A DNA stretch of 64,000 nucleotides from Candidatus Poseidoniales archaeon (GTDB lineage Archaea; Thermoplasmatota; Poseidoniia; Poseidoniales; Thalassarchaeaceae). Below the pieces are notes generated by a model. That model was given only the letters and a program-made list of their open reading frames with translations. It had not been told where the DNA came from and did not search any database. The position numbers were made by a program, and so were the translations under genes. Numbering within the stretch: position 1 is the first letter of the stretch; every line of letters begins with the position of its first letter. The stretch lies in the NCBI GenBank assembly GCA_028283505.1, contig JAPOFX010000005.1:1869-65868 (forward strand), in the 5' to 3' direction. Below, in pieces: positions 1 to 64,000 of the stretch.

Positions 1-443
1 TAGGAGATGACTTCTCCTACATCATCAGAATAGCAGATACAGACATAGACGGGCTCAGAAAGATTTCCGTTGGCTTGTGCTCTATCAAGGGAATAGGGAT
101 GAGAACAGCCGAGATGATATGCCGTCTTTCAGGTATCGATGGCAGTAAACTAGGAGGACATCTCAGTGATGAAGAACAAGAAAAACTCAGGGACTCAATA
201 GGGAGCTATGCAACCGAAATGCCATGGTGGCTGATGAACAGACAAAGAGATCTTGAGACCAATGAGGACGCACACATCGTTGCACTCGAGGTCAAGATGA
301 CTAGAGATGATGATATAGCCAGAATGGCTGGAATCAAGACTTACCGAGGAATGAGGCACAGAAGTGGACACAAGGTCAGAGGCCAGAGGCTTAGAAGTAA
401 TGGAAGAAAGGGCTCAGCTCTTGGAGTTCAGAGGAAGAAGTGA
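1..443 (+). CDS. rps13: 30S ribosomal protein S13 (5' end outside window)
   Basis: Frame is open from position 3 (GDDFSYIIRIADTDIDG...). Motifs IKGIG, YRGMRH..GHKVRGQR.RSNGR. First gene of the archaeal S13-S4-S11-RpoD cluster. Confidence 0.97.
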   Translation, partial: GDDFSYIIRIADTDIDGLRKISVGLCSIKGIGMRTAEMICRLSGIDGSKLGGHLSDEEQEKLRDSIGSYATEMPWWLMNRQRDLETNEDAHIVALEVKMTRDDDIARMAGIKTYRGMRHRSGHKVRGQRLRSNGRKGSALGVQRKK

Positions 444-452
444 GGTGATTAC

Positions 453-1136
453 ATGGGCGATCCTAAGTTTGCAAGACCGAAGACACAAACACCTACGCAT
501 CCGTGGAAACAGGCCAGAATCGAGGAGGAGCACGCCCTCAAGGCCAAGTATGGACTGAAGAAAGTTGGCGGGATGAGAGAAATTTGGAGAGAGAAATCTG
601 CTCTCAGAAGGCACAGAAACCAGGCGATGAAGCTAATTGGTAGAGTGGATACCTCAGAGGGCCACTTCGCCAGAGAGAAAACTGACTTGATTAACTCCCT
701 TACAAGGAGAGGGCTTCTTTCCGAAGGATCAAGCCTAGATAGCGTACTTCAGATAGATGTAGAGCTCATGCTTGCAAGGAGGCTCCAATCTCAAGTCTAT
801 TACAAGGGGCTGGCACCTTCGATGAGGGCAGCAAGAAACCTTATTGTTCACGGACACATATCAATTGGCAACCAGAAAATGACCGTCCCGGGCTATCACG
901 TGCTGAGAGATGAAGAGGAGCTTCTCAGATACACGTCAGGGTCCAAGTATGAGAACCCTGAACATCCGTTTAGACAAGACCTTGAGAGAATGAGGGCGAC
1001 TATCGATACTTCAGAGGAAGAAGCGGAAACAGTCGGTGGCCCGGTAAAGGTTGCAGATTCTTTCGTTGATGATATCAAAGCGGGTGAGGCCTCGGCCCCT
1101 ACAGTGGAAGATACAATACCGGAGAGTGATGATTAA
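453..1136 (+). CDS. rps4: 30S ribosomal protein S4 (archaeal type) with acidic C-terminal tail
   Basis: MGDPKF..P.HPW, YGLK, RRLQ..VY.KGLA, AR.LIVHGHI. GAGGTGA RBS. Synteny. Confidence 0.96.
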
Positions 1137-1516
1137 TGCCACACAAGGCTATTCTACATATTTTTACAACACACAACAACGTGTTGATGACGGCTACGGA
1201 TCTCACCGGATCTGAGACTATCTGCAAGGTTTCTGGCGGGATGGTGACAAAGGGTGGATCGGAAAAATCTAGTTCCTTCGCCTCAATGAGAGCTGCGGAG
1301 AGGATGGCTGAGATGCTTGTTGAGAAGGACTTCAATCAAGTGATTGTGAAGTATAGGGGAGCAGGTGGCAACAAGTCACATAGTGCTCCCGGCGCCACAT
1401 CTGCAATCAGGGCTCTAACTAGAGCTGGGATGCAGATAACCAGGATTGAAGATGTCACTCCCATACCCACTGATGGTACCAAGTCAAAGGGAGGTCGCCG
1501 AGGTAGGCGAGTCTGA
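1136..1516 (+). CDS. rps11: 30S ribosomal protein S11
   Basis: [25 protein letters not shown], terminal GGRRGRRV. Synteny. Confidence 0.96.
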
Positions 1517-1526
1517 GGTGTGAATT

Positions 1527-2414
1527 ATGGTTAAGGCAGAGATTCTCTACGAAGATGATGAAAAAATCAATATTCTATTGAAAGAAACAGACAGGGCATT
1601 TGTGAATTCTATCAGGAGGACTCTTATTTCAGATACTCCAAAGATGGCCATAGATACCGTAAAATTCGTCAAGAAGACTGAGGTTGAAGACGGTGAGGTA
1701 TGGGAAACAGATGGGCCTCTTCCAGATGAAGTGATTGCTCAAAGGCTCGCAATGATACCCATTCCAACCAACCATGGAAGTTTCCACTTCCAACATGAAT
1801 GTCCAGACTGTTCTGAGATGGTAGAAGAAGAGAGGGGGTGCATTCAATGCACTATGCTCTACTACTGCCAAGTGAAGGGATCAAGAGAGGGTGTTTGGGT
1901 TACGGCTGGAGACTTGAATTTCCTAGGAGATCCTGAGGGATTCATCCCTGAGAAGTATCGCCCAATACCGATAACTAAGCTATTCCAAGGCCAAATGATA
2001 GAGTTCTCAGCTACGGCTGTTATGGGCAGGGGAAGAGATCATGTCAAGTGGTCTCCTGTAAGTGGAGTTACATTCAATCCCAGACAGATAGGGGTCATCA
2101 AAATAAAGTCAAGAGCCAAAATCCTATGGGACCTGGGTTTAGTGATAAAGGCCAGTGACTTCGACAAGGATGGTAAATTAGGGGACTTCGATAAGGTAGA
2201 ACAACTTAGGAAGGACTTGAATCATGTGGGTTCTGGAACAGAAGAGTCCAGGGAGTTCAATGATGCTGTAGTTTTGGAAGATGTCCCCAATGAGTTCGTC
2301 CTGTCCTTCGAGACCGATGGATCAATGAGCCCGAAGGTAGCCTTTGAGATGGCTATTACTGAGCTTTCGCGAAGATTTAGTGGCATTGAGGATGACCTTA
2401 AGGCGGTTCTCTGA
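1527..2414 (+). CDS. rpoD: DNA-directed RNA polymerase subunit D (Rpo3)
   Basis: NSIRRTL, DEVIAQRLAMIP, CxxC..GCxxC insert, G.GRDH.KWSP, FETDGS. Follows rps11. Confidence 0.95.
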   Translation: MVKAEILYEDDEKINILLKETDRAFVNSIRRTLISDTPKMAIDTVKFVKKTEVEDGEVWETDGPLPDEVIAQRLAMIPIPTNHGSFHFQHECPDCSEMVEEERGCIQCTMLYYCQVKGSREGVWVTAGDLNFLGDPEGFIPEKYRPIPITKLFQGQMIEFSATAVMGRGRDHVKWSPVSGVTFNPRQIGVIKIKSRAKILWDLGLVIKASDFDKDGKLGDFDKVEQLRKDLNHVGSGTEESREFNDAVVLEDVPNEFVLSFETDGSMSPKVAFEMAITELSRRFSGIEDDLKAVL

Positions 2415-2452
2415 GCGGGATATATTATTTCCTTGAACAGCCGGGGAGTAAC

Positions 2453-3430
2453 GTGACTGATCTACTTGGTCGTGGATATAGCGGTGGCCACATCACTCTA
2501 ATATTCACTGTGGAAGACGAAGCTGATGAGCTGACCGAACAAGGTAGTCTGGGGGCGGGTATTTGCCTGGAAGATGGTGTTGAGGTGATTACCAGAGGAT
2601 GTGAAGGAGAAGGTGGGATCGTGGTTTCGTTCATTGGCAACGAGGGAGATTCTGGGATGTACATTCATGCATTGGAGATTATCGGGGGAATTCTTCCAGA
2701 GATTCTGGAATATGACTGGGAGGTTACAGTAAACCTCGGTCTACCAGCGGGACAGGGTTTTGGAATGTCAGCTGCAGGTTCAATTGCCTTCTGTGATTCC
2801 TTGCAACGGGCAGTCGGGATTCCATATGAGGAGAGCAAGAGACGCTCGTTGTTGGTTGCCCATCTAGTTGACAGAGAGAGATCAAGTGGCCTTGGAGATG
2901 TGACTGCGTTGGCATCGGGCGGAGTGGTGATTAGAAAGTCTCCTGGATCACCATACAGCGGACATCTATTGGAAAGAGGACCTGGAGAATCTCTTGGTTG
3001 GAGCTCTGATTCAGATATTATACTTGCATGGAATGATAAGTATAGCAAACACACCTCTACATACATAGAGGATTCAAAATGGAAAACCGCAATTACAAGA
3101 TCCGGGAATGAAAATCTAAGGGGCCTCTTAGAGGGGGGCTGGGATAAGTCGAGGTGGCATGATTTGGTGACAAGCTCAGAGGCATTCTCATTGGGTAGCG
3201 GACTTTCTGGAGAATCTGCCAGAGCTGATGTTCTGAATATTTGTAAATCTTCAATTCTAGAAGTCGGAATGGAGGAGGAGATTCGCCCGCTCCTTTGTAT
3301 GCTAGGTACTAGCGTTGCCATAGTTCCCAGAGATATAAATTACAATTTAGATAATCCCGAGAGAATTATTCAAAAATTAAATGAAAATGGATTGACAGCT
3401 GTCGTGTCGAGAATAGGGCAAATTCTATGA
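2453..3430 (+). CDS. pok: Pantoate kinase (GHMP family)
   Basis: GHIT.IF, GS.GAG, LP.GQGFGMSAAG, SGLGDV. Partner phosphopantothenate synthetase at 41579. Confidence 0.85.
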   Translation: MTDLLGRGYSGGHITLIFTVEDEADELTEQGSLGAGICLEDGVEVITRGCEGEGGIVVSFIGNEGDSGMYIHALEIIGGILPEILEYDWEVTVNLGLPAGQGFGMSAAGSIAFCDSLQRAVGIPYEESKRRSLLVAHLVDRERSSGLGDVTALASGGVVIRKSPGSPYSGHLLERGPGESLGWSSDSDIILAWNDKYSKHTSTYIEDSKWKTAITRSGNENLRGLLEGGWDKSRWHDLVTSSEAFSLGSGLSGESARADVLNICKSSILEVGMEEEIRPLLCMLGTSVAIVPRDINYNLDNPERIIQKLNENGLTAVVSRIGQIL

Positions 3431-4498
3431 TTTGGACTCTTCGTGAAATTTATCCAGAAGAGTGAGATCTAGTGGACTCGCGTCTAGCTGTTCAGCACCA
3501 TCAATCCTCAACCCCGAACAGAAGCCATGCCTGTAAACTATAGCGCCATGCCCGTATTCAGCAACGTATCTATCAACTTGTTTCTGGGTTTTCTTCCTCG
3601 GAAACTTCAAATCTGCTCCGAAGAAGTGCTTTGCATCTATCCAAGCACATGGAACTCCGTTAATCCTGACATCGTCAATCATCAGTAGATCTGGAGTTAT
3701 AACTGCCCTTCCCTCTGCTTTCTTTTGTTCGGCCATTAGTTGATCCTGAGTCCTGTATCTGACCCCTATGGAGTCAAAAAACATGTACAATACGTCCTCA
3801 AAAACCATAGAAGCCTTGTGGGTTTCATCCTGATTCACTGAGCTTACTCTGTCCATCGACTCAGCAAGTTCAAATTGCTCTCTATCCCTAGATTTCATCC
3901 TTGACGGTTGCTTAAGTGATTCCTTGATCCTGTTCTTTGACCACCCCCTGCCAGTCAGGATCGCTCTGAATGTGTTCACTGGAGGAGCGTCAAATCTCTT
4001 CGAAAGGGAAATTACATCCTCCCCAGAGTTATACCTACGGCTCAATTCATTGGATCTTCGCATGAGTTTGTGATGGGAATAAACGCTCTTCTCCTGATTC
4101 AATGCATTCCTGAGAGAGAGGGCCTGCTCGAGAGATATTGGGAGTCCTTCTAGTTCAGAGGCAATCTCATCCACCCTTTCTTGGGGGAGAAATCCAAATT
4201 CCCCTCTCCTGCTAACTATCTCGCCAGTCTTATTCTGAACATCTCTGGATACGGCATTCAATTTCCATTTCACATCAATTTTTCTTGGCGGGGGGTCTAT
4301 TTCTCTCGGGAATCCCATTGGAGGAGGTTCTACATTGAATCTTCCTAATGCTCTCTTGATAGATTCTGAATCCATGTCTTGACCTCTTTTTTTAGAGGAT
4401 TTTTCATCATCAGAATGGCGTCTATCTCTTCGACGACCTCTTCGTCCCTTGGCTCTTTTCTCTTCGCTCAACAGCACTGCGAGGGTAGTGAACTCCAT
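3425..4498 (-). CDS. TPD-domain protein (C15orf41/CDIN1-like predicted PD-(D/E)xK nuclease)
   Basis: FEDVL..F, ITPDLL, WIDAKHFFG, QVDRY...YG.GAIVY..GF. ATG at 4498 has a GGTGG RBS (ORF track extends to 4522). Confidence 0.75.
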   Translation of the reverse strand: MEFTTLAVLLSEEKRAKGRRGRRRDRRHSDDEKSSKKRGQDMDSESIKRALGRFNVEPPPMGFPREIDPPPRKIDVKWKLNAVSRDVQNKTGEIVSRRGEFGFLPQERVDEIASELEGLPISLEQALSLRNALNQEKSVYSHHKLMRRSNELSRRYNSGEDVISLSKRFDAPPVNTFRAILTGRGWSKNRIKESLKQPSRMKSRDREQFELAESMDRVSSVNQDETHKASMVFEDVLYMFFDSIGVRYRTQDQLMAEQKKAEGRAVITPDLLMIDDVRINGVPCAWIDAKHFFGADLKFPRKKTQKQVDRYVAEYGHGAIVYRHGFCSGLRIDGAEQLDASPLDLTLLDKFHEESKS

Positions 4499-4621
4499 GA
4501 ACCCACCGAGTAAAAATGGCAATTATATGTGATAAGCCAAAGTCTGAAGACCGTCTTGAAAGGATGGATGGTTGCCATCTGGAATGAGGAAGTATTGATT
4601 GAAAATATCCCCTTACTGATA

Positions 4622-7480
4622 TCAGAGAAATGCGATTCCGGGTTCCAATGGGAAAGACACTCTGGCCTTCCCAGCCACGTCCTCTCCCTCACCAACCCTG
4701 TAGGATTCCACATTTTCTATACCCAGAGAGTTTGCAATGAAGGACGAGTTCATGTTTATCATGGAAGATTCATCGAAACCATTTCTCAGTAATGTCTTTT
4801 GTCCGTAGGACCAGGTGTTTATCCTACCTCTTTTTTTCTTTGTACCCGAGGTCATTGACATCCAGGTCTGGAAGATTTCGCCTCTCAATGATTCATTGCT
4901 GAAAATTGGTAGATTTTTTAGATAATCCTGTCCCTTCGCTCTGAAGTCAAAATCTGAGAGTGACATCTCGATGGCATCGGAAGCTAACTCTGATTTCCAT
5001 AGAGGTGATGTTTGTATGACCATCTTTGTTAGGGGCTTCTCAGAGTGCTTTTGTGCAAGAATCTTGATGTTCCTTGCGGAGTCAATCAATTCTCGTAAGT
5101 ATTCCTCCATCGCCAATGTATGTGACCAATCCTTGGAAGAAAGATCGGAGAGATCTGAGAGAGTTTTTGAGGCCAAGAGACCGTCTCGACCTAAAGAATC
5201 CCAAAATTCCTCCGCCAAATGAGGTGTTGCTGGTGCCAACATCTCAGCCCAATTAGACATGTAGCGTTGAATTGTTGTTTTATTTGAACCCCCTCTTCTG
5301 CGATACCACTGCCAGTCAGAGAGCATTTCGAAGTGGCTAATCATAACACCTTCTCGGAGACTGACATTGTTCATCGCTTCAACCCATCTTGTCCGACTCT
5401 CAGATAGACGTCCCAGTAACCAATCGTCCATTCCACTTTGGTTAGATTCAATGCTTGGTGCGTTTCTGAAGGCCTCAACTATCTGATTCAGTTGGCGATT
5501 ATTTGCTTCCAAGGCACTATCAGACCAATCCATCCCCGCTTCTGGATTAGCTCCAAACAGAATGAAAAGGCGCACGGTATCGGCTCCAAACTTCTCGACC
5601 ATTTCACCCGGGCTAATTGTATTGCCGAGAGATTTGCTCATTTTTACCGATCGAGTGCTGAGTTTATTCCCACAGCTTGGGCAGTTTCCCCCGAAATTAT
5701 CTACATGATATTCCGAATTGCAATCAACACAAAATGGCGCTGGGGCGTTTAGCATACCCTGACAAACTAAACGCCCAAAAGGCTCGCCAACCAGATTCAT
5801 TCCTAAATCTCGCGTTGCCTTAGTGAAAAATCGAGCATAGAGAAGGTGCATCACAGCGTGCTCGATTCCTCCAATGTACAAGTCTACTCCTCCCTCTAAC
5901 CAATAGTTCACCTTTTCTGATTCAAATGGCTTAGTTGAATTATCTGAATCAGCGAATCTCATGAAATACCAAGAGGAATCATAGAAAGTATCCATAGTGT
6001 CTGTCTCGCGTTTCGCTTCTCGGCCACAATCTGGGCATGTGGTCCGAAGAAACTCATTGTTTGAGGCTAGAGGATTTCCACTGTCCTCCCAGCTGAATTT
6101 GACATTCAAAGGGAGCTCTACCGGTAGATCCTCAGATCTAACGGGCACAACTCCGCATTCTTCACAGTGAACCATTGGTATTGGGGTCCCCCAGAACCTT
6201 TGTCGGCTCAGAAGCCAGTCTCTGAGCCTGTATTGAACTGTTCCATGGCCAGAGCCCTCCTCCTCCAGAGTCGAAATTACTGCTTTCTTGGCCTCGTCAC
6301 CAAACAGACCATCGAAGGATTCTCTATCTGAGTTTACCATCCAACCCAGACCGTCAAACACGGGATTCTCTTCCTCTGCCTCCAGCTCCCTTTTCCTCGC
6401 AAGTACTGGCCTAACTGGGATTCCATACTTCTTGGCGAAGTCATAGTCCCTCTGGTCATGACCAGGTACTCCCATTACTGCGCCAGTACCGTAACTTGCA
6501 ACGACGAAATTACCAGCATAAATCGGAACCTCATCTCCACTGAGTGGGTTGATTGCATTCTTTCCAAGAGGAACTCCTTTCTTCTCCTTGAGCATGTTAA
6601 TTCTTTCGAATTCGGTCATTCTGGAGCACTCGTCCCTGAGTGCAAGGAATTCTTCTTCGTACTCTGTACCAGATACTAGTTTTAGACATAGGGGATGCTC
6701 TGGAGATAGAGTGACAAAGGTCACTCCAAAAATAGTATCGGGTCGAGTTGTGAAAGCTCCAATTGTCAACTCGGTTTCAGCTACTTTGAAGTTGATATGG
6801 GCGCCCTGAGAGCGACCAATCCAATTCCTCTGCATTGTTTTCACGTTTTCTGGGAACTGTATTTCATCGAGCTCGTCTAATAGCTCATCAGCATAGGTGG
6901 TCATCTTGAGGAACCATTGAGCCATATCTTTCTGCACTACCTCGAGTCCGCATCTCCAACATCGGTTGTTCTTCACCTGCTCATTTGCCAAGACCGTGTC
7001 GCAATCGTTGCACCAATTAACCGGGGCGAATCTCCTCTCAACAAGTCCTGCCTCATAGAATTTCAAGAATATCTCTTGATTCCATCGATAATAATCAGGG
7101 GTTGAGGTTGCAAATATTCTTGTCCAATCATATGAATATCCCATTCTCATTTGATCTTCTCTGATCATGGCGATGTTTCTCTCAGTGACAGTGTGTGGAT
7201 GGGCGGATTCCTTCTTTGCGGCATTTTCTGCAGGCATTCCAAATGAGTCGTAACCCATTGGATACAAGACGTTCTTTCCCATCATTCTCTGAAATCTAGC
7301 CATGGCGTCGCCTATCGAGTAGTTTCTAACATGCCCCATATGCATATTCCCAGAGGGGTATGGGAACATTTCAAGGCAGTAGAACTTGGGTTTGGAGGTA
7401 TCTGCTTCGACCTCGAAAACTCTCTCATCTTCCCACACACGTTGCCATTTGTTCTCGATTTCATGGGCATTGTACGACAT
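4622..7480 (-). CDS. leuS: Leucine--tRNA ligase
   Basis: MFPYPSG.HMGH, FTTRPDT and GTGAVMGVPGHDQRD editing motifs, SRQRFWGTPIP, GG.EHA, KMSKS. GAGGTGA RBS before ATG 7480. Confidence 0.97.
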   Translation of the reverse strand: MSYNAHEIENKWQRVWEDERVFEVEADTSKPKFYCLEMFPYPSGNMHMGHVRNYSIGDAMARFQRMMGKNVLYPMGYDSFGMPAENAAKKESAHPHTVTERNIAMIREDQMRMGYSYDWTRIFATSTPDYYRWNQEIFLKFYEAGLVERRFAPVNWCNDCDTVLANEQVKNNRCWRCGLEVVQKDMAQWFLKMTTYADELLDELDEIQFPENVKTMQRNWIGRSQGAHINFKVAETELTIGAFTTRPDTIFGVTFVTLSPEHPLCLKLVSGTEYEEEFLALRDECSRMTEFERINMLKEKKGVPLGKNAINPLSGDEVPIYAGNFVVASYGTGAVMGVPGHDQRDYDFAKKYGIPVRPVLARKRELEAEEENPVFDGLGWMVNSDRESFDGLFGDEAKKAVISTLEEEGSGHGTVQYRLRDWLLSRQRFWGTPIPMVHCEECGVVPVRSEDLPVELPLNVKFSWEDSGNPLASNNEFLRTTCPDCGREAKRETDTMDTFYDSSWYFMRFADSDNSTKPFESEKVNYWLEGGVDLYIGGIEHAVMHLLYARFFTKATRDLGMNLVGEPFGRLVCQGMLNAPAPFCVDCNSEYHVDNFGGNCPSCGNKLSTRSVKMSKSLGNTISPGEMVEKFGADTVRLFILFGANPEAGMDWSDSALEANNRQLNQIVEAFRNAPSIESNQSGMDDWLLGRLSESRTRWVEAMNNVSLREGVMISHFEMLSDWQWYRRRGGSNKTTIQRYMSNWAEMLAPATPHLAEEFWDSLGRDGLLASKTLSDLSDLSSKDWSHTLAMEEYLRELIDSARNIKILAQKHSEKPLTKMVIQTSPLWKSELASDAIEMSLSDFDFRAKGQDYLKNLPIFSNESLRGEIFQTWMSMTSGTKKKRGRINTWSYGQKTLLRNGFDESSMINMNSSFIANSLGIENVESYRVGEGEDVAGKARVSFPLEPGIAFL

Positions 7481-7620
7481 CTTTCTCACCTCAAATCCCA
7501 GAAGAACTAGGCTACTTGTTTAGGCACCAGCATTTCTGGTCGTCTCTCTCGTGAGAGCCCCATTGGGGATATTCTTGCCATACGCCTCCTAGAGGACGGG
7601 CGATTTTGAACCCTGCCCCC

Positions 7621-8379
7621 ATGGACACTTCCACCATAGCTATTGGATATGACTGGTTGCGGAAGGATATGCTGGAAGAGGGCGAGTTCGACAAGACTGT
7701 ATCGGAGAATGGGATTGAAGTCTGGGTCACTCAAATGGGGGACTATATGAATATGAATACTGCATTTATAGACAGAGAAAATGAGGTAGTTGCCATTATC
7801 GACCCTTTCGATTCCTTGAGATGGGTCGAGGAGCTCGAACGTGAGGGTCTAACTCCAACTCACCTCCTGTATACCCACACTCACAGAGATCATGTTGTCG
7901 GCTACTCTTCAATGATCGAGCTGAATCCTGAAGTGGAGGTTTGGGGACATGAAGACGCAAGAGTCCCCGAGCTCGTTAACCATGTTGTCTTCGAAAGGGT
8001 TGACTTCACTAGGACTTGGAAAAATTCACCTAATTCTTCTGTTGAATGGGGTGTTGGATCAATTTCACTGATTGTTACACATTCTCCAGGACATGCCCCT
8101 GGGCATGTTACTATCCACGGACATGGAGTCTATCACGCTGGTGATCTTTTATTCACCAATGGCATGGGAAGGGTGGATTTACCCGGTAGCAATCCTAGGG
8201 ACCAGTGGAGTAGTATTCGCCATGCAAGGAGAATTCTCGAAAGTCTGCCAAAGGACTGGAGGCTGATACCGGGTCACAGGTACAATTGGATTGATGGGAC
8301 TACACCTGATTGGGTGAGTGTGGGAGATGCTTTGTCGTACAACTATGCTCTGAATGACCCATCATTGGACAGATTGTAG
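7621..8379 (+). CDS. Metallo-beta-lactamase fold hydrolase (glyoxalase II-like)
   Basis: THTHRDHV, HSPGHAPGH, GDLLF..G.GRVDLPG, PGH. Exact start uncertain. Confidence 0.9.
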   Translation: MDTSTIAIGYDWLRKDMLEEGEFDKTVSENGIEVWVTQMGDYMNMNTAFIDRENEVVAIIDPFDSLRWVEELEREGLTPTHLLYTHTHRDHVVGYSSMIELNPEVEVWGHEDARVPELVNHVVFERVDFTRTWKNSPNSSVEWGVGSISLIVTHSPGHAPGHVTIHGHGVYHAGDLLFTNGMGRVDLPGSNPRDQWSSIRHARRILESLPKDWRLIPGHRYNWIDGTTPDWVSVGDALSYNYALNDPSLDRL

Positions 8380-8498
8380 CATAAAATTTCCTTACTTTCT
8401 CCTGAGTCTGGAGATTACAGATCCTAATGTGGCTAAAATTATCTTGTTTCTCCAAATCCATGTAGCTAATTTTACAGCTCTTCTGAATCTACCCATCA

Positions 8499-11159
8499 CT
8501 AGGCCGCCTTATCTTCCCTTATCCTACTGATTCCCATTTTTTCTGATTGTTCTTTCACCGTTCCTTCTTTCAACGTTCCCTCTCTTTCAAGAGTCGATAG
8601 CGCTGCTAGAACTATGCTCTTTGTATCAATCTCGAAGAATCTTCTGAGTTCCTCCCTTGTATCGGACCTTCCGAAACCGTCGGTTCCGAGTACAGTAAAT
8701 CTACCCCCAACCCATCTCTGAATCATTTCTGGAACAGCCACAATGTAGTCAGATACAGCAATTGTTGGTGTGTCATCTCCAAAGCAATCAGAGACATAAG
8801 CAGATTTTTGCAATTGGGGGTTGAGTCTGTTTTGACGCTCGGACTCCATGCCCTCTCTTCTTAGCTCACCGTAAGATGTCACCGACCAAACTTCCGATGA
8901 GATCTCAAACTCAGATTCCAGGAAGGATGCCGCCTCTCGGGCATATTGAAGTATCGGGCCAGAACCTAAAATTCTCACATGTCCAAAATCTGATTTTTTG
9001 GATTCCTGAAGTTTGTAAGCACCTTTGACTATCCCCTCATCACATCCGTCTGGTTTGGCGGGTTGTTGTTGGTTCTCATTGTACAACATGAGATAGTGAA
9101 TAACGTCCTTATTCATGACCCACATCTCTTCAATCCCATGTCTAATTATGGTAGCTAGCTCGTATGCATAGGCTGGATCCCATGCTCGACAGCTTGGCAC
9201 AGTTGATGCGAATAGAAGACTGTGGCCGTCTTGATGCTGAAGTCCTTCACCATTGAGGGTAGTTCTTCCAGCTGTTGCACCCATCAAGAATCCTCTAGAT
9301 CTTGAGTCAGCTGCCGCCCATACTTGGTCTGCTGTTCTCTGGAATCCAAACATGGAATAGAATATGTAGAACGGGAGAGTTGGTGATGATGAGTGGGAAT
9401 AGGACGTAGCTGAAGCTGTCCATGTGGCCATCGATGTTGCTTCGGCGATACCTTCCTGAATGATTTGTCCTGAGTCTGACTCCTTGTAATTCATGAGCAT
9501 CTTGTGATCGACAGGAGTGTAATTTTGCCCGAACTGTGAGAAAATTCCAAATTCACTGAACAGAGGATCCATGCCGAAAGTTCTTCCTTCATCTGGAATA
9601 ATCGGAACAACCCTAGGCCCGATTTCTGACTTCAGGAGTTTTCTCAGTAGTCTCACAAATACCATTGTGGTCGAGACTAGTTGCCCTTCTCTCGTACCCT
9701 CATCGAACTCGGAGAAAGTAGTCTTGTCGGGGACTTCAATGTCGATAATCGGGGATTTTCTTGATGGTAGATATCCTCCTAGTGCCTCTCTTTTTCTTAC
9801 CATGTACTCAATTTCCTCCGAGTCATCTCCCGGGTGGAAAAATGGGCTTTTTTCAAGTGATTCGTCATCTATTGGTAGTTGTAGAGAATCTCGATAGGCC
9901 ATTAAATCTTCCATCGCCATCTTCTTTTTTTGATGGGTCGAGTTTCTTCCCTCGAACGAGTCTATTCCCCATCCTTTGACGGTATGAGACAGTATAACAG
10001 CAGGTCCATGAGCAGCTTCCGCAGATTTGTATGCTGCGTAGACTTTACGCGGATCATGGCCACCTCTGCGAAGATTTTCTATATCCTCGTCTGACAGTGA
10101 TTCTCCTAAGCTAGAGAGATTGTCATCACCAGAGAAGAATTCCTTCCTGAAATCAGAAGGAGATAGGGTGCTCATCCTTTGCCAGTCTCCATCATTTATT
10201 CCTTCGATCCGTGACAGTACTACCCCCAGAGAGTCCTCATTCATTATGCGGTCCCACCCAGAAGACCAGAGTACCTTGATCACGGTCCATCCGGCCCCTC
10301 TGTAGAGCCCCTCCAGCTCCTGGATTATCTTGGAGTTCCCACGCACAGGGCCATCAAGACGCTGGAGATTACAGTTTACGACTACTATCAGATTGTCGAG
10401 TTTCTCTCTTCCAGCTATTGCGATAGAGGCTATGGATTCCGGCTCATCCATCTCCCCATCTCCCAAGAAAGCGAATACCCTACTCTGAGAGGTATCTGCG
10501 AGACCTCTCTGATGCAAATACTTCCAAAACCTTGCCTGCATTACGGCCCCTAAAGCCCCTAGACCCATTGAGACAGTGGTATATTCCCAAAATTCTGGCA
10601 TAAGTCTGGGATGAGGGTATGAGGAAAGCCCATCTTTGAAGGCCTCCTGCCTGAAATTGAGCATCTGGTCAAGGGTTATTCTACCCTCCAAGAATGCCCT
10701 CGAGTAGATTCCCGGACTCACGTGCCCTTGGACATATATGGCATCGCCAATTCCATTGTAATCTTTCCCTCTGAAGATATGATTGAATCCTACCTCGTAA
10801 AGAGTGGAGCTTGATGCATATGTGGATATATGCCCTCCTATTCCGTCAATCCTTCTATTGGAGTCCGACACCACAACGGCAGCGTTCCACAGAATTGCAT
10901 TCTGAATTTTTCTCTCTATATCCAAATCCCCTGGATAGGGGGGTTGTTGATCGAGAGAGATGGTATTCAGATAGGGGGTTCGAGAAGGGGGCATTATTGG
11001 AATCGAAAGGTCATTGGCCTCGATCATCAATTCATGAAGGAGCAACCTTGCTCTCTCTGCTCCGTGTGAGTCGACTACATTTCTCAGTGACTCAAGCCAC
11101 TCATCAGTCTCTTCGGGGTCCATATCAGGGAGCCGTTGTCTCGGTTTTGGACCTGCCAT
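8499..11159 (-). CDS. aceE: Pyruvate dehydrogenase E1, homodimeric (AceE type)
   Basis: D.DPEETDEWL, GGHIS.YAS, SSYPHP.LMP.FW..TVSMGLG, GDGEMDEPES, NLQRLDGPVRGN, GTDGFGRSD.R..LRRFFE. Confidence 0.95.
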   Translation of the reverse strand: MAGPKPRQRLPDMDPEETDEWLESLRNVVDSHGAERARLLLHELMIEANDLSIPIMPPSRTPYLNTISLDQQPPYPGDLDIERKIQNAILWNAAVVVSDSNRRIDGIGGHISTYASSSTLYEVGFNHIFRGKDYNGIGDAIYVQGHVSPGIYSRAFLEGRITLDQMLNFRQEAFKDGLSSYPHPRLMPEFWEYTTVSMGLGALGAVMQARFWKYLHQRGLADTSQSRVFAFLGDGEMDEPESIASIAIAGREKLDNLIVVVNCNLQRLDGPVRGNSKIIQELEGLYRGAGWTVIKVLWSSGWDRIMNEDSLGVVLSRIEGINDGDWQRMSTLSPSDFRKEFFSGDDNLSSLGESLSDEDIENLRRGGHDPRKVYAAYKSAEAAHGPAVILSHTVKGWGIDSFEGRNSTHQKKKMAMEDLMAYRDSLQLPIDDESLEKSPFFHPGDDSEEIEYMVRKREALGGYLPSRKSPIIDIEVPDKTTFSEFDEGTREGQLVSTTMVFVRLLRKLLKSEIGPRVVPIIPDEGRTFGMDPLFSEFGIFSQFGQNYTPVDHKMLMNYKESDSGQIIQEGIAEATSMATWTASATSYSHSSSPTLPFYIFYSMFGFQRTADQVWAAADSRSRGFLMGATAGRTTLNGEGLQHQDGHSLLFASTVPSCRAWDPAYAYELATIIRHGIEEMWVMNKDVIHYLMLYNENQQQPAKPDGCDEGIVKGAYKLQESKKSDFGHVRILGSGPILQYAREAASFLESEFEISSEVWSVTSYGELRREGMESERQNRLNPQLQKSAYVSDCFGDDTPTIAVSDYIVAVPEMIQRWVGGRFTVLGTDGFGRSDTREELRRFFEIDTKSIVLAALSTLEREGTLKEGTVKEQSEKMGISRIREDKAA

Positions 11160-11229
11160 ACTGTCACCTGCTCCTACGGGGCAAACTTCCGAGTAGTGAT
11201 TGTTTATTCAATGTTCGATAGTGTAGTGC

Positions 11230-11823
11230 TCATTTAGTCGGACCTTTTGGACCAACAGTTACTACATGGCACTCATGCACGGTTCTCACGCCTGCTACTG
11301 TAATTGATGAGTCGCCTTCGATGCATCTCCTTCCGGACCACTTCCTGACAATCTTTGATACTGTACTCTTGCCGGGTATGTTTAGTGGATCGACCTTGAG
11401 CTCGATGTTAACTTCCCCAATTTCTCCCATCCACTTCAAGACTGCTTCTATCGACTTACTGGCTATTCCATGATTCTGTTCAGAGCTTCTGACCCAGTAT
11501 CCCAGATTCCATGTCGCTTGACCTGATCTAGTTACACGGTCAAAGCCTATGAGGCCTAGAGTCGAGTTATCCCATGGCCTAATCATGACCCAGTGATGTA
11601 GCAGTCCGGCTCTTCCCATCCTCTCGGTTTCTGAGAGAAATTCAGATATTTGTGCAGAAATATTGCCATCCGGGTTGATCCACGGCATCGCTCTATTTAC
11701 CTCCGGCCATGTCTCCTCGAATGCCTCAATAATTTCATGAGTACGTAATCTTGAGGCTGGTCTAAGAACTAGATCTTCGTCCACCCTGATTGAACTAGTT
11801 GCCCGCCTCATGGCATTTCGCAC
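11230..11823 (-). CDS. GNAT N-acetyltransferase (RimJ/RimL-like)
   Basis: L.LRP, AMPW, LGYWVR...QNHGIAS, V.P.N.P. Confidence 0.75.
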   Translation of the reverse strand: MRNAMRRATSSIRVDEDLVLRPASRLRTHEIIEAFEETWPEVNRAMPWINPDGNISAQISEFLSETERMGRAGLLHHWVMIRPWDNSTLGLIGFDRVTRSGQATWNLGYWVRSSEQNHGIASKSIEAVLKWMGEIGEVNIELKVDPLNIPGKSTVSKIVRKWSGRRCIEGDSSITVAGVRTVHECHVVTVGPKGPTK

Positions 11824-11856
11824 GAGAGTCTATCGAATGATACCTGCGGATTATCC

Positions 11857-12912
11857 TTAAGGCCTCAGTTTGGATTTTGCAGTCAGTACTGATTCGTCCT
11901 CTGGATGGGCACGAATGGCCGCTTCCAGTAATCTGTCCACAGCTTGGGGCCTTCCCATTCTCTGTAGCAGTGCTCCAATTGGATAGACTAGCTTCGTCCT
12001 ATCTCCAAGATGTGGTCCAACTTCATCCAATATTACGGTGGCTTGAGCGATGTTTTTTGATTTTGCAGCTTCCATGGCAGACTTGACCTTCTGGGCTACA
12101 TCTCTGCCAGACCATTCTTCCTGTTGCGCCCATGGCCAAAAATTCTGGGTTTTTTCCTCAACAACTGGAATTGAGTCGATCACTGATAGATCAGGTGGAG
12201 GGGGAATAGGCATCGGGTCCTGATCCTCATCAACTACTGGGGGAGCTATTTCGGGTCCCTTGTGGGGAGGTAGGTTAGTTGGGGGCGATGGTAGATTTTC
12301 TGACTGTTCAATGTCTTCCGTGGGAGGCTCTGGCTCATCTCGCTCAACCTCCTCTGTTGATACTTGATCTGGTATTTGCTCAGCTGGTACTGTCTCAACA
12401 TCATCGGGGGATTCTGAGGTTGGTAATACGAGATCAACCTGCTGTACTGTAATCTCTTCCAACATTTCTTCCTCAACATCGGGAACTTCAAACTTAGTAA
12501 CGAACTCTGGCGCGTCATCAGGAGTCAGCTCATACTCTTCTTCCTCTTCTCCGTCTACTATGGGTTTGGGTGTATCAACCGTCATAGCGAAGCTCGGTTT
12601 CTGCTTGGTTACCACTGAGTCATCTTTTCCATATTGTTTGACATCGATAGTCACATCGTCCATCGTGAATGTAGTTCTGGACCAGTCCACTACTTCCTCT
12701 TCTTTGTCCTCTTCAAAATCAGATAGGAGTTCATCGAAAAGTTCAGTGGTCTCCTCTTCTTTGACATTAACAGCTTGTTGATGTGAAGCCAAGGTAAGTT
12801 GATAAGAGCATCTTGAACAAACCTCGGATCCTTCTAGATTCTTCTCTTGGCAAAGGGGGCATTCAATCGTATTTTCTACTGTTTTTCGATTAAATTTGAA
12901 TCTGTCAAACAC
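11857..12912 (-). CDS. Hypothetical protein: N-terminal Zn ribbon, acidic/Pro-rich linker, C-terminal TPR-like helices
   Basis: CPLC..CSRC, long E/D/P-rich region, helical end. 351-aa ORF filling the gap. Confidence 0.7.
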   Translation of the reverse strand: MFDRFKFNRKTVENTIECPLCQEKNLEGSEVCSRCSYQLTLASHQQAVNVKEEETTELFDELLSDFEEDKEEEVVDWSRTTFTMDDVTIDVKQYGKDDSVVTKQKPSFAMTVDTPKPIVDGEEEEEYELTPDDAPEFVTKFEVPDVEEEMLEEITVQQVDLVLPTSESPDDVETVPAEQIPDQVSTEEVERDEPEPPTEDIEQSENLPSPPTNLPPHKGPEIAPPVVDEDQDPMPIPPPPDLSVIDSIPVVEEKTQNFWPWAQQEEWSGRDVAQKVKSAMEAAKSKNIAQATVILDEVGPHLGDRTKLVYPIGALLQRMGRPQAVDRLLEAAIRAHPEDESVLTAKSKLRP

Positions 12913-13048
12913 CTACGCATCCCCCCTCTAGTAACTACCTCCACTAAACACATCGTATAATCCTCACGGGGATATGAGTGGAATGACTGTCTCAAGTTAG
13001 TGACATTTCTCAGGTAATGGTGATGAGGGGGTTCTCTTACGGTTATGC

Positions 13049-14977
13049 GTGGATGCAGGTGATGAAGAGCTTCGGGCTCGCTTCAACAGGAGTCAGGATC
13101 ATCATGAGCTTTATCAAAAGTTGATTCGCTGGGAGCTTGATGACGAGCTTTCTGCTACGGAAAAAAGACTTAGAGATTGGCCCAAGAAAAGACTAGTTTC
13201 TAATGGCTTAGCACTTTTTGATTTGATTGCCAAACCTGACGGGTGGCTATTCGATCAGAGAATAGTGAAACTAAGAAAAAGGGGTGGATCAGATCTGGGC
13301 CAGCATAGGTTTAGGCAGGGAGATATAGTAATGTTGAGCAGAGGTGATCCATTGTCCGAAAGGCCAATAGAGGCGATAGTCAGTGATAGGAGAAGGGACT
13401 CGATTAGAATTGTACTTAATGAGGCCCCGTCCGACTTGAGGAAGGACTCCTGGAGAATGGATAGGGGAGCGAACAGAGTTGCATATGATCGGATGAGGGA
13501 TTCTTTGAACTCAATTTTTCAAGAGGAGGGAGGCGTCCCTTTGAGAAATTTGATACTTGGTTCGGTACATGATCCTTCAGGGACCGCTTCCTTACCTCCA
13601 CAACTCGGCAACTCCCGAGGTAGGACCTTCGTTTTGGACTCATCAATGAATGGGTCTCAGAAGAAAGCCGCCATGGCCGCAGTAGAACAGAGACTTACTC
13701 TGATTCAGGGTCCGCCAGGTACTGGTAAGACACATACAGCGGTGAGAATAGTCGAGGCATGGTCACAGCAAGATTATGGGACAATCTTAGCGGTCGCCGA
13801 CTCTAATGTTGCGGTTGATAATTTACTGGAGGGTTTACTCCAGCTTGGCGTGAGAGCAGTGAGACTTGGCCAGCCAGTAAAGGTTAGGGAGGGCTTGAGA
13901 GAAGCAACTATGGATGCTCTGATGGAGAAACACCCGCTGAGAAAGGACTTGATTGATCATTTGGAGCTCAATGAAAAGCTTGGTCGAAAAATAAAGGGTA
14001 TGAGAGGTGGCAAAGAGAAGGGCTTGGCACATAGAGACCTGAGCAGGGGATGGAAAGAAGTGAGGAAGATTGAGGGGCAGATGAGAGACGATATATTAGA
14101 CAGGGCACAGGTACTTTGTTGCACCTGCATAGGCTCTGGACATGAGATTTTAGATGGCAGGAGGTTTAGTCAGGTGTTAATTGATGAAGCTACTCAAGCT
14201 ACAGAGCCGTCTACACTAGTTCCGATAGTAAGAGGCGCGAGACAGGTGGTTCTGGTAGGTGATCATCGACAGCTCTCGCCTACTGTAATTTCAAGAAGGG
14301 CCTCGGATGGAGGATTATCAAGAACACTTTTCGAACGAATCATGGATATGGGGGTGACACCCCATTTGTTAACAAAGCAATACCGAATGCATCCAGCAAT
14401 TTCTGAATTTCCCAATCAACAATTCTACTCAGGTAAATTGGAGGACGGGGTTTCTGAATCGGAAAGAACAGCTCCTGCAGGGATTCTTTGGCCTGACTGG
14501 GAAAGGCCAGTTGCGTTCTTACCCGTGGAAGGAGGGGAGATGACAGGGCCCGATGGTGCTTCCAAGGAGAACAGGGTCGAGGCATCTTGGGTAGCGAAGA
14601 TAGTTGGAGATATAATTGATGCTGGTGAGATTGAGGAAGATGGAATAGGAATAATTACACCTTATGCGGCACAGGTGAGGGCCATTCGAGATATTCTCCC
14701 CGAGACCCTCTCGAGCATTGAGGTAAAGACTGTTGACGGGTACCAGGGAAGAGAGAAGGAGGTGATTGTTTTCTCCTGTGTCAGATCTAATTCAGAAGGA
14801 AGGATTGGTTTCCTATCGGATCCTAGAAGATTGAATGTTGCACTCACTAGAGCGAAGAGAGGGTTGATAGTAATCGGAGACCCTTCAACACTGAGGGAAG
14901 ATGAGAATTGGTCGGCTTGGTTGGAGCATGCAAGAAAACATAACCTTGAGGCGTGGCACATCATCGGAATGGTTTGA
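13049..14977 (+). CDS. SF1B helicase, Upf1/IGHMBP2/DNA2-like
   Basis: IQGPPGTGKT, SNVAVDNL, DEATQA.EP, LVGDH.QL.P, QYRMHP.I, GIITPY.AQV, TVDGYQGREK, RRLNVALTRAK. Confidence 0.95.
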   Translation: MDAGDEELRARFNRSQDHHELYQKLIRWELDDELSATEKRLRDWPKKRLVSNGLALFDLIAKPDGWLFDQRIVKLRKRGGSDLGQHRFRQGDIVMLSRGDPLSERPIEAIVSDRRRDSIRIVLNEAPSDLRKDSWRMDRGANRVAYDRMRDSLNSIFQEEGGVPLRNLILGSVHDPSGTASLPPQLGNSRGRTFVLDSSMNGSQKKAAMAAVEQRLTLIQGPPGTGKTHTAVRIVEAWSQQDYGTILAVADSNVAVDNLLEGLLQLGVRAVRLGQPVKVREGLREATMDALMEKHPLRKDLIDHLELNEKLGRKIKGMRGGKEKGLAHRDLSRGWKEVRKIEGQMRDDILDRAQVLCCTCIGSGHEILDGRRFSQVLIDEATQATEPSTLVPIVRGARQVVLVGDHRQLSPTVISRRASDGGLSRTLFERIMDMGVTPHLLTKQYRMHPAISEFPNQQFYSGKLEDGVSESERTAPAGILWPDWERPVAFLPVEGGEMTGPDGASKENRVEASWVAKIVGDIIDAGEIEEDGIGIITPYAAQVRAIRDILPETLSSIEVKTVDGYQGREKEVIVFSCVRSNSEGRIGFLSDPRRLNVALTRAKRGLIVIGDPSTLREDENWSAWLEHARKHNLEAWHIIGMV

Positions 14978-14986
14978 GGAAGCGCA

Positions 14987-15562
14987 ATGGTAGATCATGA
15001 TTCACCGATTTCTCTGTCTCCTGCTGGGGGTTCCATAGCAAGAGCGATAGTAGCTGAGAAGAATCCCGACCACTGGAACCTTCCTGAGGGAACAATACTT
15101 GCTTCTGCCACCAGAAGAGGTACCTCTTTTGCAATTGATGTGGTGATTGTTTCTACGATTTTGATGCTAGTAACGGATTTTCAATTGATGAACGTTTGGA
15201 TTCTGGAGACTTGGACAACATCGACTCATCATTCGGTCGCCTATAGTTTCGTCTTACTGGCATCTCACTGGCTCTACTGGAGGCTTACTGGAATTAAATT
15301 TTCTAGATCCCTCGGACAGAGAGCGATGGGGCTAGCCGTGGTCGCGGAGGATGGTAGTGAGATGACCAGTGAAATGTGGGACAGAAGGTCCTTCAGAAAG
15401 CTCATTCTTCTAATACCAGTCATCAACTTGTACGTTGGAGCCTACGAGGTTGCAAGGATCTTTCAGAGGCATACTCACCAAACCAACACTGATCTGAGTG
15501 TGGGGTCGATCGTAGCACATGCGTATTCACTGCCTCCTGCAAACAGACGTCATATAAGGTAG
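14987..15562 (+). CDS. RDD family membrane protein
   Basis: LAS..RR..SFAID, SLG.RAMGL.VV, D...G.IV, hydrophobic segments. Confidence 0.8.
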   Translation: MVDHDSPISLSPAGGSIARAIVAEKNPDHWNLPEGTILASATRRGTSFAIDVVIVSTILMLVTDFQLMNVWILETWTTSTHHSVAYSFVLLASHWLYWRLTGIKFSRSLGQRAMGLAVVAEDGSEMTSEMWDRRSFRKLILLIPVINLYVGAYEVARIFQRHTHQTNTDLSVGSIVAHAYSLPPANRRHIR

Positions 15563-15567
15563 GTAAT

Positions 15568-16170
15568 ATGGAAGATCCATTGTCAGTCCTCAGGCGAGGA
15601 GGTTGTGTGGTATATCCAACCTCCACTCAGCCTGCACTGGGTTGTATTCCTGAGAGCTCCGCATTGGATCTTCTCTACTCGATAAAAGGTAGGGAGAGAA
15701 GTCAGCCGGTTAGCCTAGGAGTAGCGAATCTAGAACAGGCACGTGAAATTGTGTTTGTTCCAAAAGAAGTGGAGGATTTATTGGATTACTTCCCCAAAGG
15801 CTCGATGACAGTGGTCCTAGACTCAAGAAATGACCTTGATGAAAGACTCGGGAGGAACAGGGTTGCAATCAGAGTTGTTTCGCATAATGCAGCGGTGAGC
15901 CTTATCGAAGATATCGGGCCACTTACAGCTACCAGTGCTAATTTGTCAGGTAGAGCCCCCATACTGGACACTGCAATAGCCGCTCAGTCTCTTTCCACTT
16001 CGAATATCAGGGTCCCCCATGTTAGTGGTATATGTGGGGGCGACACACCCAGTACCTTGATATCTTGGCAATCGTCCACTCGCTCACCCGATGCTACAGG
16101 AACCAAGGTGCTCAGAGAGGGATTAGTCAAGAAGAAGGAGGTTTTTGATTGGTTGAAGAGTCAGATTTGA
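15568..16170 (+). CDS. tsaC: L-threonylcarbamoyladenylate synthase (TsaC/YrdC, single domain)
   Basis: VVYPT.T, Y.IKGR...P, PKG.MT, VAIR, TATSANLSG. Confidence 0.85.
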   Translation: MEDPLSVLRRGGCVVYPTSTQPALGCIPESSALDLLYSIKGRERSQPVSLGVANLEQAREIVFVPKEVEDLLDYFPKGSMTVVLDSRNDLDERLGRNRVAIRVVSHNAAVSLIEDIGPLTATSANLSGRAPILDTAIAAQSLSTSNIRVPHVSGICGGDTPSTLISWQSSTRSPDATGTKVLREGLVKKKEVFDWLKSQI

Positions 16171-17162
16171 AGCAGTGGAGGGATGCAGGCCATGTGGCCA
16201 GAAGAACTCTGGAGGGCATCAAGGGAGAGATTGTAGCCGGAAAGGGCTGGAACGAAGTCATTGACTCCGCGGAGAGGTTCATACGAAGGCACGGTGGCCA
16301 GGCCGCCTTTCCTGTAACTATATCGGTAAACGATTTTGCCGCTCATTACACCACAAATACCCAGTTAAGCCCCCCTGAAGGGTGGGAAAGGGAGATGGTA
16401 TTCGAGAAAGGTGACTTGGTAAAACTGGATGTGGGGGTTCATATTAAAGGTGCATTGGGTGATAACGCGCTGACTTTGGAAGTTGGGAACGGAGGGAATC
16501 ATACTGATCAGATTAAGGCCGCGAGAGAGGCTAGAGACGCTGCGATAGAGAAGATGCACCCCGGTACTCCGTGGCACGTTGTCGGAGCTGCATCGGAGCA
16601 GGTTACCAAGGACTATGGATTCATGCCGATCTCAAATCTATGCGGACACAAAATGGAGAGATGGAGCCTACATGATGGAGTTTCAATTCCCATGTACGCC
16701 TGTGGCGCAAATAACCCGAGTTTCAAGGGTTCAGTAGAACAGGGCGGGATATACGCCGTAGAGCCGTTCAATACAACGGGTAGCAGTGGATTGGTAGAAA
16801 ATGTGAGTCCTCATAATTCTTCAAATATACTTAGAGTAACCGGGAACGTAAAGATCAGACGTGCCCTGGAAAAGAAAAAGCTCAAGCCGTTGGGTGCGAG
16901 ATTAGCTCACTACATTGAGGAGAGGTACAACACACTTCCATTTGCTGAAAGATGGGCTTTCCCATTACTAGAAAAGCCGTTTCCCGAGGAGGATGATGAG
17001 TCTCTTAGAAGAAAATGGGGTCAGTTGGTAAAGAAATTAACCTCCATAAGATTCCTTGAGGTATACTCCGCGCTAAAGGACCAAGACGGGGGCCACGTAG
17101 GCCAATTTGAGCACACTGTTTATGTTGCGGAGGGTGGAGCAGAGGTTCTATCCGTATCTTAA
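16149..17162 (+). CDS. map: Methionine aminopeptidase type II
   Basis: AFPV.IS.N..AAHYT, KLD.GVH.KG..GD.A.T, NLCGH, YAVEPF, TLPFA.RW insert, QFEHT. TTG start after AGGAGG. Confidence 0.95.
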   Translation: MVEESDLKQWRDAGHVARRTLEGIKGEIVAGKGWNEVIDSAERFIRRHGGQAAFPVTISVNDFAAHYTTNTQLSPPEGWEREMVFEKGDLVKLDVGVHIKGALGDNALTLEVGNGGNHTDQIKAAREARDAAIEKMHPGTPWHVVGAASEQVTKDYGFMPISNLCGHKMERWSLHDGVSIPMYACGANNPSFKGSVEQGGIYAVEPFNTTGSSGLVENVSPHNSSNILRVTGNVKIRRALEKKKLKPLGARLAHYIEERYNTLPFAERWAFPLLEKPFPEEDDESLRRKWGQLVKKLTSIRFLEVYSALKDQDGGHVGQFEHTVYVAEGGAEVLSVS

Positions 17163-17310
17163 TGGGATGAAAATATTCGTAAAACTACTTTTTTCCCTTT
17201 ATTTCCAACAACGATTATCTATCACCTGCTCCCAGTGGAGCACGTACGGGGCCGATAGGTTCTCGCTAAGTGCATCCCATCCCTTCGCAATTATCTCTCG
17301 CCCTGTACAC

Positions 17311-18240
17311 CTAGAAAGACTCAGGCTTTGCCTTAGCTTCACCAAACATTGTGACTGCGATAATGGCCGCAAAAATTAGAATCATCCCAGCCGACTGCTG
17401 TGATGACGGGGCTTCATCGAGAAGAAAGATGCCCCAAATTATGGTCAATACCGGCTGAATGAGGACTGCAAACGAGGTGTGGGCTCCAGGAAGCCTGGGA
17501 AGTGCATATGTTATTGCTATCCAACCCGCTACCTGACAGGAAAGGGCTAGCATCAACAACCAAGCATGGCTTGGCCATGTTATCTCGAAATTAATCTGCT
17601 GGACTCCGATTGGTTCAAGTGGCATCAAGCCTAGAACTAGAAGACCAAAGGTAGCTCCAACCGTAGCATCAAACTGCGCATTAGCGGCCGGGGCCAACTG
17701 TCTGTTAGAGTACCTGTAGAGTATCAAAAATGATGAGTAAAAGAACGCGGCTAAAACTGCCGCAAATACTCCCTTTGTCGGATCCTCTCCATAAGGCTCC
17801 CCATCCCATATTCCTGAAATTAAGGCTAGGCCCACTACCACAACAGGCAATGAGATAAGAATGGACCGATTTGGTCTCTCCCCCAAGAGCTTCCAGCTAA
17901 CCAATGTAACAATTATGACTTGTGAGTTTCCAATTAGGGTAGCGATTCCTGTTCCGACATAGTCTATGGCGCTGTGATATCCAAGGAAGTCGAATGCTAT
18001 GATTATTCCAGCCAAGAAAGTCAGTCTCCTTGATTTTAGATCACGAGTATCCTCTTTTCGGGAAAAATATACCACAATGAAGAGGAATGGTACGGCATAG
18101 GCCATACGGAAGAATGCACCAGTTGCAGGATTGGTTTCCGACAATTTATACAGAAGGGGGGCGAAGGAAATCGCTCCAGCACCTGCTAGTGCAATGAGCA
18201 TTGTGCGTCGATCTTCGGACGACGGAGCGTTTCCCCTCAC
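17311..18240 (-). CDS. DMT/EamA family transporter
   Basis: About 10 hydrophobic helices with duplicated halves (LGERP / LDEAP). Confidence 0.9.
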   Translation of the reverse strand: MRGNAPSSEDRRTMLIALAGAGAISFAPLLYKLSETNPATGAFFRMAYAVPFLFIVVYFSRKEDTRDLKSRRLTFLAGIIIAFDFLGYHSAIDYVGTGIATLIGNSQVIIVTLVSWKLLGERPNRSILISLPVVVVGLALISGIWDGEPYGEDPTKGVFAAVLAAFFYSSFLILYRYSNRQLAPAANAQFDATVGATFGLLVLGLMPLEPIGVQQINFEITWPSHAWLLMLALSCQVAGWIAITYALPRLPGAHTSFAVLIQPVLTIIWGIFLLDEAPSSQQSAGMILIFAAIIAVTMFGEAKAKPESF

Positions 18241-18578
18241 GCACGGCCGGCTTCGTACATCTCTAGAAGGCTACCGTCTTGGAACATCTCAAGAACTATG
18301 TCACTTCCACCAATCAATTCACCATGAACGAACACCTGTGGGATGGTAGGAAAGTCCGACCATTCTTTTAGCGCTGTCCTGGCTCTTGGATCAGACAAGA
18401 CGTTTACACAGGCGAATTGCTCCAAGCCTACTTCCCTGGCGAATGCACTTACAATCTGAGAACCGCGACTAGAGAATCCGCATTGTGGCTGTTCCGGGGT
18501 TCCTTTCATGAAAATTACTAATTCGTTTCCATCTACTATCTCTTGCAATTCACTTGGTGTCCAGTTAAATCCGCTCAT
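18237..18578 (-). CDS. grxD: Monothiol glutaredoxin (Grx4 family)
   Basis: FMKGTP..PQCGFS, WSDFPTIPQ.F..GE..GG.DI. Adjacent to bolA. Confidence 0.93.
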   Translation of the reverse strand: MSGFNWTPSELQEIVDGNELVIFMKGTPEQPQCGFSSRGSQIVSAFAREVGLEQFACVNVLSDPRARTALKEWSDFPTIPQVFVHGELIGGSDIVLEMFQDGSLLEMYEAGRA

Positions 18579-18582
18579 TTTA

Positions 18583-18906
18583 TCACTCCTTTTTCGGTCT
18601 CCTGACATGAATGCCAAAGAATTCTTGCTTGCCCGAATGAGGATCAAAGGCAGTGTTACCAAGAGTTTTGGCTTGTTCGGGAGTCATGCATTTCAGATCC
18701 AGTGCATGGACAGTATTGTCCTGGATGAATTTCTTGAAGTGTTTCAGTACTGGCATCTGTCTCTGTAGGGGCCTCATTCCTATGAAGTCCTCTGAGATAA
18801 TCCTGACATGGAAGTGATCACCAGATCCATGTAAATCGGTAGCTTCAACAGAGGCGTTTGGTAGAACTTTCCTAACTTCTGTAGCGACCCAATCTTCTGA
18901 GACCAT
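18583..18906 (-). CDS. bolA: BolA family protein
   Basis: GDHF.V.IISEDF.G...LQR, VHAL.LK. Confidence 0.9.
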   Translation of the reverse strand: MVSEDWVATEVRKVLPNASVEATDLHGSGDHFHVRIISEDFIGMRPLQRQMPVLKHFKKFIQDNTVHALDLKCMTPEQAKTLGNTAFDPHSGKQEFFGIHVRRPKKE

Positions 18907-18945
18907 AATCTTGGATGGGGGGGTGTAATTTCAATGCGTTGATTA

Positions 18946-19626
18946 TTAGCCCTCTAGGGCCTTATTTATCTTGTCTAAATTCTGGGAGATTGAGCCTTTA
19001 TCATTAATCAGTCCACTGCCAACTACCGCGATGTCTATTCCCCAATCCCTTACAAGGGAGGCATTATGATGTTTTATTCCTCCATCGATCATCAAGATTG
19101 GTGTTTTTCCACCCTCCTTCTCTTGCTCATCGATTGCTGATCTAATTTCTCTGACCTTGTCCTCCACCTGTGCCATGAATGATTGACCGCCTTTTCCGGG
19201 CACAACGGACATTACCAGGACCAAATCCAGCTCTGGTAACAGGGGCATGACCTCAGAAGCAGGCGTATCTGGATTTAGTACACATCCTACTTGGGTCCCT
19301 GTACTGTGGATTTTCTTAATTAAGCCCGGGAAATCGTCCACTGCTTCGATATGCGCGATGACCATGTCAACTCCAGCTTCAACATACTGATTCCAAGTCT
19401 CCTCTGCATTGGTTACCATCAGATGACAATCGATGAAGACATTCTCCCCAAGTTTTTCTCTCACTGATCTAATTAAGGCTGGTCCGAATGTAATTGTCTT
19501 GTTTACAACCCAGTTTCCGTCCATTACATCCATGTGAATCCAATTTATACCTGCTTCAACGGCATTTTCAAGTATTTCACCGAGATTGCATAAGTCCGCA
19601 GTTAAGATACTGGGCGTGACTTCCAT
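18946..19626 (-). CDS. rpe: Ribulose-phosphate 3-epimerase
   Basis: PSIL.AD, HMDVMDG, DCHLMV, NP.TP, MSV.PG.GGQ.F, DGGI. Confidence 0.95.
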   Translation of the reverse strand: MEVTPSILTADLCNLGEILENAVEAGINWIHMDVMDGNWVVNKTITFGPALIRSVREKLGENVFIDCHLMVTNAEETWNQYVEAGVDMVIAHIEAVDDFPGLIKKIHSTGTQVGCVLNPDTPASEVMPLLPELDLVLVMSVVPGKGGQSFMAQVEDKVREIRSAIDEQEKEGGKTPILMIDGGIKHHNASLVRDWGIDIAVVGSGLINDKGSISQNLDKINKALEG

Positions 19627-19732
19627 GTCGCTCTAGACGCTGGGACGAGTTCTAGGTTCTCAATCCCTTGTATCAAAAGATTTGAGACACAGGTTGATAC
19701 GAGGAGTCCCTCTCAGGTGTACAGGTGCACGT

Positions 19733-20050
19733 ATGGGACAAGTGATAGATACTACTGATTCAGATTTTGACGTGGTAACAAAAAACGGTGATTGGGTGTT
19801 AGTGGATTTCTGGGCTCCTTGGTGTGGACCCTGCAAAATGATTGCTCCAGTTCTAAATCAAATTGCGACCGAGAGAGACATAACAATCGCCAAAGTGAAC
19901 ACTGATGTCAATCCACTAAGTCCGGGAAGATTTGGTGTTAGAGGGATTCCGGCTCTCATCCTATTCAATAATGGTGTAGTTGTTGACAGAATGACTGGCG
20001 CTATGCCGAAAGCAGGAATGGATTCATGGCTCGACAGGCACATGTCCTAA
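19733..20050 (+). CDS. trxA: Thioredoxin
   Basis: VDFWAPWCGPCK, GIP.L. ATG at 19733. Confidence 0.95.
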   Translation: MGQVIDTTDSDFDVVTKNGDWVLVDFWAPWCGPCKMIAPVLNQIATERDITIAKVNTDVNPLSPGRFGVRGIPALILFNNGVVVDRMTGAMPKAGMDSWLDRHMS

Positions 20051-21591
20051 ACTTCGAGTGCGTCCTTCAACCTGCGTAATCTTTCTTCAAGAGGCCTCCC
20101 GACATCTCTCAGAAGCCTTGTTCTTATTGCCTCATGTAACCACATGCCATTACCTAGTTCCAACATTAGACCCCTGTCAATCAATTCCTCTGGGGGTGGA
20201 CCGTCATGTTCAGCTGCTTTAGCGAGAACATCCCAAGGGACTGGTCTATCCGCGACTGACAGAATTGACAGGATCTCCCTACTTTCGGCGGGTAGGACAT
20301 CCAATATCTCTTGATCCAAGAAGCGCATCCAGTCATCATGGACAGTTCTTCCATAAAGTTCCAAGAGTTCGACTGCTAGTGGATGGCCTCCTGTTATGCT
20401 GTGGATTTCATCTGCACCAGTTTCCTCGGGCAGGTCTATTGAGGAAACCCAGTCCTCCACCTCTTGAATTGATAATCCTGAAAGATCTAGTTCTCGCACT
20501 CTATTTCTGGTGTGGACATCTCTGGTATCGTAGAATGCCAATTTGGTTCTTGAGATCAAAATCAACCTGATTGAGGTGGTTTCTGCGACCTGAAGTAGAG
20601 CCCCAAACAGGTGGCTTCCCTCTGGACCTATATTGTGGACATCGTCTAATACCACCAATAGTTCAGGAAAGTTTTCTGTTACAAGGTCTGACTCATCGAT
20701 AAGATGGGCGCATAATCTTCTCCTGTATGAGTCAATATCGATTCTAGCACCAGGTTTCAGTGGCAAAGTCTCCAGTATCTTGTAAGGGTCCTGTTTGCCG
20801 TCTTCAACCCCTATGCCTAATCTATGTAGTAGGCTTGTTGCAATGCCCAGAGAGGTATCCCAGGGCTGACAAGGGTAGTACATTACTTGACTATCTGGAT
20901 TCTTTGAAATAACATCATTGAGCCAGTGAGACGTAAGAGTTGTTTTTCCGCAGCCAGCAATTCCTGATATCACGAACATGGGAACTTCGGAGGAATGCCA
21001 TGAATCGAGCTTGTTCTTCTCCAACAGCCTACCATGTACTGTCCTGGTGGAAGGAGGTAGATTATGGTAAGTTGAGTGCGCTCCAGAAAGTATTGATACT
21101 GTAGCCCTCCTTGATTCCTGGGGAGATACTATTGCTCCAAATCTAATATCTCCAAAATTCAACACGCCCTCATGCTGGGCATGCATCAGAACCTGTAGAA
21201 GGGACAGGTTTGTCTCAAGTTTCTCTGCCGCCTCATCGGCTCTGATTTCCAATAGCTTCCCATCTCTTCCCCTTAGTAGGACCATATTAGCTCTCAGATT
21301 CAAAATTCTTGATCTGGCAACAGATCTACCATCGTCGGTAAGTTGCCATGTCTTCTGACGGCGATCTTCCCCTCTGATTGTACGCATGTGCTCAGAAACC
21401 AATCCATCTGACATTAGGTCCCTCATGGCTCGTGATACATTTGGAGGATGCATAGCACAAACCTCGGAAATTCCAGGCCGTGTTACATCATTGGAGACAA
21501 GATAGTGGTCAGCCTGATGGTCCTGTTCCCATAAGTGAAGCAATATTCTGTCGATAACGGGGACATTTACGCGCGGAATCCCCTCTGTCAT
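20047..21591 (-). CDS. Winged-helix + STAND-type P-loop NTPase regulator
   Basis: N-terminal HTH (T.PGI...NVSR.M..L...GLV), GR..E before Walker A GIAGCGKTT, Walker B LVVLDDVH, TGGHPLA, final LHE.IR. Confidence 0.8.
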   Translation of the reverse strand: MTEGIPRVNVPVIDRILLHLWEQDHQADHYLVSNDVTRPGISEVCAMHPPNVSRAMRDLMSDGLVSEHMRTIRGEDRRQKTWQLTDDGRSVARSRILNLRANMVLLRGRDGKLLEIRADEAAEKLETNLSLLQVLMHAQHEGVLNFGDIRFGAIVSPQESRRATVSILSGAHSTYHNLPPSTRTVHGRLLEKNKLDSWHSSEVPMFVISGIAGCGKTTLTSHWLNDVISKNPDSQVMYYPCQPWDTSLGIATSLLHRLGIGVEDGKQDPYKILETLPLKPGARIDIDSYRRRLCAHLIDESDLVTENFPELLVVLDDVHNIGPEGSHLFGALLQVAETTSIRLILISRTKLAFYDTRDVHTRNRVRELDLSGLSIQEVEDWVSSIDLPEETGADEIHSITGGHPLAVELLELYGRTVHDDWMRFLDQEILDVLPAESREILSILSVADRPVPWDVLAKAAEHDGPPPEELIDRGLMLELGNGMWLHEAIRTRLLRDVGRPLEERLRRLKDALEV

Positions 21592-21636
21592 AGCACTTCC
21601 GGGAGCCTCAAACCCATCAAGAGTTCGGGAATATGT

Positions 21637-23457
21637 TTAGGCCATGCATTGAGGGTAAGGGTCTTGCATCGGGGGGAGGAACAGATCCGAACATTGTCTA
21701 TTCACGGACGGAAGATTGAGGACACTCTCGCTGCCCATTGACAGTGTAACTGGCGAGGTTGAGACTGGGCTGGGAACATAATCTTCCCCAGTCTGGGAGA
21801 TAATCAACTGTATGGCATCGCCTTCGGGGACCACGACGTCCATACCGAAAAACTCCATTTTTGCAATAACAGTAGACCCAGGTAACAGGGTGCTTCCTTG
21901 TTTTCCTCCTTCGTGGAATCTAAGATCCATGACTGCATGCCCAAGATGCATCTCTGTACTAGCCTGTACCATCTCCACGAACAGATGTCCACTAGTAGAA
22001 AATTGTGATATTGTCGCTTCGAGATGAATCGTTGGGGTTCCTACTATCCTTGTCTGGGAGTCGAATTCTGGACATTGCACTCTCAAACTGGATGATGAAG
22101 TGATCGTGTCACTTCCGCCCACTATTTGGCATTCGTCCATGGTTAATGATATTGTATCAAGTTGCGGAGGGGGATATGTCTCTTCCACTCTCCAACCGCC
22201 CATATTATCCTGTACTTCCGCGACTAGTCTTGGTTTCGGGCCCTTATTCATCAGGTAGAAATCAAACCACTCGAGCATGTCATCTGCCCAATCCCATCGT
22301 AATGTGTAGGGATACGCTTCTCCACCTCTGCCCGATGAAAGTGACGCATGTCCTGCATCGCCATCTCTGTCTGGGTAATCATGAGCCCATTGTCCATACA
22401 GGCCTTTGACGTCGAAGCCCGCATCTATGGACATTTGATGAGCGGGGAAGGCCATGTGTGGATCGACATTCCAATCCTGCAGACCGTGGATGATGTAGAT
22501 TGATCCGTTATAGATTTCCAATGCTCTACTTAGGAAGTGCCGTTCCTCCCAATAATCTGAGCCAGTCCATGCTAAATTATCCCCTGTCAGGTATGCTGCT
22601 GGACCTGCGTAGTATCCCTCTACATAACCTTCACATGCATTTTCTATATCCCCACTGTCCCCATCCAATCCGAATGAGCCATATACGCCATTGTGCATTA
22701 TTGCGCCTCTGGCCTCCATACTACCATTTCTCCACATCAGGTCATGCACCCCAATTAGTCCTGACATCGGAACTATGGTAGCCAGATAATCCGATCCAGA
22801 TGCAGCTGCGTTCCATGGTGTGCTTCCATCGTATGACTTTCCTATTGCGCCAACTCTACCATTGGACCATGGTTGAGACCCAAGCCAGTCCACAGCGGCT
22901 TTTATTCCGGCCTGTTCATCATGCCCCATTAGGTCCATGCAGTGATTTGATTGGCCAGTTCCAAAGACGGAGACTTGGGCTACGCCGTACCCATGTTGGA
23001 CATAATTCTCGATTAGGAATCTCCCGAGCCTGTTAGCGGGTGTGAGTGCATCAACATCCCCATCATCATAATACGGACCTATCTCAGCAATGACCGGAAC
23101 CTTACATTCTTCTAGAACTTCAAATAAAGTCAAATCACAGCCTTCTTTTTGTGGAAGCCACAATCCGAGATGAACTTCGGCCCCTCCCGTGAAACCTGCT
23201 CCCCCATCGGATGCAGAAATTGAAGGAACTGGCACAAAGATGGATTGTACCTCACCTGTGTCGAACGTGCCATTAATTGAAACCCTACTGAATACGTCAT
23301 CATTTCTGTATTCCATTCCTGATCGTTCCTCGACAGCTGGTAACCAATGTTCATATTGCTGCACACTACCATTTTCGCTGACTGGACCTGAACAGCCAGA
23401 AAGTGTTGGAGAGATGAGTACCAAGATTAGCACAATCGCCGTCTTGCAGCGCACCAT
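21637..23457 (-). CDS. CocE/NonD (peptidase S15) family hydrolase, probable lipoprotein
   Basis: Signal peptide ending in lipobox LSGC. WSNG.VG..GKSYDG nucleophile, HGLQDWNV, GQWAH. Confidence 0.88.
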   Translation of the reverse strand: MVRCKTAIVLILVLISPTLSGCSGPVSENGSVQQYEHWLPAVEERSGMEYRNDDVFSRVSINGTFDTGEVQSIFVPVPSISASDGGAGFTGGAEVHLGLWLPQKEGCDLTLFEVLEECKVPVIAEIGPYYDDGDVDALTPANRLGRFLIENYVQHGYGVAQVSVFGTGQSNHCMDLMGHDEQAGIKAAVDWLGSQPWSNGRVGAIGKSYDGSTPWNAAASGSDYLATIVPMSGLIGVHDLMWRNGSMEARGAIMHNGVYGSFGLDGDSGDIENACEGYVEGYYAGPAAYLTGDNLAWTGSDYWEERHFLSRALEIYNGSIYIIHGLQDWNVDPHMAFPAHQMSIDAGFDVKGLYGQWAHDYPDRDGDAGHASLSSGRGGEAYPYTLRWDWADDMLEWFDFYLMNKGPKPRLVAEVQDNMGGWRVEETYPPPQLDTISLTMDECQIVGGSDTITSSSSLRVQCPEFDSQTRIVGTPTIHLEATISQFSTSGHLFVEMVQASTEMHLGHAVMDLRFHEGGKQGSTLLPGSTVIAKMEFFGMDVVVPEGDAIQLIISQTGEDYVPSPVSTSPVTLSMGSESVLNLPSVNRQCSDLFLPPMQDPYPQCMA

Positions 23458-23536
23458 GAAGTGTCGGAAATGCCTGTACACATGATGGATTCGGTCTATT
23501 GGATGAGTTCAATAGGGTCGGGCTTCGTGAAGTGTC

Positions 23537-24418
23537 ATGAACGAAGTGCGGTTGAAACGACTGCTTTCTCTTCAGAAGATGGAGGCGACCGAGGCTGAAG
23601 TTTATCGGCGACTGGCGAAAATTCAGAGAGATCCAGTAAACAAAGCCATTCTCGAGGGAATAGCACTCGAGGAGGAGAGGCATGAATCGGTCATATCGAA
23701 AATCACCAAACAGAAGGTTAGGGCGAACTGGTTTCAGGTGATTAAACACTTAATACTCGCCAGGGTATTCGGTTTTACTTTCTCCATCATGTTGATGGAA
23801 AAAACCGAGCGGGACATATCATCCGAATACAGAAGTCTGGGACTAGTTGAAATCGCCGAAGAAGAGGAGGGGCATGAAAATGAGATGATCTCAATGCTAG
23901 ATGAGGAGAGGCTCCAATACTCCGGAAGCATAGTGCTGGGAATGTCTGATGCTTTGATTGAGTTGACTGGTGCTCTGGCAGGTCTTACTTTCGCACTCAA
24001 GGATATGGACTTAGTAGCCCTAGCGGGCTTAGTTACTGGGATTGCGGCGGCTTTCAGTATGGGCGCATCGGAATATCTATCATCTAGGGCCGAAAAAAGA
24101 GGGGGTTCGGCGATAAAAGCTGCCTTTTTTACTTGGATATCGTATCTAATTACTGTAATCCTCCTTGTCTCACCTTATCTGGTTCTTGACCCTACTAAAG
24201 AGGGACTGGCTGGCCTTGAGATGTATGAGACATCACTAATCTGCACCTTCGCTATTGGGTTGTCCATCGTGGGGGTTTTCAATTTCTACACATCAGTAGT
24301 TGAGAGGGCCTCATTCAAGTCAAGGTTCATTGAAATGGCTGGGATATTAGGTGTGGTCAGTCTAATCTCATATGGAATAGGCGTTGCATTAGGTATTGCA
24401 TTGGGCGTTGATGCTTAG
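23537..24418 (+). CDS. Ferritin/rubrerythrin-like domain + VIT1/CCC1 metal transporter
   Basis: ExxH pairs (EEERH, EEEGH), then LG.SDAL.E..G..AG and A.SMGASEYLS. Confidence 0.88.
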   Translation: MNEVRLKRLLSLQKMEATEAEVYRRLAKIQRDPVNKAILEGIALEEERHESVISKITKQKVRANWFQVIKHLILARVFGFTFSIMLMEKTERDISSEYRSLGLVEIAEEEEGHENEMISMLDEERLQYSGSIVLGMSDALIELTGALAGLTFALKDMDLVALAGLVTGIAAAFSMGASEYLSSRAEKRGGSAIKAAFFTWISYLITVILLVSPYLVLDPTKEGLAGLEMYETSLICTFAIGLSIVGVFNFYTSVVERASFKSRFIEMAGILGVVSLISYGIGVALGIALGVDA

Positions 24419-24460
24419 AATGATGGCTTAAGTTATGAGCGACCTCCCCTCTCAAGTAAC

Positions 24461-25957
24461 ATGGATGCTTACGATGAGCTTCTGGAGATATTGAAAGAAA
24501 TTGATCTAATGAGTCAGGTCAGGAGCCTTCTTGGTTGGGATCAAGAAGTCTTGATGCCTCCTAATGCTGCTAAATTGAGGGGTGAGCAATTGGCATGGAT
24601 TTCCAGAGAGACGCACAAAAGAAAGACCTCGCCAAGAATTGGCAAGTTACTCGAAGAGTTGGAGGCTAATAGTGAATTAAGTGAAGTTGAGGAAGCTAAC
24701 GTCAGGTTGGCTAGAGAGGCTTACGTCAAAGCCACAAAACTACCCACTGAGTTCGTCTCTGAGATGGCTAGGCATAACTCCAAGGCCGTCATATCCTGGA
24801 CAGAGGCTAGGGAGAAGAATGACTTCTCAATATTCAGGGATGACCTAGCCAAATCGATTGACTTCGCAAGAAAAAAGGCAGATTACTTGGGATATGAAAC
24901 TCTTCGATACGATGCTCTCTTGGATATCTATGAATCCGGATTGTCAGTTGCACGTTTGGACCCATTATTTGATGGTCTCAGAAACGAGGTGGCTCCCCTC
25001 ATAAAGTCCGTAGCCGAAAGAGGAGAAGGTCCTGACATGTCGTGGATTACGGATAATTCATGGAGTCGTGAAGGTCAGGAAAGGCTGAGTCAGAAGGTTT
25101 CAGAGGCAATTGGATTTGACTTCGATTCCGGAAGAAGAGATGCTTCCACCCATCCATTTTGTGGAGGTCCTAATCCTGATGATGTTAGATGGACGACGAG
25201 ATACAATGATAATGATCCATTCGGGTCTCTCTACGGCTCGATGCATGAAACTGGTCATGGAACCTATGAGCAGGGACGACCAAGAAATCTCGACTTCCAA
25301 CCCGCGGGATATGCTAACGGTTTAGGGATTCATGAAAGCCAAAGTAGGCTTTGGGAGAATCAGATAGGTCGCTCATATGAGTTCTGTCAATGGATACTTC
25401 CTCTGTGGAAAGAGGAGTTCCCTGAGAACACCAAGAATTTGGATGCCGAGTTACTCTGGAAGTCTGTCAATCTAATTGAGCCCAGCCTGATTCGTGTTGA
25501 TGCAGATGAAGCCACGTACAATATTCATATTATGATAAGATACGAGATTGAGAAGCTTCTGATTTCTGGAGAGCTGGAGGTGGATGATTTACCTGATAGG
25601 TGGGACGACATGTATGAGCAATACCTTGGTGTCAGAGCAGAAGACAGATCATCTGGCGTCCTACAGGACATTCATTGGTCGATGGGGGCGATCGGTTACT
25701 TCCCTACTTACACCCTGGGTAACTTGTATTCTGCTCAGCTTCTTGAGGCTGCTAGAGAGGACCTTCCGGAACATGATTCACAGATAAGCAGGGGGGAGTT
25801 TTCGCCTCTATTACATTGGATGAGAGAAAAGGTCCATCGAAGAGGGAGTATCCTGAGGCCGGCGGAGTTAATTCAAGAAGCATGTGGAGAACCCCCATCA
25901 CCCGAGGCCTTTGTTGAATACTTGAAGAGAAAGGTGGCTCGTCTCTACGGGGTTTAA
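24461..25957 (+). CDS. Carboxypeptidase M32 (Taq-type)
   Basis: LL.WDQE..MP, HPF, HETGH, HESQSRLWEN, IRVDADE, LQDIHWS.G..GYFPTY.LG. Confidence 0.96.
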   Translation: MDAYDELLEILKEIDLMSQVRSLLGWDQEVLMPPNAAKLRGEQLAWISRETHKRKTSPRIGKLLEELEANSELSEVEEANVRLAREAYVKATKLPTEFVSEMARHNSKAVISWTEAREKNDFSIFRDDLAKSIDFARKKADYLGYETLRYDALLDIYESGLSVARLDPLFDGLRNEVAPLIKSVAERGEGPDMSWITDNSWSREGQERLSQKVSEAIGFDFDSGRRDASTHPFCGGPNPDDVRWTTRYNDNDPFGSLYGSMHETGHGTYEQGRPRNLDFQPAGYANGLGIHESQSRLWENQIGRSYEFCQWILPLWKEEFPENTKNLDAELLWKSVNLIEPSLIRVDADEATYNIHIMIRYEIEKLLISGELEVDDLPDRWDDMYEQYLGVRAEDRSSGVLQDIHWSMGAIGYFPTYTLGNLYSAQLLEAAREDLPEHDSQISRGEFSPLLHWMREKVHRRGSILRPAELIQEACGEPPSPEAFVEYLKRKVARLYGV

Positions 25958-26005
25958 TCCGTCGACCAACGAAAGCACGATATCTCAAGGTCTCCCGGAA
26001 GGTGC

Positions 26006-27172
26006 ATGGTAACGATAGCAGTTGATGCGGCCTCTTCTTTCATTCGTGACCTGGGGTCTCCCTGTACTGCTATCTCTCTAAGGGATGGTTCTATTATAGC
26101 TGGGTCCAAGGAAGGCTCACTAATTTGTTGGCTAGCCTCAACTGGGAAAGAGGTTTGGAGGGTATCCGTTGAAGGGCCCATTTCAGATATTGAAACAAGT
26201 CATGACCGTGTGTTTGTAACGGCCTCGTCTTCGCTCTATGCCATCGATGACTCGGACGGTTCGATCTTTTGGAAGAGAGAGCTGGAGGGTGCTAGTGATT
26301 ACGTTCTATCCGTGGAAGGCTCGATTTGGGCGACTTCGTCGGTGTATGAGATAGAGGTCGGAGATTACACCGAGTCATCAATATGGAGATTTAATCGATC
26401 CGGCGAGTTGGTGAAGCGATGGGTTATTCCAGAGAGATGCTGGTTTATTGGCCCCTCATTCGGGAAAATAATCTTGGGGCTGGGAAGACCTAGGTGTGGA
26501 ATTCTAAGTATCGATGGTGATGATCTGGTTCATTTTGAGATTGGGGATGGAAATCCGATAGTTTGTGGGGATTACACAACACAAGACGGTGGATCGGCAA
26601 TATCCATACTTGGCCATTCCAGTGGCGCGGTATCTTGGGTGGAAGGACATACTGAAGAAGTGAAAGACCAAAATCGGATCGGTTCGCCTTGGCGGGCCCC
26701 CATTATCGAAGAGTCAAGCGCGGCCTGCTGCATTCTGGTTCCAGGCATCGGTTCCGAGTTCATTACAGCATACGAAAACGGGTTTATCAAGAGTAATTAT
26801 GGATGGAGCTATGATGCTCAATCTGCAGTGTCTGCGATGGCAGTTGGGCCCTCTGGCGATGGAGAGACTAGACGGACCTATTGGGCCTGTGCAGGTCGGA
26901 GGGTTCTGGTACTATCAAGTCCAGATACAGCAGGGGATGTTGATAATTCTGAGGCTCCCGGAGGTCAATTGATATTGGAATTGAGGCATGAATGCCGTCT
27001 TGTCGAACCTAACTCAGAAGGAGATACAATAGTCCTCGGGGATGAAAGAGGCAGAATCTACTCGATTAACGGCCAATTCCTCCGCAGAAGGATAGAGGAA
27101 GGGGGCGTAGGGATTAACAGTGACAAAAGGATATCTGTAATGAGAGAGCGATTGAGGAAGCTCCGCGAGTAA
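26006..27172 (+). CDS. PQQ-like beta-propeller repeat protein
   Basis: Repeats such as G.LICW...TGKEVW and LYAID..DG...WK. Confidence 0.7.
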   Translation: MVTIAVDAASSFIRDLGSPCTAISLRDGSIIAGSKEGSLICWLASTGKEVWRVSVEGPISDIETSHDRVFVTASSSLYAIDDSDGSIFWKRELEGASDYVLSVEGSIWATSSVYEIEVGDYTESSIWRFNRSGELVKRWVIPERCWFIGPSFGKIILGLGRPRCGILSIDGDDLVHFEIGDGNPIVCGDYTTQDGGSAISILGHSSGAVSWVEGHTEEVKDQNRIGSPWRAPIIEESSAACCILVPGIGSEFITAYENGFIKSNYGWSYDAQSAVSAMAVGPSGDGETRRTYWACAGRRVLVLSSPDTAGDVDNSEAPGGQLILELRHECRLVEPNSEGDTIVLGDERGRIYSINGQFLRRRIEEGGVGINSDKRISVMRERLRKLRE

Positions 27173-27176
27173 AAAA

Positions 27177-27220
27177 TTACAGTGGAAATTAACATTTACA
27201 GACCCTCATTTCCACTGTAA
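27177..27220. repeat. Perfect 13-bp inverted repeat resembling archaeal origin recognition boxes
   Basis: TTACAGTGGAAAT (27177-27189) and ATTTCCACTGTAA (27208-27220), 18-bp spacer. The repeat is certain; the ORB identity is inferred. Confidence 0.6.
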
Positions 27221-27233
27221 ACGTGATACTAAG

Positions 27234-27248
27234 CGAAAGGTTTATTTG
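27234..27248 (+). promoter_or_regulatory. Archaeal promoter (BRE + TATA) for candidate ncRNA
   Basis: CGAAAGG followed by TTTATTTG. A TGC initiator-like site at 27271-27273 lies at the expected distance. Confidence 0.7.
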
Positions 27249-27271
27249 CCGTCGCTTGTCCTGTTGACTCT

Positions 27272-27943
27272 GCCGCTCCGGGGGAGTGGTGTGGGCAAGC
27301 TTCGGCAAACCCGCGGGCCACAAAAACCGTATCCGCAAAGTCGGAGAGGTAGAACCGGGATCCGAAAGGTGAACGGGGAACAGTTGAATCGTCTGTGGAC
27401 GAGGAGACGGCAGTAGAACCGATGTGGAAATAGCCGGACGCAAGGAAGGGGAAAGAAGCGACGGGGGAAGCTGGGGAAAACGAAACCGAACCCTTCGGGG
27501 GGAAAACACAAACCGTACCAGAAAACCATGCTGCAGAGGTACACGAGAAAAGGGAAAGGAACCAGAGATGGAAACGATCCTAGAAATCGGGTGTGGGGAA
27601 CAAAAGTGGAGAAAACCGGACGCAAGGAAGGGGAGAGAAACTAGAGGGAAACACACCGGGAACGAGAGCAGGGAGACCTGTGGAGGACCGGTACCGATCG
27701 AGGATTAAAATGGTGACACTAGCCATGGAGAGAGACGACGAGGGCATTGAAGGAGCGATCCTTCAAGGGGGATATTACCCCAACAAGTCCAGAAAAAGAC
27801 AAAGGGACCCTAGAGGCCCCAGAGTCATCTACCCGGGAAATCCTAGGTAACTAGGAGGAACCGGACCCTGCGGAGTACGCAGGGGGGAAGCTTCCCCAAG
27901 CTGAACCCCTGCTGCTCCCACCCTTTCTTGGCCCTTTCAAACA
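27272..27943 (+). ncRNA. Candidate large structured non-coding RNA (~670 nt), family unknown
   Basis: Promoter upstream and T-tract downstream. Many tetraloop hairpins (UUCG 27301 and 27494; GAAA 27364; GAGA 27565 and 27673; GCGA 27755; GUAA 27847). 5'/3' complementarity. Only 18 T in 240 nt (27421-27660). No credible ORF. Confidence 0.7.
27424..27639 (+). repeat. 34-nt direct repeat, two copies 182 nt apart
   Basis: GTGGAAATAGCCGGACGCAAGGAAGGGGAAAGAA (27424-27457) vs GTGGAGAAAACCGGACGCAAGGAAGGGGAGAGAA (27606-27639), 30/34 identical. Confidence 0.85.
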
Positions 27944-27953
27944 TTTTTTTCTT
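27921..27953 (+). terminator. Pyrimidine/oligo-T terminator-like tract
   Basis: CCCTTTCTTGGCCCTTTCAAACATTTTTTTCTT directly after the purine-rich region. Archaeal terminators are U-tracts. Confidence 0.6.
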
Positions 27954-27962
27954 ACAAGGGTT

Positions 27963-29561
27963 CTACCTAGTACCTGTCATCAGTTCGGGTCTAACCCATT
28001 CATCGAATTGATCTTCCGTTAGTGCCCCTAATTCCAATGCACTCTCTCTAAGAGTTAGGTTGTTTTTGTGGGCATTTTTTGCAATCTTCGCTGCATTGTC
28101 ATACCCAATATGAGGGTTCAAGGCTGTCACTAACATCAACGAGTTCTCCAAATGTTCAGCGATCCTAACCTCATTGGCCCTCAGGCCCTTGATGCAGTTA
28201 TCAGTGAATGATCTGCAGCCATCAGAAATTATCCTGATTGAGTGGAGCAGATTGTAAATCATCATTGGCTTGAAAACGTTTAGCTCGAAATTGCCCTGAC
28301 TCCCTCCGATAGAGATAGCCATGTGGTTTCCCATCACCTGACAACATATCATCGTCAAAGCTTCTGACTGTGTGGGATTGACCTTTCCAGGCATTATGCT
28401 AGATCCCGGCTCATTGGCTGGAAGGGACAATTCTCCTATCCCGCATCTGGGCCCCGAGCCCAGCCACCTAACATCATTGGCTATTTTCATCAAGGAGGCC
28501 GCAAGAGTATTCAGAGCGCCTGAAGCTGATACAACTGCATCGTGGGCCGCAATCTGAGAGAATTTGTTGTGAGCACTAGTGAATGGTAACCCGGTTTTTG
28601 CGGCGATTTTTGATGCGACCAAATCTGGGAAATCGGGATGAGTGTTCAGACCGGTACCTACTGCTGTTCCACCAAGAGCTAATTCGTACAGATCGATGAG
28701 GGAGAACTCAATCCTCCTAATATCTGCATCTAGCATTGAAACATATCCAGAGAATTCCTGGCCGAGGGTAAGAGGTACAGCATCCATGAGATGGGTCCTC
28801 CCGATTTTGACGATGGAGTCAAACTCCTTTGATTTGAACGAAAGGGCTTCCCTTAGATAGTGTAGCGAAGGTAAAAGTACGTTTGTGATCTGTTCGACTG
28901 ACGATATATGCATGGCTGTTGGAAAGGTGTCGTTACTGGACTGTGCCCTATTGACATGGTCATTAGGGTGCACTGGCGTCTTGCTCCCGAGCCTCCCTCC
29001 AGCAAGTTCGATCGCTCTATTGGCTATGACCTCGTTAGCATTCATGTTTGTCTGGGTACCGGAACCGGTTTGCCACACACTAAGAGGAAAGTGTTCGTCT
29101 AGACTTCCTGAAATGACCTCCTTGCACGAAGATACAATCAGAGATTCTACGTCTTTATCTAATTCCCCGAGTTCAGAATTGGATTCAGCTGCCGACATCT
29201 TTAGGATTCCAAAGGCTCTGATTATTGATCTTGGCATTGTTTCCTCACCAATATCGAAATTTTCCAGAGATCTGGCAGTCTGAGCACCATAATATCTGTC
29301 GGCAGGGACTTCTATCTCTCCCATGGTATCAACTTCTACCCTTAACTCAGATGGATTTGCCCTTGCAGACCTCGGTTCTGCGATAGGTTCATTGGCATCA
29401 CTCAGCATATTTCGGGATAGTCCGTCCTCGATCATCTTGGCAATTGTTGCCGACCTGCCACTAGATTTTCCTTTCCCTACCCTTCGATCTAACTTTCTAG
29501 CGGTTTCCTCGGGTATACTGATGCTTATGATTCTTCGATCTCCAGCGCGGTGCTTTGCCAT
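27963..29561 (-). CDS. fumC: Class II fumarate hydratase with N-terminal ribbon-helix-helix-like domain
   Basis: From about residue 74: [61 protein letters not shown]. Residues 9-50 read [15 protein letters not shown]...[11 protein letters not shown]. Confidence 0.95.
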
Positions 29562-29571
29562 GTAGTTCCGA

Positions 29572-29600
29572 TTTATTAATTATTAATAAAATTAATTATT
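29572..29600. promoter_or_regulatory. AT-rich palindrome over the fumC promoter region (candidate operator)
   Basis: TTTATTAAT-T-ATTAATAAA (29572-29590), with ATTAATTATT repeated at 29575 and 29591. Lies 11-39 bp upstream of the ATG. Confidence 0.55.
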
Positions 29601-29623
29601 GGCTCGCCATACGACGATTATTA

Positions 29624-30109
29624 TTACAATCTGGTCACACTTATGATTTTCTGAGGATCGTATGGCCTATCTCCGGGCTTGGTATCACAGCCCTCAATCT
29701 TGTATACGTTCTCCATTCCCTCAATAACCTCTCCAAAAATTGCATGATTCCCATCTAACCATGGGGTTGGCACTGTTGTGAGGAAAAACTGTGATCCCCC
29801 TGTATTTGGGCCTGCATTCGCCATTGAGAATAATCCTGGCCTATCATGCCTCTTTGCCAGAGCCGATGGCTCACAGTCAATCTTCCACCCTGGTCCCCCT
29901 GTTCCTGCTCTTCCATCAAATGGATCTTTGGATCTGGGGCATCCTCCTTGAATCATGAAATTCTTGATTACACGATGGAAGTGCAATCCATCATAGAAAC
30001 CATCGTCCACTAATTTCAGGAAGTTGCCTGTAGTTTCCGGGCAGTCCTCAGTGTACAGTGCAATATCAATATCTCCAGCGCTCGTCATCATCCTAACTGT
30101 GGTTGGCAT
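29624..30109 (-). CDS. Cyclophilin-type peptidyl-prolyl isomerase
   Basis: P.T..NF, FY.GL.FHRVI..FMIQGG, SMANAGPNT.GSQFF, WLDG.H.IFG.V. Confidence 0.96.
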   Translation of the reverse strand: MPTTVRMMTSAGDIDIALYTEDCPETTGNFLKLVDDGFYDGLHFHRVIKNFMIQGGCPRSKDPFDGRAGTGGPGWKIDCEPSALAKRHDRPGLFSMANAGPNTGGSQFFLTTVPTPWLDGNHAIFGEVIEGMENVYKIEGCDTKPGDRPYDPQKIISVTRL

Positions 30110-30206
30110 GTATGTGCGTGATGCACACAGTCCAATAGTGTAACTACTGTAAGTAGTAAGAATTCATACTTTGAAAATGCAGAAATTTGACTGAAGTAAT
30201 CGAGAT

Positions 30207-30605
30207 TCAGGCCACCATTGATCCTGGAAGTACGCCTTCTGGAAGATCTAACAGCCTTACAGAACCGTCGGGATCAAGTGCCCCTAAAACTAGGAATTGG
30301 GATACAAAACCTGTCGGTAAAGTCTTGTCACCTAAGTTGACAGCTCCTACTACCATTCTCCCTATCAAATCATGACGTGGGTAGTTCGTAATCTGGGCTG
30401 AGCTCCATAGCTTCCCGATTATCGGGCCAAAATCAACCTGGATTTTGTATGATGGCTTATTCATCTCAGGGAATCTCTGGACGTCGACAATAACTCCGGC
30501 CCTCAAATCTAGATCGAAGTACGCAGATGCCCCTACGTATTCCTTTCTGGGCAGTTTTGTTGGATCGTATGGTTTTCCTTGCGAATCGATGATGTGTTTG
30601 TCCAA
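30207..30605 (-). CDS. csaA: tRNA-binding / CsaA-like protein
   Basis: LDLRAG.I, YK..VDFG, SSAQIT.Y, VN, F.S..LVLG. TTG start. Confidence 0.85.
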   Translation of the reverse strand: MDKHIIDSQGKPYDPTKLPRKEYVGASAYFDLDLRAGVIVDVQRFPEMNKPSYKIQVDFGPIIGKLWSSAQITNYPRHDLIGRMVVGAVNLGDKTLPTGFVSQFLVLGALDPDGSVRLLDLPEGVLPGSMVA

Positions 30606-31193
30606 TCAATCACCCGTGACATCCGACCTTAGAATTAGAGGAATCAGTTTAATACCGGCTGATTTGAATGCTTCCATCCCTCCCTCTTCCCTATCAAGAA
30701 TTGTCACGCAAGCTACTATTTCGCAACCCATTGATTTCATCATTGATGCTGCTTTCAGCGCGGACCCGCCTGTTGTAGTAACGTCTTCCAACAGAATCAC
30801 TCTGTCTCCTGATCTAATCGTAGAACCCTCAATGCCAGGTGGGTTTCCGGTTTTCCTACCTCCTCTTCCCTTTGGCTCTTTCCTTACCATGAAACCCCTT
30901 ATTTTCGATCCTTTTCCAGCCTTTGAAATCGCTATTGCGGTCAAAGGGACTGCCCCGAGCTCAAGTCCTCCCACGGCATCGACTCCACCCAAGGAGTCAA
31001 TACAATCATGAATCAATACTCCAATTAAATGCGCACAGTGAGGGTTCATCATTACTGGTTTCATATCGAAAAAATGCGGGCTCTTTCTACCGCTAGCTAG
31101 TGTAAATTGATCATCCGAGGAATGGAGATATGCTAATTCTCTTACTCTCTCAATTAGCTGGACCTTTGCTTTTTGTGGTGAAATTTGCTGCAT
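30606..31193 (-). CDS. pyrE: Orotate phosphoribosyltransferase
   Basis: FTLASG.KS..FFD.K, GG.ELGAVP, VRKE.K, LEDVTTTGGS, DREEG. Confidence 0.93.
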   Translation of the reverse strand: MQQISPQKAKVQLIERVRELAYLHSSDDQFTLASGRKSPHFFDMKPVMMNPHCAHLIGVLIHDCIDSLGGVDAVGGLELGAVPLTAIAISKAGKGSKIRGFMVRKEPKGRGGRKTGNPPGIEGSTIRSGDRVILLEDVTTTGGSALKAASMMKSMGCEIVACVTILDREEGGMEAFKSAGIKLIPLILRSDVTGD

Positions 31194-31321
31194 GACCAAT
31201 TACCCTCCGGCGATAGGACTGGCATGAAGGTTCGGTTTAGAAATTGTCTAAAAGTGGATAAACACGGTCAATGTTCTTGTGCGGCCCGTCATGTGGGTTG
31301 GAATTACTGGGGGTCGGTGAG

Positions 31322-34300
31322 ATGAGTGGGGGCATAGGAAGTGTTTCTCAATTCGATCAACAAAGGTTGGTCTCAGAAGTTGAATCATACCAACTATGGT
31401 TAGACTCGAAGACTCAAGAAGCTTATGATATTGCTAAAATTGCCAAGGCAAAGGGTCATGATTTCAGTACTGAAATAGAAATTCCCAGGGCCTCTGATTT
31501 AGCCAGTAGAACTGAAAAACTACTTGAGGAGTATCTGAAGGGATTGGAAATAGAAGAGGGATTAAGGGAGATTCTATTAAATACTGACAGAGAGAGTGCT
31601 TCTATTCAGATTGCAGTTGATGTATCAAAGAGGATGTATGCTCGCGATGGTGACCTGAGGGAGGCTATTGATTGTGGGCTCAGGGTTGGGCTCGCAGTAC
31701 TAACCGAGGCCGTTCTTGTAGCTCCTCTTGATGGGATAGGGGCTGTAAGAATTCTCAATAATTCAGATGGCTCGGAATTTCTATCAATAGACTTCTGCGG
31801 ACCGATAAGAGCTGCTGGTGGCACAGCCCAAGCAATGTGCGTACTTATCGGAGATATGATTAGACGGGAATTGGGCATTGGTAGGTATACCCCTTCCACG
31901 AGTGAAGTGGAGAGAGTAAAGGAAGAGTTCGGGCTTTACAGAGTGGGGTTGCAATACAAGCCTCCTCCCGAGGAGGTTGAAGTGATTGTAAGAGCGTGTC
32001 CAGTTATGATCAACGGAGAGGAAACTGAGAAGCAGGAATGCGCCGGATTCAAGGAAGTAAAAAATATTCAGAACGAAAATGGCTCCTTTAGAACAAGGGT
32101 CAGGGGGGGTGTCATGCTGGTAATTGGTGAGGGGCTATGCCTCAAAGCCCCAAAAATCGTGAAGCATACAGAAAGAATGGAGATATCTGGGTGGGAATTC
32201 ATATCACAATTCGCCCAGAAGGGAAAAGATGATTCTTCCAAGTCCAAGAGTTTCAAAAGTCGTCAAATTCCCGAGATTTCAAGATACATGGATGATGTTA
32301 TTGCTGGACGTCCAATATTTGGAGAGCCATGTGAGCCGGGGGGTTTTAGGCTGAGGTATGGCAGAAGCAGGGCTACTGGATTGGCGGCAGCTGGATTGAA
32401 TCCTGTTTCCATGAAAGCAGCAGGAGGATTTCTTTCAGTCGGAACACAAATGAAAATTGAGCGTCCAGGTAAAGCCTGCGCTGTTACTCCATGTGCGGAA
32501 ATAGAAGGCCCAATGGTAATCCTGGACAACGGAGAGTTTCGAAGAGTGGATGCCATGGAGGATTGGGAGAAAATCGAGGAGAGAGTCGTTTCAATCTGGG
32601 ATAATGGGGAGATACTGATTGGATTTGGTGAGTTTCTTGAGAATAACAAGTCCCTGGTACCTTCCGCATACAATAGGGATTGGTGGGCTGCAGATTTAGC
32701 GGAATCCTTGGACCAGCCGCATAAAGTCATTGAATTTGCCGAGATAATGGGACTCGACGTCGGTCAGCTTCCAAGCGGTCTACCCTTCAACGGAGCGGTA
32801 TCTCGAGGTGGAGAAGATCCTCTGGAAAGAGAATGGCGGAAAAGAGCGTGGTATGTTTATCTTAGAGATCTGAAATTGGATTGGGTCCAATCAAAGAAAA
32901 TTGGGGAGTCGTTTGGAACAGCGGTTCCCCCTCCTTGGAATCTATGGTGGTCGGATCTTCCAATCTCAATAGTAAATCCACTAACTGAATCATTAATTGG
33001 CTCGACTGTGGAAGAAGCGGGTCTGAGAATTTCCAATGCTTCTGAAGGATGGGGTTCCGGTTCAACATTTGGTTCAGATCTTTCGCAGGAGCCTGATTTT
33101 GATAGGTGGCCTTCTTGGATGTCAATAGAAGAACACGGTATTACCAAGTCTGCTCTCATGACGCTGGGATTAGCTCATTTACATAGCAATGGTGATATCA
33201 TAGTACCCAGAAATTGGGAAGGACTTCTTGAAGGGCTGGGCCTGATAAACGAATCTGGGGTTGTGAGCCGTTCAGTGGACTCCGCTGATCACATAGAAGA
33301 TCGCCTTGGGAGAATTAAGGCGGCCAGAGAGATAGTCGGAGCAGAGGAAGCGAGATTAAGAGATCTGGAGAGTAGAAAGGGGGTTGCAAGGGTTCGTGCT
33401 ACAACTGTGGCAATGCAGGAAGGAAAGGGGACATTGGAAACCGAAGCAATTGGGGATAAGGCCTCCGAGGCAATCCAAGATCCTGGGCCCGCTGATAGTA
33501 TCGAGCTCAGAAAATCTGTCTCATTGATAGATGACCATACTGTCGATGGGGCACTTTGGCTGGTTAGGAAGGTTTCCTCATGCAGGTGGGAGGATTCAGC
33601 AACTTGTCGAATAGGTGCCAGAATGGGGAGGCCTGAGAAGTCCGGGGTAAGAGAGATGAAGCCTATGGTTCATGCACTTTATCCAATTGCTGAAACTGGT
33701 GGCCCACAGAGACTAATTGGGGAGTCTTCCTCAAAAGGTAGCATCAGGGTCCAGATGGGTCCGAGGATATGTACCGTATGTGGCTCCGAATCCCCCCATA
33801 TCAGATGCCACAAAAGACCTGATCCAAATGTTCCAATAGAGTGTGGGGGAAGAACAGAGGAACGAAAGAAAAGAGGAGGCAATAGGAGGAGGAGGGGGGA
33901 ATTCACCACTGTTCCAATTTCATCCATATTGGAGGTCAAAAGAAGATCCTTGGGTTTAGATAAGCTACCTTCAAAAATTAAGGCTGTTAAGGGGTTGATA
34001 TCCATCGGACAATCCCCTGAGCCGTTGGAGAAGGGAATTCTCAGAGCGAAGCATGGTGTGTCAGTTTTCAGGGATGGTACTTCCAGATACGATATGAGTG
34101 ATGTCCCGGTGACTCATTTCAAACCTGTTGAGATTGGTACTCCGTGGGAGTCTTTGGTCAGACTTGGCTATACACATGATATTCGTGGGAATCAGTTGAG
34201 CTCCGATACTCAGATGCTTGAGTTGTTGCCCCAAGATTTCATACCTTCAATTAGATCTAAGGACCATCTTCTTGCTACTTGCGGATTCGTTGATGATCTT

Positions 34301-35296
34301 CTCATTCGTTTCTATGGCATGGAGCCGTTTTACAACGCCTTGACCGAGATTGACTTAGTGGGCAGACTTGCTATCGGTCTTGCCCCTCATACTTCGGGAG
34401 GAGTCCTGTGTAGAATTATTGGGTGGACTTCTTCCTCTGCAGGGTATGCGCATCCATTGTTCCACGCTGCAAAAAGAAGAAACTGCGATGGGGATGAGGA
34501 CAGTATAATGATGCTAATGGACGGTCTTTTGAATTTCTCAAAGGAAATCTTGCCAGCTGGTAGGGGAGGGAGAATGGATGCCCCTCTTGTACTAACTACT
34601 AGGCTAAATCCTATGGAGATAGATAAGGAGGCACTGAATGTAGACTGTTCCTGGAGTTATTCGAGGGCATTCTATGAGGCGTCCCTATCACAACCACACC
34701 CCAGTGAGGCATCTAATTTGGTAGATCTAGTGAGTGACAGGCTTGGGACGATAGGGGATCTCCGGGGATATGGATGGACCCATGACTCCGGAGAGTTAGA
34801 TTCCGGGCCGATTAATTCCGCATACAAGACACTAGTCAGCATGACTGACAAGATGGGCGAGCAATTGGCTCTTGGAAGTAGGCTTCGTTCTGTTAGTGTG
34901 GACAGGGTTGCGTCGCAGGTCATAGAATCTCACTTCCTCCCTGATATGAGAGGGAACATGATGGCCTTCACGAGGCAGAAGGTTAGGTGTGTGAAGTGTG
35001 GTCACTCTTATCGGAGGATGCCTCTAGCAGGGAAGTGCATTCAAAGGGCTGGGGCTCTTTCAAGAGGGCCTAGGTTCTCCAGCTCCGACGATGGTGTGGC
35101 GACATGTGGGGGGAACGTTGTCTTGACCGTTTCCGAGGGAGCTGTGAGAAAGTATATCCAGGTAACCAAAGAGGTTATGGAAAATTATGGCGTTGATGAT
35201 TACACGAAACAACGAGTTGATTGGATGTCGGACAGCGTAGATTCTCTTTTCAATAACGACAAAGTGACTGTGATGACTTTGGAGGATTTCTTGTAG
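31322..35296 (+). CDS. polC: DNA polymerase D large subunit (DP2)
   Basis: GLAVLTE...APL.GI, GPIRAAGGT, GGFRLRYGRSR, RIGARMGRPEK, EPLEKGILRAK, HAAKRRNCDGDED, C-terminal CxxC..C..CGG. GGTGA RBS before ATG 31322. Confidence 0.97.
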   Translation: MSGGIGSVSQFDQQRLVSEVESYQLWLDSKTQEAYDIAKIAKAKGHDFSTEIEIPRASDLASRTEKLLEEYLKGLEIEEGLREILLNTDRESASIQIAVDVSKRMYARDGDLREAIDCGLRVGLAVLTEAVLVAPLDGIGAVRILNNSDGSEFLSIDFCGPIRAAGGTAQAMCVLIGDMIRRELGIGRYTPSTSEVERVKEEFGLYRVGLQYKPPPEEVEVIVRACPVMINGEETEKQECAGFKEVKNIQNENGSFRTRVRGGVMLVIGEGLCLKAPKIVKHTERMEISGWEFISQFAQKGKDDSSKSKSFKSRQIPEISRYMDDVIAGRPIFGEPCEPGGFRLRYGRSRATGLAAAGLNPVSMKAAGGFLSVGTQMKIERPGKACAVTPCAEIEGPMVILDNGEFRRVDAMEDWEKIEERVVSIWDNGEILIGFGEFLENNKSLVPSAYNRDWWAADLAESLDQPHKVIEFAEIMGLDVGQLPSGLPFNGAVSRGGEDPLEREWRKRAWYVYLRDLKLDWVQSKKIGESFGTAVPPPWNLWWSDLPISIVNPLTESLIGSTVEEAGLRISNASEGWGSGSTFGSDLSQEPDFDRWPSWMSIEEHGITKSALMTLGLAHLHSNGDIIVPRNWEGLLEGLGLINESGVVSRSVDSADHIEDRLGRIKAAREIVGAEEARLRDLESRKGVARVRATTVAMQEGKGTLETEAIGDKASEAIQDPGPADSIELRKSVSLIDDHTVDGALWLVRKVSSCRWEDSATCRIGARMGRPEKSGVREMKPMVHALYPIAETGGPQRLIGESSSKGSIRVQMGPRICTVCGSESPHIRCHKRPDPNVPIECGGRTEERKKRGGNRRRRGEFTTVPISSILEVKRRSLGLDKLPSKIKAVKGLISIGQSPEPLEKGILRAKHGVSVFRDGTSRYDMSDVPVTHFKPVEIGTPWESLVRLGYTHDIRGNQLSSDTQMLELLPQDFIPSIRSKDHLLATCGFVDDLLIRFYGMEPFYNALTEIDLVGRLAIGLAPHTSGGVLCRIIGWTSSSAGYAHPLFHAAKRRNCDGDEDSIMMLMDGLLNFSKEILPAGRGGRMDAPLVLTTRLNPMEIDKEALNVDCSWSYSRAFYEASLSQPHPSEASNLVDLVSDRLGTIGDLRGYGWTHDSGELDSGPINSAYKTLVSMTDKMGEQLALGSRLRSVSVDRVASQVIESHFLPDMRGNMMAFTRQKVRCVKCGHSYRRMPLAGKCIQRAGALSRGPRFSSSDDGVATCGGNVVLTVSEGAVRKYIQVTKEVMENYGVDDYTKQRVDWMSDSVDSLFNNDKVTVMTLEDFL

Positions 35297-36055
35297 TCAA
35301 AAATCTAGTTTGAGTGATTTCAGAATTCTGCCCATCCACTGTAATTTCTCAAGTTTCGTACTTTTTACGGAGCTTCCGGACCATCTTCCAACCTCTTGCG
35401 TATTTGTCCCTAACAGAGTTATTCTCTCAATTGGTATCCCCAATGACAATGCTATACAGGCGGCTCTATCCCCGTCTGTGAATCCCCCGGGGTTATGCAT
35501 CCCAGGTATCTCCTCTGGTGTCTGATGAGTTAGGATCAAAGGAGGAGGGGAGGGGGCCTCTATGGATATTTGGAGTATTTTTTTCAAATCCTCTCGATTG
35601 TCTCCATGTGCGTGCAAGAAGATTGTTTTTCCACGTCTGGCGGCCTGAATTGTACCATCTCCGCCATCAGCATCACTGACCATGAATAACATTCTAGACC
35701 AGGCTCTCTCAGCAGAGGTATCTGGCAAAAGTGAGAATACGCCTGCGGCCCCGTCGGCAGCAATTAGCAGGGTTGGTGTTTCAAGAACTTGGACTAACTC
35801 TTCCATGTCTATGGCTGCACCAAGAATTGCAACATTTTGTTCTCTCAATACAGCCCTTCTCTGTATGTTGGCAACTGTAGCGGCCCTATTGGGCCTACTC
35901 CACAAATCGATTCCTGAGTCCTCCACGATAGAAATTAGCTCCTTTGCACTAAGTTGGTCATGATCGAGCTCCCACCCAAAATGGGTCCTGAATTCATTTT
36001 GAATTGATACAACCTCCTTGTTATGGGGCAGGAGATCAGTGGGGGGTCTAAGCAT
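35297..36055 (-). CDS. mptE: 6-hydroxymethyl-7,8-dihydropterin pyrophosphokinase (MptE-like)
   Basis: IAADGA, VSDADG, HAHGDN, N.GGFTDGDRA, K..KL.W. Confidence 0.85.
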   Translation of the reverse strand: MLRPPTDLLPHNKEVVSIQNEFRTHFGWELDHDQLSAKELISIVEDSGIDLWSRPNRAATVANIQRRAVLREQNVAILGAAIDMEELVQVLETPTLLIAADGAAGVFSLLPDTSAERAWSRMLFMVSDADGGDGTIQAARRGKTIFLHAHGDNREDLKKILQISIEAPSPPPLILTHQTPEEIPGMHNPGGFTDGDRAACIALSLGIPIERITLLGTNTQEVGRWSGSSVKSTKLEKLQWMGRILKSLKLDF

Positions 36056-36120
36056 GTTTCTCCAGTGGAAGGGGTCGGTGATTGTTGAATAACCCTCTCG
36101 GTTCAATTGGTGTTGTGCCG

Positions 36121-37242
36121 ATGCCACTCCAGCCTCCGGATATCGAAGACCGGATTGTATTATCTAGATACCCTATGCTTCCACAAGGGAGGCAACATAT
36201 CAGGAATGTACTGAACGAAAATGGAGTGACTGTAGCAGATTTGATCGAGGCTCCGTGGCTTGAGGAGGTGCGTACGAGGGGAAGGTTGCGTTTGCTTGAG
36301 TCTGTTATGCACAAAGATGGTGTTGATGACTCTACGACTGTTGATCTGTCAACGGATGCTGGCAAGATGACTGAGACTCTATCTTTCTTACATGCGATGT
36401 TGGTAGTATGCGCCTCTTTCGATGAGCGTTTGTTATCTAGATGGATAGAGGGGGAGGCGAGCAGAGCCGATGGCCTATTTGGTCGAGATAGCTCCAACTT
36501 CACAATAATTTGCTCTAGCTTTCTTTCCGATATTAAATCAGAAAATGGGGGAGAGGAAATCTATTGGGTTCCAGTCGCAGACTTCATCGAGCTTTGCCCT
36601 AAAATCTCAGGGTCCTACTGGAGACTCGCAAATAGGCCGGTCGAGGAGGGATGGGTCAGGATGGATCCAGCTTCAGGAGAAAACAGCAGAGAGAGGACTT
36701 CGAGGCTTCTGAAAGAAAGAGTCAGGTCTTTTTTGCACGCGACTTGTAGGGAGAGAATGGAGAAGATGACCGAGGAGTTTGCTGCTCAATTCTCTGAAGC
36801 TGTGGAAAGGATAACGGGCGTATTGGCACTAAGGGTGAAGGAGGAGATGCCGGTCTCTGCAGCGGTTAGGGAGGACTGGCCCCCTTGCTTCGAGTCAGCA
36901 ATTTCAGAATTAAATCAGGGAGTTAACGTTAACCATGTTGGCAGAGTATTCCTAGCATCATTTTCAAAGGCAATTGGTCATACACAAGAGCAAACCTGTG
37001 GTTTCTTCTCAGGAGCTCCTGACTATAATCCAGATACGACCTCTTACCAAGTTTCGCACATTTACGAGGGAAACTACACACCAAACGGGTGTGCTTCACT
37101 AAAGACTAATGCGAGATGTCCAGTTCAGGTAGGTGATGACAGACTCTGCGATCAAGAGTGGCTTACCCATCCACTCAAGTACATCAGGGCTAAGCAAAGG
37201 AGGAGATATTCCGAGAGTGACGGTACCGAGATTGCCACATAA
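36121..37242 (+). CDS. priL: DNA primase large subunit
   Basis: RYP.LP, WRL.NR.V.EGWV, PPC, G.N..H..R..LASF, APDY....T.YQV.HI, C..LK....C...D.LC....HPL.Y (Fe-S cysteines). Confidence 0.92.
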   Translation: MPLQPPDIEDRIVLSRYPMLPQGRQHIRNVLNENGVTVADLIEAPWLEEVRTRGRLRLLESVMHKDGVDDSTTVDLSTDAGKMTETLSFLHAMLVVCASFDERLLSRWIEGEASRADGLFGRDSSNFTIICSSFLSDIKSENGGEEIYWVPVADFIELCPKISGSYWRLANRPVEEGWVRMDPASGENSRERTSRLLKERVRSFLHATCRERMEKMTEEFAAQFSEAVERITGVLALRVKEEMPVSAAVREDWPPCFESAISELNQGVNVNHVGRVFLASFSKAIGHTQEQTCGFFSGAPDYNPDTTSYQVSHIYEGNYTPNGCASLKTNARCPVQVGDDRLCDQEWLTHPLKYIRAKQRRRYSESDGTEIAT

Positions 37243-37313
37243 CTGAGGTTGTGGAGATGGTTTCGTGCAATTCTTCATATCGCTCTGTCTCTATCAAGGG
37301 GTGAGGCGGAGGA

Positions 37314-38498
37314 GTGGTACGAACCCTGATATTGACTGTTGACCGAGACAATGACCTCGGTGTCAAGGCAGGTATCAGAGGCCCTGTGGTAGGAAGAAAG
37401 GCCACTTTGGCGGCTGCTCTGAGACTGGGAATTGCGGACCCTGAGGAGTCTGATACGAATGCCATCTTGGGTGCACTTCACCAACATGATCGATTAGCTG
37501 AGGAAGTCATCGGGGACGATGAGGTTCAGATTGCACTGCTGACTGGAGATGTTAGAGTTGGGGCTAGGAGCGACAGGGAGATTGCGACACAGTTGGATGA
37601 GGTAATCCAAGATTTCCAACCTGACAAGGCGATACTTGTGACGGATGGCGCGGATGATGAAGAAGCCCTGCCAATAATTACATCCAGAGTAAGAGTGGAT
37701 CACATTGAGAAGATTATCGTTAGGCAGTCAAAGGGCATCGAGGGAACCTATTACTATGTGGCTAAGGCGATAGAGGATCCCAGATGGAGGGCTAGGCTTC
37801 TTGTCCCCATAGCTACGGTGATGATTATTCTCGGAATTGGTCTGATACTACCTTCAGATTATGGTAGCGCCTTAATCGGGACATTGCCGCTAATTATAGG
37901 AATCTGGCTACTTTCTCGGGGACTAGGTTGGGAACAGCAATTAGACCGTCTCATGGGGGATATGAGGGCTGCAACTACTGGGAGCTTGCTCACCTCAATG
38001 TTGTGGGCGCTTGCCTTGGTTTCGATGATGATAGCAGTGGTAACCGTTATTCAAGTCCTATATGCTACGAGTCTTGAGATCGAGTCTTATGCCTCATCGA
38101 TTCTCCCTTCGTCCACAAACTTTGATGTGAATGCTGTGAATAGCGATATCGCAGTCTGGGTGATTGCTATTGACAATGCGTTGTCATGGATACTTGTTGC
38201 ATTTTTCTCTCTATTCCTCTCATTGGGGGTCTTGAGATGGAAGGAGGGGCAGTTTACCGGACAAAGCATTATGCTACTGGCAACTGGACTCGTCGTCTAT
38301 TTTGTGATCTCAGCTATTAATGAGGTATCCCTGAGTATGCTGGGAGGACAAGATGTCGATCTTAGGGTGGACTCGGTAGTTGAGACATGGGCTCTGCCTG
38401 TTGTTGCTATACTCGGGAGATATCTCATGAGTGTTATCGTCGACTCTCTCTCGGAGGGAGACGAGGGTGGAAGGGGAAGCGAGTTCTGGGGAGTTTAG
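37314..38498 (+). CDS. DUF373 family archaeal membrane protein
   Basis: LIL.VDRDNDLG.K, DPEESD.N, V.DGADDE, V.QS..IE.TYY, followed by TM helices. Confidence 0.88.
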   Translation: MVRTLILTVDRDNDLGVKAGIRGPVVGRKATLAAALRLGIADPEESDTNAILGALHQHDRLAEEVIGDDEVQIALLTGDVRVGARSDREIATQLDEVIQDFQPDKAILVTDGADDEEALPIITSRVRVDHIEKIIVRQSKGIEGTYYYVAKAIEDPRWRARLLVPIATVMIILGIGLILPSDYGSALIGTLPLIIGIWLLSRGLGWEQQLDRLMGDMRAATTGSLLTSMLWALALVSMMIAVVTVIQVLYATSLEIESYASSILPSSTNFDVNAVNSDIAVWVIAIDNALSWILVAFFSLFLSLGVLRWKEGQFTGQSIMLLATGLVVYFVISAINEVSLSMLGGQDVDLRVDSVVETWALPVVAILGRYLMSVIVDSLSEGDEGGRGSEFWGV

Positions 38499-38920
38499 TT
38501 CTCGAAGGTCGCCTCGTTCATGCAAGCTGGGCATTTAATGGTAATCGGCCTGATAGAAGGAATTCCCAAGGCCGCATTACAATTCGGACAAACTATTGCC
38601 TGCTCAACCTCCGATTGTCTCTTCTTTCCTGAATGGCTAGGATCATATGAAAATCGATATTTGTGGGTATTCTGGAGATACTTTGGAGAGCCCTCTCCCT
38701 CCTCCTTAGTAGTGAACTTACTTTCCCTATCCGGGAGAGAGTGGGCAGTTTTCGCTTGGTTTGATGGTTTAATCCCCCCACTCCGAAACTCCTCTAGCTG
38801 GGAAAGTATCTCATTTTCGGTGATTCCTAGCTCTCTAGAGATCTTGTCTATCGCTAGGGTCCTATCATACTCGCTCATGCCAACGAACTGTTGGAGGAGT
38901 ACAGCAGGTATTCTTGACAC
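38495..38920 (-). CDS. Hypothetical protein with C-terminal Zn finger
   Basis: CPNC...LGIP..RP..I.CPAC. Confidence 0.65.
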   Translation of the reverse strand: MSRIPAVLLQQFVGMSEYDRTLAIDKISRELGITENEILSQLEEFRSGGIKPSNQAKTAHSLPDRESKFTTKEEGEGSPKYLQNTHKYRFSYDPSHSGKKRQSEVEQAIVCPNCNAALGIPSIRPITIKCPACMNEATFEN

Positions 38921-38978
38921 GTTACCCGATAGAAGGGAGGGTTTTCAATGTCCACGGAAAGATGATCCCCTGATAGGA

Positions 38979-40268
38979 CTATTCCCGGTTTTCGATTGCT
39001 AATGCGAGAGCCTTTATTTTCTCTGGTTCTAAACTCTCCCAGGGGAATAATCCGTCATCAGTGGGGACTCTTCCAAAATGGCCTCCAGATGATGTTGCAG
39101 AGTATATTGGTCGCTTCAGATCGAGATCCCTGATCATTGCTGCGGGCCTCCAATCGAAGTGCATCAGCAGTAGCCTAGAAATCTCCTGATCGGGTTCAGT
39201 GCCTAGCTCCGGCCTTGAAGTACCGAAAGTTTCCACTCTGAGGCCCACTGGGTTGGTTTTTCCGATTGCATAAGCGACTTGGATTTCACACCTTTCAGCG
39301 ATTCCGGAGGCTACAACATGCTTCGCTGCCCACCTTGCATAGTATGCGGCCGAGCGGTCTACCTTGGATGGGTCTTTCCCACTAAATGCGCCTCCACCAT
39401 GCCTTCCTCCACCATAGGTATCTACGATTATCTTCCTACCAGTTAAGCCAGCATCAGCATATGGACCTCCCGGATCTGGGAATGATCCGGTTCCATTGAC
39501 AATGACCTCTGGATCGTTCATCAGGGATGATGGGATGGCATGCTCGATTACATGCTTCCTAATTTCCGCCTCGATGTAAAGCTTCCTTTCTTCTTCTGAG
39601 AGGTTGTTTTTGTCTGGCCAGTTGGGCCCTGCATCGGAAGCGTGCTGAGCAGCAATTACAATAGTCGAAACCCTATCATTGGGATCATTTTTTTCACCAA
39701 CATGTACAGTTACTTGGCTCTTGCCATCAGGTCTTATCCATGGGATGATTTGTTCGCTGTGGACTTGTTCAAGCCTTCTGGTTAGTCTCTGGGAAAGCGC
39801 GGCTGCGAGAGGAAAAAATCTTCCTCTAAGCTCCTCGGTCTGTTCGGTTTCAGAGCATGCGTATCCGAACATTACCCCCTGGTCACCAGCACCTTGAGTG
39901 TCAAAGTCCCCATCAACTCCCTGACTAATGAACTGCGATTGGGTAGTGATGTATGTGAGAACATCACAAAGTTCACTCGAGGAAGCATCCATTCCTATTC
40001 TACTGTCAGTATATCCGACGGAGATCGCTTTTTCTCTGGCTATCTTCTCATATTCTGGGGCCCGTCCGTCAAGACTCACCTCCCCTGCGAGAATAATCAC
40101 GGCCTCGCCCCCGATACCTTTGACCATGGTCTCCACGGCTACTCTGGCATTGGGATCTATTCTCAGACACTCATCCAATATGGCGTCCGATATGGCGTCA
40201 CAGAGCTTATCTGGATGTCCAGATGTCACTGATTCCGCAGTGTCTGACGGTGGCATGTATCCATGCAT
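38979..40268 (-). CDS. metK: Methionine adenosyltransferase (bacterial/eukaryotic type)
   Basis: ESVT.GHPDK.CD.ISDAILD, GAGDQG, RPDGKSQVT, GLTGRKIIVDTYGG, GGGAFSGKDPSKVDRS. Confidence 0.96.
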   Translation of the reverse strand: MHGYMPPSDTAESVTSGHPDKLCDAISDAILDECLRIDPNARVAVETMVKGIGGEAVIILAGEVSLDGRAPEYEKIAREKAISVGYTDSRIGMDASSSELCDVLTYITTQSQFISQGVDGDFDTQGAGDQGVMFGYACSETEQTEELRGRFFPLAAALSQRLTRRLEQVHSEQIIPWIRPDGKSQVTVHVGEKNDPNDRVSTIVIAAQHASDAGPNWPDKNNLSEEERKLYIEAEIRKHVIEHAIPSSLMNDPEVIVNGTGSFPDPGGPYADAGLTGRKIIVDTYGGGRHGGGAFSGKDPSKVDRSAAYYARWAAKHVVASGIAERCEIQVAYAIGKTNPVGLRVETFGTSRPELGTEPDQEISRLLLMHFDWRPAAMIRDLDLKRPIYSATSSGGHFGRVPTDDGLFPWESLEPEKIKALALAIENRE

Positions 40269-40355
40269 GACATATGGAAGAGCCTCTCACTGATGATTGT
40301 TATTGATTCGCCCTGAAACAGGCGGTATGAAAAATGACTATCCCATCTCAACGTC

Positions 40356-40598
40356 ATGGAGGAAGCCATGGCGAGAGTTGATTGGATTGGACGTGGGGAC
40401 ATAGCTGAAGCTCTAATTAATTCGATTCAGCCCGATGATCCAGACTGCTTCAGATACGAAATCACTGAAATTGATGCTGGGGTAAAACTGAGTATTTTCG
40501 TGTCCTCGCGCGAATTGGGTAGATTGCGAGCAACTATGGACGATATTCTGGCTTGTTTGTCCGCTGTTGAGGGGAGTCTAGGGGCTCTTGTAGAGTAG
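40356..40598 (+). CDS. pcc1: KEOPS complex subunit Pcc1
   Basis: A..L..SI.PD, L.I.V.S.....LRA.MD..L. About 80 aa. Confidence 0.7.
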   Translation: MEEAMARVDWIGRGDIAEALINSIQPDDPDCFRYEITEIDAGVKLSIFVSSRELGRLRATMDDILACLSAVEGSLGALVE

Positions 40599-40643
40599 GT
40601 TACAATTCGGACCATTCAAGTCTGAGTACGACTGCCAAGTAAT

Positions 40644-41582
40644 ATGGACGCACTCCCTCATGACAGGTCCGAGCTTCTCTTTCGAGGAGGTCACCCAAGT
40701 CAAAAAATGACTGAATCAATAGATTCGTGGACTCTGGCTATGACTACCGACGAACATGGAGGAGGAGAGGGTTCGGATCTCCAAATCACGGGGAGAGTTA
40801 GTTCCAAGGGCCGTGGGATCATTTCAGGATTGTTCGTGACAGACCGCTTGATTGGGGCTCATTTTCCTAGTTGTCGGATTCATTGGGCTCTGAAAGAAGG
40901 CGATTCTGTTGGAGATGGTGACGAGGTGCTCAGAATTTCAGGGCCATCCGGCGAAATCTTACGTTGTGAGAGGATTTTACTGAACATACTTGGAAGAATG
41001 TCAGGTATATCAACAAATACACAAAAATGGGTGTCAGAAGCGAGGAATATCGGAATCGCCTGCACAAGAAAGACTGATTGGGGGCTTCTAGACAAATGGG
41101 CGGTCCACGTTGGGGGAGGTCTCACTCACAGGCTCTCTAGAGCTGACGCTCTGATGATCAAGGAGAACGACTTAGCTTCTCTCGCTCCGGGCACATCTGA
41201 TGAGTGTACTGCAGTTGATGTCGCAGTTGCCGGTATAGACATGTCCTCCCATGCAGAATTCGTGGTTGTAGAGGTCAGAGATGAATGTCAAGCTCTGGCA
41301 GCGTCGAGAAGGTGGGAAGAGATGCAACAAGAACTTGGTGGTTGTGAGAGAATAGTTTTGTTACTGGATAATATGACCCCAGACATGTGTGCTATTATTC
41401 ATTCCAGTTTGATTGAGAAAGGACTGCGTGAGTGGTGCATACTAGAGGGATCTGGGGGAGTGGTCTTTGATGACCTCAACAGATGGCAGGCATCGGGCGT
41501 AGACCTGGTCTCAACTAGTGCCTTGAATAGGGGAGTAGCCCCCCTTGATTTGTCGATGAAGGTGATTGAGGTGGTCGAGTGA
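40644..41582 (+). CDS. nadC: Quinolinate phosphoribosyltransferase (decarboxylating)
   Basis: ER..LN.L..MSGIST.T, TRKT, AV..GGG..HR, IKEN, VEV, LLDNM, E.SGG, GVD.VS. Confidence 0.88.
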   Translation: MDALPHDRSELLFRGGHPSQKMTESIDSWTLAMTTDEHGGGEGSDLQITGRVSSKGRGIISGLFVTDRLIGAHFPSCRIHWALKEGDSVGDGDEVLRISGPSGEILRCERILLNILGRMSGISTNTQKWVSEARNIGIACTRKTDWGLLDKWAVHVGGGLTHRLSRADALMIKENDLASLAPGTSDECTAVDVAVAGIDMSSHAEFVVVEVRDECQALAASRRWEEMQQELGGCERIVLLLDNMTPDMCAIIHSSLIEKGLREWCILEGSGGVVFDDLNRWQASGVDLVSTSALNRGVAPLDLSMKVIEVVE

Positions 41583-42346
41583 CCAATATCCCTGATTCAC
41601 ATCCCAGAAAATCGTCACTCCTCTCTCGTCTGAAAATGGTCGATGGGGCGAAGAGGGGGCTTTTGGCAGATTCTGCGATGATTGCCCATGGTAGGGGGGA
41701 GGCGTACGACTATCTCTTGGGCGAGAAGACCACTGCATCTGCCTCACTCGCAATTCGTGAAGCTGCTGCAAGGCTTCTTCATGCTAAGAGGCCTGTAATC
41801 TCGATGAACGGTAATTCGACAGTCCTCGCAGGGGCAGAGGCAATCAAAATTGCAGCTGTAGTAGGTTGCCCCATCGAAGTGAACATCTACTACAGAACAA
41901 AAGAAAGGATGACGCGACTTGTAGAAGAGCTAGAGACCATCAGAGAAGATCTCCTTGATAGTTCTCCTCCAGAAGAGAAAGATTCTATATCTGGGGTAGA
42001 AATACTGGGTTTAGTTTCTGATGGGAGAATTCGAGGACTGGAGGGGCCTAGGTCATTTTGTTCAGCAGATGGGATAGAGAAGGCCGATGTGGTCCTAGTT
42101 CCACTTGAAGATGGGGATCGCTGTGAGGCCCTGATTGCATTAGGCAAGGAGGTTATCGCCATTGATCTGAATCCTTTATCGAGAACCTCCAGGACATCAA
42201 CGGTAACAATTGTTGATGAAGTTTCAAGGGCTCTCAGAGGAATCCTGAATGAGCTGTCTAGCAAGCCGGAGCCAAGCCCGTGGGACAATGATAGTGCCCT
42301 TAGAGGTGCCCTGGAAGTTATGAGAAATGCGCATATGAGAATATGA
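41579..42346 (+). CDS. pps: Phosphopantothenate synthetase (archaeal)
   Basis: IP.SHPR..SL, IAHGRGEA.DYLLGE.T, PVIS.NGN, ADVVLVPLEDGDR.EAL, IDLNPLSRT. Confidence 0.93.
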   Translation: MTNIPDSHPRKSSLLSRLKMVDGAKRGLLADSAMIAHGRGEAYDYLLGEKTTASASLAIREAAARLLHAKRPVISMNGNSTVLAGAEAIKIAAVVGCPIEVNIYYRTKERMTRLVEELETIREDLLDSSPPEEKDSISGVEILGLVSDGRIRGLEGPRSFCSADGIEKADVVLVPLEDGDRCEALIALGKEVIAIDLNPLSRTSRTSTVTIVDEVSRALRGILNELSSKPEPSPWDNDSALRGALEVMRNAHMRI

Positions 42347-42347
42347 A

Positions 42348-43532
42348 CTATGAAAATCTAGCTTTCAGCATTCTCGCGCACCTTTCGGCTATGGCTTCAC
42401 CAACATCTGAGGTGCTAGCAGTGCCTCCCAAATCATAAGTTACTGGTGCTCCCTCCTCGAAGTGTTGCCTTATCGCATTCTGCAATATTTCAGCACAGAT
42501 ATCGAGTGTTTCGTCCTTCTTTCTAAATCCTAATGCCTCGAACATCATCTGGACTGATTGAATCATTGCAATTGGATTGACAATGTTCTTTCCTGCGTGT
42601 TTGGGAGCAGAGCCATGAACAGGCTCGAAGAGCATATGCCTTGGCCCCATATTCGCACTGGCTGACATGCCCATCCCTCCTTGGAGAACGCTGGCCAGGT
42701 CGGTGGCGATATCGCCGAACATATTCGGTAAGACCACGATATCAAGATCTTCTGGATTTCTAACAAGCCACATGGTGAAGGCATCGATGTACGCCTCCTT
42801 GACAGGAATATCTTGATTGGAATCTGCGAATTCTCTGAAGATCTTTCTGAAAAGCTGGCAACCCCTAGTCACATTTGACTTGTCTACACACGTCACTGAT
42901 TGGGGCTTTCCAGATTTTCTCTGCCTGACCTTTGCATAATCAAAAGCGAATCTAATTACTCTCTCGCTCCCACTCCTTGATATGGGGCGCGGGTCCCAAG
43001 CAACTTCCCCTTCAAGGCCTGGGAACTCCTCTATAACAATCGGCTCGTCTTTCTTACCCAAGGCCCTCTGCTCCATCCTCCTAAGAAGAGAATGATAGAG
43101 GCCTTCGGTATTCTCACGAATCATGATTATATCGACCAGATCCGGGTCCCAGACTTGCTTGTGAATACCATGGACCTTGTGTGTTACACCCGGATACAAC
43201 CTGACTGGTCTGACATTTGCGTAAAGTTCCAGTCCGGAACGAAGGCCAAGGATAGTCTGCCCCCCTGCCATATCTCCGTTGGGAAGTCTGGCGTCAGGCC
43301 AACCAATAGCTCCCAGAAGAATAGCGTCTGATTGGTCCCTACAATACTCAAATGAGCCTGCTGGCCACTCCTCCCCCGTTTCAAGGTAGTACTGTCCACC
43401 ACAGGGAATTTCTTTGATTTCGAATGATAAAGGACTGTTTTCTTCGAATACTGATAGCACGCGTAGAGCTTCTCTCATAACTTCACGTCCGGTTCCATCA
43501 CCCGGGAGAGCAGCCAGCCGATAGGTTGTCAT
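42348..43532 (-). CDS. Isocitrate/isopropylmalate/tartrate dehydrogenase family protein
   Basis: LPGDG.G.EV, LR..L.LYANVRP, RENTEGLY, VDKSNV, N.FGDI.TD, FEPVHGSAP..AGK..NP.A. Confidence 0.9.
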   Translation of the reverse strand: MTTYRLAALPGDGTGREVMREALRVLSVFEENSPLSFEIKEIPCGGQYYLETGEEWPAGSFEYCRDQSDAILLGAIGWPDARLPNGDMAGGQTILGLRSGLELYANVRPVRLYPGVTHKVHGIHKQVWDPDLVDIIMIRENTEGLYHSLLRRMEQRALGKKDEPIVIEEFPGLEGEVAWDPRPISRSGSERVIRFAFDYAKVRQRKSGKPQSVTCVDKSNVTRGCQLFRKIFREFADSNQDIPVKEAYIDAFTMWLVRNPEDLDIVVLPNMFGDIATDLASVLQGGMGMSASANMGPRHMLFEPVHGSAPKHAGKNIVNPIAMIQSVQMMFEALGFRKKDETLDICAEILQNAIRQHFEEGAPVTYDLGGTASTSDVGEAIAERCARMLKARFS

Positions 43533-43630
43533 GCGGCTCTCCACTTGTTCATCGTTCATCAATTGAACCCTAACGACATTCCATCACTTGGAGAGTATAG
43601 TTCATAGACGGTCCCCGTAAATGGTGACAC

Positions 43631-44239
43631 GTGGAGCGCGCGCCCGAAGATGGTAAGGAAACCCCGCGTATCGATGTCAGGACACTCCCAGAATCGATTG
43701 CGAGGCTCTGGGAGACAATGCTCAGGCTCGACCCATCATGGGATCTTGCGTCTTGGCTAGATGATAGAGCTGTGGAGGAGCTTGAGTTAGTAGAGAGCCA
43801 CTTGGGCAGGGAGAGGCTGAGGTTAGAGCAAAGGCTTCACAGAATTGAGACTTTGGTTAAGCGACTCAAAAGGCAAAGGGAGGTTTCGGGAACTGGTGTC
43901 CAAGACCCTCACCAGAAAAATTTGTTCGACGTGTATGAACCCGAAAACAAGGCTGTGAAAGAAGCTGGCGAAGCCAGAGAAGAAGGGGAGGCGGCTGTCC
44001 AGTTCGGTTCACTTGATATTGGAGATGATCCTCTTCTGGCAATCGTAGCTGAGCATGTCCTTGGATTGCTGGAGCTCAATTCTTTAGATGGCCCTAGCCC
44101 CGTGCATTTCGACACTCTCATGGCAAGTCTGGTCCCTTTGGGAATCAGGGTGGACGATTTGGATGAGGCGATCGCTTGGTTACTCCAGAACGAGCTTATT
44201 TTGGAGATAGATGAGGATGCTTTCTGCTTAGGCGGATAA
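43631..44239 (+). CDS. Hypothetical protein (coiled coil, PIP-box-like motif, C-terminal winged helix)
   Basis: 202-aa ORF. Heptad region RLRLEQRLHRIETLVKRLKRQ, QKNLFDVY, C-terminal ...DEAIAWLLQNELILEIDED.F. Confidence 0.7.
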   Translation: MERAPEDGKETPRIDVRTLPESIARLWETMLRLDPSWDLASWLDDRAVEELELVESHLGRERLRLEQRLHRIETLVKRLKRQREVSGTGVQDPHQKNLFDVYEPENKAVKEAGEAREEGEAAVQFGSLDIGDDPLLAIVAEHVLGLLELNSLDGPSPVHFDTLMASLVPLGIRVDDLDEAIAWLLQNELILEIDEDAFCLGG

Positions 44240-44301
44240 GGAATAACCCCCACAAATATACAACCCTTCAAAAAAGGGGTTCTAGTCCTAGGTTTGGTAA
44301 C

Positions 44302-46269
44302 ATGGTTAGCGAAGCCTCGGGTTGGTATGCCAGATTGGATCAGGCCTGTCCTGATAGAATCGAGCAGATTCGCCGATGGTTGGACTTTTGGGAGGCTTCA
44401 ACCATCTCTGGTACGCCAATTGCAGCATCATTACCTAGCTCTTGGCCTACCCTTCCTGCCGGTCTCTTGACTGATCCGGGAGCGGTGTTGGATAGATTGC
44501 TATCCAGATTCGAAGCAGTCGCTGACGGTCGATCACCAAAAGGTGCGTATTCCACTCCAAGTAGGCTAATAGGGTCGATTTTAGCCGATGAATTAGCGAG
44601 TGGCGGTCCATCTAAGAAGAAGGAATCTCCTCCATCAGTGTCACTTTCCGCTATCCCTCCAGCTTTCAGAGATTACGCTGAAAGACTCAATATGGAAGCG
44701 ATGCTTAAACCCGGAAAGGACGACTATGATGACAGCTCTGATAGTACATCTTCCGGCATCCCTCTTCCATTTGCCGACCCATGCTGTGGAGCTGGGGTTG
44801 TCGCCTCTCAGCTAATTAGGCTTCACTCTCAGAGGATTGAGCACTTGGACGAAGAACAGAGATGTTCTGACACTCTAAAGCTAATTGAGGGGATGCAATT
44901 GATGGATTCATCTGATATTGCTGTGGAATCCTCAAGGAGGAGGATACTGATAACGCTGGGTAAGGCTGGGCTAGTAGACTTGTCTGGAGACAGCAGAACT
45001 CAGATGATTGGTAGATCCGAGGCAGAGATGATTCTCGAGAGCAGTGTTATCCAAGGAGACCCGCTTCTTGGAGAATGGCCATGGAACGAGGGACCCAGGC
45101 TACTGGTCAGCAGACCCCCTTGGATCAGAATCAAAGACAGATTTAGAGGTCATGAAAATGGCAGTATACTCAGAAAGAGTCTCTCAAGCAAGCTACGTAA
45201 TGCTCTGGAAAGTGATGGTAGTCTGAGGTTCTCTGCTTTGAGAGGGAATGTCAACATGTACAGACTTTTCTTGGAGAGGTCTATTCAACTCGTTAGAGAC
45301 GGTGGAAGGTTGAGGATGGTAGTTCCAGACTCATTACTGAGGGAGAAAAGTAGCGTCCCTCTGAGGAAACTTCTGGTCGATGGCAACGATTGGTTCTCAA
45401 CTTGGTCCTTCCCGGATTCTCAGAGAGTGTTTCCCGGCATAAGCCAAGGCGTCGCGGTAGTCGGTCTTGAAATCGGTGGAAACACTGCCAAAATGATGAG
45501 CTATGGTCCACTAACCGTGAATGACATCTCTAATAATTCGGGTTTGTCCAGGGGGGCTCCCTGTCTGGAACTAGAAAGGGGGACATGGTCATCATGGACC
45601 GATGCAACGTGGGCTGTACCAAGAATGCCTGTAGACCCATATGAAAGAAGAGCGGTAGTTGATGCTATTGGCAGATTGGCGGACAAGCCAAGGCTATCCG
45701 AAGCAGGTAGTTGGCTGAATCCTGATGGTAATTCCGTAAAGGTCAGAGTGGGGGAGATTGACCAAAGCTCTTGGTCGGACTGCATCGAGGATTGGAATGA
45801 CGATGAGTTTGCAATACCCTTCATTAGGAGCGCTCACTTTATGTCCATTGATGGTGAGGTCAGACTGCATCATCCCTCATTTGAGGACGATGTAGAGGAA
45901 GGCGCAATTCAGATGTCCCAGTCCGTTTGGACGGGAGAGAAAAAATCAACCGCTGGACCGCGGATTGCATGTCAAGCAATTCTCAATTCGAATGATGATA
46001 GGCGACTTCACTGGGCTGTGATTCCAGAGGGTTGCGTGCTCAGTAATTCAGTCAATTATCTAGATTTCTCCGACGAGGTATTGGAGTCAATAGTTAATCG
46101 CGGGACTGGGTCCCTTGTTTTGGGACTTGAGTGGCTCTGTAAGATTATGAATTCCAAGGATTTGGAGATTTGGTCCAAGACATGGGGAGCTAATAATAAC
46201 GTGAATAATTACGAGATTGAGAGTCTCCCATTCCCTGTTCCGGAAGATGATTTGGCATTTTCAATTTAG
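44302..46269 (+). CDS. Eco57I/TaqI-like gamma-class N6-adenine methyltransferase homolog with atypical catalytic motif
   Basis: GAYSTP (motif X), FADPCCGAG (motif I), N.Y.LFLERS..L...GG.L..VVPDS, VFPG. Motif IV reads SRPPW. Confidence 0.8.
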   Translation: MVSEASGWYARLDQACPDRIEQIRRWLDFWEASTISGTPIAASLPSSWPTLPAGLLTDPGAVLDRLLSRFEAVADGRSPKGAYSTPSRLIGSILADELASGGPSKKKESPPSVSLSAIPPAFRDYAERLNMEAMLKPGKDDYDDSSDSTSSGIPLPFADPCCGAGVVASQLIRLHSQRIEHLDEEQRCSDTLKLIEGMQLMDSSDIAVESSRRRILITLGKAGLVDLSGDSRTQMIGRSEAEMILESSVIQGDPLLGEWPWNEGPRLLVSRPPWIRIKDRFRGHENGSILRKSLSSKLRNALESDGSLRFSALRGNVNMYRLFLERSIQLVRDGGRLRMVVPDSLLREKSSVPLRKLLVDGNDWFSTWSFPDSQRVFPGISQGVAVVGLEIGGNTAKMMSYGPLTVNDISNNSGLSRGAPCLELERGTWSSWTDATWAVPRMPVDPYERRAVVDAIGRLADKPRLSEAGSWLNPDGNSVKVRVGEIDQSSWSDCIEDWNDDEFAIPFIRSAHFMSIDGEVRLHHPSFEDDVEEGAIQMSQSVWTGEKKSTAGPRIACQAILNSNDDRRLHWAVIPEGCVLSNSVNYLDFSDEVLESIVNRGTGSLVLGLEWLCKIMNSKDLEIWSKTWGANNNVNNYEIESLPFPVPEDDLAFSI

Positions 46270-46410
46270 CACGAACGATACTAGCACCAAAACGGAAATA
46301 GATTTCCGTTCTTGGGAAGAATAGGACTTGCGGGACCGAATAGACTATTATCGTTGCTTATCCTACAATGGCTTACTATCACGTGAGTGAAGCAGAGAGG
46401 AGGCGTAATT

Positions 46411-46971
46411 ATGGGCATCAATCCTAAGATAGGGATAACTGGCCTCCCCCGATCTGGTAAATCTGCCGTACTAGACAAAGTTGTCAAGATGATTGAAGAG
46501 GAGCGGTCTGACTCTTCCGGAATACCTGTTATCGCAGGAATGAGATCTGAAGCCATAATCGAAAATGGAGAGAGAGTTGGTTACGCCTGCGTTGACATCG
46601 TTAGTGGCGAGAGGGGAGTGATGGCTCACAAGGAAATCGACTCTCGGCACAGGGTCCTCGGATACGGTATAGACCCTAGTGAAATAGACAGGGTTGGGGT
46701 CCCAGCGATACTCAATGCTGTGGGTAACTGTCAATATTTGGTTGTTGATGAGGTTGGAAAGTTCACTGTGGAAAGTGAGGGTTTTGTTTCGGCCGTCAGA
46801 GAGGCGCTGAAGTATGATATGCCATCCCTATTGACTCTGCACAAAAAGAGCCGTCACCCTTTGCTCCAGGATATCAGGAGGAGGGATGATGGACGAATCT
46901 TAGAGGTGACTCCTGTAAATAGAGCCCTCCTTCCATACAAAATACTGAAGCTAATTCAACAAGACTACTAA
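46411..46971 (+). CDS. Nucleoside-triphosphatase (THEP1/NTPase_1 family)
   Basis: KIGITGLPRSGKS, GERVG, VVDEVGK, VTP.NR. Confidence 0.88.
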   Translation: MGINPKIGITGLPRSGKSAVLDKVVKMIEEERSDSSGIPVIAGMRSEAIIENGERVGYACVDIVSGERGVMAHKEIDSRHRVLGYGIDPSEIDRVGVPAILNAVGNCQYLVVDEVGKFTVESEGFVSAVREALKYDMPSLLTLHKKSRHPLLQDIRRRDDGRILEVTPVNRALLPYKILKLIQQDY

Positions 46972-47012
46972 CTTAGGTGAAGTTGATTCACTTAACCCTC
47001 CTCTGATATAGC

Positions 47013-47384
47013 ATGGAGTCTCCGGCAACACGGCTCGAGAGAGTTCTTCTCGGTGTTCTAATAGCCTTGGTTTTCCTAACCTCCATTTCAATAACAGATG
47101 GCATGATAGTTATTTTTAATGAGGATTCCACTATGGAAGACAAGAGGGCTTTGGTATTCCCATTTCTTTCAATCATTATCGGGGTCTTTGTACTATCTTT
47201 GAGAAACGCAACAGGGAGGGAGCACGGTGAATTCTTCCTCGATTCGTGGATAAGTAGAGAGCGTGAAGAGGAGATGATTCCCCGCCTGAAGAGGGAGCAG
47301 GAAGATGCTAGCGTAGAAAAAATGGGAGGAGCATGGGCTGAGCTTGAGAAAGTACACCTAGAAAAAAGCTTGGAAGAGGAGTAG
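47013..47384 (+). CDS. Hypothetical membrane protein (2 TM)
   Basis: Two hydrophobic helices plus a charged C-terminus. Fills the gap before gcvH. Confidence 0.6.
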   Translation: MESPATRLERVLLGVLIALVFLTSISITDGMIVIFNEDSTMEDKRALVFPFLSIIIGVFVLSLRNATGREHGEFFLDSWISREREEEMIPRLKREQEDASVEKMGGAWAELEKVHLEKSLEEE

Positions 47385-47434
47385 GGGGACGAAGGTTTGA
47401 GTGCCAAGTCCCTCTCGTGCATGGTGGTGAGGAT

Positions 47435-47818
47435 ATGAGCGAGGTCCCCGATGAGCTACGGTATACGAAAGAACACGAATGGATCAGGATCGAAGGAGAT
47501 AATGTGGTAATCGGAGTCACTGACTATGCTCAGGATGCGTTAACAGATGTTGTATGGGTTGAATTGCCTGAAATTGGGGCCGTCGTAGGGTCAATGGAGT
47601 CTTTCGCAAGTGTAGAGTCTGTGAAGTCAGTAAGCGAGATCTACGCACCCGTCAGTGGTGAGGTACTCGAAGTGAATGATTCTCTAGAGGACTCTCCTGA
47701 ACAAATCAATGAGGACCCTTATGGAAATGGCTGGATTTGCAAAATGGCCATAAGTGATCCTGCAGAGTTGGTAGATCTTCTTGATGGGGCTACTTATCGA
47801 AGTCTCATTGAGGAATAA
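47435..47818 (+). CDS. gcvH: Glycine cleavage system H protein (lipoyl carrier)
   Basis: LRYTKEHEW, GVTDYAQ..L.DVV.VELP, ESVKS (lipoyl-Lys), APVSGEV..VN, IN.DPYG.GW. Confidence 0.96.
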   Translation: MSEVPDELRYTKEHEWIRIEGDNVVIGVTDYAQDALTDVVWVELPEIGAVVGSMESFASVESVKSVSEIYAPVSGEVLEVNDSLEDSPEQINEDPYGNGWICKMAISDPAELVDLLDGATYRSLIEE

Positions 47819-48357
47819 TGATGGGGAAAGATTCCACGTACATCTACTTTGATGGATCTTGTAGTGAGAATAGGAATGTGGGCCCTGAGACGCCAGCTGG
47901 ATGGGGTTTTTGTGTAATAATTGGAGATAATGGCATAGGAAAGGGCCATGGTGAGCTTGTCAAAGAGATGAGTGGTAAGGTAGTCACAGAGGCTGGTAAG
48001 GAAGGATATCTTGGTGCCACCGTGGGTTCCAATAATACCGCCGAATTAAGTGCGTTTGCTCATGCATTGAGATGGGTCCTAATGAGTTGCAACTCAGGTA
48101 TAGTAGTATTGAGGGGAGATTCGGAATATGCCATCAATGTGGGTTCCGGAAAATGGAAGGGTAAGGCAAACAAGGAGTTGGTCAGGTCTGTACGAAACCT
48201 ATGGAACGAGGTTTCATCATCAATCGAGGTCTCTGTCGAACATGTGCGAGCCCATGAAGGACATAGATGGAATGAGCGTGCAGATCATTTGGCATTTAGA
48301 GCCATGAAGGGAGAATCCGCTCTCCCGTTTCAATTCTGGAAACCAGGTAGAAGATGA
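47818..48357 (+). CDS. rnhA: Ribonuclease HI
   Basis: Y.DGSC, SNN.AEL.A, DSEY, HVRAH.G...NERAD.LA. Confidence 0.92.
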   Translation: MMGKDSTYIYFDGSCSENRNVGPETPAGWGFCVIIGDNGIGKGHGELVKEMSGKVVTEAGKEGYLGATVGSNNTAELSAFAHALRWVLMSCNSGIVVLRGDSEYAINVGSGKWKGKANKELVRSVRNLWNEVSSSIEVSVEHVRAHEGHRWNERADHLAFRAMKGESALPFQFWKPGRR

Positions 48358-48834
48358 TTAGATGATTTGTAGAAGATATAGGAAGCCGAGAAAGGCGTGT
48401 ATTATCACCAATACCGCCATCACATCTCCAAGTCTTCGATGAAGGTTTCTTGCTCTGGTAAATTCTTCCACATCTGCCCTAGAACGGCTTGCCTTGCGTC
48501 CCATGGACCATAGAATTGTCATTAGTATGAGTGCAAGTATTCCCGACCATCCATGATAATGCCCCGGTATGAGTTGCCTTGATGCCTCGCTCAATCCTTC
48601 ACCAAGCATAATCGACTCAATTATTCTGGAGGAGAAAGCCACCACTATAACCAACAAAAGATATGCCATTATTCTGTTTCCATTCCTTTCGTGATTTCGT
48701 ATTGCATTTACCATCTCTTTTTGTTCAATATCGATTTTCTGATGCCTCCAAGACCTCTGCCTCATGAATGCCCATATCAGCACCGTTGCCAGTACTGGAT
48801 GCGCCATCAGAATGGCTATTCTGAGAAAATCCAC
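48358..48834 (-). CDS. DUF4079-like / cytochrome b561-like membrane protein
   Basis: Four TM helices with His at HP, HE..G, H.HGW.G and R.LH. Start uncertain (ORF track 48882). Confidence 0.65.
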   Translation of the reverse strand: MDFLRIAILMAHPVLATVLIWAFMRQRSWRHQKIDIEQKEMVNAIRNHERNGNRIMAYLLLVIVVAFSSRIIESIMLGEGLSEASRQLIPGHYHGWSGILALILMTILWSMGRKASRSRADVEEFTRARNLHRRLGDVMAVLVIIHAFLGFLYLLQII

Positions 48835-48937
48835 GATGCCCCCATGCTGTATCCACTTATTTCCTCTACTGACGCCTTGCATAGCAAGGCGATGTGTTGA
48901 TGTACAGAGCGCATAGGCCGTGAGGTAGGGTTGTACT

Positions 48938-51900
48938 GTGGAGGAGCGTCTTCTCGAATGCTTGGATGAGCTACGTAAAGCGGGTGACGATGTTCAAAGA
49001 AGGAAGAGCGTGATGCAGAGGTCATCTTCTTTCAAGGGTCTGAGCAAGGAGTGGAAAGCGATAGCGATGATTGCTGCCACCAAGGAAGAGGCTGTAAGAC
49101 CAGATTCTGAAAGTAACAAAGTGGGCCCCTCGAGAAATAGAAGAGTCGGAAGGAGAGGAGGCAGGGGCAAGATCCGCGGATTAGAGGATGCGATGGCTTC
49201 AGCTGGGAGTATTATCGATGACAAGAGTCTCCCCATGGGATATAGGTTGGCAGTTCTTATCATACAAAGAAACAGGATGAGAGATTCCTGGAACGATGGA
49301 TATGAGTCTGAAATGGAGCTGATTAGGGAGAGTTGCGAAACAGGAGTGCATCCAGTCTGGGAACGGATGGCGAGAGAGTCCCCCTTACTGGCAGAGTTAG
49401 GTTTATTCCCCGTTCAGGAGAAAGATGAGTCCTCTTGGGACCAAGAGGCATGGCTAGAAGGATCAAAAATAGACTATCAAGACACGGACGGTTTGAGTAT
49501 GTGGTTGAAATTGGAAACGCCATTCTCTCTTTCTCTATCTCAAAGAGACACTATAAGCAAGATTAGGAAGGACTTGATTGGTAAACCTCGTTTCGATAAA
49601 TGGGAGGAATGGATGAGTCATTCTCTTTCTGGGCTTGAAAATGAACAGGCCCTTTTGGAAGGAGTTCTTCTAGCCGCATCAGGCTCGGAAAAGGCAAAGA
49701 GTGTACTAAAAAATGTTAGAGGGGATGGGAAAAAAGTAGCGTATCAAATGTGTTTGCTGATGTCACTCAGAGATGGGGGTGTTTTGGACTGGGGTTCGGC
49801 TGTAAGGGGCAATGGGAACGATCCATTGTCTTTGTCAATTAAAATTGAGGCTTGGCTCAGGGATGATTTGTATCCGGACAAAATTCAGTCGGGCGAGATT
49901 ATGGACGGAGTTGCGATAATCGAAGGAGCTGGAAGAACCATCCCAAACAAGCTGGCATGGCTTGCTTCGGAGGTACTGATGGAAAGGGGGGATTACGCCA
50001 ATGCTTTGAAGTACATCGAAGGAAGAGTGGTAACAGACTACAGAGGGCTTAATATCTGTCTGAGGCTAATTTTAGAGGATGCGGAAAATATCTCGTTAAA
50101 CTCTATTATTTCTGGAATGGAAAATTTTGATGAGGAGTGTTTGAGATTATCCCTTACTCATCAAAACTCACCCACTCAGATAAGGTTAGAGGCATCCAAA
50201 TTACTCAGGAAAATTGACCAAATGAGATACACAGACGAGATTGTATCGTCATTTACTATGTCAGCGGAGATTAAGGGGCTAACAGAATTCCTAATTGAAG
50301 AGGGCTCTTTACAGAGGGCTTATCCATTTCGAGTCATGATGGCGTGGCACCTGATTACGGCAAGGGACTCAGTTGGTATTTCATCAGAGATGTATGAGGC
50401 TCGGAGGGTTGCTCTAGAATCAATTGAAGATGCTGAGAAAGATGAGGTTCTCTCTGATGTGAGCATTGGTTTGATTTCTCTACTTGACGGGATAAGCAGT
50501 AATCTTGATGCTGTCCATGACAAACTTGACTCCGATGGTCTAAGATCGCTGAATGAGGTCAGGATGGCTCTTGGGCCTGAGGGAGACGGAATTGTCAAGG
50601 AGGTAAGAATTGAGAAGCTCGTTGGTTCAGTGAGAGAAGCAGACTTGACGGTGTTGGAGAGGCGCTTATTTGAGGCTGTGATTAATGCTTTAATTCTGAA
50701 CAGGGCTGCCGTAAATCTTCAGAATGGTGATTCTGGTAGAAGAGAAGAGGCCATCTCTTCTCTAGAAGAAATCATATCTAGAGATACAGTTTCAATGAGA
50801 ACGATAAGATTTGCTTCTGATTTGGTTTTCGAGCACTCCGTGGGACTGGAGTCGCTTGATAGTTGGTACAGGGAGAATGATAGGGATAGTGCCGAGTATC
50901 GGATTGTTAAGGCGGCACTACTCGAAAGGGGTGGTGACCTCATTGGATCGGCTTGGTCATACAAAGAGGCGGCTATGAAGCTCATGGAGGATGATATTGA
51001 GAAGGCGGCTATCTTCCTAAGATGGTCCTTAATTTCCTTCGCCCATGGAGGGGGATGGAAGGAGGCTGTCACATTGATAGATGCATACCCTACGCTATCA
51101 GCTTCGGTGACTAACCGATTCAAAATGTATCTAAGAGCGTGCTTGGACTGCGTTGAAAATAATCAGGTTGGTGCAACGTCCAGAATAATCGATCATGCAA
51201 ATATTGAGCTCCGAGGAGAGGAGGAGGATCCAGGAGTGGTGTCGGTATTGGAGATCCTAGAATCCATAAAATTGTACCCTATTGAACATGGTCTCCCGCT
51301 TAATCCATTCCAAGGAAGAGTTCTAGCAGCCATCAGGAAAAAAAGCCACACTTCTCAGACAAGGAGATCTGATCTAGAAGATAGATTTGATACCGAAATG
51401 AGATCTAAGGAAAAGGATACATACGCAATTGTGACAGTAATTGAGCAGGTTGCTGAATCTAGTCCTATACGCGCACTCAGGATGTTTGAGAGGGCCTTGG
51501 TCTCGGGCGAGTTCGGAGATAAGGACAACAAGATTCTTCGCAGTAACCAGAGAAACTTGTTCACAAGACAGTTCGGAAAAATATCCGTTCGTGAAAGGAA
51601 GACTTTGAGTGGCTTGGGGTTGAAGCCTCTTATTCTAGTGGACACAAATATTCTGATCGATGCACTCAAGGATGACCTATTGAGAGAAATTTCACAAGAC
51701 AGCCTTGGTAGCCTAGGTTGGACGATGCAGAGGGCTTTCCATTGGAAGCTCAGGACCCTCGCCAAAGAAGGGCTTATACTACTTCACATACCTAAAGCCG
51801 CGATGAATGAATTCATGAATCGTGTGAAGTCCACAGATTCTGCACTTGGACTGTTTGAAAACGTGTACATAGACAGGAAGGCGTGGAGGGATTCTATCTC

Positions 51901-52303
51901 TAATGAGGTCCTAGGAGAAAGAGTCTCTTCTATTATCTCCGTGTTTGACAATTGGGAGCAAGGCGACTGGAAGGAGGAAAAGGCAGTGGATCTAGAAGGG
52001 TTCCTAACCGAACATAGAGACATATTCAGAGTCGTTGATCAACATAAACGAGAGCACAATACTGAGATAACTTCCAGGACAGAGATCAATGGGGAAGCCA
52101 TCTATCCAGAAGACGGCGACTGTGAGATAATGAAGAGTGGCGCTCGTATTGCGGAGTCTTTCATTTCGGGAGTTGGTAGCGTAGTTGTCGCAACCAGAGA
52201 CTCGGACTTCAAGCTGGTATCAAGAGCTCTTGAGGAGGAGTTCGGATTCGGAGTAGTAGGGGATGTTCAACAACTAAACAAACTGGCCTATCTGAGTCAG
52301 TGA
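48938..52303 (+). CDS. Large alpha-helical (TPR-like) protein with C-terminal PIN domain
   Basis: PIN motifs LVDTNIL, NEF, EDGDCEI and VATRDSDF, preceded by about 890 aa of helical-repeat-like sequence. Confidence 0.75.
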   Translation: MEERLLECLDELRKAGDDVQRRKSVMQRSSSFKGLSKEWKAIAMIAATKEEAVRPDSESNKVGPSRNRRVGRRGGRGKIRGLEDAMASAGSIIDDKSLPMGYRLAVLIIQRNRMRDSWNDGYESEMELIRESCETGVHPVWERMARESPLLAELGLFPVQEKDESSWDQEAWLEGSKIDYQDTDGLSMWLKLETPFSLSLSQRDTISKIRKDLIGKPRFDKWEEWMSHSLSGLENEQALLEGVLLAASGSEKAKSVLKNVRGDGKKVAYQMCLLMSLRDGGVLDWGSAVRGNGNDPLSLSIKIEAWLRDDLYPDKIQSGEIMDGVAIIEGAGRTIPNKLAWLASEVLMERGDYANALKYIEGRVVTDYRGLNICLRLILEDAENISLNSIISGMENFDEECLRLSLTHQNSPTQIRLEASKLLRKIDQMRYTDEIVSSFTMSAEIKGLTEFLIEEGSLQRAYPFRVMMAWHLITARDSVGISSEMYEARRVALESIEDAEKDEVLSDVSIGLISLLDGISSNLDAVHDKLDSDGLRSLNEVRMALGPEGDGIVKEVRIEKLVGSVREADLTVLERRLFEAVINALILNRAAVNLQNGDSGRREEAISSLEEIISRDTVSMRTIRFASDLVFEHSVGLESLDSWYRENDRDSAEYRIVKAALLERGGDLIGSAWSYKEAAMKLMEDDIEKAAIFLRWSLISFAHGGGWKEAVTLIDAYPTLSASVTNRFKMYLRACLDCVENNQVGATSRIIDHANIELRGEEEDPGVVSVLEILESIKLYPIEHGLPLNPFQGRVLAAIRKKSHTSQTRRSDLEDRFDTEMRSKEKDTYAIVTVIEQVAESSPIRALRMFERALVSGEFGDKDNKILRSNQRNLFTRQFGKISVRERKTLSGLGLKPLILVDTNILIDALKDDLLREISQDSLGSLGWTMQRAFHWKLRTLAKEGLILLHIPKAAMNEFMNRVKSTDSALGLFENVYIDRKAWRDSISNEVLGERVSSIISVFDNWEQGDWKEEKAVDLEGFLTEHRDIFRVVDQHKREHNTEITSRTEINGEAIYPEDGDCEIMKSGARIAESFISGVGSVVVATRDSDFKLVSRALEEEFGFGVVGDVQQLNKLAYLSQ

Positions 52304-53307
52304 AGTCTGGTATTGCTCCCAACAGACTCTCCTAGTCTCTTCATTATAACAGTAGCAGACTCCACGCTGTTAACCGATTCCACGCTCTTCCCAGCAGACC
52401 ATAGGTCCTTGGATGAATTCTTCTTACCCTTGGCAAAAGCTCTCATTCTCCAGAATGATATTCCAGTAATCAAAACCCTCACCCTGTGTTTTAGCCTGCC
52501 GTTCAGAAGCCTTCTGATTAACCAGTTGTTTCGCTTATTCTTCCCATCTGTACTTATTACGGCTATTGGGACACCGGTAAGCTTAGTCGTCCACGTAATG
52601 TCTTCCTCTTTTGCGGCTACGATTGCATCCTTGTAGTCCTGTGGAGTTGTGCATTCATGAGTTGCTATGAATCTGGTCCCCATTTGAACTCCGTCATATC
52701 CCATCTCCAGGGCACGGTTCAGCTCAACTTCACTTCCAATTCCTCCAGCACAAATAAGCGGAACCCCTAGATCTACCAGGTCGCTATACATTTCTTCCAT
52801 ACTCATCTCTCCTAAATGCCCTCCTGCCCTGTTATTGACACAAATCAGTCCGTCAACCCCACACTGTATTCCTTTCTCCGCATGAAATCTGTTGGTGACA
52901 TCGTGATAGACGAATCCTCCCTTCTCGTGTACTTTATCACAAACCCAATCGGGTTTTCCCAGGGAGGTCACGAAAAACCTGACTCCTTCTTCAAGAGCTA
53001 TGTCTATCCACTCGGACATTCTTTGAAGGTACCTATCGCTTCCCTTCTCTATAAGCGCATTGAATCCCAACGGCTTATCTGTCAAGGTCCTGATGTATCG
53101 AATTGCGGCCCTCAAGCCCTCCTTTGTGTCTGGCTTGTTGTATCCATGGACCATTGTAAGAGACACTGGTTGAATTATTGCAATTCCACCTCCCTCAGAG
53201 GCAGCGGCCACCAGTTCTGGATTGGAACATGGATACATTGCTCCGCAGATTATTGGGTACTCAACTCCCGCTTGTTTGGTCAACCTCGTCTCCACCAACC
53301 TACTCAC
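52297..53307 (-). CDS. Nitronate monooxygenase / FabK-like flavin oxidoreductase
   Basis: YPII.GAM...S.PELVAA.SE.GG, AGGH.G, PLI.AGGI, GVQMGTRFIAT.E, W.AG. Confidence 0.9.
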   Translation of the reverse strand: MSRLVETRLTKQAGVEYPIICGAMYPCSNPELVAAASEGGGIAIIQPVSLTMVHGYNKPDTKEGLRAAIRYIRTLTDKPLGFNALIEKGSDRYLQRMSEWIDIALEEGVRFFVTSLGKPDWVCDKVHEKGGFVYHDVTNRFHAEKGIQCGVDGLICVNNRAGGHLGEMSMEEMYSDLVDLGVPLICAGGIGSEVELNRALEMGYDGVQMGTRFIATHECTTPQDYKDAIVAAKEEDITWTTKLTGVPIAVISTDGKNKRNNWLIRRLLNGRLKHRVRVLITGISFWRMRAFAKGKKNSSKDLWSAGKSVESVNSVESATVIMKRLGESVGSNTRLH

Positions 53308-53804
53308 TCCTTGTTAGACACGAGAAGGTTCCACTTGAAGACCCATTCTGATACAATGTCCCCGGCGGAGTCCTTTCCCCGTGAGGTGAGATCGACCTCT
53401 ACTGCCTCTCCCGTGGTGAGGCTTTCTTCGATGGCTTCCCTAACTTTTGGAATGTCATTACAAGTGAATGTTATTCTTCCCTTCGCTCTTTTTACGAATT
53501 TAGCCTCTGTACCGACAACGAACATCCTGAGCCTCTCATCCATTGATCTGGATATTGCGAAAGGTGCTGCTCCTGTTGCCAGCTCTGCCCCCATTCCTTG
53601 AACTGCCCAATACATTGTCTTGAATGGATTCTGTGTCCTCCAACCACCAGGAAGCGAAGTGATGCATGTCTCATGGTCTATCTTGTCCATTCGTAGCCCC
53701 GAAAACCATGCGGCTGGCATGGATAGTGCCGTGAAGATTCTAAACTTCATCCGACCTCTCAATGACTTGTACTCACTATCCAATTTTGTCTCATTGATGG
53801 GCAT
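53304..53804 (-). CDS. Hotdog-fold thioesterase-like protein (DUF4442)
   Basis: P.AWF.GLR, W..QNPF.TMYWA...MGAEL.TG, A.F.KRA.G.ITF.C. Confidence 0.8.
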   Translation of the reverse strand: MPINETKLDSEYKSLRGRMKFRIFTALSMPAAWFSGLRMDKIDHETCITSLPGGWRTQNPFKTMYWAVQGMGAELATGAAPFAISRSMDERLRMFVVGTEAKFVKRAKGRITFTCNDIPKVREAIEESLTTGEAVEVDLTSRGKDSAGDIVSEWVFKWNLLVSNKE

Positions 53805-53814
53805 TTTACCACTA

Positions 53815-54081
53815 CTATCCACTCAAATCATCGACTATGGAGCAGTATCTTTCCATGGCCTCGGTCTCTGACATTCCGCATATACCGTTCCACGCCTTCC
53901 ACTTTGCCCTCTCTTTCATTCCGCCTCTCGCCCGGTCCTGACAATCTCCCTCAGTCGCCTGTTTGAATAATGCGTATAGTTCCAATAGCTGACTGTTCGA
54001 GGGCCTCTCAGGAAGATCCCATACCTTCTTTGACGATCTCTTAAATTTGATTCTTAATGCTTGACTGGCCTTTCCTGACAT
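53815..54081 (-). CDS. Acyl-CoA-binding protein (ACBP)
   Basis: LP.RPSN..LL.LY.LFKQAT.GD, RAKW.AW....GMS..EAM..Y...V. Confidence 0.92.
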   Translation of the reverse strand: MSGKASQALRIKFKRSSKKVWDLPERPSNSQLLELYALFKQATEGDCQDRARGGMKERAKWKAWNGICGMSETEAMERYCSIVDDLSG

Positions 54082-55883
54082 CAAAACATCTCCGTTGGGT
54101 ATTCCATAACCGACTTATGTCCGGACTGGATTTTCGCCGCTAAGCTTACTGTCTCTGGGTATATTCTCTTGAAGAAGAACCGCGCACTGGCTATTTTGGC
54201 ATCATAGAAAGGATCGCCTTTCTTTTCCATTGCCTTCTTAGCCATCTTCGCCCACATGTAGGCCAACAAAACATTTCCAAAATACCTACAATAGTCTGTA
54301 GCGCCTGCTGCTAAGAAATGAGGATTGGCCTGCCCTTCTGCGATCATTAGTAGAGTGAGCTGCTGGAGTCCGCGGACTCCCTGATGTAGGGGCTTGTTGA
54401 ATTCTAACATTTCAGGTATGTCTCGATTCTCCTCGATAAACTCGGTCAATGGCCACATAAGATGACGCAGATTCTTTCCCATGTTCTGGGTAATCTTTCT
54501 TCCTGCGAGATCTAGGGCTTGGACGCCGTTTGTACCCTCCCAAATCTTAGATATTCTCACGTCCCGATAGAACTGCTCTACCGCATATTCTGTACAGTAA
54601 CCAGCACCCCCCATTACCTGCATGCAGGTACTAGCTGTTTCGCAGGCGACATCTGTAAAGTGTGCCTTTACTATAGGGGTAAATAGGGCAACTAGAGATG
54701 AGGCGTATTCAACCTCGTCAGGATCATCACTATGCATCTGATCTAGGAGGATTCCTGTCCAGGCTGCAAGAGCTCTACAGCCCTCATTGTTGACTTTTGC
54801 CTCCAAGAGCATTCTCCTAACGTCTGGGTGGACGAGAATATTATCCGCAGGCTCTTTGGGGTCCTTTGGACCTCTCAAATCCCTGCCCTGTCTCCTGTCT
54901 TTGGCCCAAGCTAGGGAATTTTGATATGCGATTTCAGCCAGTCCTAACCCCATTATCCCTGTTGCAAGGCGCTCTTGGTTCATCATCTGAAACATTAGCT
55001 TCATCCCCGTGTGTAGGTCTCCGACCCTCCAGCCTACGCTGTTATCAAAATTCATAACGCAAGTAGGTGATGCGTGAATTCCCATTTTTTCCTCGCTTCC
55101 CGCACAGGTTACACCGTTGTGTTCTTGCATGAGATCATGGGACAGACCATCGAGGTCTCCAGATTTCCAGTCTTTGGGGAGATATTTTGGAACTAGGAAC
55201 ATGGTTATTCCCTTGGTTCCCTCTGGTGACCCTGGGGTTTTTGCCAAGACTAGATGAACAATATTTTCAGTCATATCGTGTTCGCCATATGTGATGAATA
55301 TCTTAGTTCCTGTAACTCGGTATGACCCATCATCTTGGGGTATGGCCTTGCTGGATATTATCCCAAGGTCGGTACCAGCGTGTGGTTCCGTCAGACACAT
55401 TGTACCGGCCCAGTGGCCTTGTGCGAGATTGGATGAGAAGTAGTCAACGAGGACTTGGTCCCCATGCTCATTCAAGACATCGTAGACACCAAGAGTAAGA
55501 GCGGGAAGAACACTCATGGCCATATTCGTGGCTGTAGCAATTTCCCCCCATATTACGGACTGGAAGAAGATAGGGGCCCCCATTCCTCCGTGTTCTGGCT
55601 TGGTGGATGTGGAAAACCATCCTCCCTCAATACCCTGTTTGTAGGCATCCTTGAATTCTTGGGGCATTGTAATTTCGCCGTTTTCAAATTTCAATCCAAC
55701 CCTGTCTCCAAGCTGATTTATTGGCAACCATACTTCTTTGGCGTGGTCTGCCCATCCTTCAGCCAGCATTGACAGGAAGTCCTCATCGAAATCGTACCCG
55801 AGTCTCTTTATGGTCGGAGTCACGTCAAATACTTCGTTAAACAAAAAATCATAATCTCTCAGTGGGGCTTCATATTCTACCAA
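54081..55883 (-). CDS. Acyl-CoA dehydrogenase
   Basis: Y.APLRD, GTMCLTEPHAGTDLG, G.KIFIT.GEHD, E.KMGIHASPTC, HPDVRRML, IWEGTNGVQA.DL. TTG start with GAGGTGA. Confidence 0.95.
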   Translation of the reverse strand: MVEYEAPLRDYDFLFNEVFDVTPTIKRLGYDFDEDFLSMLAEGWADHAKEVWLPINQLGDRVGLKFENGEITMPQEFKDAYKQGIEGGWFSTSTKPEHGGMGAPIFFQSVIWGEIATATNMAMSVLPALTLGVYDVLNEHGDQVLVDYFSSNLAQGHWAGTMCLTEPHAGTDLGIISSKAIPQDDGSYRVTGTKIFITYGEHDMTENIVHLVLAKTPGSPEGTKGITMFLVPKYLPKDWKSGDLDGLSHDLMQEHNGVTCAGSEEKMGIHASPTCVMNFDNSVGWRVGDLHTGMKLMFQMMNQERLATGIMGLGLAEIAYQNSLAWAKDRRQGRDLRGPKDPKEPADNILVHPDVRRMLLEAKVNNEGCRALAAWTGILLDQMHSDDPDEVEYASSLVALFTPIVKAHFTDVACETASTCMQVMGGAGYCTEYAVEQFYRDVRISKIWEGTNGVQALDLAGRKITQNMGKNLRHLMWPLTEFIEENRDIPEMLEFNKPLHQGVRGLQQLTLLMIAEGQANPHFLAAGATDYCRYFGNVLLAYMWAKMAKKAMEKKGDPFYDAKIASARFFFKRIYPETVSLAAKIQSGHKSVMEYPTEMF

Positions 55884-55892
55884 TTTCTCACC

Positions 55893-58232
55893 TCAATTTC
55901 TAAGTGGCTTGCCTGTTTCTAACATATGCTGTACTCTATCCAAGGTATCCATATTTTTGAGTAGGCTAGCAAAAGTCTCCTTCTCCATGGAAAGGATGTC
56001 GTCTTCCTCAAGGGTCTCCGTCATATCGGAATCTCCTCCGGTCAGAATCTTGGCTAGCCTAGTCGCCACAACAACGTCATGAGGGGTGGCTTGACCGGAC
56101 AAAGATAGGTCATTCAGTGCTAGACTTAGTGCGGCCATTCCACTTGGTCCTGGAAGTGTGTATGTTCTTGGCTCGGGTGGGGTGTAGTCCTCAGACAATT
56201 CTAAGGCCTTACTTTTGGCATCTGCGAGTAATCTGTCCCTATTCATCGTAATCTGATCATCCGGACCCAGGAAGCCCAGTGACCTTGCTTGTTCTGCTGA
56301 CTTGGCGACTTGTGCGGTTCCTATGGTCTCAAAGGCTTTCATCGCCGCGCCCATAGGCCCGTTTGTTACAAGGCCGTAGTCTTCCAATCTGCCCATTAGC
56401 TCTTTACAGCCACCCCACGCAGGAACCACCCCTACTCCAACCTCAACCAGGCCGACATAGGACTCAGCATGGGCTTGAACAGCGTCACAATGCATCAGAA
56501 CCTCCGCACCTCCCCCAAGACAAAGACCAGCCGAGGCAGCAACTACAGGCACGTCACAGTATTTCAGGGTCTGATATGTGTCTTGGCCCAGAGTTATGAA
56601 GTCCTCAAGATCTTTCCAGGCTCCGAGGTTGGCGGCGAACAAAGCCAAACCAAGATTTGCCCCCGCACAAAAATTGGGTGCGTCATTTCCTATTACTATG
56701 CCCTTGTAATCCTCAGATTCCGCTATGTCAACAGCATTTACTAACATCTCAATATTCATTGGGTCCATAGCATTCATCTTTGTGTGATACTCTACGAGTA
56801 ACACCTCATCTCCCATATCCCAGATGCTAGCCGACCCGTTCTTCTTGAGTGGTTTTCCCCTCCTTTTGAGATCGGCAACAGTCAGGGTCGACTCTGGACG
56901 TTGAACGACTACCATTTCACCTGACGAAGAGAGTCTCGTTATCTCGCCATTCTCCAAGCCGTAGAAAGAGCCTTTCTCAGCGGCGAGGGATAGGAAATTA
57001 GGAACATTTTTTCCGGAGGACTTTAGCATATCCACAATAGACTGGGGACCAATGGAGTCCATCATCTCAAATGGGCCTCTCTTCCAGTTGTATCCTACCT
57101 TCATTGCTCCATCTATTGAGTAGATGTCGTCGCTGACGTCAGGGACGATGTAAGCAGCGTATGAAAGTGAGTCAAGAAGAACGTCAGTCACGAGCCTAGC
57201 CCCTTCGTCGTCGCAGTCCATTAGACTTGAAAGCCCCCTTTTCCCCATCTTTGCTGAGGGGAAAGCGGCCCGTCTGTCTGCCTTTCGATATTCCCCGGTG
57301 GAGAGATCTCTGGCTTCCTTGACCTTCTTTCCTTGGTCTCGATTCAATCTGTAGAATCCTCCCCTTCCTTTTCGGCCTGTATATCCGTCTTCAATCATTT
57401 TGAGAACTATTTCCTCGCCAGTTCCAGCTATCTCGTGGAACGGATCCTCATCGGGAAGATACGAAAGAAGGCTTTCTGTGACGTGTGGAATCAGGTCTAT
57501 ACCAACAAGATCCATTAGAGCGAACACTCCTGTCTTTGGTAGTCCGATTGGCCTTCCAAGCATGGCATCTGCCTGTTCAACAGAAAGCCCGAGATCTAGT
57601 GTCGCCTTGAATGCCCTCTGAATGAAATACACCCCAAGCCTATTGCCGATGAATCCGGGTCTGTCATTGCAAATTGTAACCCTCTTACCAAGTCTGCGAT
57701 CCGCGAAGTCAGTGAATCTGGATATTACATTTGCATTGACTTCTGGGCCTGACACTAATTCCAGAAGCGGTAGGTATCTAGGAGGATTAAAGAAGTGAGT
57801 AATCAGAAATCTTGAGGACAGATCTGCGGATAGTTCGGAGGTAAGCTCCGCTCTTGGGAGCGTAGATGTGTTTGAGGATAATATCGTGTTTGGACCTATA
57901 TTCTCAGAGAGCCTCGAATACAGGCTTCTCTTGACATCGAGATTCTCGATAACCACCTCAACAACCCAATCGAAATCCTCGAGCAAATGCAGATCATCCT
58001 CTATGTTACCGGGCGTGATTCTCTTCGCGTTCCTCTTGTGCATGAGCATCTCTGGATTGGACTTATGCATCTTCTGAATCGCAGTCTTCGATAGTGAGTT
58101 TCTGTCTTCTGCTCCCTCGGGTACTATGTCGAGGAGGAGGACTTCGCATCCAGCATTGGCACAATGGGCCGCAATCCCCGCGCCCATTACACCGCTTCCT
58201 ATCACGGCGACTTTCTGGATTCCGTCAACCAT
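55893..58232 (-). CDS. 3-hydroxyacyl-CoA dehydrogenase / enoyl-CoA hydratase (FadN-type order)
   Basis: VAVIGSGVMGAGIA, SSNTS, HFFNPPRY, D.PGFIGNR. C-terminal crotonase (FCAGANL, GGG.E, GLVEVGVG). Ends GKPLRN. Confidence 0.93.
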   Translation of the reverse strand: MVDGIQKVAVIGSGVMGAGIAAHCANAGCEVLLLDIVPEGAEDRNSLSKTAIQKMHKSNPEMLMHKRNAKRITPGNIEDDLHLLEDFDWVVEVVIENLDVKRSLYSRLSENIGPNTILSSNTSTLPRAELTSELSADLSSRFLITHFFNPPRYLPLLELVSGPEVNANVISRFTDFADRRLGKRVTICNDRPGFIGNRLGVYFIQRAFKATLDLGLSVEQADAMLGRPIGLPKTGVFALMDLVGIDLIPHVTESLLSYLPDEDPFHEIAGTGEEIVLKMIEDGYTGRKGRGGFYRLNRDQGKKVKEARDLSTGEYRKADRRAAFPSAKMGKRGLSSLMDCDDEGARLVTDVLLDSLSYAAYIVPDVSDDIYSIDGAMKVGYNWKRGPFEMMDSIGPQSIVDMLKSSGKNVPNFLSLAAEKGSFYGLENGEITRLSSSGEMVVVQRPESTLTVADLKRRGKPLKKNGSASIWDMGDEVLLVEYHTKMNAMDPMNIEMLVNAVDIAESEDYKGIVIGNDAPNFCAGANLGLALFAANLGAWKDLEDFITLGQDTYQTLKYCDVPVVAASAGLCLGGGAEVLMHCDAVQAHAESYVGLVEVGVGVVPAWGGCKELMGRLEDYGLVTNGPMGAAMKAFETIGTAQVAKSAEQARSLGFLGPDDQITMNRDRLLADAKSKALELSEDYTPPEPRTYTLPGPSGMAALSLALNDLSLSGQATPHDVVVATRLAKILTGGDSDMTETLEEDDILSMEKETFASLLKNMDTLDRVQHMLETGKPLRN

Positions 58233-58240
58233 TGTCACAC

Positions 58241-59374
58241 CTATATCTTCTCCAAAACGGTGGCGATTCCTTGGCCTCCGCCCACACACATCGTTGCCAA
58301 GGCGTATTTTGCACCATTCTTGTTCAATAATTGTGACGCCTTGCCTGTGATTCTTGCCCCACTTGCCCCTAATGGATGCCCCAAGGCTATGGCCCCGCCC
58401 TCAATATTGACCTTGGAGGAATCCAATCCCAGCTCCTCGATAACTGCTAGGGACTGTGCTGCGAATGCCTCATTTAATTCCACTATGTCTATCTGATCTA
58501 TTGACAGGCCAGCCCTCGACAATGCCTTGTTGGTGGCTTCGACAGGCCCAATGCCCATTATTTCGGGGGCGCATCCCGTGACTGCTGAGCTCACCACCCG
58601 GGCCAGAGGCTTGAGTCCGTTTTCTTTTGCGAAATTTTCTGAACACACCAGGACGAACGCCGCTCCATCGGTTAGTGGTGACGAGGTGCCTGCAGTCACG
58701 GTCCCATTAGAGAGGAATGCCGGACGAAGGCCCGACAGGGCCTCGGAATTAGTTTCAGGACGGAGACAGCCATCTTCTGAAACCACACCTCCTTCAGTCT
58801 CGACGGGTATAATCTCTGAATCTAAAAATCCACTTTCCTTGGCCTTAGAGGCCCTTGTCTGACTCTCAATCGCAAATTTCTCTTGGTCTTCCCTGCTGAT
58901 TGAGTACTTCTCGGCTAGGTTCTCGGCGGTAATTCCCATTGATGTGAATGCCTCCGGGTATTCGGACCCCAATTTTGGATTAGGCATGGGATTATACCCT
59001 GTCATAGGAATCCTGGTCATGGACTCGATGCCCCCTGCGATGAACGCTTCACCGGATCCCATGGAAATCCTTCCTACTGCGTCATGAATTGCTTGCATCG
59101 AGGATCCGCAGAACCTATTCACAGTTACTCCGGGAACGCTCTCGGGGAGATCTGTAAGGAACGTGATCATCCTGGCAACATTGAATCCCTGTTCTGCCTC
59201 GGGGAAAGCGGTACCAACTATCAAGTCCTCAATTAACGACGGATCTACTCCGGCATCTTTGATTAGCCCGTTTATCACCGTTGCTGCTATGTCGTCTGGT
59301 CTTGTTCTAGCTAGCTCCCCTTTCTTAGCGGGGGTGAATGGGGACCTAGCGTATCCGGCTATCACTGCGGGCAT
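58241..59374 (-). CDS. fadA: Acetyl-CoA C-acyltransferase (thiolase)
   Basis: TVNRFCGSS, MG.TAE, NEAFA, GGAIALGHPLGASG, MCVGGGQG. Confidence 0.95.
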   Translation of the reverse strand: MPAVIAGYARSPFTPAKKGELARTRPDDIAATVINGLIKDAGVDPSLIEDLIVGTAFPEAEQGFNVARMITFLTDLPESVPGVTVNRFCGSSMQAIHDAVGRISMGSGEAFIAGGIESMTRIPMTGYNPMPNPKLGSEYPEAFTSMGITAENLAEKYSISREDQEKFAIESQTRASKAKESGFLDSEIIPVETEGGVVSEDGCLRPETNSEALSGLRPAFLSNGTVTAGTSSPLTDGAAFVLVCSENFAKENGLKPLARVVSSAVTGCAPEIMGIGPVEATNKALSRAGLSIDQIDIVELNEAFAAQSLAVIEELGLDSSKVNIEGGAIALGHPLGASGARITGKASQLLNKNGAKYALATMCVGGGQGIATVLEKI

Positions 59375-59457
59375 GATTTACCATGGAAGGGGTGGATAAT
59401 TAAATCTGGAGGTGAATTTTACTACACCGACTTTAATTTGATAAACCGGTTTTCTGT

Positions 59458-60159
59458 TTAAGGCAAGTCGGGATGGTGACTAGTGGCACGCTGCCAACTG
59501 CCGATGAAACGATGAACTTCTTCACCATGGACCATCTCAATTGGGTAGGAAATTGATGTCAAGTCTAGATTGCCTCCAATCGAGAGGATGAAGTCTCTGC
59601 TCAATGGCCAGGGAGGACCTGGTGTTTCCAGTCTTGAGCTTTCTACACGCCCAACTGAGACCAGGCTGCCTCCAGGAGCTAGGAGGTCAGGGAGAATAGG
59701 CGCAGCTAAGACTCTTACATCCTCGGGTATCGCTTGGAGGATGTGGACCTCAACAACAAGGTCCCATTTGCGTTGCCACTCCATTGGAAGCTTCAGAAGG
59801 TCCTCTACTCTCCACTCGATATCCAGATTAGCATAAGTTTCGGAAGCCCATTTTATCGCGGTTGGAGATATATCGAAAGCGGTTACTTTCCACCCAAGTT
59901 CTGACAGATAGGCGGCATCCTCCCCCAGGCCACATCCAACCACAAGTGCCTTTCCTTGCGGAGGCTCACTGTCCAACCACTCGACAAGGAGGTGGTTTGG
60001 TTCCCCGTTGGACCATGGGATCATTTCTTCGTTTCCTTCCGAAGAGCTGTATAGATCTTCAAACCAGGTTAGAGGATTACCGTTGGACTCAGCCTCTTTG
60101 GCCATCTCCAAGATTCTCTCCCTAACGAGTTCTATATCCTCTTTGATGTGTTTACTCAC
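59458..60159 (-). CDS. Class I SAM-dependent methyltransferase (TPMT-like)
   Basis: WFE.LY, IPW, ALVVGCGLGEDA, FDISPTAI, GPPWPL. Confidence 0.85.
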   Translation of the reverse strand: MSKHIKEDIELVRERILEMAKEAESNGNPLTWFEDLYSSSEGNEEMIPWSNGEPNHLLVEWLDSEPPQGKALVVGCGLGEDAAYLSELGWKVTAFDISPTAIKWASETYANLDIEWRVEDLLKLPMEWQRKWDLVVEVHILQAIPEDVRVLAAPILPDLLAPGGSLVSVGRVESSRLETPGPPWPLSRDFILSIGGNLDLTSISYPIEMVHGEEVHRFIGSWQRATSHHPDLP

Positions 60160-60168
60160 TGTACCATC

Positions 60169-61398
60169 TCACATGTGAGAGATTATCTCATCGCCAAAAC
60201 CCGAGCATGAGAGCAGTGTGGCCTCGTCCATCAGCCTCTCGAAATCATATGTGACCGTGCCAGCAGAAATCGCCCCTTCCATTCCCTTGACGATTAGGTC
60301 TGCTGCGTCCGTCCATCCTATGTGACGTAGCATCATCTCAGCTGAGAGTATGAGGCTCCCAGGGTTCACCTTATCCTGTCCTGTGTATTTGGGGGCGGTT
60401 CCATGGGTAGCCTCGAAAATCGCGATACCGGTATCATAGTTTATGTTGGCACCCGGCGCAATACCGATTCCTCCTACCTGTGCTGCGAGAGCGTCCGAGA
60501 TATAGTCACCATTCAGATTCATGGTGGCCAAAACTCCGTATTCCCTCGGCCGAGTAAGTACCTGTTGTAACATCGCATCGGCAATTACGTCCTTGATAGT
60601 GATGATTCTGTCGGTTTTTGGATTCTTGAAGGTGCACCACGGTCCACCTTCTAGAAGCTCTGCGCCGAATTCATCCCGGGCCAGTTTATACCCCCAATCC
60701 CTGAATCCTCCTTCTGTGAATTTCATGATGTTTCCTTTATGCACCAGTGTTACTGAGTCTTTGTCATTGTCAATTGCATACTTGATTGCGGCTCTGACTA
60801 TCCTTCCAGTTCCCTCGGAGCTGATTGGTTTGATTCCTATTCCCGAGGTCTCTGGGAATCTTATCTTATCAACGCCCATTTCATTCTGCAGGAATTCTAT
60901 CAGCTTCCTTACCTCTGGGGTACCTGCTTCCCACTCTATGCCTGCATACACGTCCTCACTGTTCTCCCTGAAGATGATCATGTCTACCGCCCCTGGGTCT
61001 CTAACCGGACTGGGTGTCCCCTCATACCACCTCACAGGCCTCACGCAGGCGAATAAGTCGAGCTTCTGGCGGAGGGCGACATTGAGGCTCCTTATCCCTC
61101 CTCCAACAGGTGTCGTAAGTGGCCCTTTGATCGAGACAAGTCCACTACGCATCGCCTCTAGTGTCTCATTTGGGAGCCATTCGCCGGTGGAGTCGAATGC
61201 CTTTTGTCCAGCCAACACTTCTGACCAATATATATTCCTAGAGCCCGCATATGCCTTTTTGACTGCATTATCCACGACCTTGATCATTACAGGAGTGATG
61301 TCAATACCTATCCCGTCCCCCTCTATGTAGTGTATGATGGGATTTTTTGGAACTTGCAATTGTCCATCCAAGAGTGTTATTGTCGAGCCCTGCGTCAT
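60169..61398 (-). CDS. icd: Isocitrate dehydrogenase (NADP), E. coli-type
   Basis: [65 protein letters not shown]. Confidence 0.96.
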
Positions 61399-61471
61399 CT
61401 TACTCATACCTCCGAGCGTACGGACATTCATGAAGCCAACCCTTGAAGAGGAGTATCCCCCGGACCAGGCT

Positions 61472-61864
61472 ATGGATGGAGAAGTGCGCTGGACGGCAGA
61501 TGAGGGTTATGTAGGCACTACATCCGGCGGGAAGGTCTTCGGGATATACGGAGAGTCATCCCCAAGCCCGATGGAGATGGTGTTGCATTCTCATGCGGCT
61601 TGTTCTCTGATTGACGTCATTGTCGGACTCAAGGAAAGAGCAGGGGACATTGATTCAGCGACGGTGAAAGTTGAGTCCGTCAGGGCCAGTGAGAGTCCAA
61701 GGGTTTTCACTTCGATTAATATGAGGTACATAGTGAAGGGAGATGTCCCAGAGAAGCTCGTTAGAAGACTGATAGAAAGTAGTCATGAGAAATATTGTAG
61801 CGTTGGGATAATGATTACCAGATCAGGAGCAAGCCTGGAATGGTCTTTGGAACTTGAAAGTTAG
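61472..61864 (+). CDS. OsmC/YhfA family protein
   Basis: SPME.VL...A.CS..DV, PRVFT.I, S.EKYCSV. Confidence 0.88.
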
Positions 61865-62027
61865 AAATATCAAATTTCTCTACCTCCCAAGGTTGAGATT
61901 AATTCCGATTCTGCATCTTCAGTGTGGTTGGCTATACCAATCATTAAACACCCCCCATCCGGAAGACGGAATCCCTTGCGCCGCGGGACGTGTATGGAGA
62001 GAGCTGTAGAACGGGAGGATTGAGAGT

Positions 62028-64000
62028 ATGCAACAGAAAATTAAGGGCAAAGAAAAGGAAGGAAAGACCGAGGAAGGCTTGGTAATAGAACGCCGATTCA
62101 CATCCGCTGGCGAAGATCCCTTCGGAAAGTTCGATTGGATTGAAATGGATGCAGAAATACGGAATCCCGATGGTTCAATGGCAGACTCGATTACAGGGGT
62201 CAAGCTCCCTTCAGGATACTCCGGAGTCCCCGGGAAGGTACTGGCTCAGAAATATCTGAGGAAAGCTGGAGTCCCTGCTCACCTACGAAAGGTAGCTGAG
62301 GAGGGAGTCCCAGTGTGGCTTCAGAGGAGTGAACCAGATCACGAGAAGCTGGAGTCACTCAAAGCTGAAGAGAGGTTCACTGGAGAGAGAGATGGAAGAG
62401 AGGTTTTCAGAAGACTAGCTGGCACGTGGACCTATTGGGGATGGAAGCATGGTTACTTCGCAAGCGAGGCAGATGCCAGGTCATATTTCGATGAGATGTG
62501 CTATCTTGTAGCGAGTCAGCGTTCTGCCCCAAACAGTCCACAGTGGTTCAATACGGGCCTTTTCTGGGCCTATGGGATAGAAGGCCCCGCTCAGGGACAC
62601 TCATACATCGACCCTGTGACTGGCGAGCTGGAGTACTCTGTAAATGCTTACGAACACCCCCAGCCCCATGCGTGCTTCATCCAATCCGTCGGTGATTCAC
62701 TTGTAGGAGGGAGTGACTCAATCATGGGCCTGTGGAATAGAGAGGCCCTGTTATTCAAGTATGGTTCAGGAACTGGTTCAAACTTCTCGAAAATCAGGGG
62801 GGCTGGTGAGCCTCTCTCTGGGGGAGGGAGCTCATCTGGACTGCTCTCATTCCTGAAAATAGGAGACAGGGCCGCAGGTGCCATCAAGTCTGGTGGGACT
62901 ACCAGAAGAGCTGCCAAGATGGTGACTTTGGATCTTGATCATCCTGACATAGAGGAGTATATCGATTGGAAGAGTAGCGAAGAGGAAAAGGTGTCTGCTC
63001 TGGTAATTGGTAGTAACATTCTGCAGAAGCATGCCAACTCACTGATGGAGGCCATGTGGGATGGTGGAGACGGCGAGAGCAGGTTCGATCAAAACAAGAA
63101 CCCTAGCCTGAAGAAGGCCATGATTAGGGCAATCCGAGACTGCGTTCCTCAACCACACATCCAAAGAATAGTTGACTTGGCCAAACAGGGTTGGAAGGGC
63201 GTTGACTTCGAGGTTTTCGATACAGATTGGCAGGGTGAAGCCTACGTCACAGTCTCAGGACAAAATAGCAACAATTCGGTTAGGGTCCCAAATTCTTTCA
63301 TGGACGCGGTTAAGGAAGGAGGTACATGGGATCTTCACTGGAGAACAGAGTTAGATAAGGCCGCCGCAGAGGGTAGGAGCCCAGAAGCCTGCAAGACCCT
63401 AGATGCTGGTGAGCTCTGGGATAAAGTAGCATACACTGCATGGGCTTGTGCAGATCCCGGTGTGCAATTTGACACAACCATCAATGAGTGGCACACGTGC
63501 CCTGAGTCGGGTCGAATCAACGGGTCAAACCCCTGCTCTGAATACATGTTCCTGGACGATACAGCCTGCAACTTGGCTAGCATAAACCTGCTGAAGTACT
63601 ACGATCTGGACACGCATCAGTTCCAGATCGAGGACTTCAAGCACAGCGTTAGGCTTTGGACGGCAACCTTGGAGATTAGCGTACTCATGGCACAGTTTCC
63701 ATCAGAGAAGATTGCCAGGGGATCGTATGACTACCGGACTCTTGGACTCGGCTACTGTAACATCGGCTCCCTTTTGATGCACATGGGAATCCCATATGAT
63801 GATGAAAGGGGGTATGCAATATGTGGAGCACTGACCTCAATAATGTGCGGAGAATCCTACGCCACTAGTGCCGAGATGGCATCCTTCCTAGGGCCGTTCC
63901 CTGATTATGAAAGAAACTCGGAAAGTATGCTGAAGGTAATGAGAAATCACAAGAGGGCAGCTTACGACGCTCCTGATGGCGAGTACGAAGGGCTGACAGT
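62028..64000 (+). CDS. nrdJ: Class II (adenosylcobalamin-dependent) ribonucleotide reductase, 3' end outside window
   Basis: Missing from the ORF track because it runs off the end. My translation from ATG 62028 gives IERRFT...EIRNPDGS, AQKY.RKAGVP, APNSPQWFNTG, HPQPHACFIQS, KYGSGTG.N.S, IKSGGTTRRAAKM, NGSNPCSEYMFLDDTACNLAS. Confidence 0.95.
   Translation, partial: MQQKIKGKEKEGKTEEGLVIERRFTSAGEDPFGKFDWIEMDAEIRNPDGSMADSITGVKLPSGYSGVPGKVLAQKYLRKAGVPAHLRKVAEEGVPVWLQRSEPDHEKLESLKAEERFTGERDGREVFRRLAGTWTYWGWKHGYFASEADARSYFDEMCYLVASQRSAPNSPQWFNTGLFWAYGIEGPAQGHSYIDPVTGELEYSVNAYEHPQPHACFIQSVGDSLVGGSDSIMGLWNREALLFKYGSGTGSNFSKIRGAGEPLSGGGSSSGLLSFLKIGDRAAGAIKSGGTTRRAAKMVTLDLDHPDIEEYIDWKSSEEEKVSALVIGSNILQKHANSLMEAMWDGGDGESRFDQNKNPSLKKAMIRAIRDCVPQPHIQRIVDLAKQGWKGVDFEVFDTDWQGEAYVTVSGQNSNNSVRVPNSFMDAVKEGGTWDLHWRTELDKAAAEGRSPEACKTLDAGELWDKVAYTAWACADPGVQFDTTINEWHTCPESGRINGSNPCSEYMFLDDTACNLASINLLKYYDLDTHQFQIEDFKHSVRLWTATLEISVLMAQFPSEKIARGSYDYRTLGLGYCNIGSLLMHMGIPYDDERGYAICGALTSIMCGESYATSAEMASFLGPFPDYERNSESMLKVMRNHKRAAYDAPDGEYEGLT

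What the first reader, a model, noticed from the sequence alone, without database searches (positions are those of the whole stretch)
27234..27953. Candidate undescribed ~670-nt, extremely U-poor, highly structured non-coding RNA with its own promoter and terminator
Seen in sequence: this is the only large non-coding gap in an otherwise packed window. It starts with BRE-TATA (CGAAAGG-TTTATTTG, 27234-27248), has a TGC start near 27272 and ends in T7 (27944-27950). The + strand has only 18 T in 240 nt (27421-27660). It folds by eye into many hairpins: GUGGUGUGGG-CAA-GC-UUCG-GC-AAA-CCCGC-GG-GCCAC (27286-27321), CCC-UUCG-GGG (27491), CCA-GAGA-UGG (27562), CAGG-GAGA-CCUG (27669), UUGAAGGA-GCGA-UCCUUCAA (27747), UCCUAG-GUAA-CUAGGA (27841) and CCCUGCG-GAGUA-CGCAGGG (27866). 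Longer-range helices include CAGUU/AGCUG (27381/27469) and GGUGUG/CACACC (27590/27652). The tetraloops and G-U pairs only make sense as + strand RNA. Established knowledge: GNRA/UUCG density like this marks stable structured RNAs, and large orphan RNAs of this size (OLE, GOLLD, ROOL) are known mainly from bacteria. It lacks RNase P, SRP, rRNA and group II intron signatures. Inference: a stable archaeal RNA, possibly a scaffold, self-assembling RNA or protein sponge. U-depletion could help it escape U-tract-dependent (aCPSF1/FttA) termination.
Basis: partly seen in the sequence, partly recalled or inferred. Interest (0 to 1): 0.9.

Follow-up and report, generated by a model that had tools for sequence, protein, structure and literature searches.

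The report
Abundant large structured RNA of ocean archaea
This gap holds the gene for a roughly 650-base, intricately folded, non-coding RNA found in many Marine Group II archaea and in many ocean RNA surveys; it matches no catalogued RNA family and its job is unknown.

Summary
Window 27272-27923 (+) is a stand-alone gene for a ~652-nt non-coding RNA (A 33, G 34, C 22, U 11%), with a conserved BRE/TATA 31 nt upstream.

- No Rfam 15 family matches, even at E<=10.
- RNase P RNA lies elsewhere in this genome; SRP RNA lies elsewhere in its relatives.
- Homologues occur in 124/200 other genomes of the same family (Marine Group II b by the titles of named records), in one genus of the sister family, and in 0/45 genomes of two other families of the class.
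- On 86 homologues, 105 of 158 predicted pairs change on both sides. That gives 1551 such cells, against 482±26 in shuffles and 238-330 with slid partners.
- Indels are not in threes, and G·U outnumbers A·C 4:1 on the + strand.
- RNA-library contigs from 4 of 4 runs laid (4 studies) cover 27268-27923.
- A purine-rich GNRA-capped hairpin module occurs 0-6 times per RNA, at eight or more sites.

Function is unknown. My best guess (~0.4) is a stable multivalent scaffold or sponge. The 229-nt "Tan1" RNA reported in 2016 may be a partial earlier sighting; I could not compare sequences. The mature 3' end is probably near 27923, not at the T7 run.

The parts
27177..27220 (.). Perfect 13-bp inverted repeat (arms 27177-27189 and 27208-27220, 18 nt between), just after the stop of the upstream beta-propeller gene and 14 nt before the BRE. 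Either that gene's 3' hairpin or a regulator site for the RNA promoter.
   Evidence: I2, 100% complementary. Conserved in sequence in 17 of 17 aligned genomes, but with uncompensated arm changes in G019, G003, G015 and G024.
27234..27248 (+). Archaeal promoter: BRE-like CGAAAGG followed by TATA-like TTTATTTG.
   Evidence: The GAAA..TTTA core is kept in nearly every genus aligned. The distance from TTTA to the GCCGC start stays at 31 nt while the spacer sequence differs (g1 versus g11).
27272..27923 (+). Mature non-coding RNA, about 652 nt, with about 49 helical segments.
   Evidence: Conservation starts and stops here. Covariation. RNA-library contigs cover 27268/27272 to 27923. G·U 1135 versus A·C 266 cells.
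27272..27415 (+). 5' domain: terminal hairpin P1 (27272-79/27283-90), P2 with a UUCG loop (27291-95/27310-14, 27298-300/27305-07), P3 (27326-28/27348-50, 27332-37/27342-47), P4 with a GAAA loop (27355-58/27373-76, 27362-63/27368-69), P5 (27383-85/27406-08, 27389-93/27398-402), and the invariant GCGGGCCAC at 27313-21.
   Evidence: 39 pairs, 91.2% of cells paired (slid controls 37-48%). 24 pairs change on both sides, giving 304 such cells against 82.5±10.9 in shuffles (0/500).
27411..27533 (+). Domain closed by the long-range helix 27411-15/27529-33. It holds module copy 1 and the CCC-UUCG-GGG hairpin.
   Evidence: helix 12 (5 of 6 pairs change on both sides) and helices 15-22.
27419..27464 (+). 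Purine-rich module, copy 1: outer stem, 8x8 purine loop, CC/GG, 3x3 GGA/GAA loop, a C-G pair, GCAA loop (core 27434-27449).
   Evidence: (D1/D2).
27538..27695 (+). Central domain closed by 27538-42/27691-95. It holds helix 27591-95/27652-56 around module copy 2 and the CAGG-GAGA-CCUG hairpin (27668-72/27677-81).
   Evidence: helices 23, 26, 31 and 33.
27606..27642 (+). Purine-rich module, copy 2 (core 27616-27631).
   Evidence: The exact 16-nt core occurs only at these two places in the 1.30-Mb genome.
27698..27796 (+). Variable domain with hairpins 27710-26 and 27750-65 (GCGA loop).
   Evidence: helices 34-39. In other genera it is a site of module insertions.
27797..27923 (+). 3' domain: invariant UCUACCC; helix 27833-36/27861-64 with the GUAA hairpin; invariant GACCCUGCGGAGU pairing with GCUCCCA (27869-76/27914-20); helix 27879-85/27906-12 capped by a conserved C-rich loop (27892-99).
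   Evidence: (helices 40-49). Model R2 finds it in 53/74 genomes of the family.
27924..27950 (+). 3' trailer with UGGCCC (27930-35) and a T7 run (27944-50). Probably the terminator of the primary transcript; I saw no RNA contig that covers it.

Best explanation
What it is (about 0.95). A stand-alone gene, driven by its own BRE/TATA promoter, for a stable trans-acting non-coding RNA of about 650 nt. It is specific to Marine Group II archaea. It is neither SRP RNA nor RNase P RNA, nor any other Rfam family.

Architecture (shown). Both ends are locked in helices: the first nucleotide sits in hairpin P1, and the last conserved bases pair with the invariant GACCCUGCGGAGU. Between them lie five domains closed by long-range helices and tipped with GNRA and UUCG loops.

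How it most likely works (inferred, about 0.4). The conserved 5' and 3' domains form a compact core. Peripheral helix tips display a reusable purine-rich hairpin module. The module is a GNRA loop on a stem made largely of G·A mismatches, followed by purine runs that cannot pair with this U-poor RNA itself. Evolution has copied the module to at least eight tip positions, 0-6 copies per RNA. That gives a multivalent surface that binds many copies of one partner, so the RNA would act as the scaffold or sponge of an abundant RNA-protein particle. A protein partner is the likeliest.
For: Not a known RNA.
- No Rfam hit in the whole window at gathering thresholds, nor at E<=10 in 27100-28050.
- RNase P RNA is at G000:C2 (231 bits).
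- SRP RNA lies on other contigs in 16/21 same-genus genomes, where listed hits can be compared, e.g. G002 C20 versus element C16.

Conserved.
- BLAST finds it in 19/21 genomes of the genus and 124/200 of the family.
- 5' model R1: f1 60/74, f3 2/74, f2 0/2; f4 0/43 and f5 0/2.
- 3' model R2: f1 53/74.

Structured.
-, 86 sequences, 158 pairs: 90.1% of cells paired, against 37-43.5% with slid partners.
- 105 pairs change on both sides (shuffles 83.2±2.8, 0/500; slid 38-52).
- 1551 such cells, against 481.5±25.5 in shuffles and 238-330 slid.
- One search gives the same picture for the 5' domain.

Non-coding and on the + strand.
- 26 of 28 distinct gap runs within the genus are not multiples of 3. 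Variable columns by phase are 73/218, 62/217 and 68/217.
- G·U/U·G 1135 cells against A·C/C·A 266.

In RNA libraries.
- 19 of the 20 runs listed are on record as RNA, from 13 studies. One run holds only 4 million letters.
- 4 of 4 runs laid have contigs on 27268-27923. One contig ends at 27272 with 8 foreign letters that look to me (recalled, not tested) like the end of a template-switch oligo, which would mark an RNA 5' end.

Modules.
- 126 strict instances in 66 of 87 RNAs. The arms oppose each other as G·A at positions 1-3 and 6-8, and as Watson-Crick pairs at positions 9-10.
- 12 alignment positions, which I group into at least eight sites. Copies per RNA: 0 in 18, 1 in 11, 2 in 47, 3 in 5, 4 in 2, 5 in 3, 6 in 1.
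- In some genomes a module replaces the tip of P4 or of the UUCG hairpin.
Against: - No partner is identified. Nothing here shows binding, multimerisation or stability.
- Relatives in genera g2 (512 nt) and g20 (589 nt) keep both end domains but carry UUCG hairpins instead of purine modules. 18 of 87 RNAs have no strict module. So the modules cannot be the family's core function.
- Module counts rest on a regular expression of my own. The G·A register is descriptive, because the copies are homologous and not independent.
- Contigs cannot show the strand, the ends or the level of an RNA (tool note). The template-switch reading is from memory.
- The covariation controls do not model phylogeny. 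R-scape was not available.
- Many strictly invariant unpaired stretches (GCGGGCCAC, UCUACCC, GACCCUGCGGAGU, GCUCCCACC) would suit a catalytic or ligand-binding core as well as a scaffold.
Confidence: 0.4

Rival explanations
1. An RNA-only, self-assembling particle, like the bacterial ROOL and GOLLD RNAs. The GNRA loops of the modules would dock into purine-rich internal loops or helices of neighbouring copies, giving dimers, cages or fibres without any protein.
For: The RNA has many GNRA and UUCG tetraloops and symmetric purine loops. The modules sit at helix tips and vary in number. The 5' hairpin and the 3' terminal helix use the same GCUCC/GGAGU pairing, read, so strand exchange between molecules is conceivable (my inference). 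The RNA appears even in very small RNA runs. For the cryo-EM paper on ROOL and GOLLD multimers (10.1101/2024.12.08.627333) I saw only the search listing and the start of the abstract.
Against: No loop-receptor covariation was found. The module-less relatives would need another interface. No known 11-nt receptor motif was noticed. Nothing here measures the oligomeric state.
Confidence: 0.2
2. A large ribozyme or a ligand- or metal-binding RNA. The invariant junction sequences would form an active site, and the modules would be mere peripheral stabilisers.
For: Blocks that are strictly invariant across genera sharing about 61-70% identity: GCGGGCCAC, UCUACCC, GACCCUGCGGAGU, GCUCCCA. Both end domains are also kept in the module-less g2 and g20 forms. 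The periphery varies around a fixed core, as in group I introns and RNase P RNAs (established knowledge).
Against: No candidate substrate. No self-cleavage signature. The RNA contigs span each domain without a recurrent internal break other than at the repeated modules. No match to any Rfam ribozyme.
Confidence: 0.08
3. A cis-acting part of a neighbouring gene's transcript, such as a long structured 3' UTR of the beta-propeller gene, rather than an independent RNA.
For: The order M32 peptidase, then propeller, then RNA, then convergent fumarase appears to hold in several genera, judged from ORF sizes and strands only. In g20 the RNA again follows a propeller gene. The RNA is on the same strand as the propeller gene.
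Against: A conserved BRE/TATA lies between the two, at a fixed 31 nt from the first conserved base. The 5'-most contig positions are 27268 and 27272. Propeller genes in G045, G023 and G026 have only 34-68 nt behind them and no RNA, so the protein does not need it.
Confidence: 0.04
4. A protein-coding gene for a low-complexity Glu/Lys/Gly/Arg-rich protein, or a diverged copy of a known RNA (SRP, RNase P, intron).
For: Open frames of 94 aa (+) and 155 aa (-) exist. Every frame is long because stop codons are rare in this base composition. SRP RNA was not found in this 89%-complete genome.
Against: 26 of 28 gap runs break the frame and there is no third-position pattern. There are compensatory pair changes throughout. 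There is no Rfam hit at E<=10. SRP and RNase P RNAs are found elsewhere.
Confidence: 0.02

Closest known systems
Tan1 (Thalassoarchaea ncRNA 1), Hou et al. 2016, Sci Rep, PMC5069720. I saw the search listing, the abstract and the 'find' passages; the figure is not held and supplements are closed.
   Same: It is an abundant non-coding RNA of Marine Group II b archaea seen in marine metatranscriptomes. It has no Rfam family, a 'complex secondary structure', and homologues at 75-79% identity only in Thalassoarchaea. My cross-genus BLAST hits to the 5' ~290 nt are at 72-75%.
   Different: It was reported as 229 nt from six sequences. The RNA here is about 652 nt (472-843 nt in the aligned homologues), with mapped domains, modules and distribution. 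The sequence is not in the text, so I cannot tell whether it is the same RNA, a part of it, or unrelated.
Large ornate bacterial ncRNAs: OLE, GOLLD, ROOL (Rfam families; properties recalled).
   Same: More than 500 nt, stand-alone genes, dozens of covarying helices, many tetraloops, high expression, function unknown when found.
   Different: Those are bacterial or phage RNAs. This one is archaeal. There is no sequence or structure match. It is extremely purine-rich and carries a copy-number-variable G·A-rich module. No associated protein gene comparable to oapA was seen.
CsrB/RsmZ-type protein-sponge RNAs (recalled).
   Same: A variable number of repeated GGA-containing hairpin units in one abundant RNA.
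   Different: Sponge RNAs are shorter and have little conserved core. Their GGA sits in hairpin loops, whereas here it lies in internal loops. No CsrA was found in this genome (89% complete).
Archaeal SRP RNA (RF01857) and RNase P RNA (RF00373).
   Same: Abundant, stable, structured archaeal RNAs with paired ends. SRP helix 8 is also a GNRA-capped stem with purine-rich symmetric loops (recalled).
   Different: Both are about 300 nt. Both are found elsewhere. Neither model scores on this region even at E<=10.

Membership tests
Any Rfam 15 family (4227 covariance models) | Covariance-model score at or above the family's gathering threshold | tested here: not met
   0 matches in the whole window. 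0 matches at E<=10 in 27100-28050, both strands.
Archaeal SRP RNA (RF01857) | Match to the model, and being the cell's SRP RNA | tested here: not met
   No match in this region. Full-length SRP RNAs of 111-132 bits lie on other contigs of same-genus genomes that also hold this element; 16/21 genomes have an SRP match. The own genome has none and is 89% complete.
Archaeal RNase P RNA (RF00373) | Match to the model | tested here: not met
   RNase P RNA is at G000:C2:30254-30545, 231 bits. Nothing matches in this region.
Tan1 (Hou et al. 2016) | Comes from Marine Group II b (Thalassoarchaea) | tested here: met
   Nearly all of the 80 listed named records that hold the 3' motif are titled Poseidoniales, Thalassarchaeaceae, Thalassarchaeum or Marine Group II.
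Tan1 (Hou et al. 2016) | Length 229 nt | tested here: not met
   Conserved and covarying from 27272 to 27923, i.e. 652 nt. RNA contigs span the same range.
Tan1 (Hou et al. 2016) | Sequence or structure identity with the published alignment (Fig. 5, supplementary datasets) | not testable with these tools
   Figures are not held and supplements are closed. The text gives no sequence.
Large ornate ncRNAs (OLE, GOLLD, ROOL) as a kind | More than 500 nt, a stand-alone gene, many helices supported by covariation | tested here: met
   652 nt. 158 pairs in 49 helical segments, 105 with changes on both sides. Own promoter.
Large ornate ncRNAs (OLE, GOLLD, ROOL) as families | Homology to one of these families | tested here: not met
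   No Rfam match at E<=10.
Large ornate ncRNAs (ROOL, GOLLD) | Forms defined homo-oligomers | not testable with these tools
   Needs in-vitro transcription and SEC-MALS or cryo-EM.
CsrB/RsmZ-like sponge | A CsrA-family partner in the genome | tested here: not met
   PF02599 was not found in G000. The genome is 89% complete, so absence is not proven.
Protein-coding gene | A conserved reading frame: indels in threes and third-position variation | tested here: not met
   26/28 gap runs are not multiples of 3. Variable columns by phase: 73/218, 62/217, 68/217.

The most novel reading that the evidence does not exclude
This is the first large ornate RNA class native to archaea. It would be one of the most abundant transcripts of the ocean's Marine Group II archaea, with a conserved core that displays copy-number-variable rods built almost wholly of G·A purine-purine pairs. 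These rods would be a structural module not described before. Through them the RNA would assemble into a multivalent RNA-only or RNA-protein super-structure with a cellular role not yet known for any RNA.
Probability: 0.25. Interest if true: 0.95.

Novelty: categorically new. Interest (0 to 1): 0.85.

Why it matters
Marine Group II archaea are among the most numerous archaea in the surface ocean, and none has been cultured. A 650-nt, heavily structured RNA that is conserved in most of the MGIIb genera sampled here, and that turns up in marine RNA runs from 13 studies, is likely to serve a basic cellular function that nobody has named.

Large structured RNAs of unknown function (OLE, GOLLD, ROOL) have so far been a bacterial story. 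An archaeal class widens that story. It also gives structural biologists a natural series to work with: module-less forms and forms with 1 to 6 purine-rich modules.

There are practical consequences too. Public gene callers will tend to place spurious open frames on this locus, because all six frames are long here. Metatranscriptome studies that count 'mRNA' reads of these archaea could therefore be skewed by it.

The alignment and the two covariance models made here would make the family searchable.

Tried and rejected
- Flanks without cover. In the four RNA runs laid, 26000-27209 had no contig depth and 27936-29600 had next to none.
- 3' trailer pairing. UGGCCC (27930-35) is complementary to the invariant GGGCCA (27315-20). 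The longest complement in the 50-nt tails (mean 5.29) was no better than in shuffled tails (5.08), and 5 bp or more occurred in 89% against 80%. Rejected as unsupported.
- First helix finder. Fraction paired plus 'extra pair types' gave many false long-range helices, because G-C/G-U variation counted as change. I replaced it with strict both-side counts, RNAalifold and the counting tool.
- Uninformative pairs. The RNAalifold pairs 27315-17/27866-68 and 27318-19/27377-78 never vary (helices 4 and 5). They count neither for nor against.
- Copy-number change read from split BLAST hits. G013's 'insertion' is a 300-N scaffold gap and G005 is split over two contigs at the repeat. Only G012 and L097 lack the ~180 nt between the modules, and that may be an assembly collapse.
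- Shine-Dalgarno sponge. The GGAGGA at 27682-87 is GGAGAA in part of g15 and GGAGUG in g13. Rejected.
- K-turn reading of the module. The inner loop is a symmetric 3x3, unlike the asymmetric K-turn (consensus recalled). Not pursued.
- Pseudoknot of the C-rich loop (27892-99) with GGGG runs. By eye there is no compensating change in g13 or other variants.
- Module elsewhere in the genome. Apart from the two exact copies in the RNA itself, there were 10 hits with 2 mismatches, against 16 for the reversed control pattern, which is chance level.
- Viral contigs. 0 matches to the 3' motif.
- Literature. 'Poseidoniales'+'ncRNA' 0 papers. 'psRNA'+'euryarchae'+'metatranscriptom' 0. 'GOLLD'+'ROOL'+'archaea'+'marine' gave 2 papers, 1 listed, on bacterial RNAs. 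'Tan1'+'Thalassoarchaea' gave only PMC5069720. I therefore found no other printed description. Subscription journals and supplements were not searchable.

Rows dropped before counts:
- Of 80 genome-contig loci, 67 passed my two-anchor test. I dropped L153, an actinobacterial record, as a chance fuzzy match.
- Sequences containing N were dropped (among them those of G016, G154 and G013).
- Exact or contained duplicates were removed: 122, then 116, then 87.
- L102 is cut by its contig end and was left out of A2 and A3.
- L072, L074 and L081 could not be delimited.
Full report
**The observation**

CGAAAGG-TTTATTTG lies at 27234-27248, TGC at 27271-27273 and a T7 run at 27944-27950. The stretch 27421-27660 has 18 T in 240 nt. 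The eight 240-nt windows poorest in T or A in the whole 64 kb all fall within 27321-27740. AT skew reaches +0.5 to +0.66 only here. The RNA as I delimit it (27272-27923, 652 nt) is A 32.8, C 22.4, G 33.7, U 11.0%. The window as a whole has 26.8% T. The + strand folds to -232.2 kcal/mol (z -3.18, 20 shuffles) and the - strand to -216.5 (z -1.87). A direct repeat of 54 nt at 78% identity links 27416-27469 and 27598-27651.

**Not a known RNA and not a protein**

- cmscan against all 4227 Rfam 15 families found nothing in the window at gathering thresholds. It found nothing at E<=10 in 27100-28050 on either strand. ARAGORN found no tRNA.
- The genome (G000: 1.30 Mb, 23 contigs, 89% complete) has its RNase P RNA on another contig, at 231 bits.
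- SRP RNA was not found in G000. It is present in 16/21 genomes of the same genus. In the listed hits it lies on other contigs than this element, for example G002 C20 against C16. So this element is not the SRP RNA.
- Open frames exist in all six frames because stop codons are rare in this composition.
- Within the genus (16 sequences), 26 of 28 distinct gap runs are not multiples of three. Variable columns are spread evenly over the three phases: 73/218, 62/217 and 68/217.

**Distribution**

- The element is single-copy in G000.
- BLAST finds it in 19/21 other genomes of the genus at 82-95% identity.
- BLAST finds it in 124/200 other genomes of the family: g1 19/21, g2 2/2, g4 16/18, g10 2/24, g11 23/23, g13 11/13, g15 23/23, g17 18/21, g18 10/12. 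It finds none in g3 0/5, g12 0/21, g14 0/2 or g16 0/15.
- A covariance model of the 5' domain (R1) raises this to f1 60/74, with g10 7/7 and g12 2/6. It finds 2/74 in the sister family f3, both in genus g20, and 0/2 in f2. It finds 0/43 and 0/2 in two further families of the class.
- A model of the 3' domain (R2) finds f1 53/74, f3 0/74 and f2 0/2.
The titles are almost all Poseidoniales, Thalassarchaeaceae, Thalassarchaeum or Marine Group II. A handful of unrelated bacteria and archaea also matched, and I take those as chance.
- No viral contig matches.
- The g20 hit is real. It lies directly behind that genome's homologue of the upstream beta-propeller gene.

**Structure**

I gathered 87 non-redundant full-length homologues at 61-94% identity to the window. 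I then derived an RNAalifold consensus.

Counted on an independent MAFFT alignment of 86 sequences (A3), the 158 pairs fare as follows:
- 90.1% of 12,702 cells form standard pairs. Slid partners give 37-43.5% and shuffles 78.8±0.2%.
- 105 pairs change on both sides. Shuffles give 83.2±2.8 (0/500 reach the observed value) and slid partners 38-52.
- 1551 cells carry such a change. Shuffles give 481.5±25.5 and slid partners 238-330.
- The covariation score is 0.316 against 0.148.

A hand-drawn structure of the 5' domain gives the same picture. It has 39 pairs, 24 of them with changes on both sides, and 304 cells against 82.5±10.9.

These controls do not model phylogeny, and the structure was derived from the same sequences. 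Both points inflate the figures somewhat. The margin over the slid controls, which keep relatedness, is still about five-fold. The same pairs hold 1135 G·U/U·G cells against 266 A·C/C·A. That places the RNA on the + strand.

**Architecture**

- The first nucleotide, G27272, is part of the terminal hairpin P1 (27272-79/27283-90).
- P2 to P5 follow, with UUCG and GAAA loops.
- Three long-range helices close successive domains: 27411-15/27529-33, 27538-42/27691-95 and 27591-95/27652-56.
- In the 3' domain the invariant GACCCUGCGGAGU pairs with GCUCCCA (27869-76/27914-20). This encloses a strongly covarying stem (27879-85/27906-12) capped by a conserved C-rich loop.

**The module**

Both copies of the internal repeat are one self-contained hairpin: an outer 2-3 bp stem, an 8x8 all-purine loop, CC/GG, a 3x3 GGA/GAA loop, a C-G pair and a GNRA loop.

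- Across the homologues a strict pattern finds 126 instances in 66 of 87 RNAs.
- In the natural register the arms oppose each other as G·A at positions 1-3 and 6-8, A·A at 4, G·G at 5, and Watson-Crick pairs at 9-10.
- With one mismatch allowed, the copies per RNA are 0 (18 RNAs), 1 (11), 2 (47), 3 (5), 4 (2), 5 (3) and 6 (1).
- The instances fall at 12 alignment positions, which I group into at least eight sites. These include the tips of P4, of the UUCG hairpin at 27494 and of the hairpin at 27714.
- In G000 the exact core occurs nowhere else in the genome.
- The relatives in g2 (512 nt, 15% U) and g20 (589 nt, 17% U, 13 UUCG- or CUCG-type loops) keep both end domains but have ordinary hairpins instead of modules.
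- So the purine richness (63-74% purine, 7-14% U in most genera) comes with the modules. It is a lineage feature, not the core of the family.

**Expression and ends**

- 20 public runs hold the stretch. 19 are on record as RNA, they come from 13 studies, and 8 hold at least half of the sampled words. One of the runs has only 4 million letters.
- All four runs laid (four studies, contigs only) have pieces on 27268-27923.
- The 5'-most pieces start at 27268 (X5) and 27272 (X7). The X7 contig carries eight foreign letters just before 27272. To my recollection these resemble the end of a template-switch oligo, which would mark an RNA 5' end.
- The 3'-most piece ends at 27923 (X1).
- Contigs cannot prove strand, ends or level.
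- Independently, the TATA element keeps a fixed 31-nt distance to the first conserved base while the spacer sequence differs between genera. Conservation stops right after GCUCCCACC at 27921.
- The T7 run 23 nt further on is probably the terminator of a slightly longer primary transcript.

**Context**

- Upstream on the + strand lie an M32 carboxypeptidase gene and a PQQ-like beta-propeller gene. Downstream lies a convergent class II fumarase gene.
- ORFs of matching size and strand flank the RNA in other genera. I judged this by ORF size and strand only.
- Propeller genes in three genomes without the RNA are followed by only 34-68 nt. The protein therefore does not depend on the RNA.

**What it does**

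Nothing here shows a function. I commit to a stable, abundant scaffold or sponge whose conserved core displays a variable number of identical purine-rich modules as binding sites for many copies of one partner, most likely a protein (about 0.4).

The reasons are: sealed ends; a core with many tetraloops; identical modules copied onto helix tips in varying number; and purine runs that cannot pair within a U-poor RNA and so stay available.

The rivals are RNA-only self-assembly (0.2), a catalytic or ligand-binding core (0.08), a cis-acting UTR (0.04), and a coding or known-RNA reading (0.02). The remainder is 'something else'. No CsrA homologue was found.

**Novelty**

No Rfam family matches. 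My five literature searches turned up only one candidate precedent. That is Tan1, a 229-nt abundant ncRNA of 'Thalassoarchaea' with a proposed complex fold (PMC5069720; I read the abstract and passages only). I could not see its sequence, figure or supplements. I put the odds at roughly even that Tan1 is a part of this RNA.

Even if it is, several things appear to be new: the full 650-nt molecule, its covariation-supported fold, its spread over at least ten genera of the family plus one genus of the sister family, and the mobile G·A-rich module.

Noticed in passing
window 27177-27220: A perfect 13-bp inverted repeat with an 18-nt spacer lies between the stop codon of the propeller gene and the RNA's BRE. 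Its sequence is conserved in 17 of 17 aligned genomes, including another genus. Several species carry a change in one arm without compensation. That fits a protein-binding palindrome at least as well as an RNA hairpin.
   Followed up: partly
window 27930-27935, and the 3' tails of the homologues: A GGCCC or UGGCCC motif recurs 10-30 nt after the conserved 3' end; it was the best complement in about 40 of 87 tails. It is complementary to the invariant GGGCCA at 27315-20. The complementarity is no better than in shuffled tails.
   Followed up: yes
G012 (L023:1539-2010) and L097: These two records carry a form about 180 nt shorter that lacks everything between the two modules. This is either recombination between the repeats or an assembly collapse. 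G013 has a 300-N gap at the same place, and G005 breaks into two contigs there.
   Followed up: partly
G000, whole genome: No SRP RNA (RF01857) was found in the window's own genome, although 16/21 genomes of the genus have one. It probably lies in the unassembled 11%.
   Followed up: partly
G090:C42:2942-3088 and G090:C34:72766-72912: This genome has two copies of the 5' domain on different contigs, at 121.9 and 121.7 bits. It could be a real duplication or strain heterogeneity in the bin.
   Followed up: no
L106, alignment A3 columns ~300-400: One homologue has about 100 nt of unrelated, pyrimidine-containing sequence in place of part of the first module domain.
   Followed up: no
PMC5069720, section on marine Euryarchaeota: The paper states that 13 'intrinsically disordered protein' mRNAs took 93% of the euryarchaeal RNA-Seq reads. 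Purine-rich RNAs like this one translate into Glu/Lys/Gly/Arg-rich frames. It may be worth checking whether some of those 'mRNAs' are non-coding. This is an idea only; the supplements were closed.
   Followed up: no
window 27272-27290 and 27869-27920: The 5' terminal hairpin and the 3' terminal helix use nearly the same pairing (GCUCC with GGAGU). The strands could in principle swap within or between molecules. Changes in P1 (C-G to U-A in 13 sequences) are not mirrored in the 3' helix.
   Followed up: partly

Follow-up and report, generated by a model that had tools for sequence, protein, structure and literature searches.

Trigger enzymes are enzymes with a fused DNA-binding domain and report on their own metabolite. 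PutA from E. coli and Salmonella, which represses its own operon, consists of an N-terminal ribbon-helix-helix (RHH) domain of ~45-50 residues, a linker and a metabolic enzyme. It is a bacterial protein whose switch consists in reduction of the flavin and association with the membrane. BirA and NadR represent the same concept of an enzyme with a fused DNA-binding domain; their DNA-binding parts are winged-helix/HTH domains, and their metabolic roles are in cofactor pathways. In the tetrameric NikR, two RHH dimers are displayed and a small nickel-binding ACT-like domain is the effector. RHH domains have a strand-helix-helix topology of ~45 residues, form obligate dimers with an intertwined two-stranded ribbon and bind specific DNA sequences through it. 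A hallmark of RHH domains is the G-x-S/T/N turn that caps helix B and contacts the DNA backbone. Dual enzyme/transcription factors are rare and show direct sensing of metabolic flux. N-terminal extensions of eukaryotic fumarases are mitochondrial targeting peptides, not folded DNA-binding domains.

Here a fumarase gene is described from a 64,000 nt stretch of DNA of a Marine Group II archaeon of the order Poseidoniales; the whole stretch that was analysed is referred to as the window. The encoded protein has the same layout as PutA, i.e., RHH domain, linker and metabolic enzyme. The evidence supports a genuine, selected CopG/NikR-like RHH domain that is in frame with an intact class II fumarase (FumC), and the fusion would add a fumarase-based form to the PutA-type trigger enzymes. 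Judged from sequence and structure models, the fumarase of this archaeon and of most of its relatives probably doubles as a regulator of genes, its own promoter being the likeliest target. No RHH-fumarase fusion is described in the literature found on fumarase/RHH, CopG, trigger enzymes and Poseidoniales fumarase, and the literature searched contains no fusion of an RHH domain to any enzyme of the TCA cycle. In passages of PMC11237513, fumarase fusions are mentioned for class I subunits only. In passages of PMC5711358, class II fumarase is linked to the DNA damage response and to nucleoid co-localisation in B. subtilis; a review on the subject is PMC6068284. Where public records give a name it is 'class II fumarate hydratase', and none of the 120 records listed is assigned to an RHH family. 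Thus the N-terminal domain (N-domain) is currently invisible to annotation.

The gene is a single open reading frame with an ATG start and no internal stop, encoding 532 aa plus the stop codon, in agreement with the preliminary description. Coordinates of its parts are in Table 1. The normal FumC start, R74-x-E76-x-D78-x-M80-G81, is preceded by 73 residues. This is the length of extension that had been proposed from the sequence, and alignments with solved FumC chains begin no earlier than query residues 63-74. The further statement that the extension has no alternative ATG is not strictly correct, as in-frame ATGs are found at codons 43, 52 and 80. The codon 43 ATG lies inside helix B and that of codon 80 follows the conserved R-x-E-x-D. 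M52 is not conserved in the orthologue alignment, even within the genus, and no ATG, GTG or TTG is present at the canonical FumC start position. Full-length orthologues have 528-545 aa and cover residues 1-120 completely. By eye, ORF translations of the neighbouring genes read as a putative cyclophilin-type isomerase, a tRNA-binding protein and an orotate phosphoribosyltransferase. Rfam gave no match in 25500-31500 or in 27100-28000.

Table 1. Features of the fused fumarase gene and its promoter (window coordinates; residues are those of the encoded protein).
Feature	Residues	Position	Strand	Basis or remark
Whole gene, RHH-linker-FumC fusion		27963..29561	(-)	single ATG-start ORF; full-length orthologues
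N-terminal RHH domain	1-48	29418..29561	(-)	Pfam, AF2, PDB neighbours, hhalign, conservation
Basic arm of N-domain	M1-R10			
Strand of N-domain	R10-I16			
Helix A of N-domain	18-28			
Loop between helices				G-rich, terminates in invariant G35-R36-S37
Helix B of N-domain	36-50			
Linker, variable, probably disordered	49-73	29343..29417	(-)	pN, pLDDT
Class II fumarate hydratase (FumC) core	74-532	27966..29342	(-)	TIGR00979, Pfam, solved structures
Catalytic 'SS loop'	386-395	28377..28406	(-)	sequence and conservation in 18 orthologues
Perfect 19-bp A/T palindrome, candidate operator		29572..29590	(-)	-29..-11 from ATG
30-base A/T-only run spanning the promoter		29571..29600	(-)	genome-wide ranking of A/T runs

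The enzyme portion is that of a complete fumarase, and its catalytic motifs are intact, as had been stated before. Residues 74-529 match the NCBIfam equivalog TIGR00979 (fumC_II) over positions 2-457 of its 458, with 776.1 bits against a cut-off of 664.75. Pfam Lyase_1 is matched at 81-411 (E 6.5e-110) and FumaraseC_C at 477-530. The SS loop follows the pattern G-S-S-x-M-P-x-K-x-N, which we take to mark the fumarase/aspartase family; across 18 orthologues every residue of the loop is fixed save for V394, which is conserved in at least 90%. Structures of human, yeast and E. coli fumarase are matched at E 1e-181 to 1e-198: residues 4-462 of E. coli FumC align end to end with query residues 73-531 (E ~1e-181), and human FH aligns to the fumarase core (E 1e-198). 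Among 46 sequences of solved fumarases, aspartases and related lyases (E <= 1e-50), none reaches query residues 1-62. From similarity at the 60-70% level to solved tetrameric fumarases, the window protein should be an active homotetrameric fumarase. Class I fumarase (PF05681) was not found in the window's genome, which is 89% complete, and the protein is therefore probably also the working TCA enzyme.

Pfam RHH_1 matches the window protein with 18.6-19.7 bits, below the cut-off of 20.5, and with E 0.0008-0.002. The same family is matched by the N-domains of all 15 orthologues at E <= 0.1 (best 9.7e-5), and one orthologue fragment, P0131, scores at the cut-off (20.7 bits). A profile of the 15 N-domains, run against 1.84 billion representative proteins, retrieved 49. 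The 20 that were read, including 13 of the 38 at E <= 1e-10, consist of 13 fragments of RHH-fumarase fusions and seven independent RHH proteins. Five of these seven pass the RHH_1 whole-protein cut-off (P0166, 34.1; P0167, 34.5; P0168, 24.2; P0169, 22.2; P0171, 30.8 bits). In other Thermoplasmatota the profile finds NikR proteins at E 2e-8 to 1e-4, and in two of them both NikR_C and RHH_1 were confirmed. An hhalign comparison of the N-domain with RHH_1/NikR proteins gave a probability of 98.7% and E 2.9e-16; it should be noted that this test is partly circular, because its RHH proteins were picked by the query profile itself. Weak matches to HicB-like antitoxins are present in 7/15 orthologue N-domains. 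An atlas feature search with residues 1-55 places CopG-family RHH proteins among the nearest clusters (0.92-0.93), which serves as a lead only. NCBIfam assigned no family to the 53-residue N-domain, and against PDB sequences the profile aligned solely, and by chance, with 11 residues of an alcohol dehydrogenase.

The N-domain has 19 invariant columns in 15 diverse orthologues. S13, S15 and G35-R36-S37 are invariant, and the basic N-terminal arm is conserved. The R-S pair is also retained in a divergent form of the domain (g8) and in the aligned NikR/RHH_1 proteins, where R31 and S32 are invariant. With 12 K/R and 6 D/E, the net charge of the domain is +6. At the sequence level the basic arm, the two serines, the G-R-S turn and the charge are conserved hallmarks of DNA binding. 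An RHH pattern had initially been placed at residues 9-50. Its conservation in relatives and the RHH_1 match bear this out, with the correction that the strand starts at R10, not at residue 9. A targeting or signal peptide was ruled out, because such a leader would be hydrophobic or degenerate, whereas these residues make up a folded domain that is basic and conserved.

In the AF2 model of the N-domain (pLDDT 81), residues 9-17 are extended, and residues 18-28 and 36-51 form the two predicted helices. In a structural search of 48,161 PDB representatives, the best 50 are almost all RHH proteins (Z 3.0-5.1), although by the tool's own warning a Z of only 3-5 may reflect a common arrangement. These neighbours are repressors, antitoxins (many of them) and partition proteins, and include ArtA (Z 5.1), Rv0298 (5.0), AmrZ (4.8), SvtR (4.6), NikR (4.5), the PutA RHH domain (4.5) and Arc (4.2). 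Foldseek against the PDB returned one weak match, the TraM N-domain (4qpo_B, E 4.6). Complex prediction with two copies of residues 1-52 gave a score of 0.37 against a mark of 0.42, and counts neither for nor against a dimer. The full-length AF2 model has a mean pLDDT of 68; in it the N-domain is of low confidence and its docking on the enzyme is not readable, and linker residues 50-67 are below 50. Together the sequence profiles and the predicted fold show the N-domain to be an RHH homologue; the modelled strand-helix-helix, the RHH neighbours in the PDB and the hhalign result all accord with the fold first suggested for the extension.

The PutA RHH-operator structure 2rbf superposes on the N-domain model with Z 4.5 and an rmsd of 2.4 over 43 residues, at 9% identity. 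The enzyme parts are unrelated, PutA having proline dehydrogenase/P5C dehydrogenase and the window protein a lyase of the fumarase family. The window protein may share the working mode of PutA; by family it does not belong with it. NikR is the closest RHH subfamily found by sequence; Pyrococcus NikR (2bj1_A) has 28% identity and Z 4.4, and both NikR and the N-domain have a long G-rich loop that ends in R-S ahead of helix B. The resemblance is confined to the RHH domain. NikR_C is not matched in the window protein by Pfam, and in place of the small effector domain there is a fumarase of 459 residues.

The N-domain is under purifying selection as strong as that on the enzyme core. Across 18 orthologues pN is 0.21 for the N-domain, 0.61 for the linker and 0.16 for the FumC core; in the same order, the genus-level figures are 0.08, 0.39 and 0.10. 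The length of the linker is kept at ~24-27 residues despite its variable sequence. The domain is present in most close orthologues: a domain survey found it fused in 136 of 201 Poseidoniales genomes, with an open frame of ~530-585 aa wherever the contig allows. The same in-frame fusion is found in thousands of metagenomic proteins. An assembly chimera was ruled out, as genomes and metagenomes of independent origin share the junction. No stand-alone or split N-domain was found in the 201 genomes of the order, in 401 of the phylum or among the 1.84 billion representatives, and all 13 strong short matches that were read run into linker/FumC or end at contig breaks. Thus, in the genomes searched, the N-domain occurs exclusively fused to fumarase. 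Several Poseidoniales lineages have a fumarase without the N-domain. In the FumC tree the unfused genes fall within groups of fused ones, and the state changes at least three times. The N-domain is lost or lacking in at least three places and is therefore not essential.

Upstream of the gene, TTATTAA or TTAATAA is present ~28 bases before the ATG in 47/47 distinct fused promoters. The heptamer is at -27 to -31 in 45 of these; the other two seem shifted, the script having chosen an upstream ATG. A second copy is found in 11 of the 47. The fixed spacing of this TATA-like word argues that translation starts at the first ATG, as originally assumed. None of the three objections named in the preliminary description (an N-terminus that does not model as RHH, absence from close orthologues, a downstream start) is thus borne out. 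No such heptamer was seen in the 110 bases upstream of eight unfused genes. However, co-occurrence of element and domain is weak evidence, because one 5′ deletion could remove both.

In the window's genome the heptamer has 25 copies, three of them within the fumC promoter. The 19-bp palindrome has 9-bp arms and a 1-bp centre, its upstream arm being the TATA-like word; its 11-base core word is unique in the genome of 1.3 Mb. Several genera have dyads at this place, with arms of 6-9 bp and centres near -18 to -20. The 30-base A/T-only run is the longest of 51 runs of at least 12 bases in the genome, the next being 23 and 20. It should be noted that A/T-only sequence forms palindromes easily and that the element overlaps the TATA box; the conserved A/T word could simply be an unusually canonical TATA box. 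Beyond TATA, towards the gene, conservation of the promoter fails in some genera (e.g., loci L032, L061, L062 and L072). A regulon search with ATTAAT-N0-6-ATTAAT and a looser variant gave four matches at three genome loci, one of which is the fumC promoter, a number too small for a regulon to be claimed. ATTAAT-N4-ATTAAT is also found 56 bases upstream of a putative Lrp/AsnC-type regulator ORF on contig C5.

RNA-library contigs from four runs in three studies cover the part coding for the N-domain, and one of them (X3 record 9, 29272-29623) spans the N-domain, the linker and the FumC start. Such contigs give no 5′ end and do not prove transcription, and the stretches that they leave uncovered are without meaning. 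Ahead of the ATG they continue for 62-134 bases and so enter the preceding gene. This does not fit a purely leaderless transcript, unless there is read-through or DNA in the libraries.

The preferred reading, to which a probability of about one half is given, is that an active FumC carries a CopG/NikR-type RHH domain on a linker, binds its own promoter and is thereby under negative feedback. DNA binding, self-regulation and metabolite gating are what we infer for this protein. A flexible linker of ~25 residues would tether the RHH domain to FumC. Because FumC is a homotetramer, the RHH domains should form two dimers, and the tetramer would display them in a NikR-like manner. The dimers would bind the A/T-rich dyad, which overlaps both the TATA box and the stretch from TATA to the start of the apparently leaderless gene. 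Bound there, they would block TBP/TFB or RNA polymerase, and the level of fumarase would be set by negative feedback, like that of PutA at the put promoter. Occupancy by fumarate or malate could plausibly modulate the binding. More tentative, and rather doubtful in its full extent, is the proposal that the sole fumarase is a sequence-specific transcription factor whose two RHH dimers sit on the TATA dyad, and perhaps on other promoters, and leave the DNA once fumarate or malate fills the active sites. A test of the hypothesis would cost little, as E. coli can produce the protein and the candidate operator has 19 bp.

If this more tentative proposal is true, the protein would be a trigger enzyme of central carbon metabolism with an RHH-enzyme architecture absent from the literature searched. 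A DNA-binding fumarase would tie the TCA cycle to gene control in the uncultured Marine Group II archaea, which are among the most abundant archaea of the surface ocean and contribute greatly to the turnover of marine carbon. From bacteria to humans, class II fumarase has a puzzling connection with DNA, for which such a protein would provide a molecular basis within the enzyme itself.

Other functions should also be considered. The evidence for a conserved domain of DNA-binding type would be the same if the protein acted in trans, binding DNA but not (mainly) its own promoter, with a regulon that reports the state of the TCA cycle. The incomplete conservation of the downstream half of the promoter dyad would agree with such a role, as would the site near the Lrp/AsnC-type ORF. 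A trans-acting regulator is nevertheless unlikely, given that just three genome loci carry the related motif, the fumC promoter among them, that this promoter has three of the copies of a rare heptamer, and that motif searches identified no conserved second target. A role for the RHH-like domain in protein contacts without DNA binding, by which it stabilises or regulates the tetramer or docks a partner as RHH antitoxins do with toxins, is likewise held to be unlikely. It would account for the many antitoxins among the structural neighbours, for the HicB-like matches and for an enzyme that works in relatives without the N-domain. However, in antitoxins the RHH part binds DNA and a separate C-terminal tail binds the toxin. 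In addition, the basic arm, the ribbon serines, the G-R-S cap and the charge are as selection for DNA contact would leave them, and no conserved partner gene adjoins fumC across genera, where upstream sequences differ.

Quite unlikely is a general tether, whereby the RHH domain would hold fumarase on DNA or chromatin for local supply of fumarate or malate, i.e., a hard-wired version of the part that fumarase plays in the DNA damage response of yeast, human cells and B. subtilis. The flexible linker suits this, as do the damage response and nucleoid co-localisation described for the class II enzyme in the cited passages of PMC5711358. Yet RHH proteins are typically sequence-specific operator binders, the PDB neighbours include repressors and partition proteins as well as antitoxins, and a conserved element in the promoter speaks for one specific site; the neighbouring genes, as read by eye, are unrelated to repair. 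Very improbable is that the extension is not made at all, either because translation starts downstream or because a separate or decayed gene was joined to fumC by an artefact of assembly or annotation. In-frame ATGs at codons 43 and 52 would permit a downstream start, and in related lineages the fumarase starts at the canonical position. Against this are the in-frame fusion in 136 genomes and thousands of metagenomic proteins, purifying selection on the N-domain and not on the linker, the lack of conservation of M52, the constant spacing between the TATA-like word and the first ATG in the 47 distinct promoters, and the RNA-library contig across the junction.

A different N-terminal module appears to be linked to fumarase in a sister order of the same class. 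The N-domain profile matched none of 10 genomes with this fumarase (family f4) at E <= 0.001, and Pfam gave no RHH family in its extension at E <= 1. Should the regulatory reading of the Poseidoniales fusion be true, this second module and its promoter palindromes would suggest recurrent selection for coupling fumarase to DNA. The f4 gene is of FumC type at 46-49% identity, with open frames of 535-572 aa (one of 505), and at the four loci that were read it has an N-terminal extension of ~95 residues and repeated GCATA-type palindromes upstream.

As judged from its sequence, the FumC part of the window protein (residues 74-532) is apparently a complete and functional fumarase. Pfam places Lyase_1 at residues 81-411 (E 6.5e-110) and FumaraseC_C at residues 477-530, and the NCBIfam equivalog for class II fumarate hydratase, TIGR00979, matches residues 74-529 with 776 bits vs a cut-off of 664.75. 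Solved fumarases align end to end with the window protein starting at about residue 70; residues 4-462 of E. coli FumC align with residues 73-531, human FH is matched at E 1e-198, and no solved chain in this comparison covers residues 1-62. The 73 extra residues that the preliminary description placed before a whole FumC are thus borne out, as are the intact catalytic motifs, with the fumarase signature loop complete at residues 386-395. The absence of an alternative ATG, also asserted there, is corrected: codons 43, 52 and 80 are in-frame ATGs. The canonical FumC start coincides with none of them, and M52 lacks conservation among orthologues. The nearest proteins are named 'class II fumarate hydratase' and belong to Candidatus Thalassarchaeaceae / Poseidoniales (Marine Group II) archaea. 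A class I fumarase was not found in the source genome (1.30 Mb, 23 contigs, 89% complete), which suggests that the fusion protein probably also runs the TCA fumarase step.

The N-domain (residues 1-48) is, with a probability of about 0.9, a CopG/NikR-like RHH domain. Pfam, a reverse profile search, hhalign and the predicted fold agree in this assignment, and the RHH-like N-terminus noticed earlier is thereby upheld. Pfam RHH_1 scores 18.6-19.7 bits against the window protein, slightly under the 20.5-bit cut-off; it matches each of the 15 orthologue domains at E <= 0.1, with 9.7e-5 as the best value, and a single orthologue fragment scores 20.7 bits. When a profile of the 15 domains was searched against 1.84 billion representatives, 49 proteins were found at E <= 0.001. 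Twenty of these were inspected: 13 are N-terminal pieces of the fusion, continuing into linker or FumC or ending at a contig break, and seven are unrelated small proteins (E 1e-4 to 6e-4), five of which exceed the RHH_1 whole-protein cut-off. Weak profile matches outside the order, among 401 phylum genomes, lie mostly in frames of about 130-165 aa, and two of the four inspected were confirmed as NikR (NikR_C 54-64 bits, RHH_1 28-34 bits). The RHH domains of NikR are the nearest sequence kin of the N-domain among those found. In hhalign the domain alignment matches nine RHH_1/NikR proteins, which had been picked by the query profile itself, with E 2.9e-16 and a probability of 98.7% across 45 aligned columns.

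Residues 1-52 are modelled by AlphaFold (pLDDT 81) as an extended segment at 9-17, a helix at 18-28, a loop and a second helix at 36-51. This strand-helix-helix model and its RHH neighbours in the PDB agree with the fold first proposed, with the amendment that the first strand residue is R10 and not residue 9. In a fold comparison with 48,161 PDB representatives, the best 50 are nearly all RHH proteins: ArtA, Rv0298, AmrZ, TacA, TraM, SvtR, NikR, CopA, the operator-bound PutA RHH domain, Arc, CdbA, ParG, omega, RelB and FitA. With a domain of 50 residues, their modest Z values of 3.0-5.1 are to be expected; they may be non-specific, so that the weight is carried by the uniformity of the list. 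A Foldseek search of the PDB with the N-domain model returned TraM only (E 4.6).

In the window protein an intact fumarase is joined through a flexible tether to an RHH domain that is under selection. Three zones are visible in the orthologue comparison, namely a conserved stretch at residues 1-48, a free one at 49-73 and the conserved enzyme from R74 on. Among 15 orthologue sequences from three families, 19 columns of the N-domain are invariant, including H4, G7, R10, I11, S13, S15, P17, E18, L24, D25 and G35-R36-S37; the linker is nearly unconstrained in sequence, with its length held at 24-27 residues. For domain, linker and FumC, respectively, the proportion of non-synonymous differences is 0.21, 0.61 and 0.16 among 18 orthologues and 0.08, 0.39 and 0.10 within the genus; a dN/dS ratio is left out because synonymous sites are saturated (pS 0.70-0.85). 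This pattern of conserved domain and variable linker marks, at the level of sequence comparison, a folded domain attached by a flexible tether. The N-domain is basic (K/R 12 vs D/E 6). The AlphaFold model of the full-length protein is poor (mean pLDDT 68), with residues 50-67 under pLDDT 50.

Features of the fumC locus (window coordinates)
Feature	Position	Strand	Remark
ORF of 388 aa	26006-27172	+	convergent with fumC
Candidate structured ncRNA region, 790 bp	27173-27962		+ strand purine-rich; between 388-aa ORF and fumC
RHH-linker-FumC fusion gene	27963-29561	-	single ORF, 532 codons, ATG start
A/T-only run, 30 bases	29571-29600	-	longest in genome, by genome-wide comparison of A/T runs
Perfect 19-bp palindrome, candidate operator	29572-29590	-	-29 to -11 from ATG; inside the 30-base A/T run

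A survey of domain architecture finds the fusion in most Poseidoniales genomes sampled. The N-domain, as a 53-residue query, has a match in 136 of 201 genomes of the order (by family, f1 91/99, f2 1/2, f3 43/99) and in 35 of the 61 that are at least 90% complete; where the contig permits, the open frame around the match is about 530-585 aa long. Strong matches in the phylum sample (401 genomes) are confined to the same three families, and no stand-alone copy of the N-domain was found among the order genomes, the phylum genomes or the 1.84 billion representatives. In eight unfused relatives the fumarase begins at the canonical M-x-x-V-R-I-E-x-D-T-M-G, with no domain remnant upstream of it. The maximum-likelihood tree of the FumC core (midpoint root, no outgroup) comprises 29 fused and 8 unfused rows, 37 distinct ones in all, after removal of duplicates and of truncated or masked rows. 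Unfused genes are interspersed among fused ones; 5 state changes are needed, at least 3 of them forced by well-supported branches alone. From this scatter and the presence of fused forms in f1, f2 and f3 we infer, direction of change included, an ancient fusion that was lost repeatedly.

Genus g8 (L051 in genome G089, L052 in G119, L073 in G130) has a divergent version, still fused, with shorter loop and linker and the R-S before helix B kept. The sole other match to the N-domain profile in the source genome, L050 at C20:63673-64077 (-), encodes a stand-alone RHH protein, about 128 aa long (RHH_1 26.8 bits), and its C-terminal half matches no Pfam family at cut-off. The FumC-type gene of f4, a family in a sister order within the same class, is more distant, with 46-49% identity to the window FumC; its open frames measure 535-572 aa, except one of 505. 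It resembles the window protein in its extended N-terminus; the extension has about 95 residues at the four loci inspected (L078, L079, L080, L082) and differs in sequence: no similarity to the N-domain is detectable, the N-domain profile matches 0/10 f4 genomes sampled, and a Pfam search of the extension gives no RHH family. At the same four loci repeated GCATA-type palindromes lie upstream, just before a TATA-like run.

Four metatranscriptome runs, belonging to three studies, yield contigs that cover the domain-coding part, and one contig (29272-29623) runs across domain, linker and FumC start. This weakly suggests that the fusion gene is transcribed, with the proviso that the libraries may contain DNA and that 5′ ends are not obtainable from such contigs. 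Three contigs reach past the ATG by 62-134 bases on its upstream side, two of them into the preceding gene, which calls for some caution about a transcript that is purely leaderless.

The spacer upstream of the fumC ATG is 62 bases long. The upstream arm of its 19-bp palindrome is a TATA-like word, and the 11-base core is found once in 1.3 Mb. All 47 distinct sequences upstream of fused genes, drawn from many genera, contain one of the heptamers TTATTAA or TTAATAA, which stands at -27 to -31 in 45 of them; the remaining two look shifted only through the script picking an upstream ATG. This constant distance fits the TATA box of a leaderless mRNA starting at the first ATG, and thus argues that the RHH domain is translated. 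The g8 promoters likewise have TTATTAA at -28. The heptamers occur in 25 copies in the whole genome, three of them within the fumC promoter. Classic TATA-like 8-mers are also very rare in this genome of 48% G+C (TTTATATA 3, TTTAAATA 4, TTTAAAAA 2 and TTTATTAA 6, both strands), so that Marine Group II archaea must ordinarily use a promoter word of another form. Since both are rare, the heptamer is not simply the organism's common promoter word. Neither heptamer was seen in the 110 bases upstream of eight unfused genes, a co-occurrence to be read with the caveat that a single 5′ deletion would take both heptamer and domain.

A second heptamer is found in 11 of the 47 fused promoters, and in genus g9 the two are 20 bases apart. 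Several genera have dyads of differing exact sequence, with arms of 6-9 bp and a centre at about -18 to -20. Archaeal repressors usually bind where their site overlaps TATA and the polymerase entry site, and the candidate A/T dyad would look like such an operator, with the caveats that A/T-only DNA is readily palindromic and that the downstream half is absent in some genera. A pattern of the type ATTAAT-N4-ATTAAT is found at only three loci in the genome, including the fumC promoter and a site near 17915 of contig C5. An ORF that by eye resembles an Lrp/AsnC-type regulator follows 56 bases downstream of the latter.

FumC is a tetramer and RHH domains work as dimers, so the fusion tetramer should display two RHH dimers, the geometry of NikR. 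Most likely the protein would bind the A/T dyad of its own promoter and repress it, in a feedback loop like that of PutA, a self-repressing RHH-enzyme fusion; a putative gating of binding by a metabolite is possible. The RHH-fumarase may instead control a wider regulon, or the domain may have a role other than at DNA. It may also tether fumarase to DNA for a damage response, a parallel for which PMC5711358 may be compared.

Self-repression by the fusion would make it an RHH-enzyme 'trigger' fusion with a core TCA enzyme as partner, and its interest lies mainly in that partner, in the abundant ocean archaea that are its hosts and in the simplicity of a test. No description of it was found in the literature searched, including an archaeal fusion survey (PMC11237513) whose supplements might list it. 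None of the 120 database proteins shown has an RHH family listed, and the named ones are plain fumarate hydratase.

By reading of translations, the neighbours at 29624-31199 (-) and 31271-35296 (+) are four putative genes, for a cyclophilin-type peptidyl-prolyl isomerase, a small tRNA-binding-domain protein, orotate phosphoribosyltransferase and the large subunit of archaeal DNA polymerase II, with no obvious tie to fumarate metabolism. On the other side of fumC, the 790-bp region holds no convincing ORF and is a candidate for a large, structured non-coding RNA in Marine Group II archaea. Ten same-genus loci share 82-93% identity with it along about 780 bases, three more match in two pieces or part-length only, and another genus has 72% identity over 549 bases, a conservation at least equal to that of fumC coding DNA. 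An Rfam search was negative both at the gathering threshold and at E <= 1. The RNase P RNA of this genome is located elsewhere (C2, 231 bits). From 13 sequences RNAalifold derives 180 predicted pairs, of which 29 show compensatory double changes. At its end the element has hairpins and, after them, a T-run near 27940-27951.
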